Source: a virus
Lineage: Duplodnaviria > Caudoviricetes
Reading direction: 5' to 3' (one strand)
IMG/VR virus record: IMGVR_UViG_3300038675_001017
Span: 1 to 24,690 of that record
DNA: 24,690 bases
Positions 1 to 24,690 of this stretch are shown piece by piece. The stretch's first letter is position 1; every line of letters begins with the position of its first letter. The translations under genes were made by a program, and so were the position numbers. The notes under the pieces were generated by a model. That model was not told the origin of the DNA. It saw nothing but the letters and a program-made list of their open reading frames with translations, and did no database searches.

Positions 1-267
1 TTATAAAACCGATTCCTGCAACTTCCCGGTCACGACATCCAGCATCTGAAAATGCGTGACCCCGCCTTCCTTCCATTGTTGTTCGATCATGATCGACCAA
101 TTGCCCAGCGGCATCACACGCTGGATTTCTCGCAGACGCAACTTGGCGGCCGGAAGATGATCGCGCATCCGCCCCGACACCGGAATGTTTTCAACGTACG
201 TCTCCTCGCCGCCGTTGCGGACGCTGATATACCGCGTCTTTTTAGCCGTCATATTTTCACGAACCAT
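1..267 (-). CDS. Hypothetical protein (~88 aa)
   Basis: Part of ORF 1..351. Likely start is the ATG at 267 (MVRENMTAKK), preceded by GGAGGGG. No recognisable motif. Confidence 0.65.
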   Translation of the reverse strand: MVRENMTAKKTRYISVRNGGEETYVENIPVSGRMRDHLPAAKLRLREIQRVMPLGNWSIMIEQQWKEGGVTHFQMLDVVTGKLQESVL

Positions 268-283
268 AAACATCCCCTCCATA

Positions 284-333
284 TTGTCTTTTCCTCTTGG
301 GGTTAGTAGGCCATAGAAAAGAGGAAAAAACAA
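284..333. repeat. 15-bp inverted repeat (1 mismatch) with 20-nt spacer; possible operator or RNA hairpin
   Basis: TTGTCTTTTCCTCTT (284-298) pairs with AAGAGGAAAAAACAA (319-333), between the lipoprotein gene and the next gene's RBS. Confidence 0.55.
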
Positions 334-372
334 GTATTTTCCCCTCTCCAAAACGATTATTTTGAATGACCC

Positions 373-867
373 TTACAGACTTGCCTTTATCTGCCCAACG
401 ATTTCTTTGGTCTCAACACTTTGCTTATCCTTGAGGGCATTATGCAGGTCTTCATTTTCAGTCGCTTTGGACTCTTTGATGGCGGCCACGGTTTGGCGCA
501 TAGCATTTTTCCATTTCATCACAAGTTTGACCAGCCAAACCATTGTCCCGCCCGGAAACAAAATCAAGCCAGCCACTAAAGCCAAAATTGCCAGCAGGCT
601 AAGACTCGAAAACCACCTTCCGATTCGTTCACCCAGCGTTAAATTATGAGGTGTATTTTTTAATCCAACCTGAAGCGTCCTCTTGGTCTCTTCAACCACG
701 TAAGTTTTATTATCCGCTACAATAGCTTTCGGTGTCTTGACCTCTTCCTCTAACCAGTTATAAATTGTCTCCGGCTTTTTGGGTGTTACAATCTTGGGAA
801 AAGAAATCCCCGCGCATCCGGACAACAATAAACTGACGGCTAAGATCATCAGTATTTTTCTCATCAT
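373..867 (-). CDS. Lipoprotein with a second, internal transmembrane segment; candidate unimolecular spanin
   Basis: Signal peptide MMRKILMILAVSLLLSGC with lipobox LSGC, about 65 polar residues, hydrophobic stretch SLSLLAILALVAGLILFPGGTMVWLVKLV, then a charged helical tail. Start overlaps the upstream stop (ATGA). Confidence 0.6.
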   Translation of the reverse strand: MMRKILMILAVSLLLSGCAGISFPKIVTPKKPETIYNWLEEEVKTPKAIVADNKTYVVEETKRTLQVGLKNTPHNLTLGERIGRWFSSLSLLAILALVAGLILFPGGTMVWLVKLVMKWKNAMRQTVAAIKESKATENEDLHNALKDKQSVETKEIVGQIKASL

Positions 868-1853
868 TTTTCACCCCGCTTTTTATTGGTTGCAATCAGC
901 TCTTCATAAGCGCTGATAATTTCATCAGCATCGTAATCCATGCATTTTGTGTTGTGAGGACAATTCCAAATCCCGGTGTTGGGATTGGCGTCAAAAACAT
1001 AACTGTCCGGCCGGTGACAAAACGGGCGCGGGCATGCTTCCCGCGTTAAATTCTTGTTAGCCTCATACCCAAGTTTTTTGGGATGCGTCCCTCCCCAAAC
1101 AACAACTCCTTTTTTATCAAATACTGCCGCGGCATGTTGCAGGAAACTGTCAATGCCGATAAACCCTTCCGCATATTTAAGCAACGCAACAACTCCCCTA
1201 ACCGGAGTGTTAGGAAAAAACATCCGCTCAGCGCCCTGAATATCGGGAAAATTTTCATGCTGAACAACGCCGACTGTATAGTTCCGTGATACCAGCTTGT
1301 TGGAAATTTTTTGAGCGACGTTATGCGGCAATGATCTCTTATGCATCCTCATCAACGCGTCAAAAACAGCCATCTGGTCTTTTGACTGAGGAACAATCCC
1401 TCCAATCCATTGAAACATGACAAATTTCTTTTTGCCGTTGCCTGTTATTTTTTCAACATACAACTTGCTTGCCTCAAGCTCATTGTTCATAAAAAACATC
1501 TGTGGAAGAGCGCCTCGCGGCTCAATTCCGATCATCCGGCACCACACCTCAATCAAATGCCTGCTATCAAACATATAGCCATAATTCGTGTACGGCTCCA
1601 GTTTGATAACGTAGCTTTCCGGCGTAACGTAATCGTCATAAAAATACAAAGGGTTCCCGAAGTTAAATACTTTATACACATGCGGATTGTATAAAAATAT
1701 ATCCGGATACCCGGTGACAACAATTATCCGCTTGTCAGGAAACTCCTCTGCCAGCCGTTTTACTACTGCAGTTGAAGCAATAACTTTTCCGACACCGCCT
1801 TCGGCTACGAAAAGGATGTTTTTAATTTTTTTGTTTTTTATTTCTGCAATCAT
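864..1853 (-). CDS. Glycosyltransferase family 9-like (heptosyltransferase-like, GT-B fold) protein
   Basis: N-terminal NILFVAEGGVGKVIASTAVVKRLAEEFPDKRIIVVT and C-terminal FIGIDSFLQHAAAVFDKKGVVVWGGTHPKKLGY resemble the WaaC/WaaF signatures. C-x4-C-x18-C-x5-C near the C-terminus. Confidence 0.8.
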   Translation of the reverse strand: MIAEIKNKKIKNILFVAEGGVGKVIASTAVVKRLAEEFPDKRIIVVTGYPDIFLYNPHVYKVFNFGNPLYFYDDYVTPESYVIKLEPYTNYGYMFDSRHLIEVWCRMIGIEPRGALPQMFFMNNELEASKLYVEKITGNGKKKFVMFQWIGGIVPQSKDQMAVFDALMRMHKRSLPHNVAQKISNKLVSRNYTVGVVQHENFPDIQGAERMFFPNTPVRGVVALLKYAEGFIGIDSFLQHAAAVFDKKGVVVWGGTHPKKLGYEANKNLTREACPRPFCHRPDSYVFDANPNTGIWNCPHNTKCMDYDADEIISAYEELIATNKKRGEK

Positions 1854-1879
1854 GGTTGCCCTTTCTGTCTTGATGATTA

Positions 1880-4800
1880 TTAACTATATGCAATGGCCAG
1901 CCAGTTCACGCACCCGTTGGGATCCAGAATTGTCTGGGTCCCGAACGTATCCTGAGTGCTGTAAAAACTGCAATAGGCGCAACTCCCAGCCGCACCACTA
2001 ACGCAACAATAACAGTGATAGACTGTCCCGCTGACGCACACCTGAGCGCTCATAAAGTGATGAAAACATAAAAATCCGATACTGCACTGCTTCCATCGAT
2101 CTCTGAAGCAGGTGCATATTTTAAAATTGTCATGGTTATAGGAATTGTTTAAACTTTTCGTCGTACTCTGTGACCAATTTGTCTTTCCCGAGTAGGTCAC
2201 AGTCACCCCACAACACCCGGCACTGACAGATCCTGAAGACCCGTAAAGATACGAACTTTCATTGGTTAAAAATTGAACTTCTGTCCCAACGCAACCGCAA
2301 GAACGCGTGTAATGGTTTAAACAGTAATAAAGGCAATTCCCAAGATCATTCAAGTTATACGTCACATAACTGCAGTATGTATTCGGGGGTTTGCTTCCGG
2401 ACACAGTCACAATATCCGTATGCCCACAACAGCACGTCCATTGATTGCACGTGCCCGTACAGCAACAACACCATGTTTGATTCCAATTAATAGAACACCC
2501 ATTGACTGTTCTTGAACATAAATGACATGTGGTTGATCCGCTTGCGATACCGGAATCAACCCACGCAAAACTTTGACAAATCGGCATGACCTCCCAAACA
2601 CAGTTACCGGAAAAAACAATGTTACGGTATTCATCGTTTGTTGACTGCATTTGCCCGACAGATGCATGAGGCTGAATATAGGTATACTGCTGATAGCACC
2701 ATACCCCACTGCCCTGCGCACGATAACATATCCTGTAAACCAAACATCCATAATGATAATTCGCACACGCCTGATTGCACCAAAGCTGAAACCTTAACCG
2801 GACACACGTCTCGCAAACATTCGCGCACGTACAACAAACTGTCCCGAAATTTACATCATGAACAACGGCTGAACCCGATGATGCCGCTAGGGATAACTGC
2901 GCATGAACATCAAAACGATACCCATAATCCGTTGCGCAATTACAATAAAACTCAGGCGTAGAACTGTAAACATCCCACTGCTGAGTCTGATTAGCATAAT
3001 TCTGATCAAACGAATTCAGTTTGTTAATACCAACCATAATGTTCGGCTGAGTACGCCACCCGGGCAGGAAAACTGTATCTCCTGTACAGGCTGTGCCGGA
3101 ACATATTCGTTTAACATACGGCGTAGATAACCCAAGCTCATCGTGAAAGTACCATGACCCTGCAGACAAATACGAATAGCAACAATCACAGGAAGGATCG
3201 ACCAGTTTCATTGACTTAGCCACAACGCATCCGTCGCACACCTCAAATGTTTTGACACAGTTTGCGTCATATGTTTTAAAACTCGTTGAATCAAAAATCG
3301 TTCTGGCGCCAGTGGCACCCGTCTGAAACGTCACGCCCTGAATTGTCCCGGCTGTCAAACACCCGACATTTGACGTCAACGCGCTTAAACACGCGACATA
3401 AATTTTGCGTGCCGTAATAACATTGTCACCTATAGCATTCTCATCCAAACCCTCAAGTGTTACAGTTAAAGGATTTGAAAACGGCCCAACGCCATAAAAA
3501 TCATGGCCTCTGACCTTAATTTCAAAACGGTCAAACACCATAAACGAATCGCCCGCCTCCGGCGTAACCGGCCAGTTCCCGTCAATCGTAATCGTTCCAG
3601 TTGTGCCGTCAAAATCCAGAATCTGAACTTCCTGGCCTTCGTTAACGCCTGATGTTATGATAACGGCATCGCCGTTTAATAAATCATCATCCAATCCAAT
3701 AAGAGAAGACGATACCAGCGTTGTGGATGTTGCCGAGTCAACGTCACCTCCTCTGGCTTTATTTCCTTCAATGACAGCACCGCGGCCGCTTGCGCTTGCG
3801 ATCAACTCCTCCTCACCTGCCCACTCTCCTGTTTGAGATTTCCAGATTTCGTATTTATAAACATCGCTTGCCGCAAGATCATCCCACCAGATCCGCGCCA
3901 CGTTGAAAAACACATCAGCACCCAGATTGTTTGGCTTGCTTGGGACTTCATTAACCGGAGTTAATGAAACACTATACGTTGAATACTTACCCGAAGTGTT
4001 ATACGCCCTGAGATAATATGTGCCAACTTCTCTGGTCGCAGGGCTTAAGGTAAGTTTTGTAGCAAGCCCGCGATAAACCAGATTGACATCATCAACACCA
4101 AAATTCGTATCATTTAATCGAATCTCATATCCTGCCAAATCAGGCTCTGTATTAGGCGACCATGAAAGCGTTAGTACATCGCCCCATGAATACTGAAAAT
4201 TGCTGACCATATCCGGCTCAACATCTTTTCCGACAATCAAGACGCTGTCCGTCGGTGAATGGCTCAAACCATCCTCTACTCCGTTAAATGTTACCGTTAC
4301 GGCTTTGATATAATACGTGCGCCCCTTTTGGATATTTCCGGAAATAGTATATTCCCGCGCCTCAGTGTATCCGATCAGCTGATAAGTGTTTCCTCCATCA
4401 TCGGAAAGATAAATCTTGGCTCCTTTGTATTTATTAAGATTGCCGGAATCATTTGGATAATCAAAGTAAACATCGATTACGTTTTCAATCGTTCCATCCG
4501 GAAGCGTAACTGAACGTTCTGACGTATCCAAGTTTCGGACAACTGGAATTTCTGAATTTAAAGAAGAATAATTGCTGGAAGGAATAACGATCGCACTGTC
4601 ATCATAAATATTCTCATCGTATTCAATCGCTGATATCTCGACCTCATCCTTGTTGTTGATACTTAAACCAACAATCCGAAAAGGCTTAACGACCTTGTTA
4701 TTTTCACCAAAAACATAAATGTCATATTTCTGCGGCAGCTGGTTAAACGCTTGTGAAACACCCAAAACCGAATGAACTCCTGCCTCATTGGTCACAACCC

Positions 4801-5863
4801 GCTCTTCGATTGAATCATCAGCAAACCTGACTTGAACCTTGTATGTTTTATCCGACTCAATCGTTACCTCCTGATCGAGTGTGACTGAGCTGATCGCGCC
4901 CTCGATCGCCCGTCCGGAAAAGCCCCACTGCGGCACATCATGAGAAACGTTAATCACGTCACCCGCCTGACAGGCAATCGCATCGATCCCGCATTTTAAG
5001 GTAATACTGCGGTCAATATATTTGGCGACTTTAAGGGCGTAGCGCCCTTCACGCAAGGCATACGAGGTCTTTGTCACAAACACCCTGATAAGTTTTGTGC
5101 GCATGGGATCCCCATTAGCCAACGCATCTTCATCAATAACCGCGATCTTTTCCTGCTGATAATTTTTATCTTTATCCAGATACTGAACCTCAATAACGTT
5201 TGGAATATCCCTTAAAGATTTCCACTGCTGACTAAATCCTCCTTCGATAATATTTCCCATACCGAATAACTGAACCGGGATGTCGGGCTTATCAATACGC
5301 GCCTTGGCTGTTCCTTCCGAGAAGAAAATCAGCCCCCGAAATACCCCGGCTAACTGCATCAACAAATCCGGAACCCGCGCGGGGCTGTCAATCACAACAT
5401 CCATCCGGAAGCGTTTCTCATAACCTCCCTGCCCATCCTCAACCCTTTCCTCACAGTAGCGCGACATCTCAAGAAACAATTCATCGTCGATATTTTCAGA
5501 TGTTAAAAATTCTCCGATCCCGTAGCGCGAGCTTAAAAGCAAATCTTTTAAACACCAAACTGGATTGGCGCACCATTGATCCACATAACTGGATCCATCC
5601 CAACTACACTCCGCCTCATCACTGAATCTTTTATAAACTGAATTTTCAGAATCCCAGTAATAATTAAGCCATTCAACCTCATCTACACCGCACATAATTT
5701 TAGGAACACTGACCTTTTTGCCCCTGACAATACAGGTAAAATTAGGCATGTTGCCTGAAAGCTGTTCTGTTGCTAATGCCTTGATTCCGAGTTTCGCGGT
5801 ATTCGGATAGGAAAGGTCATCTGCCTTGATCTCATCAATATTGCTTAACGAAAGATCGCCCAT
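1880..5863 (-). CDS. Tail tip / central fibre protein (lambda gpJ-like), main part, with FNIII-like domains and a Cys-rich C-terminal region
   Basis: gpJ-type motifs LSYPNTAKLGIK, VRGKKV, WCANPVWCLKDLL..SRYGIG, YCEERVEDGQGGYEKRFRMD, GDVINVSH and EISAIEYDENIY. Three FNIII-like segments (YYIKAVTV, YYLRAYNTSG, FEIKVRGHD). In frame with the upstream ORF across a single TGA at 5936-5938. Confidence 0.9.
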   Translation of the reverse strand: MGDLSLSNIDEIKADDLSYPNTAKLGIKALATEQLSGNMPNFTCIVRGKKVSVPKIMCGVDEVEWLNYYWDSENSVYKRFSDEAECSWDGSSYVDQWCANPVWCLKDLLLSSRYGIGEFLTSENIDDELFLEMSRYCEERVEDGQGGYEKRFRMDVVIDSPARVPDLLMQLAGVFRGLIFFSEGTAKARIDKPDIPVQLFGMGNIIEGGFSQQWKSLRDIPNVIEVQYLDKDKNYQQEKIAVIDEDALANGDPMRTKLIRVFVTKTSYALREGRYALKVAKYIDRSITLKCGIDAIACQAGDVINVSHDVPQWGFSGRAIEGAISSVTLDQEVTIESDKTYKVQVRFADDSIEERVVTNEAGVHSVLGVSQAFNQLPQKYDIYVFGENNKVVKPFRIVGLSINNKDEVEISAIEYDENIYDDSAIVIPSSNYSSLNSEIPVVRNLDTSERSVTLPDGTIENVIDVYFDYPNDSGNLNKYKGAKIYLSDDGGNTYQLIGYTEAREYTISGNIQKGRTYYIKAVTVTFNGVEDGLSHSPTDSVLIVGKDVEPDMVSNFQYSWGDVLTLSWSPNTEPDLAGYEIRLNDTNFGVDDVNLVYRGLATKLTLSPATREVGTYYLRAYNTSGKYSTYSVSLTPVNEVPSKPNNLGADVFFNVARIWWDDLAASDVYKYEIWKSQTGEWAGEEELIASASGRGAVIEGNKARGGDVDSATSTTLVSSSLIGLDDDLLNGDAVIITSGVNEGQEVQILDFDGTTGTITIDGNWPVTPEAGDSFMVFDRFEIKVRGHDFYGVGPFSNPLTVTLEGLDENAIGDNVITARKIYVACLSALTSNVGCLTAGTIQGVTFQTGATGARTIFDSTSFKTYDANCVKTFEVCDGCVVAKSMKLVDPSCDCCYSYLSAGSWYFHDELGLSTPYVKRICSGTACTGDTVFLPGWRTQPNIMVGINKLNSFDQNYANQTQQWDVYSSTPEFYCNCATDYGYRFDVHAQLSLAASSGSAVVHDVNFGTVCCTCANVCETCVRLRFQLWCNQACANYHYGCLVYRICYRAQGSGVWCYQQYTYIQPHASVGQMQSTNDEYRNIVFSGNCVWEVMPICQSFAWVDSGIASGSTTCHLCSRTVNGCSINWNQTWCCCCTGTCNQWTCCCGHTDIVTVSGSKPPNTYCSYVTYNLNDLGNCLYYCLNHYTRSCGCVGTEVQFLTNESSYLYGSSGSVSAGCCGVTVTYSGKTNWSQSTTKSLNNSYNHDNFKICTCFRDRWKQCSIGFLCFHHFMSAQVCVSGTVYHCYCCVSGAAGSCAYCSFYSTQDTFGTQTILDPNGCVNWLAIAYS

Positions 5864-5935
5864 TTTATAGGTGCTCGTATCATCGGAAACCCTTGTGATC
5901 CTGATATCATACTGATCCGGATCCAGTCCGTCTTT

Positions 5936-6862
5936 TCAGAAAATCCGACGGACAGCAGATCGTGATTTAGCGTTGATCGTGGTTTCGCCAAGATCAATAT
6001 ATGTTGAGGCGCTATGCGGTTTATATTCGACTTTGTAGATAACACTCCACGTCTCCAGCGCCCCGGTATTCTGGTTTTGTTCATACAAACCGTTTAATAA
6101 AACCAGATGCAATTCAAAGGCTTCTACATCCAGAGCGGTTGTGGTGTAAATATAGGGATTGTCTTTCAGTAATGTTTGTGACTGGGAAATGAGATTATGC
6201 AGGTCACCAAAATTTGGAATAACAGTATCATCGTTTGTGCCAAGGCGCGGATATTGCATAATTCCGTCAAAGTTTTCAGCAGGATTGTCATTGATCTTTA
6301 AATCACTGATGCTTTCAATTTCACCTTCACATAATGCGAGGAGCACATTAAGATAATTTTTATCGCCATCCGTACTGACAAAACTGTTAATGATATTTCC
6401 GCCGATCATATGCTCGCCGTAAACAATCGGCACCGGCACACCAACTTCCTGAATTGTCTGAACGCCATCCCATCCATACGTCGGTGAACTTTCATCCAGC
6501 CCGTCACCGTTAGTGCCGTAATTCGGCGTTGATGGTTTTTTAAATGTAACAGCCTGATAAACGCTGTAAACTACAGAAGCGATCGTGACAACCGTTGTGA
6601 TAATTTTAAAAACCGCAACAATCGCCGCCCAGGTCGCCGGATCAAACTGAACATCAGGAACGATCAAAATTTCATCCTCATTATTAATTTTAATATTTAA
6701 ATCATCAACTCTTTGACCGGAAACAATACAGCGCATTCCCTCATGCCGGAATCCTGACCTTTCAAGATATTCTTTAACGCAAACATCCCGATTAAAATCC
6801 AAAGAGATTTCTTCTCGTCCATCAAAAGAAAGTAAATTGGGGATATGCTTAACGGTAATCAT
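5936..6862 (-). CDS. Tail tip protein N-terminal part (gpI-like ubiquitin fold plus gpJ N-terminus), ending at an apparently premature TGA
   Basis: Likely start MITVKHIP at 6862 overlaps the upstream stop. Contains DEILIVPDV, a hydrophobic stretch, SPTYGWDG, GVPVPIVYGE and LALCEGEIESI. The frame continues after the stop as KDGLDPDQYDIRITRVS into ORF 1880..5863. Confidence 0.85.
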   Translation of the reverse strand: MITVKHIPNLLSFDGREEISLDFNRDVCVKEYLERSGFRHEGMRCIVSGQRVDDLNIKINNEDEILIVPDVQFDPATWAAIVAVFKIITTVVTIASVVYSVYQAVTFKKPSTPNYGTNGDGLDESSPTYGWDGVQTIQEVGVPVPIVYGEHMIGGNIINSFVSTDGDKNYLNVLLALCEGEIESISDLKINDNPAENFDGIMQYPRLGTNDDTVIPNFGDLHNLISQSQTLLKDNPYIYTTTALDVEAFELHLVLLNGLYEQNQNTGALETWSVIYKVEYKPHSASTYIDLGETTINAKSRSAVRRIF

Positions 6863-7269
6863 ATGCGTTCTTTCAACCGGTAAAATCCTTCGATACAATA
6901 ATCCCAGCATTTATCCCTAAGCCGGGAAACAACAACGCCCTTGGTTTTATGACTGCAATGCAGAAATTTCCAGTCACTTAACACAACCCCGCAATGCGAA
7001 ACCACCCCCTTGCGCTTAAACAAAACAACGTCGAAAGGCTTATGGTGACTGACTTTTTTCCACTGCCTGTAATGGTTCTCAATGAAGTGATTTTTGCCAT
7101 TTTCAAACCATTTTTCCTCATAATCCTCTATATCAAACAACTCATACCCCAAATCCTGATAGACATTTTTGACCAAGCCGTAACAGTCCAGTGCATCCAT
7201 TGACCTGCCCCGATGCTTAAACGGAATGCCAAGATATTTATTGATAATTGTTTTCTCTTGATCCCTCAT
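6859..7269 (-). CDS. NlpC/P60-family tail tip protein (gpK-like, no JAB domain)
   Basis: YLGIPFKHRGR, LDCYGLV (catalytic Cys), SHCGVVL and FLHC (His residues). Likely start MRDQEK at 7269 overlaps the stop of the L-like gene. Confidence 0.9.
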   Translation of the reverse strand: MRDQEKTIINKYLGIPFKHRGRSMDALDCYGLVKNVYQDLGYELFDIEDYEEKWFENGKNHFIENHYRQWKKVSHHKPFDVVLFKRKGVVSHCGVVLSDWKFLHCSHKTKGVVVSRLRDKCWDYCIEGFYRLKERI

Positions 7270-7877
7270 GAGACAAAAATCCTCCGCGTTGGAATGGACG
7301 GAAATCCCCCGAACCTTACCTGATTGCCCAGTTCCCGGCATCGTTGCAGTGTCTTGTTACACTCACCTTGGGCTCCCAAATAACCGCATTCAGGTGATTT
7401 GAATTTCCATGAACAATAATTGCGGGAATACCGGCGCGCCGGAAGCTCAAAATCCCTGACGTCAAATTTACTGGACAACGTAACAACAACGTTGTTTTCA
7501 TCGGCTGTGTAGCTGTCGATAAAATAAATCATGTCGGTAAAAGCGTTAGGGTCAGAAAGCTGGTTTGCCCAGACTTTCCGGATAGTGACTTTTTTCCCGC
7601 GCAGATCGTAAGTTTCAAGATACCCCTGAATCAAACGTGAAATATTACTCAACGTCACAACTACCTGATCAATTTCACCCTGCGTGTTTTCGCTGATGTT
7701 TTCATGCGTCAGCGGAAACCTTGAATACACATCACCCTGATACGTCACATCAGCATCGTATTGGGCAAAACGCAGGTCATTGACACCGTCGTATTTCTCG
7801 ATTATGTAAAGATTAATCGGCCGGTTAGACGATTTGTTTTTTTCAAATACAAATGTGTTTGATAAATCTCTTGCCAT
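7266..7877 (-). CDS. Minor tail protein L-like (hub) with C-terminal 4-Cys motif
   Basis: LPARRYSRNYCSWKFKSPECGY...ECNKTLQRC...NQVRFGGFP matches the gpL C-terminal pattern, an Fe-S site in lambda gpL. Located between M-like and K-like genes. Confidence 0.88.
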   Translation of the reverse strand: MARDLSNTFVFEKNKSSNRPINLYIIEKYDGVNDLRFAQYDADVTYQGDVYSRFPLTHENISENTQGEIDQVVVTLSNISRLIQGYLETYDLRGKKVTIRKVWANQLSDPNAFTDMIYFIDSYTADENNVVVTLSSKFDVRDFELPARRYSRNYCSWKFKSPECGYLGAQGECNKTLQRCRELGNQVRFGGFPSIPTRRIFVS

Positions 7878-8215
7878 TATTTAACCTCAACAAATTCCAG
7901 TGCGATGTTATAGATCTGATACGCAATCAAATCGATGGTTAAACTATCCTCTTTAAACCGCACGGTATACTCAATTAAATCAATCGGGTTCTCCCATGAA
8001 AACGGAATCAGCGCCCCTTGTTTATTTGAAAAAAATGCCCTGATTCCTTCCATTTCAGACTGCATGCGATTTTTGAATTGCAATTTAAATGCATGAATCG
8101 GAGCTGCCCATTTACCCCGTCTCTGTTCCGCGCCATTTTCAAATTTCGAAACAAGGGTCTTAAACTCTTGGGTTTGCGTTACAACAAAATCCGGAATATA
8201 AGTAAAATCAGCCAT
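7877..8215 (-). CDS. Distal tail protein (gpM/DUF2460-like)
   Basis: Likely start MADFTYIP at 8215. KFENGAEQR and FFSNKQGALIPFSWENP motifs, ends in FVEV. Directly after the tape measure gene. Confidence 0.85.
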   Translation of the reverse strand: MADFTYIPDFVVTQTQEFKTLVSKFENGAEQRRGKWAAPIHAFKLQFKNRMQSEMEGIRAFFSNKQGALIPFSWENPIDLIEYTVRFKEDSLTIDLIAYQIYNIALEFVEVK

Positions 8216-9983
8216 ATTGCTTGATAACCTTTCGTATACCTGCGTTGTTGCTGATCTCACTGGCGATGGCGTTTGATAACATCTTGCGGTTACGCCAAAC
8301 ATCCTGCGCGTCCCATGCCTGAATAACCTGATTAACATGAATGGTTACGCCTCCAGACGATACGGATTCGCCATTATTTAATGCCCGCAAATTATCTGAC
8401 CCGCCTAAGGCTTTCATACCTTTTCTGGAAAGTGCACCTTCGCCTGTCTGAGCGATAATCGGCACCTCATCCGGTGCAAGGCCGCTATGTGCTCTAATAA
8501 GCCCGCCGTAATGATATTTGCGTACCATCCCGCCCTGATGAAATAATGCGCCCACATCTACCCCGAAAATCTTTCCGCTGGATCCAGCCATGGTGGTAAA
8601 CATCTTGATCAAAAGCAGTTTGGCCAGAATGTTTGATATAACCTGTAAAATCGCCCTTCCAAAATCCGCAAAAATCTCTTTTAAACCTCTCAACTCCCCT
8701 GTAAAGGCTTTAAAGAAAAACTGAGAAAATGCGTTTTGCATATTGCGCGCTGACTGCTTGGCAAATTCCTCCATAGCGTTAAACTTCTTTGCCGCATCTT
8801 CGGCAACCTCGCCAATCTGATCGCCCACACCCTTAAACACCTTGGCCGCATCCGCCCCTGCCTCTTTTACCTTGGCAAAAACAAGATCGTACTGTGCAAC
8901 AGCATCCTGAGCACTTTGTTCAGCCGCAAGTTTAAACGACTGACGCGCTTGCTCGAGCCCTTGCGAAAGCCCTTCAACGTTAAACGTGATCTTTTTATCC
9001 TCTAAACTGTCAGAGAATTTTTTAACCTCCAAAGAGGCTTGGCGATAGGTTTCGCCAATGTTGCCGGGCAGTTTTCCAAGAAGATCATAAAACTTAGTTA
9101 GCGGCACCATTAAATTCTGCAAAAACTCAATACCGATATGCAAAAGACCGTTTAATGCGTTAGTGATGCCGTTAACAAATCCTTTAACCGCAACCGAACC
9201 ATATTCAAGAATGGTAAAAACGCCCGTCACAAGCTGGTTCATAAACGCCTGAATAAAACCGGATACATGCCATAACGCCTCACCAACCTTGACCGAAAAA
9301 TCTTCCCACTGGGCTTTTAACTTCTGCATCTTTTCGAGCTTGGTCATGGTAGATGTATCGATTTTTTCCAGAATGCGCTCACCTGCTTCCAGTGTCGCGT
9401 TTAAAAAGGCTTGTTTACGTTCATACTCAGTTAAATCCTTAACAGACTTGCCGATACTTTGGGCATACTTTTCATACGCTTCCTTGGCGCTGATAATAAT
9501 CCCCAGATTATCAAGAATAAGTTTTGACTGGCGCCCCACACCGATCGCAATACTCTCAAACATAAACCCTACATCTTTTCCAAATGCCCTTGCCGAAGCC
9601 CGGGCAATCTCCATCATCTTGGCGAGCTTGGTTGGATCGATCCCCAGAATCATTGCCTGTGAGGCTTTTTCCATAATCTGCGCGGTCGAAAGCGTCTCGC
9701 CTGACATCCGGCGTAAATCGGCAATAATCTTGTCTGAACTCATTCCTAAAGAATCAGCGAGGTTTTCAAACGCCTGTTTCTGCTGTTCGACCTTGGCACC
9801 CAGCTCCATCAAGTTCCATGCCTTTCGCAGTGCCATGATAGCTGCAGTCACAGCGGCAGTAATGGCAAGCCAGTTTTTTTTCCATGAATTAGCAAACCTG
9901 CGTAAATTCCCGCGCACACCTTCAAGACGCTTGGAGGCTTCATCACGCAGACGTAAAATAATAGAAAGTTCTTTATTGCTCAT
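8208..9983 (-). CDS. Tape measure protein (591 aa)
   Basis: N-terminal LSIILRLRDEAS, Ala-rich helical body, LILDNLGI motif, C-terminal FHQGG...DEVPIIAQTGE. Follows the tail chaperone pair. Confidence 0.92.
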   Translation of the reverse strand: MSNKELSIILRLRDEASKRLEGVRGNLRRFANSWKKNWLAITAAVTAAIMALRKAWNLMELGAKVEQQKQAFENLADSLGMSSDKIIADLRRMSGETLSTAQIMEKASQAMILGIDPTKLAKMMEIARASARAFGKDVGFMFESIAIGVGRQSKLILDNLGIIISAKEAYEKYAQSIGKSVKDLTEYERKQAFLNATLEAGERILEKIDTSTMTKLEKMQKLKAQWEDFSVKVGEALWHVSGFIQAFMNQLVTGVFTILEYGSVAVKGFVNGITNALNGLLHIGIEFLQNLMVPLTKFYDLLGKLPGNIGETYRQASLEVKKFSDSLEDKKITFNVEGLSQGLEQARQSFKLAAEQSAQDAVAQYDLVFAKVKEAGADAAKVFKGVGDQIGEVAEDAAKKFNAMEEFAKQSARNMQNAFSQFFFKAFTGELRGLKEIFADFGRAILQVISNILAKLLLIKMFTTMAGSSGKIFGVDVGALFHQGGMVRKYHYGGLIRAHSGLAPDEVPIIAQTGEGALSRKGMKALGGSDNLRALNNGESVSSGGVTIHVNQVIQAWDAQDVWRNRKMLSNAIASEISNNAGIRKVIKQYG

Positions 9984-10303
9984 CGTTGAAACTTCTTTCT
10001 TCGTCGTTCGCGTTCCTGCTCGATTTGAGCAAGCTCTTTATCAATCACTTCAAAGGCATCAAGCATTTTTGCCGACTGATCAAGCCACGTCCCCTGATTG
10101 GGGAAACACCCATTCTTGAAAAAAAGAAATGCCCTTAAAAAATTCGCCGACTGACGCGTGACGATCTTGTAAGGGCATCCCCGATACTGCTGGCCGTTGA
10201 CTTCCCAAATATCCTGGCCAGGCACTTCGTATTCACAAAAACTCTTTTTCCCGCTTACGCATCCACGGCAGTTCATTGTCAGCTCACCCAAATGAACCGC
10301 CAC
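9980..10303 (-). CDS. Tail assembly chaperone frameshift extension (gpT-like), probably expressed as a G-T fusion
   Basis: Lies in the -1 frame relative to the upstream chaperone and is open through the A AAA AAC site. Contains GCFPNQGTWLDQSAKMLDAF and has no convincing RBS of its own. Confidence 0.8.
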   Translation of the reverse strand: MAVHLGELTMNCRGCVSGKKSFCEYEVPGQDIWEVNGQQYRGCPYKIVTRQSANFLRAFLFFKNGCFPNQGTWLDQSAKMLDAFEVIDKELAQIEQERERRRKKFQR

Positions 10304-10305
10304 GA

Positions 10306-10731
10306 TCAGTTTTTTTGTTCATCCTCGGATAATTTGGATTCGTTAAGGATCACCTCAGCAAGTTCCTGCCTTAATTCACTGGGAAACATTGCAATAATCC
10401 GATCGGGAATAACGTTGCGTGATTTACCCGCATAATTAATCGTGTCAAACCTCAAATCAATCGGCTTGTTTGTCTGCGGGTCCAGAAAATTATCGATCCC
10501 TTTTAATCCAAACTTGATCGCCATGATCTGGCGTTTATTCCAGTTCAAACGTACCCGCGCTTTATCATTCGGATTGTTTGAACTCATCTCATAAGTACTG
10601 CTTTCATCATCAACCTCAGCACGCAATACCGGATCCAGTAACCCGATATGAAACATTGTCGGATTTTCTTGATCCGGATCCATTTTTGATACGTACTTGC
10701 GTGTTGAATTAACATCAATTCCCGTTAACAT
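10306..10731 (-). CDS. Tail assembly chaperone (gpG-like)
   Basis: Between tail tube and tape measure genes, with GGAGGT RBS. Ends SEDEQKN-stop on a slippery sequence. Confidence 0.85.
   Translation of the reverse strand: MLTGIDVNSTRKYVSKMDPDQENPTMFHIGLLDPVLRAEVDDESSTYEMSSNNPNDKARVRLNWNKRQIMAIKFGLKGIDNFLDPQTNKPIDLRFDTINYAGKSRNVIPDRIIAMFPSELRQELAEVILNESKLSEDEQKN
10309..10315 (-). other. Programmed -1 ribosomal frameshift site A AAA AAC
   Basis: Minus strand reads GAA CAA AAA AAC TGA. A -1 slip gives AAA CTG ATC GTG GCG, in frame with ORF 9980..10303. Confidence 0.85.
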
Positions 10732-10744
10732 AAATCACCTCCAT

Positions 10745-11896
10745 TTATAAAAGTAAAATTGAAAGTTCATCGTCACCCGGCTCCATACTTCCGGTTAAAT
10801 CAAACGATGTTTGAGCCAGCTGAATACCGTCACGATCGCCGTCGTCGATTTTGTTGTAAACAATACTCGGGGCATAAAACCTGAACTTGTTGCCCTCTGT
10901 ATCGCCATAGGCAAGGTCAAGAACCATCGGGATATTGTTAAACCACTTATTGAAAAAATCATGCGTGGCTACGGCAACCATTTCCGGATTAAAAGACCCT
11001 TGCGGATCACGGCCTGTGATCATGTAAGACAGGATCCCTTTGGCATCATCGATCTTGTCTTTCGATGCCAGTGTATTGGCGATATCGATATCCATCTCGC
11101 CAATGTTTAAAGACACACCGTCTGCCGACATGCTGGCATTAAGAAGAACCGGCGGGATTGTTTCATCAAACGTGACACCTGAAAACATCGGGATATCCGC
11201 GACCCCTGATTCCACACCTTTAAAACTGAAATCGATCATGGCAGGCTCGCCGATTTTGAAACTGAACTTGACTGTCCCTCGGCATCCTTTGATGATCTTT
11301 CGGATCCCGTCCTCAAACATCCCCATGGTCAACGACGGAATTAATGAACTGATTGGTTTAATTTCAAAACCTGCGTCCTCTGGATCACTTGAGGCATTCG
11401 CGCTTGCTCCTGAAGTGCTCCCAGTGATTTCATCCGTTGAAATAAACATGCCAAAAATTTCAACAAAATAAAGCGTTGTAGTGCCGTCTTCAGTCTTAAT
11501 AACCACCCGGCCTGTAGCGCCGGATGAATCGCCTGTAACAGTTTCACCATGCAGAAACGGTCCGGAGGTAATTGATCCAATCGCAATCTTTTTAAGCGGG
11601 TTAAATACAAACCCGCATGCCTTGACTAAATCAGCCCATTCCGGCTCCTGAATGAGGGATCCTGAACCACGCAACTCAATACTAAAATCAATCCCGGCTG
11701 ACCGTTTACCGGCAAGTTTTCCCAGCTTGGTAAGTGACGCGCGTACAGGGTCACGCTGATACATCTGCGGGTCATACATCGCCCGTGGAGAAAAATTAAC
11801 CAAAATCCCCGCATCATCAGCTGCCAAAGTCTCTGCAATACCTTCCTGTACCTCAACTTTGGAAGCCAGCTGGCGTTTTCGCGTTAGCATTGACAT
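10745..11896 (-). CDS. Major tail tube protein with an inserted beta-rich domain
   Basis: GIDFSIELRGSG, LVKACG, SLTMGMF.DG, IKGCRGTVKFSF and ITGRDPQGSF are tube-like motifs. Strong GAGGAGG RBS, directly after the neck genes. Confidence 0.85.
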   Translation of the reverse strand: MSMLTRKRQLASKVEVQEGIAETLAADDAGILVNFSPRAMYDPQMYQRDPVRASLTKLGKLAGKRSAGIDFSIELRGSGSLIQEPEWADLVKACGFVFNPLKKIAIGSITSGPFLHGETVTGDSSGATGRVVIKTEDGTTTLYFVEIFGMFISTDEITGSTSGASANASSDPEDAGFEIKPISSLIPSLTMGMFEDGIRKIIKGCRGTVKFSFKIGEPAMIDFSFKGVESGVADIPMFSGVTFDETIPPVLLNASMSADGVSLNIGEMDIDIANTLASKDKIDDAKGILSYMITGRDPQGSFNPEMVAVATHDFFNKWFNNIPMVLDLAYGDTEGNKFRFYAPSIVYNKIDDGDRDGIQLAQTSFDLTGSMEPGDDELSILLL

Positions 11897-11910
11897 TTTT
11901 ATTCCTCCTC

Positions 11911-12378
11911 CTAACTCTTGGCGGTTGGGTCACTACGTAAATGACGATACCGAACTCTAATTTCAATAATGATTCCTGCATACGGCTGCGCTTCGGTTGT
12001 TTCAAAGGGCGTTGTGCCTAAAATATCCGTATCAATCGCGTCGGCTCCACGCGTTGTATCCTCAAGAACAGCCTTTTTAATATCCCCCTGCAACCTGTTT
12101 AAATATGTATCCGTCGGAATCGGATCATCCTCATCATTAACAAAAAACACATCCAGAAATACCGACAATACACATTCTTCAAACGGATGCGGTGAACTCG
12201 TCTCATCTTCATCACCCGGGCTGATAACAACCATCGGCATATTAACCATACTGTTGCCATGCATTGACCAGCGCTGGACTGTTTCAGAAGTAAAATCAAA
12301 GTTGTAACCATTGGCGATCGTCACCCCTTCGATCGTTGACTTTATGTTTTGTAAAATTCTTTCCCTGACCGTTTCCAT
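11911..12378 (-). CDS. Tail terminator protein (gpU-like)
   Basis: Acidic 155-aa protein (VRERILQNI...MPMVVISPGDE...IRVRYRH) immediately upstream of the tube gene. Confidence 0.75.
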   Translation of the reverse strand: METVRERILQNIKSTIEGVTIANGYNFDFTSETVQRWSMHGNSMVNMPMVVISPGDEDETSSPHPFEECVLSVFLDVFFVNDEDDPIPTDTYLNRLQGDIKKAVLEDTTRGADAIDTDILGTTPFETTEAQPYAGIIIEIRVRYRHLRSDPTAKS

Positions 12379-12986
12379 CAGATTTTCCTTAAGGCTTTCT
12401 CAATAGACTTATTTAAAATATCAATACGGTAATTCACCAAACCGTCCCACGTCCGGTAAAATCCAAGCCGGGGTTTAATACGTACCTGTCTTTTTAGGAC
12501 ATAAAGAGGCAGGATTTTTTGCGCGCGTTTGGTGACCCGCGCCAGAAACGTTTTGCCTTTAAACCGCATTGCCTTAATATTTTTCAACTCATAAGGTTTT
12601 TTATACCTTGCCAGCAATTTATCTTTTTTAAACATTTCCGATCGTGCTGACAAAGGAACCGCTAATCTTCCCCCGCTTTTGCTCCTGATGATTCCGCCTG
12701 TTTCATGAAGTCTGGCGATCTTTGAATTTGAAAAAATTTCGATCCCCATACCGTCAATTGTGGGCGATACAAGTGACACGCGTTTAAACGTGCCAAAAAG
12801 TCCATGGCCGGAAGCTCCACGAATCCCTTCTGGCGGGCCCTGAAGCTGTTTCTGCCTGAACCTCTTTAAAAAACCCTTGCCGATACGATCCATGCCGTCT
12901 GCCAACTCAAATTTAAGGACACGCGGCGCAATCTTAATAGCTCGTTCCAAATTTTTTGTATCAACTTCTGTTAATAACTCAACCAT
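12378..12986 (-). CDS. Tail completion / neck protein (gpZ or HK97 gp10-like)
   Basis: Very basic 202-aa protein with ARLHETGG.I, LAVPL and LYVLKRQVRIKPRLGF, positioned between head closure and terminator genes. Confidence 0.72.
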   Translation of the reverse strand: MVELLTEVDTKNLERAIKIAPRVLKFELADGMDRIGKGFLKRFRQKQLQGPPEGIRGASGHGLFGTFKRVSLVSPTIDGMGIEIFSNSKIARLHETGGIIRSKSGGRLAVPLSARSEMFKKDKLLARYKKPYELKNIKAMRFKGKTFLARVTKRAQKILPLYVLKRQVRIKPRLGFYRTWDGLVNYRIDILNKSIEKALRKI

Positions 12987-13328
12987 CTACCACCCCACCA
13001 GTAAATGCCACATCCCGTCATCGCTGTTAAGCACATCATTAATCCGCGCTTCGCGATCAATCCCTAAAGTATCTTTAAGCGTGATACGGTCATCTTTTTT
13101 GCTGATTTCTACAACCCCTTGATCTACATCATTGGCAATAAAAACCTCAGCCTGTTTTTTCAACGAACGGTTAATGTTTTCTTCCGAGGGAGCCAGCTCA
13201 TACCTGACAACAACCGCCTTAATGGCCTTTAAATCAAATTCAGTTCGATAAGTAATTTCCTCGGCAAACTCATCAGAATTGAAAAAAACATCTGCGCTGT
13301 CCTTTTTGATCTGATCCCTTAAGCTCAT
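12987..13328 (-). CDS. Head-tail joining protein (gpFII-like)
   Basis: Likely start MSLRDQ at 13328 after AAGGAG. VFFNSDEFAEEITY motif and C-terminal DGMWHLLV. Confidence 0.75.
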   Translation of the reverse strand: MSLRDQIKKDSADVFFNSDEFAEEITYRTEFDLKAIKAVVVRYELAPSEENINRSLKKQAEVFIANDVDQGVVEISKKDDRITLKDTLGIDREARINDVLNSDDGMWHLLVGW

Positions 13329-13681
13329 TTCACAAAACTCCTTGCAAGATAAAACGCAAGGCTGACCAGCCCTCCGCAAACACCGATCACCGCGACATAA
13401 AAAATCGCCTGCTTAAACCTGCCTGCCCATTCGGAGCTTTAACGCACAAGCGGGACAAATTCATCCATCTTCTGACGAATTTCATAAATCGTTTTTGATA
13501 GCCCGTTATCAATACGGTCTTTGATATGTTTGACATCACCTGATAACTCAACAAGGCGCACATCCGAAGCCTGAATCTTAAGATCATGCTCTTTAAGCGT
13601 TGCCTGAAACTCCTTTGATTCTTTTTCAAGCATCTGGTGTTTCTGCAAACATATCTCTTTATCAACTGACTTTTCTTCCAT
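13325..13681 (-). pseudogene. Coiled-coil plus C-terminal TM protein (XhlA/holin-like) interrupted by an in-frame TAA at 13439-13441
   Basis: Reads ...FVPLVR-TAA-SSEWAGRFKQAIFYVAVIGVCGGLVSLAFYLARSFVK-TGA. The second stop overlaps the ATG of the next gene (ATGA), as other gene ends here do. Confidence 0.7.
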
Positions 13682-13703
13682 ATGCAATATCCTGACAACG
13701 TCC

Positions 13704-14108
13704 TTATCGATGCTTTATGTTAAGCGGCCTCACAATAATTGAATCAATCACTGCCATTGAACTTGTGTTCACATTACGGCACCGAAAATAAAGAATAGGC
13801 ACTGCCGGAACCTGAATTCGCCGAACCATATTCTGCTGATAAACAGTAATTGAAGAATTGTCATAAAAATCCGTGGAATCTTTATCCAATGCCGCGATGG
13901 GGACAACCTGCCAATACGCGTTTTCTCCGCTTAACTTCACGTAAACGTCTATGTACTCCCATCCAGTCAGGTCAATACAATCATCCAGATTCAAAGGATT
14001 TCCGGGATCATCTTCAGTAACGTTGGTTCTGGCAGTAATAAGCGGCCCGAATTCCACCTGTGTTACTCGTCCGATATCAACCGAATCAAAATGCCCAAGC
14101 ATCTTCAT
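13704..14108 (-). CDS. Hypothetical beta-rich protein (134 aa), possibly virion-associated
   Basis: AAGGAG RBS and alternating hydrophobic strands (WEYIDVYVKL, ILYFRC). Located just after the capsid gene. Confidence 0.7.
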   Translation of the reverse strand: MKMLGHFDSVDIGRVTQVEFGPLITARTNVTEDDPGNPLNLDDCIDLTGWEYIDVYVKLSGENAYWQVVPIAALDKDSTDFYDNSSITVYQQNMVRRIQVPAVPILYFRCRNVNTSSMAVIDSIIVRPLNIKHR

Positions 14109-14120
14109 ACTCCTTAAGAA

Positions 14121-14147
14121 TTTAAAGAGGGGGCGTTAAGCCCCCTC
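14121..14147 (-). terminator. Intrinsic terminator after the major capsid gene
   Basis: Perfect 8-bp stem GAGGGGGC/GCCCCCTC (14127-14134, 14140-14147) with a 5-nt loop, followed on the minus strand by TTTAAATTCTT. Begins 3 nt after the capsid stop. Confidence 0.75.
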
Positions 14148-14150
14148 ATA

Positions 14151-15113
14151 TTAAGCATCAACTTTTAAAAGGTGCGCGAAATACGGATCAATGATCATTT
14201 CATCCACATGCTGACGCACACGAAACACATCGCTTCTGATCTCCTCAGCCCGGTACTGCTCAACAACAGCATTTTCCGGGCTGTCAGAAATCCACAGAAA
14301 CGTCCGTCCCAATCCCGGACGTGACAGATCCTGCCCATCCTCAGAGATCAATGCCAGAAGCGCAAAATCATCACTCCAGATATCTCCGCTGACAAACGAT
14401 TTGCCTTCCTTGGCGGTATTACGGATCGCCTTGCCTTCGAAGATATACTTCACACCAAAAAGATCAGCCAAAGCCCGGCGTATCTCCGCATCTGTGGGGC
14501 GGGATGTATACTTGATTAAATCAACGATCTCGGTGTTCTCCTTAAGGCGCTCAATATTCGTCGAACTCATGATCAGGGAATTCGGCATCATCCCGCAGTT
14601 CGACCGCACTTTAGCTTTTGCCTCACGAATCTGCTGGATGACTTTAGTGGCAACGTCATTCCAGGGATTTGCCGAATGATCCGTATACAAAGCTGACCCT
14701 GAAAACGTGCCGGTGTTAAACAACAAATCCGCGATACGCTTTTCCTGTGCCTGCAAGACACGGCGTGTCGTGATCTTGGTTGTTACCAGCTCCGCATCAA
14801 AATCACTTTCATACATTGCCCGTTCACTGTCATCCAAAGCACCTTCAAGGCCGTGTTCCTGACAGTTATAGGATTTATCTTTTGCGCTAAACCCATCACG
14901 GTTGTAATTCCCGCGTGTCGCGCGCTTGGTATCAGCGTCACGTGTGATGCTTTCACGGGTAATCGCCGGAAAAACGGATTTTTGTTTCTGGGTCCGAAAA
15001 AGCGGCATCACCTTCGTCCCGATAAACTCGTTTTCCTGTTCAACGTACTCCATGACAGCAACACCAAGATCCATTCTCGGTATTGCTCTTTCGCCTGAAT
15101 ATTCAACTCCCAG
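14151..15113 (-). CDS. Major capsid protein (HK97 fold); first ATG at 15074, probable true start at CTG 15113
   Basis: FIGTKVMP, YNCQEHGLEGALDD, QEKRIADLLFN, PNSLIMS, LGRTFLW and VEQYRAEEIRSDVFRVRQ. Follows the decoration gene and precedes a terminator. Confidence 0.88.
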   Translation of the reverse strand: MGVEYSGERAIPRMDLGVAVMEYVEQENEFIGTKVMPLFRTQKQKSVFPAITRESITRDADTKRATRGNYNRDGFSAKDKSYNCQEHGLEGALDDSERAMYESDFDAELVTTKITTRRVLQAQEKRIADLLFNTGTFSGSALYTDHSANPWNDVATKVIQQIREAKAKVRSNCGMMPNSLIMSSTNIERLKENTEIVDLIKYTSRPTDAEIRRALADLFGVKYIFEGKAIRNTAKEGKSFVSGDIWSDDFALLALISEDGQDLSRPGLGRTFLWISDSPENAVVEQYRAEEIRSDVFRVRQHVDEMIIDPYFAHLLKVDA

Positions 15114-15144
15114 GGTGCTCCGCCTGCCTCAATTTAAATGTTAT

Positions 15145-15498
15145 TTATGCCAGCAAGCCTTCAATCACTTCCAGATCAATGGCTGATTCCTCAAGCGCTT
15201 TACCGATGATTTCGCCACTGACAGTCGCGCTGATTTTTCCGTCATCAGCACCGTAAAAATCTCCTCCCTCACTGATAGCCCCATCAGATACCAGCTTGAA
15301 TGTACGCCCGCGGGTTTTGAGATTAACCGTGACAAAATCCCCTGCTGGCACTTTAGCCGCGGTAATCCCGATAAAATCCTCACCCGCATCAGCGTACTCA
15401 ACCTGATTGCCTTTTGCGGCGCTAAGCTTAACCCTGCGAAACGCTTCCAAATCTTCACCCGCGATAAATGCTTTTGCTCCTAAATTTTCCTGTGACAT
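15145..15498 (-). CDS. Head decoration / capsid cement protein (DUF2190-like)
   Basis: Gly/Ala-rich 117 aa with AGEDLEAFRRVKL, FIGIT, ADDGKI and IGKALE. AAGGAG RBS, between protease and capsid genes. Confidence 0.8.
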   Translation of the reverse strand: MSQENLGAKAFIAGEDLEAFRRVKLSAAKGNQVEYADAGEDFIGITAAKVPAGDFVTVNLKTRGRTFKLVSDGAISEGGDFYGADDGKISATVSGEIIGKALEESAIDLEVIEGLLA

Positions 15499-15527
15499 AA
15501 ATTTTCTCCTTTTAAAATATTTAAACT

Positions 15528-16586
15528 TTATCGTTTCTCTGCCGTTGCTCGAAGAGCATCCGTCATACTTCCGCCATGCTCTTTTTGATAGGCTTTCGCC
15601 CTATCAAAATGCGAAAGACCTTTTTTCGGCTCTTCCTCATCATCCGGCCCGACCTGCGGGGCTGAATTGTCCTTTAGATCCTCAAGGCGCTTTTCCTGAA
15701 AACTGATCACTGCCTGATCAACGGTTTTGCCCTGTTCAACCGCTTCAAGAGCCAACGCATCCATCCCTTCAAATGCCTTTGCTTTTTTAAGAATTTCAAC
15801 AGAACGTTCGCGCTCCTGTTTAACTCCTGCCTCAAGGCCTTCTTTTTGCACTGACTCATAAATCCCTTTGTTCTGTTCTTTAAATTGTTCCAGCGTAAGA
15901 TCACTCATAATTGATTGCTCCTTATTTTTAGTTTCTTTGTTAAATCTGTATCTATCCAAAAACCCGATGGTTTTCTCAACGGCATCAGGATTGTTAAGAA
16001 ATTTATCCAAAAACAAAGTCATTTCAGAAGACGGTATAACGCTGTCTCTAAAAAACAGATGCCCGAAAAATCCGTTATTAGCCGCCGGATCATCAACCAC
16101 ATCAACCGATAAAAGTTTGGTGACACGAATGAACGGTGGTAAATTTTCCTCGCCTGCTTCAAGATCGTTTCGCTCCTCTGCATCCCAGTGGATGACCATT
16201 GACGCGCCAAACATCTCCGGATCACTTTGTGCCAGATTAAGGACATAGCCTGCCAGATCACCATCCGGTGTATCAAAAGCGGTCTTGTCAATGTGTAAAT
16301 CTGCACGGACAATATTGCCATCTCTTAAAAAATTTTTAACCCTTCCCAAAAAAGTTCCCAACGCGGTACTGCTCATGTTGGGATGACCGAATCTTGACTT
16401 AACTCCCAATTTCGCCTGATTACCCAGACTGACAATTGATTCAAGCGCCTCATCATCAAACTCTCCACGCTCATCTTTGGTGATACCCTTGGTGACAACA
16501 GCAAAACCCTTGATGATGGCGTTCTCACGGTCAATACGTACTCCGCCGCCTCTGGCAACATCTGTCCTGAAAAGATCCATTTTCAT
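15528..16586 (-). CDS. Prohead protease with C-terminal scaffold region
   Basis: SRFGHP (His), MFGASMV (Ser) and SVDVVDDPAAN resemble HK97/Mu-type prohead proteases. Charged helical C-terminal third, directly after the portal gene. Confidence 0.8.
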   Translation of the reverse strand: MKMDLFRTDVARGGGVRIDRENAIIKGFAVVTKGITKDERGEFDDEALESIVSLGNQAKLGVKSRFGHPNMSSTALGTFLGRVKNFLRDGNIVRADLHIDKTAFDTPDGDLAGYVLNLAQSDPEMFGASMVIHWDAEERNDLEAGEENLPPFIRVTKLLSVDVVDDPAANNGFFGHLFFRDSVIPSSEMTLFLDKFLNNPDAVEKTIGFLDRYRFNKETKNKEQSIMSDLTLEQFKEQNKGIYESVQKEGLEAGVKQERERSVEILKKAKAFEGMDALALEAVEQGKTVDQAVISFQEKRLEDLKDNSAPQVGPDDEEEPKKGLSHFDRAKAYQKEHGGSMTDALRATAEKR

Positions 16587-18158
16587 TTACTCATCACCTC
16601 CACTGTTATCGTCTTTGCCATCTTCATCTGGCTTGGAATCATCACCTGAACTTGTTTGGCCAGAGATTGACAGCCCAAGTTCTTTGATTTTTTCTTCTTC
16701 ACGTTTTCTTTGTTCAAGGCACTCCTCCCAATCTTTACCCTGAGCCGAAAAAAGGTCTGAATAAGTGACAATCCCGTTTTTAATTCCGACTTCCGCGGCT
16801 TTAGCTTCTTTTAACGGATCCACCCACTCCCATCCCGGGGTGATCCACGTCGCACTCGTCCATCCTTGCTTGTTCTCATAAAATGAGATTGATCCGAAAT
16901 CTCCCCGCAAATACGCCTCTTCCAAGACCATTTCCCATACCGGCTGGCATAATTTACGCGCAAGCCATTCCTGCCTGACCTTGAAATACCGGCGGGCTTC
17001 CAGTAAAGCCGCCCGCGCACTGGAATAATTTGTCTTTGAAAAATCTTTCGCCACCAATTCATACGGCAATCCTAAAGCCGCTGAGATTGCCCGTAAGATT
17101 CCCTCCACAAAAGGCTCAAACGTAGCTGACGGACGTTGAGGATTAAAGGACGTGATTGATTCACCCGGAAGCAAATGTTTAATCATGCCCGGTTCAAGGG
17201 CTTCCAGATACTGCCCTTTAAAATTACGGTCATATCCCGCGTTTAAATCCATCGAAGATTCAGATGTGATAAACAGTGAAAAGCAGGCCGCGATACGCGC
17301 GGCCACAAGCTCGGCTTCCGCGTAATCTGCTAAATCTTTAAAATACGTCAGCACTGGCGCGAAAAAAGGCACCCCGCGTGTTTGACTGGATCGCTGCATC
17401 GGGTAAAGATGAATAACGTTCATACGCCCGAATTCATTACGTGCTGGGATTTCGATAAATTCACGTTCAAAGGATTTGCTGAACCGATAATCACCTGGGT
17501 GCGTCTTTTGAATGAAATACGAAATAGGCTCGCCATTCTCGCCGATACGCACACCGCCACGAATTGACTTGTTTCCGCTATGCTGTGGCGGGGTCGCTAA
17601 CCTGTCAGATTCAATGACCTGAAGCGCCAATGAAAACGGCCTGTCTTTAAGCATGACCGGAATAACAATTGCCTCGCCGTTTTCAAGAATCTGTCTGTCA
17701 ACCAGCTGCTGGATTTCGTAAAAGTCCATACGGTTTCCCGCATCTGAAAAAGGCAGCCATTGCTTCCATGCCCGCTCTGCCTTTTTTTGAAACTTATCCG
17801 CCTTGCGGTTACTGATACCTAAAACCTCCCGGTCAATCCGGCTCTGCGGCCGGATGCCTGTTCCCACCACGTTGGTTGTCATGGTATTGGTAATCCCTGA
17901 AGCGTGCGCATCGTTACGGTTTAAATCCCGGCTTCTCTCACGGATTGCCGGAAGGTCAGGAATAATATCTTCATCAGCTGATCCCCCGCCCGGAAGCCAA
18001 CTCCCGCGCATGCGATTACGGTCCGCTCCACGATAAGAGCCAAACCGCTCGGTCAACTTGATTGCCTCGCGATACATCCGGCGCTTAAAGCCAGCCTTCG
18101 GTAAAAAAAAACCGATAAACCCGTCGATTCCCTGTGATAATTTTTCTTTAACGCTCAT
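16587..18158 (-). CDS. Portal protein, lambda gpB family
   Basis: RERSRDLNRND, NVVGTGI, LQVIESDRL, QTRGVP, NYSSARAALLE and WVDPLKE. Confidence 0.96.
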   Translation of the reverse strand: MSVKEKLSQGIDGFIGFFLPKAGFKRRMYREAIKLTERFGSYRGADRNRMRGSWLPGGGSADEDIIPDLPAIRERSRDLNRNDAHASGITNTMTTNVVGTGIRPQSRIDREVLGISNRKADKFQKKAERAWKQWLPFSDAGNRMDFYEIQQLVDRQILENGEAIVIPVMLKDRPFSLALQVIESDRLATPPQHSGNKSIRGGVRIGENGEPISYFIQKTHPGDYRFSKSFEREFIEIPARNEFGRMNVIHLYPMQRSSQTRGVPFFAPVLTYFKDLADYAEAELVAARIAACFSLFITSESSMDLNAGYDRNFKGQYLEALEPGMIKHLLPGESITSFNPQRPSATFEPFVEGILRAISAALGLPYELVAKDFSKTNYSSARAALLEARRYFKVRQEWLARKLCQPVWEMVLEEAYLRGDFGSISFYENKQGWTSATWITPGWEWVDPLKEAKAAEVGIKNGIVTYSDLFSAQGKDWEECLEQRKREEEKIKELGLSISGQTSSGDDSKPDEDGKDDNSGGDE

Positions 18159-18370
18159 GATGGTTTCTCAAATTTGGCGTAACTGGTGCGGGATGTTCCG
18201 CTCGCAATTTCCTGCTTTAACTGATCCCGAAGCTTCATCAACTCTGAAAGCGTGATGTACTGCAAATTCCGGCCCCCGATCGAATATGACTGCACCGCCC
18301 CGCCGGTCATACGCGCGTTGATCGCGAGTTCTACGTTTTCAAGCATTTCCTGTTTTGACGGTGAAGCCAT
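18155..18370 (-). CDS. Head completion protein (gpW-like)
   Basis: Likely start MASPSK at 18370 after GGGAG. GGAVQSYSIGGRNLQY..LSELMKLR. Stop overlaps the portal start. Confidence 0.85.
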   Translation of the reverse strand: MASPSKQEMLENVELAINARMTGGAVQSYSIGGRNLQYITLSELMKLRDQLKQEIASGTSRTSYAKFEKPS

Positions 18371-18390
18371 ATCATCTCCCAAAGACAAAT

Positions 18391-18431
18391 AAAAAAAGCC
18401 CGACTCTCGCTCGCCGACGAGAATACGGGCT
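18391..18431 (-). terminator. Intrinsic terminator-like hairpin immediately upstream of the head genes
   Basis: Minus strand AGCCCG-TA-TTCTCG-loop-CGAGAG-T-CGGGCT followed by a T run (TTTTTTATTT). Confidence 0.75.
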
Positions 18432-18484
18432 CTTATATTTAGCAAAACGGTGATCAGCCGTCCGCCTTTTAACTTGTTATCTTT

Positions 18485-18537
18485 ATGGTATAGGGATTGA
18501 AATCTTTTTCAAGGTGGGGATTACTACAGAATAGTAA
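18485..18537 (-). promoter_or_regulatory. Putative sigma70-type late promoter with upstream dyad
   Basis: -35 TTGAAA (18507-18512), 16-nt spacer, -10 TACCAT (18485-18490). Dyad TTACTA-N5-TAGTAA at 18521-18537. Confidence 0.55.
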
Positions 18538-18560
18538 AAACTACTTCGTGCTTATTATTT

Positions 18561-19343
18561 TTATGATCTCAGCCATTCATCATAATTTCCTTTAAACTGT
18601 CTGTCTTTTCTGGCTTTTAGATATTTTTCTATATTCACATCCTTCTCAAAAGTGTTATCTTTGGCCTCCCAACTGATTATATTTTCTCTGTGAAAAATTC
18701 GTGGCTCTTTTCTAAAATGACAATACGCATACACATGCCCATCCTCAACAAAATAAATATCAATATCTCGCATCGTTTTTTCCCATTTCCAGTCTTCTTT
18801 ATTGCGCCGTTGATATTCAATGGAAACTACTTGCTTTTTCTCTGCATAAAATAAAGCATCTTTTTTGCGGAATCTTTTGCCTTTCTTTTTTATCGGGATT
18901 TCTTTTCGATCTTTTTTGGGGATGCCATCAAAATAATTTTCCCGATTTCCTTGGATGATATTTTTAACAGCAATAAATGTTTTCGTTCCCTCTTTGCAAG
19001 TCCTGCTATCCCAAATCATGGATGTTAAGCGTTTCTCATTAAGAATAAAACTGACTAACTGATTTTTTAATCCAATCGACATTTCTTTGTCAGGGTTGAT
19101 CTTAAGCCACACATTTTTTGTATAATCATATACGACACGAATTAAATGAACCCTATGACGATCTGCCAGTTCTATAATCCTTTTGGGGATAGTAATTCCT
19201 TCATCAACCAAAGGCTTAATATCTTTATTAAAAAAGGCTCGCTCTCTTGCACTGATATTAAAGTCCGCATCCGATGAGCTCTTTTTACTTGAACTTATTA
19301 AAATTATTACGACTAAAATTAAAATGAAGTATATTACCCACAC
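18561..19343 (-). CDS. Membrane-anchored WYL-domain protein (AT-rich moron)
   Basis: Likely GTG start at 19343 after AAGGAGG. N-terminal TM WVIYFILILVVIILI. C-terminal VVSIEY...RDIDIY...VYAYCHFRKEPRIFHRENI fits the WYL pattern. AT-rich (18/60 G+C at 18601-18660). Confidence 0.75.
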   Translation of the reverse strand: MWVIYFILILVVIILISSSKKSSSDADFNISARERAFFNKDIKPLVDEGITIPKRIIELADRHRVHLIRVVYDYTKNVWLKINPDKEMSIGLKNQLVSFILNEKRLTSMIWDSRTCKEGTKTFIAVKNIIQGNRENYFDGIPKKDRKEIPIKKKGKRFRKKDALFYAEKKQVVSIEYQRRNKEDWKWEKTMRDIDIYFVEDGHVYAYCHFRKEPRIFHRENIISWEAKDNTFEKDVNIEKYLKARKDRQFKGNYDEWLRS

Positions 19344-19377
19344 ATCAACCTCCTTCATTTTAATAATATACAAAAAA

Positions 19378-19602
19378 TCACTCTGTTTCTACAGATTTAA
19401 ACTTTTTTCCGCAGTCTCTGCAGTAATGATATCTAATCGGCGGGCGTGAAACATAACACCGGACATTCTTGCTCTGGCACTTGGGGCATTTAAGCGGATA
19501 AAACGGAACACCATAACCCTCTGGCTCAATAGCCATATCTTCCGGCTCATCCGCCTCTTCTGCGATCCAATTCTTGTGCCTGTTTAGCCAGCGTCCACCC
19601 AT
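19378..19602 (-). CDS. Small zinc-ribbon protein (Ogr/Delta-like)
   Basis: LKCPKC...IRYHYCRDCGKKFKSVE. Likely ATG at 19602 overlaps the terminase stop (TGATG). Confidence 0.75.
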   Translation of the reverse strand: MGGRWLNRHKNWIAEEADEPEDMAIEPEGYGVPFYPLKCPKCQSKNVRCYVSRPPIRYHYCRDCGKKFKSVETE

Positions 19603-21446
19603 CAGATCCAAGACCCTTTCGATTTACGAAGCCATCCTCCCCGATCATGATCTTCATTAGTCGGTTGATGAATCCGTGGAGCATTTTCCCTCCGGATATT
19701 AAGCGCTCTGATAATATCCGCGGCCGCGAGCGCATAAACCTCCGCATCCAGATAATGATTAGCCGCGGCCTCTTTCTTCTTCTGCCAGACCTCCTTTGCC
19801 TTTCCTGTGGTGCGATTGCGGATAAGCACTTTATGTTCCGCGGTAAACTGTTTCAAATAATCCTCATCCGGATCTCGAAACAAATGCCATTTAGCCGGGT
19901 TTGTTGAGGCCACCATGCGGTTCATTTTATCTTTATACTGCGTGACATTTAAATTCCATAAAACAAGCCCCCCTGAAAGAACCGCCCCTGTCCTTGAATT
20001 AATATCAATCTTGTTTGCCCGGTAAAAACGCCCACCGGATATCTCCTCAAGCCCCTTAATCGCTTTTGTCTTATCCCTCCAGTGGCGGCAAAATTGATAG
20101 ACCTCATCTGTTCGATACCCTGAGTCAATACAAGTCAAATAAACGCTCAACGTCTCGCCGGAATTGATTCGCCGATATTCTGTCTTAAATAGAACGTCAA
20201 CGATATCCTCCCAATACTCAACACGATCCGCGCGAATCAGCCATGACTCTTCCTGATATCCCCAGCCGCGGATTACATAATAAAAATGATCTTTCTGAAC
20301 GTCCACCCCAGCTGTAAGCACCAAAACCTCATTCGGCACTACTCCATGATCATAATCGCGCGCAAGTTTGCGGACTTTATCCACAGTGGTTTCTTCAATT
20401 TTTTCTTCCCATACCTCCGCAAGCCATGAATTCACGAAATTCATCAACAGCTCAACATAATCTTTTGACCGTAAAAACTCTGCGGCAATATCGCTCCACG
20501 TGAGCCACGGTGAATACAAGGAGCTGACCCAAAAGCCACGGTTTCGGCTAGAGCCTGCGCCCTCTGACTTCCATTGCCCGGCCATCATCATTTTTTGTTT
20601 ATGAATATCCTCAATCCTTTCTTTACAATGCATACATTCATACCAAGCCAAACGGTCATTCTTAATACGCTCAGGCGATGACTCTTCTTTCGGCCATTTA
20701 ACCTGACCGAATACCAAGACCTGCTTTTTCCCGCAATAAGGGCACGGCACATAAAACCTGCGCTGGTCTGATTTTTCATATTCACGAAAAATATATCCAT
20801 CACGCGTAGTCGGTGTCGAAACCTTAACGGTCTTTTTGTTCCAGAACGTCTTCTGCCTTTCAGATGCCAGCTTGATCGGATCCTCTTCCATGCCGGAAAA
20901 CTTGGGATACTTATCAACCTCATCAAGAAACAAATACCGGATCGGGCGTGATGCCAAATCAGCCGGGCTGTTTGATCCGGCAAAATACAAAATCATACGC
21001 TCAAAATGATACTCAAACCTTGTAAGGTCATCTGAATTCTTTGGGATATGCCGTGCTAGCGCCGGAGAACATTCAATCATGGGGCGAATACGGTTATACG
21101 AAACACTCTTGGCATCATCCGCGCGAGGTAAAACCATCAATGTCGGGCCCGGATCCTGATCGATGAGAAAGGCAAGCATGTTATACATCGATTCGGTCTT
21201 ACCCACCTGAGAGGCGGCCATAACCGTAATCTCATCAACATACGGATCCGTAAACGCATCCATGATGCCTTTTAAATACGGCGCCCGCGCGGTTGACCAT
21301 TGCCCGGGTTCAGCTGATGTTTTGACATCAAGACGTCGAAACTGATCCGCCCACTCGCTAACCGTCATCTTGATAGGCAAAACCCACTCTTTAGCGGCAT
21401 ACGGCACAACTGTTTTAAGGATTTCTCTTCCCAGCTTTACTCGCAC
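19602..21446 (-). CDS. terL: Terminase large subunit, lambda gpA family
   Basis: SAEPGQW, Walker A AASQVGKTE, Walker B YLFLDEVD, VSTPT, CPYC/CMHC, nuclease GVDVQ and NHYLDAEVYA. Likely GTG start at 21446 within ORF 19602..21503. Confidence 0.96.
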   Translation of the reverse strand: MRVKLGREILKTVVPYAAKEWVLPIKMTVSEWADQFRRLDVKTSAEPGQWSTARAPYLKGIMDAFTDPYVDEITVMAASQVGKTESMYNMLAFLIDQDPGPTLMVLPRADDAKSVSYNRIRPMIECSPALARHIPKNSDDLTRFEYHFERMILYFAGSNSPADLASRPIRYLFLDEVDKYPKFSGMEEDPIKLASERQKTFWNKKTVKVSTPTTRDGYIFREYEKSDQRRFYVPCPYCGKKQVLVFGQVKWPKEESSPERIKNDRLAWYECMHCKERIEDIHKQKMMMAGQWKSEGAGSSRNRGFWVSSLYSPWLTWSDIAAEFLRSKDYVELLMNFVNSWLAEVWEEKIEETTVDKVRKLARDYDHGVVPNEVLVLTAGVDVQKDHFYYVIRGWGYQEESWLIRADRVEYWEDIVDVLFKTEYRRINSGETLSVYLTCIDSGYRTDEVYQFCRHWRDKTKAIKGLEEISGGRFYRANKIDINSRTGAVLSGGLVLWNLNVTQYKDKMNRMVASTNPAKWHLFRDPDEDYLKQFTAEHKVLIRNRTTGKAKEVWQKKKEAAANHYLDAEVYALAAADIIRALNIRRENAPRIHQPTNEDHDRGGWLRKSKGSWI

Positions 21447-22041
21447 TTTGCTTCCCCGCAAATTGTTCAATAATGTAACGAATTTCCTGATCCAGAATTT
21501 CACAGATCACCTTGGGATCCTGCTGATACAATTTTGGCGCGACATGTTTCGGCAAACGTAAAAACCCCGACTTAATTCCACGAATCTGATTCTTAACGAT
21601 CGAAACATGATCCTCAAACGGAATAACCTCGCCTTCTTTTTGTTTAAGTTCAATTTCACTTAGCTTGGCGCGATTCTTTCGGTACTCTTTATCCCAGAAG
21701 TCCTTGCTGTTATCTTCCTTGGCCCCGCGCTTTTCATAAAACCACCTAAAAATCTCACTGACCCTGAACCGCGCAATCTCACCAGCTGCATCGCGAAGCA
21801 CCGGCATGCCCTGCTGAACATAACGCCGGATCATGCGCGGTGATTTTTCGAGATAAACACACAACGTCGCTAAATCTACCGTGCCGTCAATAACGCCTTC
21901 CGGCTTCTGCCCTGACTTTTCAAACTCTTCAAGTTCTTTAAGTTCTTTGGATGAAAGTGATCCTCGTTGCAACTTTTCCACAAGGGCGATGTAACGTTTC
22001 TTTTTCGCGATCTCAATAAGGTTGCTGTTTTTTTCATCCAT
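21415..22041 (-). CDS. terS: Terminase small subunit (Nu1-like)
   Basis: HTH LATLCVYLEKSPRMIRRYVQQGMP resembles the lambda Nu1 N-terminus, followed by coiled coil RAKLSEIELKQKEGEVI. Overlaps the start of terL. Confidence 0.88.
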   Translation of the reverse strand: MDEKNSNLIEIAKKKRYIALVEKLQRGSLSSKELKELEEFEKSGQKPEGVIDGTVDLATLCVYLEKSPRMIRRYVQQGMPVLRDAAGEIARFRVSEIFRWFYEKRGAKEDNSKDFWDKEYRKNRAKLSEIELKQKEGEVIPFEDHVSIVKNQIRGIKSGFLRLPKHVAPKLYQQDPKVICEILDQEIRYIIEQFAGKQSASKAGKRNP

Positions 22042-23338
22042 TACTTTCCCTTACCGCTTGTTTTCCGGAAAACTCCTTCCAGCGCTTGACCGCTACATCA
22101 CAAAATACAGGTTCCACCTCCATGGCAAAAACACGCCTGTTAAGCCTTTCACCTGCGATAATTTGTGAACCTGATCCACTAAAAGGTTCATAGCATACAT
22201 CACCCGGGTTTGTATGAACACGCATCGGAATAGCAAAGACTTCAGTCGGCTTAACCGTTGGATGATCAATGCCGGAATTGCGTTTCTTGCCCTCCCAGTC
22301 AAGCTCCCAGACATCCGTGTGATATTCAGGCGTTGCCGGATCCCCTGACCGCAAAAAATCAATCGTCCACACGCTTCCGATAGATTTGTTTTTTGGCTTG
22401 TAATCAGGTTTCTGCCCTTTTACCCACATCAAAAGGCACGGCTCATGCCTCCATGAATAAAACGAATAGGTCAAAATCACACACGGCTTGACCCAGACGA
22501 TTTCCTGATGAATCAAAATGCCGATATCCTTGCACACACCTTCAATATCAGCCCTGCGCTTTGACGCATGCCACATATAAAGAGCGGTTTTCTCATGAAT
22601 GTATTTGATGCCGACCGTTAAAAACTTTTTCATAAATTCAATCGCATCGGGTATATCTATTTCGTGATAAACATTCGACCAGTCACGGCCACCATTAGGG
22701 CGATCTTTTCCTGTATAATCCACGCAATACGGCGGATCCGTTGCAAACAAGCTTGCCGTATGCCCATCCATCAACCTCGCCACATCCTGCTCATTAGTTG
22801 AATCCCCGCATAAAAGCCGATGCTCTCCCAAAATCCAAAGATCACCCTTCTTTGTAATCGCCTCTTTGGGAGGTTCCGGGATATCATCAGGCAAGGTCTT
22901 TCCACTGCCCATATTTTCAACGCCCATATCCCCGACAGTCTCACGCAAGGTCTGCAGGCGTAAATTCAAATAATCATCGGCTGATTCTTTACGCAACCTC
23001 TCCAAAATCGGAATCAACGCGGCTGTCCACTGCCCAGCAATCTCTGCATTATTCAGCGTCACATTCATGGCTTGCTCCTGAACCTCATCCAGATCAACCA
23101 TGATCACCGAAACGGTTTCAATGCCATCCTCCTGCAAAACCTTGTACCGCTGATGCCCGGAAACGATGCGCATATTGCGCTGATTAACGATCAGAAGATC
23201 CACATACCCGAATTTTTCCAAGCTGTGTTTAAGTCCCGCATAAGCAGGTTCTGTGATTTCACGAGGGTTATATGGTGCCGGAAGGATGTCCGCGACCCTG
23301 ACCTCCTTAATCACTGGTTTTACGTTAATTTTTGCCAA
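22034..23338 (-). CDS. ParB/Srx-domain DNA methyltransferase (N6-adenine/N4-cytosine, beta class)
   Basis: PAPYNPR...IVSGHQR (ParB-like), then GEHRLLCGDS, motif IV DPPY, HPTVKP and motif I EPFSGSGS. Likely TTG start at 23338 after AAGGAGG. Confidence 0.92.
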   Translation of the reverse strand: MAKINVKPVIKEVRVADILPAPYNPREITEPAYAGLKHSLEKFGYVDLLIVNQRNMRIVSGHQRYKVLQEDGIETVSVIMVDLDEVQEQAMNVTLNNAEIAGQWTAALIPILERLRKESADDYLNLRLQTLRETVGDMGVENMGSGKTLPDDIPEPPKEAITKKGDLWILGEHRLLCGDSTNEQDVARLMDGHTASLFATDPPYCVDYTGKDRPNGGRDWSNVYHEIDIPDAIEFMKKFLTVGIKYIHEKTALYMWHASKRRADIEGVCKDIGILIHQEIVWVKPCVILTYSFYSWRHEPCLLMWVKGQKPDYKPKNKSIGSVWTIDFLRSGDPATPEYHTDVWELDWEGKKRNSGIDHPTVKPTEVFAIPMRVHTNPGDVCYEPFSGSGSQIIAGERLNRRVFAMEVEPVFCDVAVKRWKEFSGKQAVRESNG

Positions 23339-23434
23339 AACTTCCTCCTTTTTGCTCATTTCCTGATGTTTTTCATGAAAAAAATCCAAAAGTGATGGAC
23401 ATGGACATCGTTTTTTTTGACCACAATCACTGAC

Positions 23435-23483
23435 AACCCGCGCCTCGCCTGACCCTCGGCCCAACCGCCCCACGGAAGGACCC
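23435..23483 (-). other. Putative lambda-type cos site (cosQ plus cosN-like)
   Basis: Minus strand GGGTCCT (23477-23483), 34 GC-rich nt, then CGCGGGTT (23435-23442). Lambda, as I recall it, has GGGTCCT-35 nt-CGCGGGTT. Intergenic and upstream of a gpA/Nu1-type terminase. Confidence 0.7.
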
Positions 23484-23593
23484 AAAACCTTTTTGATCAA
23501 TAAGTTACTGATGCCGTGATGACAGCTGCCCCCAGCCAGTAAACCGCATGACGTATATCCCAATAGGATAGATAAACAATCGCGGCACACACA

Positions 23594-24442
23594 TCAAGCA
23601 CGATTAATATCGTCGGAAATATCTTTTCCATCACTGTTCTTTTCTGTTATTTGTTTTAAAATATCGGCCATCATGCCGATGCCTTGTTTCTTGTAACGTT
23701 TACCCTCTTCGATGTTCGCGTTAGCAAAGTATGCATGGCTCGTCATCGAAAGCACTTTGATAAACCACGGATATAATTCCCGGATATTATCTTTGTCCTG
23801 CGTGTACTGCTCACAGATATTGTTTAACACCTCATCCGGGATTTTTTGCTTCTTGCTCCACTTGGCTTGCTTTTTAAATTTGTTAATCAACTGATAGATG
23901 TTGAACCCTTGCTTGTAAACCGAATCCAATAATTCTTTTGTCTGTGAAGAAACAGCGTATGAGCCTTGCTCATGCGCTGGCGCAGCCTGTTTACAAACTC
24001 TCCCATCCCCATTCCAATCCCCATTCCCATCCCCATTCCCAACTGAGAAATTACTCGCGTAAACGTCCTTTAACGGTTGCTTAACGGTTAAGCATTCGTT
24101 AGATGGCGGTGGAATGTCACTTTGGCGTTCTGTCTTGTGAGGTTTTTGATGTTTTTGCCAGTTAATGATCTGATAATAACGTTCGCCGTCTATTTCATAA
24201 CGGATAATAAATGGACGTTTACCGTTCTTCTTTTGTTGTGCCAATAACTGCATGATTTGCTCGGCATCGACATCATCGTAGGGCATGATCTCGATCTTAA
24301 GGCGTTCCGGGCGGTCTTCGCCTCTGCCTTCACGATCCGCCTGAATCCATAACCCCTGATAAAACAGCCTTGCCTCAAAAGGCAATTCTTTGATATCTTC
24401 GTCTTTAAAAAAATCCGGTTTTAAATATCTGATCCGTGCCAT
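23594..24442 (-). CDS. Phage replication initiator / replisome organiser
   Basis: Likely start MARIRYLKPDFFKDE at 24442. ARLFYQGLW..ADREGR and YYQIINWQKHQ are typical of phage replication-protein N-termini. Low-complexity linker GNGDGNGDWNGDG. Confidence 0.8.
   Translation of the reverse strand: MARIRYLKPDFFKDEDIKELPFEARLFYQGLWIQADREGRGEDRPERLKIEIMPYDDVDAEQIMQLLAQQKKNGKRPFIIRYEIDGERYYQIINWQKHQKPHKTERQSDIPPPSNECLTVKQPLKDVYASNFSVGNGDGNGDWNGDGRVCKQAAPAHEQGSYAVSSQTKELLDSVYKQGFNIYQLINKFKKQAKWSKKQKIPDEVLNNICEQYTQDKDNIRELYPWFIKVLSMTSHAYFANANIEEGKRYKKQGIGMMADILKQITEKNSDGKDISDDINRA
24001..24093. repeat. Repeat cluster inside the initiator gene (candidate origin)
   Basis: About three copies of a 12-bp unit TCCCATCCCCAT (24001-24041). 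TTAACGGTT twice at 11-bp spacing (24070, 24081). Palindrome GCTTAAC-G-GTTAAGC (24079-24093). Confidence 0.6.
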
Positions 24443-24450
24443 ATTGCCCT

Positions 24451-24690
24451 TTACTTTGATGAGGTTACACATTGATACCACGCCATATTGCCTTTGAGGT
24501 TTCGCTTGGCGCATTCAGCCTTATCAAGTTTTTTGACCAGTCCTCTCTGCACAAAATCCCGGATAGTTCTTTCAGCCCTTAAGTAATACGAGCTTGTCCC
24601 ATAAGCCACCACTTGGGCTTTTGAAAAAATGCCCTTTTGCCTGCACCACTTAAGAAGCTGTTTTTCTTTAGACAGTAAATTGTCATTCAT
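24451..24690 (-). CDS. Small basic protein, possibly winged helix-turn-helix
   Basis: 79 aa with a helix-helix-strand pattern (RAERTIRDFVQRGLVKKL). Lies upstream of the initiator and starts at the window edge. Confidence 0.6.
   Translation of the reverse strand: MNDNLLSKEKQLLKWCRQKGIFSKAQVVAYGTSSYYLRAERTIRDFVQRGLVKKLDKAECAKRNLKGNMAWYQCVTSSK

What the first reader, a model, noticed from the sequence alone, without database searches (positions are those of the whole stretch)
864..3391. Candidate virion-modification system: Cys-rich tail-tip domain plus adjacent GT9-like enzyme
Seen: the C-terminal ~503 aa of the tail-tip protein are about 10% Cys, and the next gene (26-nt gap, same strand) is a GT9-fold glycosyltransferase inside the virion operon. 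Known: heptosyltransferases of the AAH/TibC type glycosylate adjacent-encoded surface proteins on Ser, and Cys S-glycosylation exists in glycocins (SunS, a different GT family). Inference: the enzyme decorates the thiols of the receptor-binding region with sugar, or another nucleotide-activated group, affecting folding, stability, host recognition or shielding. I know of no described phage system of this kind.
Basis: partly seen in the sequence, partly recalled or inferred. Interest (0 to 1): 0.88.

Follow-up and report, generated by a model that had tools for sequence, protein, structure and literature searches.

The report
Cysteine-studded tail tip with base-less glycosyltransferase
This phage's tail tip ends in a region with ten times the usual cysteine and is followed by a sugar-transferase-like gene whose catalytic aspartate is replaced by lysine; the two occur together across related phages, so the enzyme likely hangs sugars on the tip's sulfur atoms, a virus modification I found no report of and that is still untested.

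Summary
Confirmed. The last 503 aa of tail-tip protein J hold 53 Cys (10.5%; background 1.1%). The next gene has a GT9 fold, with Lys23 where canonical GT9 enzymes have the catalytic Asp. The stop that splits J at 5936-5938 is an assembly error (4 of 4 runs read AGA).

All 37 of 37 informative close enzyme homologues have a Cys-rich upstream gene. 53 of 54 complete sister J proteins have no enzyme nearby and at most 3.3% Cys; the exception has both. Cultured phages (P-SSM2, S-SSM7, S-CAM1, HJ05, SBP1, K479, D491) show the same pairing on other scaffolds. The cysteines are mostly mobile and swap with Asn/Thr/Asp/Ser.

Against: a few cysteines are fixed or covary, and 19 of 44 distant homologues with long flanks lack a Cys-rich neighbour.

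Best reading (0.58): cytoplasmic S-glycosylation, possibly with heptose, of the receptor-binding region. Activity, donor and linkage are untested. It works like TibC/TibA but is not a BAHT member. The scan noted this system before on other DNA.

The parts
1880..6910 (-). Lambda-J-like central tail-tip protein, 1676 aa as one frame
   Evidence: phrog_31 and PF13550/PF24801 on the two pieces; closest J-type homologues are about 1630-1750 aa; false stop shown
5936..5938 (-). In-frame TGA that is an assembly error (AGA in the runs)
   Evidence: 4 of 4 runs read T at 5938; L085 has AGA
1880..3391 (-). Cys-rich C-terminal module, 53 Cys in 503 aa; presumed receptor-binding end and presumed acceptor
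   Evidence: no PHROG or NCBIfam family; 44 of 44 homologues have 7.1-14.7% Cys in the last 450 aa
2537..2884 (-). Best-modelled beta-sandwich inside the module (ORF aa about 994-1109)
   Evidence: block pLDDT mostly 67-89; VIA Z 10.0, rmsd 3.1, 116 aligned to lambda gpJ 83-207, where the aligned range also takes in late strands of the model
2024..2506 (-). Hypervariable, most Cys-dense insert (ORF aa about 1120-1280)
   Evidence: poorly alignable among homologues; pLDDT mostly under 50; up to 11 Cys per 50 aa
1854..1879 (-). 26-nt spacer with a purine-rich ribosome-binding-like stretch before the enzyme's ATG
   Evidence: sequence printed; reading it as an RBS is inference
864..1853 (-). GT9-fold transferase, 329 aa, phage clade with a GGxG[K/R] motif
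   Evidence: phrog_8954, unknown function
1785..1787 (-). Lys23, at the position of the GT9 catalytic Asp
   Evidence: aligned with the Asp invariant in 16 of 16 canonical GT9 sequences, hhalign probability 99.5; K or R in 69 of 69 homologues
942..1034 (-). Four-Cys motif C274/C279/C298/C304, placed like the TibC iron finger; metal binding is inferred
   Evidence: present in 40 of 43 close and 0 of 89 distant loci; a similar motif is in the canonical GT9 consensus
373..867 (-). Lipoprotein-like membrane protein overlapping the enzyme's stop by 4 nt; likely lysis-related, not shown to be part of the system
   Evidence: weak spanin/Cor PHROG hits, E 7e-4 to 0.04

Best explanation
The phage encodes a GT9-fold enzyme with Lys in place of the catalytic Asp directly behind a tail-tip protein carrying about 50 mostly mobile cysteines, and the enzyme likely transfers a sugar (possibly heptose from host ADP-heptose) onto those cysteine thiols before or during tail assembly. 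Shown: fold, the Asp-to-Lys/Arg change across the family, two-way co-occurrence, Cys mobility and exchange with small polar residues. Inferred: that the enzyme is active; that a thiol, being more acidic than a hydroxyl, needs no general base and is helped by a cationic residue; that the cysteines face outward; that the donor is ADP-heptose; that the sugar coat stiffens or shields the tip (protease resistance, no stray disulfides) or tunes binding to the host surface. The two genes would travel as a cassette that is grafted on different tail proteins.
For: (1) 164 enzyme loci fetched (best 80 of 223 viral, 4 of 4 genome, best 80 of 269 metagenome). After dropping duplicates, 43 are close (tblastn bits >=190); 6 have no upstream DNA; 37 of 37 others have an upstream ORF with 8.0-21.3% Cys in a 150-aa window. 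(2) Reciprocal: 12 of 12 tip loci with downstream DNA carry the enzyme, 4 of 16 end at the contig edge; 10 of the 12 are contigs already seen, 2 are new. (3) Control: best 80 of 229 loci found by the J N-terminus (50-62% identity); 26 cut J dropped; 53 of 54 complete J have no enzyme in the flank and at most 3.3% Cys; the one with 15.3% has it; 41 loci in 18 clusters have >=1.5 kb downstream. (4) The module sits on at least three unrelated N-terminal carriers, and 6 of 37 Cys-rich neighbours do not match it with Cys masked; L001 lies beside contractile-tail genes. (5) Cultured phages: HJ05 gp49/50, SBP1 gp066/067, P-SSM2 304 and 306/307, S-CAM1 224-226/222, S-SSM7 114-116/120; two Vibrio phages fetched as intended negative controls (K479, D491) turned out to carry the enzyme beside a tail protein with a 10% Cys window; all 21 records matching S-SSM7 gp114 come from phages that have the enzyme (one through another contig of the same single-cell name). 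(6) In 243 well-aligned columns of 40 tips, 99 hold a Cys somewhere but 1 reaches 90%; pairwise retention 0.47 against Trp 0.82, Tyr 0.69, Gly 0.63; partners Asn 2.2x, Thr 1.9x, Asp 1.6x, Lys 1.6x, Ser 1.4x; 22 of 40 totals are odd. In fibre repeats near distant homologues Cys is concentrated at a few variable positions. (7) K/R for Asp in 69 of 69 aligned proteins and 126 of 132 loci, 6 unresolved, while donor-site residues D235, S236, H240, R173 are kept. TibC needs Asp110 as base (PMC4358343 passages); the GT-B selenium transferase SenB is proposed to need no base because its acceptor is already ionised (PMC10891094 passages). (8) Four genomes with the enzyme have HldE domain I over cut-off (4 of 4) and GmhA (2 of 4 over, 2 just under); P-SSM2, S-SSM7 and S-CAM1 carry heptose-synthesis genes beside it.
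Against: No activity, mass shift or structure with ligand exists here. 6 of 421 columns over the whole module are >=90% Cys and 11 more are 70-90%. Cys columns covary more than control columns (median best phi 0.58 vs 0.47, control range 0.39-0.55; 4 of 40 at >=0.8 vs 0.22 expected); this drops to about 0.4 after removing lineage axes, but the 1056/1086 pair stays at 0.52, so some disulfides or metal sites are possible. In the distant clade only 25 of 44 loci with >=12 kb of flank (31 of 89 overall) have a neighbour at >=6% Cys, at least one of these is not fibre-like, and the HTVC111P fibre has only 1.5%. Loss of the Asp also fits a dead enzyme, and GT9-fold chloroplast NDH subunits rank among the fold hits. 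TibC Arg286, which reads the adenine, aligns with Val221, so ADP-heptose is not established. Tip homologue searches used a Cys-rich query and may miss Cys-poor relatives. Absence of the enzyme in controls was tested in flanks of up to 9 kb, not whole genomes.
Confidence: 0.58

Rival explanations
1. The enzyme acts on the Cys-rich tip, but the group it adds is not a simple S-linked sugar (another nucleotide-activated group, or a sugar on an oxidised, persulfide or phosphorylated form of Cys).
For: All co-occurrence evidence applies equally. A Lys at the acceptor site could bind an anionic acceptor; the GGxGK stretch gives weak P-loop-type hits. Carbamoyltransferase, sulfotransferase and cupin genes lie near some members.
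Against: Fold hits stand well above other GT-B families only for heptosyltransferase-like GT9, and cyanophage members sit beside heptose-synthesis genes.
Confidence: 0.12
2. The enzyme O-glycosylates Ser/Thr of the tip as TibC does, and the cysteines serve something else (disulfide lacing after lysis or metal binding) that is merely co-inherited.
For: TibC modifies serines (PMC4358343 passages). The tip is 19.7% Ser+Thr. Some Cys are conserved or covary. Disulfides stabilise the Pam3 tail (PMC9942802 passages). Enzyme and tip identities correlate (Spearman 0.63), as linkage alone would give.
Against: The general base for a hydroxyl is missing in the whole family. Ser+Thr is no higher than in enzyme-free controls, and TibA has 0 Cys in 989 aa. 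It does not explain Cys gain on unrelated scaffolds beside the same enzyme family. The phage was found in bioreactor, sludge and biogas metagenomes, where oxidation is likely limited (inference).
Confidence: 0.13
3. The protein is a catalytically dead GT9 fold that works as a dedicated chaperone or metal-delivery factor for folding the Cys-rich tip.
For: Catalytic Asp lost; four-Cys motif in the close clade; GT9-fold NDH subunits among fold hits (their non-catalytic role is recalled); fibre chaperones commonly follow fibre genes (recalled).
Against: Donor-site residues are invariant or nearly so across 69 sequences at 32-79% identity; the replacement is always basic; the clients have unrelated folds; distant members lack the four-Cys motif (0 of 89).
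Confidence: 0.1
4. It is an ordinary phage glycosyltransferase that alters host LPS (superinfection exclusion) or phage DNA, and the neighbourhood is incidental.
For: GT9 enzymes mostly build LPS cores. This is the published reading of glycosyltransferases in the tail-fibre islands of pelagimyophages (PMC7029224 passages). 19 of 44 distant loci with long flanks lack a Cys-rich neighbour.
Against: 37 of 37 against 0 of 53 cannot be incidental (Fisher 4e-9 on 14 J-type loci against 17 control clusters, not corrected for kinship). The K/R enzymes form a clade apart from LPS GT9s.
Confidence: 0.07

Closest known systems
Bacterial autotransporter heptosyltransferases (BAHT): TibC/AAH with TibA/AIDA-I (PDB 4RAP, 4RB4; TIGR04414; PMC4358343)
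   Same: GT9 fold (TM-score 0.62-0.66, Z 21.9); gene directly beside a beta-rich surface adhesin; many sites per substrate; four Cys placed like the iron finger.
   Different: Lys for Asp110; no N-terminal beta-barrel (329 vs 406 aa); 15.4 bits vs cut-off 200; the partner is Cys-rich where TibA has no Cys; viral, and a separate clade.
LPS heptosyltransferases WaaC/WaaF/WaaQ (CAZy GT9, PF01075)
   Same: Best fold and profile match; donor-site D-S-x-x-x-H motif kept.
   Different: G-K/R instead of the invariant G-D; shorter N-lobe; found in tail operons; 4 strong matches in 401 genomes of the host phylum.
Mycobacteriophage virion glycosylation (Freeman et al. 2023; paper not held; seen only through citing passages in PMC12619734 and PMC10877033)
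   Same: Phage-encoded glycosyltransferases decorating the phage's own particle.
   Different: Reported on the C-termini of capsid and tail-tube subunits, not on a Cys-rich receptor-binding region; here one enzyme and dozens of candidate sites per chain.
Glycocin S-glycosyltransferases (SunS type; recalled, not tested here) and the Se-glycosyltransferase SenB (PMC10891094 passages)
   Same: Sugar transfer to sulfur or selenium; SenB is GT-B and is proposed to work without a general base.
   Different: SunS is recalled as a GT-A/GT2 enzyme acting on one Cys of a small peptide; SenB acts on selenophosphate. Neither is GT9 or viral. Protein S-glycosylation is described as rare (PMC11242366 passages).
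Cyanophage 'LPS gene' cluster T4-GC 302-308 (P-SSM2 gp307, S-SSM7 gp120, S-CAM1 gp222)
   Same: Same enzyme family, beside Cys-rich genes in tail-fibre regions.
   Different: Annotated as hypothetical; carries its own heptose genes and a carbamoyltransferase, which the window lacks; the partners are small Gly/Cys-rich proteins, not a J extension.

Membership tests
GT9 fold (CAZy GT9 / PF01075) | Two-lobe GT-B fold closest to WaaC/WaaF | tested here: met
   hhalign 99.5% to a canonical GT9 alignment
GT9 fold (CAZy GT9 / PF01075) | Pfam gathering score | tested here: inconclusive
   21.8 bits vs cut-off 22; 53 of 69 homologues match at E<=1
GT9 fold (CAZy GT9 / PF01075) | Catalytic Asp in the N-terminal G-D motif | tested here: not met
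   Lys23; K or R in 69 of 69
GT9 fold (CAZy GT9 / PF01075) | Donor-binding residues in the C-lobe | tested here: met
   D235, S236, H240 align with the canonical D-S-x-x-x-H; R173-S-L-P is in register with K-x-W-P by eye, hhalign set the Lys across a gap
GT9 fold (CAZy GT9 / PF01075) | Transfers heptose from ADP-heptose | not testable with these tools
   needs an assay; only pathway co-occurrence was seen
BAHT (AAH/TibC) | TIGR04414 score over 200 bits | tested here: not met
   15.4 bits; best E among 69 homologues 8e-5
BAHT (AAH/TibC) | N-terminal beta-barrel (TibC 1-97) | tested here: not met
   the model starts with a short helix and the first Rossmann strand at residue 12; TibC range from PMC4358343
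BAHT (AAH/TibC) | Asp110, Lys230, Arg286, Trp305 | tested here: not met
   Arg286 aligns with Val221 and Trp305 with His240; Asp110 to Lys23 is inferred through the shared G-D motif, since the direct alignment covered only the C-lobe
BAHT (AAH/TibC) | Four-Cys iron finger | tested here: inconclusive
   four Cys in matching places, but a similar motif is in canonical GT9; iron binding untested
BAHT (AAH/TibC) | Dodecamer ring and Ser heptosylation of an autotransporter | not testable with these tools
   no autotransporter among the ORFs scanned; oligomer not predicted
Glycocin S-glycosyltransferases (SunS type) | GT-A/GT2 fold acting on a leader-bearing peptide (recalled) | tested here: not met
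   the fold is GT-B and the partner is the end of a 1676-aa tail protein
Lambda J-like tail tip | phrog_31 / PF13550 / PF24801 domains after L, K and I-like genes | tested here: met

The most novel reading that the evidence does not exclude
A widespread phage family of base-less GT9 enzymes S-glycosylates dozens of cysteines that tail tips and fibres have gained for this purpose, giving a dense thioglycan coat on the receptor-binding apparatus of siphophages, myophages and N4-like phages from Omnitrophota to Prochlorococcus and Vibrio. It would be the first viral S-glycosylation and the first GT9 S-glycosyltransferase, and would recast long-annotated cyanophage 'LPS genes' as virion-decorating genes.
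Probability: 0.5. Interest if true: 0.92.

Novelty: new variant of a known kind. Interest (0 to 1): 0.8.

Why it matters
Protein S-glycosylation is rare and known mainly from single sites; an enzyme that modifies tens of cysteines on folded beta-rich proteins of unrelated sequence would be new chemistry for GT9 and a possible tool for making stable thioglycoproteins. It would add a post-translational layer to phage host recognition, and offer a testable answer to why marine T4-like phages keep heptose and glycosyltransferase genes among their tail-fibre genes. The test is direct, because cultured phages carry the pair.

Tried and rejected
A single-sequence locus search found nothing; the alignment did. 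Sequence search of the PDB gave only weak WaaC hits for the single protein and none for the profile. The tip model is weak overall (pLDDT 54.7); the viral fold search gave no usable match; no coordinates were available, so Cys exposure and Cys-Cys distances were not measured. The ESM Atlas gave nothing over 0.78. I looked for a Cys-poor homologue of the tip module and found none among 44 proteins; the query bias is noted. Looking for true BAHT genes in 61 host-phylum genomes gave 0 over cut-off. K479 and D491 failed as negative controls because they carry the enzyme. Ideas dropped: J as a pseudogene, split gene or TGA recoding; genome-wide Cys codon reassignment (other genes have 1.06% Cys); Ser/Thr enrichment as the signal. 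The enzyme-tip identity correlation shows linkage, not co-evolution. The tree is the quick one, midpoint-rooted, with long branches. No RNA holder listed. No complex prediction and no representative-library search were run. Literature searches returned no description of this system in their listings; subscription papers and supplements were not seen.
Full report
Setting. The window is the late region of a lambda-like siphophage on the minus strand: terminase, portal, capsid, tail tube, tape measure, M/L/K-like genes, J, then the enzyme and a lipoprotein-like gene. The record is the window itself. Close enzyme homologues lie in two MAGs titled Omnitrophota (73% and 65%) and one titled Planctomycetales, so an Omnitrophota host is likely (inference). 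Near-identical DNA occurs in bioreactor, sludge and biogas-fermenter metagenomes.

Observation. The last 503 aa of J hold 53 Cys (10.5%), the preceding 824 aa hold 8, and 22 other ORFs average 1.06% (P 4e-35). The gap to the enzyme is 26 nt. Ser+Thr is ordinary for a J end. The apparent break of J at 5936-5938 is an assembly error: 4 of 4 laid runs and relative L085 read AGA, so J is one 1676-aa protein.

The enzyme. The model (pLDDT 93) matches WaaF, a Veillonella GT9, TibC and WaaC far above other GT-B families. A profile alignment with 16 canonical GT9 proteins (probability 99.5) puts Gly22-Lys23 on the invariant Gly-Asp. In TibC that motif holds Asp110, the base whose loss abolishes or largely reduces activity (PMC4358343, passages; numbering checked). 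The direct alignment to TibC covered only the C-lobe, so Lys23 = Asp110 is inferred through the shared motif. The position is Lys or Arg in 69 of 69 aligned homologues and 126 of 132 non-duplicate loci (6 unresolved), including all cultured-phage members I fetched. The donor-site Asp-Ser...His and Arg173 are kept; TibC's adenine-reading Arg286 is not. Four Cys sit like TibC's iron finger in 40 of 43 close and 0 of 89 distant loci. A quick tree of 68 selected rows groups the Lys/Arg enzymes apart from 16 LPS-type GT9s and TibC (SH-aLRT 95). It is a GT9-fold relative, not a BAHT member (15.4 vs 200 bits).

Co-occurrence. Of 164 loci, 43 non-duplicate ones are close; 6 lack upstream DNA and 37 of 37 others have a Cys-rich upstream ORF (8-21% in a 150-aa window). 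31 share the window's module, on J-type (14), about 1000-aa (6) and one 766-aa carrier among those long enough to judge; 6 fall outside with Cys masked, of which L114 is probably a diverged member. In the other direction, 12 of 12 tip loci with downstream DNA have the enzyme (4 of 16 end at the contig edge; 10 of the 12 were already seen), and 44 of 44 tip homologues are Cys-rich. The control is strong: among the best 80 of 229 loci found by the J N-terminus, 26 cut J genes were dropped (two of them, L231 and L247, begin the Cys-rich module and have no downstream DNA), 53 of 54 complete ones have no enzyme in the flank and at most 3.3% Cys, and the one with 15.3% has the enzyme. These rows are not independent: they form 24 clusters, 18 with at least 1.5 kb downstream.

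Wider family. Distant homologues (about 30%) are less tightly tied: 25 of 44 loci with at least 12 kb of flank have a neighbour at 6% Cys or more, 19 do not. Most such neighbours are Gly/Asn-rich fibre-like repeats where Cys is concentrated at a few variable positions shared with Ser, Asn, Tyr and Arg. Cultured phages repeat the pairing: HJ05 gp49/50, SBP1 gp066/067, K479, D491, P-SSM2, S-CAM1 and S-SSM7; HTVC111P has the enzyme behind a fibre with only 1.5% Cys. The three cyanophages also carry heptose-synthesis genes next to it. The four genomes tested that carry the enzyme have HldE and GmhA homologues. Of 79 neighbours of close members, Pfam named one GT2, one sulfotransferase and one cupin and no sugar-nucleotide pathway.

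What the cysteines do. In 243 well-aligned columns of 40 tips, 99 hold Cys somewhere and 1 reaches 90%; Cys is retained pairwise less than Trp, Tyr, Pro or Gly and swaps mostly with Asn, Thr, Asp, Lys and Ser. An 84%-identical relative differs by nine single gains or losses, and 22 of 40 totals are odd. This is not a fixed disulfide or cluster pattern. Against a clean reading, 6 of 421 columns over the whole module reach 90%, Cys columns covary somewhat more than controls, and one pair survives lineage correction. The model is weak; its best part resembles lambda gpJ 83-207 (Z 10.0, rmsd 3.1, 116 aligned). Surface exposure is inferred from the exchange pattern, not measured.

Mechanism. The most economical account is that the enzyme meets the tip in the cytoplasm and transfers a sugar to Cys thiols. 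A thiol ionises more readily than a hydroxyl (general knowledge), so the base can go and a cation helps; SenB is a published parallel for selenium (PMC10891094, passages). Heptose is the best guess for the donor, on fold and gene neighbourhood only. I give this 0.58; another group on Cys 0.12; O-glycosylation with structural Cys 0.13; dead-enzyme chaperone 0.10; LPS or DNA modification 0.07. That the enzyme serves the Cys-rich tip in some way is about 0.9.

Comparison and novelty. It works like TibC with TibA (adjacent genes; Ser acceptor; TibA has no Cys) but fails the family tests. Phage virion glycosylation is known from mycobacteriophages (Freeman 2023, not held; citing passages only). Protein S-glycosylation is called rare (PMC11242366, passages). 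Glycosyltransferases in tail-fibre islands have been read as host LPS modifiers (PMC7029224 and PMC12801897, passages). Pam3 shows that tail disulfides exist (PMC9942802, passages). Searches listed no paper on this system; closed journals and supplements were not seen. SunS and the non-catalytic role of the NDH subunits are recalled. Earlier notes of this scan describe the same pairing and the Asp-to-Lys change on other genomes; none matched this enzyme's sequence or this genome. I had reached the reading before opening them and do not count them as support.

Verdict. A real, tightly coupled two-gene system, undescribed in what I could search, with a specific and testable mechanism that remains unproven. 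New variant of a known kind; interest 0.8.

Noticed in passing
L255 6509-11082; L218 12574-16701; L240 12644-15897; by ORF size and Cys pattern also L202, L205, L208, L223-L225, L244, L246, L253, L256: Sister phages without the GT9-like gene carry, in the same slot behind J, a small Cys-rich gene (241 or 187 aa) followed by radical SAM enzymes; the SPASM-type ones score closest to the PapB ranthipeptide maturase model, below cut-off. A second cysteine-plus-enzyme cassette in the same position.
   Followed up: partly
window 5936-5938: The stop that splits J is an assembly error; 4 of 4 runs read AGA.
   Followed up: yes
L083 1958-6459 (and L092): A terminase large subunit gene is followed directly by a 567-aa ORF that is only the Cys-rich J end, then the enzyme: apparently a deleted prophage that kept the pair.
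   Followed up: partly
L010 9339-9965; L116 2580-3227: HNH-like ORFs (by eye; no Pfam hit at 1e-4) are inserted between the Cys-rich gene and the enzyme; small secreted-looking ORFs do the same in L081 and L008.
   Followed up: no
L280 13113-17513; L281 13152-17354; L262 9229-16759: Cyanophage members are followed by a carbamoyltransferase and heptose-synthesis genes (P-SSM2 and S-CAM1 also by a cupin annotated as cysteine dioxygenase), which may tailor the sugar.
   Followed up: no
L113 11977-12786; L125 13336-14133: A sulfotransferase and a GT2 gene lie downstream of two close-clade enzymes.
   Followed up: no
window 18561-19373: An AT-rich 270-aa ORF with a weak WYL hit (E 0.014) interrupts the packaging genes between terminase and portal.
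   Followed up: no
window 22034-23590: ParB-N plus N6/N4 DNA methylase fusion upstream of the small terminase.
   Followed up: no
window 373-867: Lipoprotein-signal membrane protein with weak spanin/Cor hits overlaps the enzyme's stop codon by 4 nt; no endolysin was recognised among the ORFs scanned.
   Followed up: no

Follow-up and report, generated by a model that had tools for sequence, protein, structure and literature searches.

A cysteine-rich tail-tip domain of tailed phages is paired with a GT9-fold enzyme and may be a target of S-glycosylation

Why is the end of a phage tail-tip protein crowded with cysteine? The question is raised by an open reading frame on the minus strand (positions 1880-5863) of the window, by which we mean the whole 24,690-nt stretch of viral DNA analysed here. 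The ORF encodes 1327 amino acids with a total of 61 Cys, and a first-pass annotation had described a sharp partition of these residues that our recount reproduced exactly: 53 lie in the last 503 residues (10.5%; positions 1883-3391, minus strand), none in the preceding 526 (positions 3392-4969) and eight in the first 298. The runs of Cys that it quoted are likewise present in the sequence. The last 503 residues differ strongly from the first 824 (Fisher p = 7.6e-16), and also from the window background of 51 Cys in 4793 residues of the 13 other ORFs (1.1%; binomial p = 5e-35). Both Cys codons are in use in the Cys-rich region (30 TGT, 23 TGC) and GC content is flat; we conclude that the excess is not an artefact of composition or repeats.

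The length given earlier for this ORF was right, but the ORF is not the whole gene, since only one TGA separates it from ORF 5936-6910, which lies in the same frame. Together the two ORFs represent a gpJ-type central tail fibre, or tail-tip, gene of about 1676 amino acids (positions 1880-6910, minus strand), as indicated by matches to phrog_31 (E = 2e-106 and 3e-33 for the two ORFs), by PF13550 and PF24801, and by the length of full-length homologues (1630-1700 aa). Membership of gpJ is further indicated by the order of the domains scoring above cut-off (PF13550, PF24801, PF05100 and PF00877), which is the expected one (Phage-tail_3, FNIII-A; after gpL/gpK-like genes). At the apparent in-frame stop (positions 5936-5938, minus strand), homologues have Arg in 25 of 30 cases, and all four sequencing runs aligned to the stretch, the possible source run among them, disagree with the window at base 5938, where their letter gives an Arg codon. 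The TGA that splits gpJ is one wrong base in the assembly. Recoding of TGA and prophage decay are both rejected as sources of the split because the reads show an Arg codon; in addition, 12 further listed genes in the window end with TGA.

The window comes from the record of a lambda-like tailed phage. Gene order appears to be terminase, portal, capsid, tail tube, tape measure, gpL-/gpK-like and gpJ, all on the minus strand; the head names are a reading from order and sequence. Between the terminase and head genes lies a moron-like gene of low GC content (33-35%; positions 18561-19373) with a weak WYL-domain match (E = 0.014). Named homologues of the tail protein come mostly from Omnitrophota genomes, which makes a member of Omnitrophota the likely host. 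The stretch is present in sequencing runs from bioreactor, sludge and biogas metagenomes, and no RNA dataset was among the runs listed.

The Cys-rich end defines a family. It is common to 43 of the 44 proteins found with the region, the 44th matching the entry segment only, and a profile search added further members. Clustering at 80% identity gave 102 non-redundant rows, 100 of which have a Cys content of 4.5-17%; the remaining two are Cys-poor (P0264, 1.4%; P0280, 0.4%). P0264 starts with a type I restriction specificity domain (PF01420) on a contig of 2954 bases and is possibly a chimeric assembly. In some phages the domain is fused to gpJ and in others to different N-termini of 100-500 aa, the non-gpJ proteins being 600-1000 aa long. 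We conclude that the domain is a movable tip module. One tail-tip gene is broken inside the domain (L021:2260-5556); near-identical records are whole. The C-terminal 530 aa had no match in Pfam, PHROG, NCBIfam, PDB sequences or INPHARED, and the ESM Atlas returned scores of at most 0.77 for the Cys-rich region. Locus searches with single sequences of the domain, the N-terminal part or the neighbouring enzyme (see below) returned nothing, and alignment-based queries were needed.

AlphaFold modelled the domain as an all-beta chain (pLDDT 71.8, pTM 0.39), for which Foldseek with the whole 532-aa model was uninformative (TM ≤ 0.19). ORF residues ~796-990 (positions 2894-3478, minus strand), which include the entry segment common to Cys-poor proteins, form short strands in the model and are predicted to make a trimeric beta-rich stalk. 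A trimer had been suggested in the first-pass annotation, and prediction of three copies of the first 325 domain residues lends it support: the score was 0.77, a value that likeness to solved fibres may raise, against 0.00 for the best of three controls, with interface residues 4-198, agreement between runs in at least 85% of contacts, and pLDDT of at least 76. In a calibration with two copies, 20 of 30 solved pairs attained the mark for this score, as did 1 of 23 single chains. A homotrimer of the first 325 residues is therefore supported by modelling. Beyond the stalk, the predicted head (positions 1937-2887, minus strand) consists of a beta-sandwich of ORF residues ~993-1110 and 1290-1309, with an inserted jelly-roll-like sandwich (~1110-1288) that is the most variable and most Cys-dense part of the domain. 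VIA-align matched the first sandwich to lambda gpJ 82-207 (Z 10.9, rmsd 3.5, 119 aligned) and, more weakly, to structures resembling carbohydrate-binding modules (CBM-like; Z 6.5-7); for the inserted sandwich Z was 7.9 or less. The stalk and the inserted head were modelled within the whole domain, and we claim no new fold. The models suggest that the region comprises a trimeric beta stalk and two beta-sandwich heads of the gpJ tail tip, and it is likely to be the receptor-binding end.

The gene that begins 26 bases past the tail-tip stop (positions 864-1853, minus strand) encodes a GT9/TibC-fold, glycosyltransferase-like protein of 329 aa. Its model (pLDDT 85.6) has a GT-B fold closest to WaaC/WaaF; the best fold matches include 3tov (Foldseek E = 9e-12), WaaF 1psw (7e-11) and 2gt1, and TibC 4rb4 was matched at 2e-8. 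The PF01075 score was 21.8 bits against a cut-off of 22, and models of heptosyltransferases scored far below their cut-offs (TIGR02193, 26 versus 185; TIGR04414, 15.4 versus 200 bits). In WaaC, the Asp that follows the first strand is the general base. The phage enzyme appears to have Lys23 at this position (GK for GD; positions 1785-1787, minus strand), an equivalence taken from the motif position and from a profile alignment to WaaF that is weak in this stretch (2.3 bits). Among 95 aligned enzymes the residue is Lys in 77, Arg in 14 and a gap in four, so that all 91 covering rows have Lys or Arg, whereas host GT9 matches mostly have GD. The DS-x-x-x-H stretch of the C-lobe is kept in the enzyme family. 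The model starts with a short helix followed by a Rossmann strand at residue 12, with no N-terminal beta-barrel. Four Cys (C274, C279, C298 and C304; positions 942-1034, minus strand), invariant in 17 of 17 close homologues and partly lost in distant members, lie in a part of low model confidence and may form a metal finger resembling the four-Cys iron finger of the dodecameric TibC/AAH enzymes. Judged by sequence and model, the protein is probably neither a standard GT9 enzyme, given the lost Asp base, nor a member of the BAHT family, from which score, barrel and base all separate it. A lipoprotein-like gene with weak spanin-type PHROG matches (positions 373-867) overlaps the enzyme's stop; a gene of this kind is also present after Cys-poor gpJ modules (L159).

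Enzyme and domain are tightly linked. The enzyme lies after the domain in 36 of the 37 loci with downstream DNA (another 12 of the 49 loci end inside the gene), and the single exception has only 386 bases downstream. Once duplicates are removed, 24 of 24 distinct complete loci show this arrangement, in gpJ fusions and non-gpJ proteins alike. As a control we used sister prophages whose gpJ is close at the N-terminus but Cys-poor at its end. The enzyme was found in none of 33 such loci with at least 2 kb downstream, and in none of 38 whole records, which are mostly fragments (one of 38 at least 90% complete), compared with three of three positives; among 79 sister-prophage loci there was one weak match of the Asp type, upstream. 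Identities of enzyme and domain correlate (rho 0.60, 26 loci, 0 of 2000 permutations), but we do not count this as co-evolution because linked genes in kin correlate anyway. The loci are also related, and their counts therefore overstate the number of independent events.

When the search was run in reverse, starting from the enzyme, 83 loci were recovered; the Cys-rich domain is present in 21 and absent from 62. Another Cys-rich protein (at least 8% Cys in 150 aa) is encoded at 32 of these 62, representing 12 BLAST groups and 19 of 34 enzyme clusters, whereas a protein at this mark was found in only 3 of 60 control loci that lack a radical-SAM motif. The Cys-rich neighbours in reverse-search loci include YadA-like and peptidase-S74-ended fibres. 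The other 30 of the 62 loci have no neighbour at 8% Cys, which counts against coupling. Among 401 genomes of the host phylum, all three strong enzyme matches adjoin Cys-rich ORFs; around ordinary GT9 matches, by comparison, neighbours reach at most 6% Cys (14 host regions). Homologues of the enzyme occur in three cultured phages, S-SSM7, S-CAM1 and HTVC112P. In the cyanophages S-SSM7 (L051:7911-22794) and S-CAM1 (L052:8314-17339), the tail fibre is followed by three tandem genes with 8-12% Cys, and these by a Lys/Arg-type enzyme, a carbamoyltransferase and annotated heptose-pathway genes. In HTVC112P, a further point against coupling, the fibre next to the Lys-type enzyme contains just 14 Cys among its 756 residues.

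Several other loci have features of their own. A 988-aa protein with long Ser tracts and 78 Cys is encoded at L071:11618-14584, close to the enzyme and also to a remote copy of the domain. Four large phage contigs (L094, L095, L107 and L123) encode repeat fibres of 1580-1680 aa with 101-149 Cys, about 4 kb or less from the enzyme, and in L095 the gene following the enzyme weakly matches NoeE (E = 4e-5). An ORF of about 100-120 aa with a hydrophobic start lies between fibre gene and enzyme, or after the fibre, at L014:9353-9655, L018:9537-9893, L027:1665-1976 and L048:996-1304.

The slot after gpJ has a second kind of occupant. Seventeen of 33 control loci have a small Cys-rich protein and then radical SAM genes, 15 have neither, and one has an enzyme motif only. 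Several of the radical SAM genes score best with the PapB model, below its cut-off. Modules of two or three such genes (PapB-like, one B12-type) follow gpJ at L136:12571-17144, L149:12646-15899, L166:5965-9181 and L181:8061-11634. From gene content, a Cys-rich protein in this slot appears to be accompanied by one or other candidate modifying enzyme wherever downstream DNA sufficed. Two alternative candidate enzymes, each with Cys-rich proteins at one slot, fit the idea that Cys is a handle for modification.

The Cys of the domain are predicted to be outward-facing free thiols, and we propose that the adjacent GT9-fold enzyme attaches sugar to many of them through sulfur (S-glycosylation), a reading whose chances we judge to be even. 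We reasoned that a base-less GT9 enzyme travelling with surface Cys is most simply an S-glycosyltransferase, and that Lys in place of the catalytic Asp, next to a Cys-rich tip, points to sugars attached to Cys. The enzyme's substrate would be the fibre as it assembles in the host cytoplasm, much as the TibA adhesin is the substrate of TibC. With no Asp base it would not activate Ser or Thr but could use a thiolate, which the Lys may stabilise. Each Cys would mark a sugar site, and single substitutions would add or remove sites. The donor would be an ADP-heptose-like nucleotide sugar supplied by the host; heptose is perhaps the best guess, based on gene context, namely the heptose genes of S-SSM7 and S-CAM1 and RfaE domain I, which scores above cut-off in two of two host genomes with the module. 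The sugar coat might serve host-surface binding, shielding or tip stability. Asp110 of TibC is reported to be required for O-heptosylation of Ser (PMC4358343), and in the plant enzyme PtUGT1 the base is reported to be needed for O-glycosylation but dispensable for S-glycosylation of thiophenol (PMC8819650), an acceptor with a pKa of 5.5 that is far more acidic than Cys. On a wider scale it is possible, at somewhat less than an even chance, that unrelated phages share a portable two-gene system, in which the Asp-to-Lys, GT9-derived protein is a dedicated protein S-glycosyltransferase and acquiring fibres evolve dozens of surface Cys as sugar sites.

The altered active site would also allow a different chemistry. 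The GT9-fold protein might act on Cys but transfer a sugar different from heptose or an ADP-linked group, or it might have no catalytic role and serve as a chaperone, protecting thiols while the fibre folds. A dead enzyme is compatible with the lost Asp, the heptosyltransferase models score far below cut-off, and at the same slot the Cys-rich tail-region protein of the sister prophages is accompanied by radical SAM enzymes, which points to the use of other Cys chemistry there. However, the presence of Lys or Arg in 91 of 91 rows, with DS-x-x-x-H kept, is more like a working active site, and heptose-pathway genes adjoin the enzyme in two cyanophages. We consider this explanation very unlikely.

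The behaviour of the Cys themselves bears on another alternative, that the enzyme O-glycosylates fibre Ser/Thr (or extends a glycan, or modifies host LPS) with another base, while the tip is hardened after lysis by disulfides that cross-link its Cys within a subunit or between subunits. Ser and Thr make up 19% of the domain, so that O-acceptors are plentiful, which counts against S-glycosylation; TibC is reported to modify Ser (PMC4358343), and a siphovirus tail tube to be stabilised by disulfides (PMC13576161). A minority of the 53 Cys are also well conserved (conservation is at least 70% for 16 and at least 90% for six), and some of these may be structural. By contrast, 32 are conserved below 50%, and the median of 0.37 is lower than that of Gly, Tyr, Trp or Pro in the domain. 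Nor are Cys gained and lost in pairs: among 3321 pairs of 82 variable Cys columns none had phi above 0.8 and two had phi above 0.7, the Tyr control being similar. Cys-Cys contacts are absent from the 25 trimer contacts predicted with most confidence. Cys counts are even in only 56 of 102 rows, a weak test because the domain cuts were chosen by the analyst and some rows are fragments. The stretch was, moreover, found in bioreactor, sludge and biogas metagenomes, and the tracking of Cys richness by the enzyme across unrelated proteins would be left unexplained. We regard this alternative as unlikely. Conserved Cys pairs buried in an already described domain, the finding that the first-pass annotation had said would contradict it, were not seen, and fixed disulfides are disfavoured by the lack of co-varying pairs. 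The region does not appear to be a disulfide-rich domain, burial being judged from substitutions.

Exposed thiols could instead be ligands for metal (Fe, Zn or Cu), whether as ions or in metal-sulfide minerals, and so attach the phage to particles or to a metal-uptake receptor of the host, with the enzyme doing a separate job on the fibre. Surface-type Cys, CC and CxC runs and some His could hold soft metals with no fixed motif, and the habitat is anaerobic. The spacing of the Cys is irregular, as described before, and the depletion of CxxC argues against this: CxC (1.31 of expectation) and CxxxC (1.23) are over-represented and CxxC (0.83) under-represented, counts that related rows inflate, and this is as expected for one face of beta strands rather than for metal knuckles. 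CxxCH is absent from the query and occurs six times in 97 homologues. Consistent with the earlier dismissal of CxxCH heme and repeated Zn fingers, the motif counts disfavour multiheme, Zn-finger and Fe-S repeats. No set of ligands is conserved, phages of oxic marine habitats have Cys-rich genes paired with an enzyme of the same clade, and metal binding would explain neither the gene linkage nor the lost Asp. We consider it decidedly unlikely.

Where the Cys lie is suggested by the residues that replace them. Relative to background, Thr (2.15), Lys (1.81), Asn (1.78), Ser (1.66) and also Glu are enriched at Cys columns, and Leu (0.34) and Ile (0.48) are depleted; Ser and Thr are the most frequent substitutes. 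The mean hydropathy of substitutes is -0.71 for 113 domain columns versus +1.67 for nine Cys columns of the N-terminal part (p = 9e-4). The first-pass annotation had proposed that Cys stands where homologues have Ser or Thr, and this proved correct in part. In the two Cys-poor full-domain homologues, Ser/Thr occupy 34 of 89 Cys-column positions versus 170 of 781 elsewhere (p = 9e-4); in 89 Cys-poor proteins with the entry segment only, the Cys835 column has Thr in 49 and Ser in 25, and the Cys825 column has Thr in 22, Gln in 17, Ser in 17 and Glu in 15. Among polar residues, however, the bias is not significant: the Ser/Thr share of polar substitutes is 52% versus 44% within the family (p = 0.13), and in the Cys-poor pair it is 34 of 58 versus 170 of 335 (p = 0.32). 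Replacement specific to Ser/Thr is therefore not supported over and above a general polar preference. The stronger idea of a systematic exchange of hydroxyls is not supported either, given that Lys, Asn and Glu are enriched too and that Cys content does not fall with rising Ser+Thr (rho -0.10). We conclude that the Cys are probably laid over polar, surface-type positions in general and not over hydroxyls alone, exposure being judged from the substitutions.

Virion glycosylation and S-glycosylation are each already known; what this analysis adds is the family of Cys-rich domains with its controls. Known S-glycosylated proteins are few (PMC9877059), and S-glycosylation of the tip, if true, would be new chemistry for a virion. 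A tail-tip trimer bearing up to about 150 thioglycosides would amount to mass S-glycosylation of the virion by a natural, site-programmable enzyme for which Cys means sugar. It would account for a common oddity of environmental phage fibres, Cys at polar positions, give a function to a widespread unannotated clade of phage enzymes, and add a layer of host recognition that is invisible in genomes alone. A Cys-selective glycosyltransferase could also be used for protein labelling. Searches of openly accessible articles, supplements excepted, turned up neither a Cys-rich fibre described together with a GT9-like enzyme nor an S-glycosylated virion.

The S-glycosyltransferases of glycocins are GT2 enzymes with a GT-A fold. 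Glycocins (sublancin, glycocin F, pallidocin, thurandacin) carry an enzyme-made sugar-Cys bond (PMC9877059), but they are small secreted peptides with one or few sites that bear Glc or GlcNAc, whereas the phage tip is a structural protein with tens of candidate sites and a GT-B enzyme. Virion proteins of the mycobacteriophages Che8, Corndog and Myrna are reported to be decorated by phage-encoded glycosyltransferases (Freeman et al. 2023, as cited in PMC12363180); the targets there are capsid and tail tube, and the part of that report consulted describes no pairing of a Cys-rich fibre with a GT9-fold enzyme. The modifications reported for marine phages are phosphorylation and acetylation (PMC12014285), and the Cys of gut phage capsids are reported to be mostly buried and conserved (10.64898/2026.07.03.736451).

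Lambda gpJ (phrog_31; PDB 8iyk) is matched by the N-terminal two thirds of the tail-tip protein, and gpJ 82-207 by the head sandwich; the C-terminal 530 aa, with no match in the databases of families and PDB sequences, differ from it and also occur on non-gpJ proteins. The enzyme shares with WaaC/WaaF (LPS core heptosyltransferases; GT9, PF01075) its best fold matches (3tov, 1psw, 2gt1) and the motif layout at the first strand and C-lobe, but it has GK or GR for GD and lies in tail modules instead of LPS clusters; host GT9 regions, unlike its loci, have no Cys-rich neighbours. TibC/AAH (BAHT; TIGR04414; PDB 4rap, 4rb4) is alike in its GT9-type GT-B fold (Foldseek E = 2e-8, TM 0.57), in its linkage to a beta-rich, adhesin-like target (TibA, AIDA-I) with many possible sites, and perhaps in a four-Cys cluster near the C-terminus, although the spacing differs in the phage enzyme. 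TibC differs in its Asp110 base, where the phage enzyme has Lys or Arg, and in its Ser target (PMC4358343); the phage enzyme also scores only 15 versus 200 with TIGR04414, has no N-terminal beta-barrel in its model, and has a Cys-rich virion protein as its putative target. By analogy, the phage enzyme resembles TibC in fold and in gene logic, with a predicted function on the protein encoded next to it.
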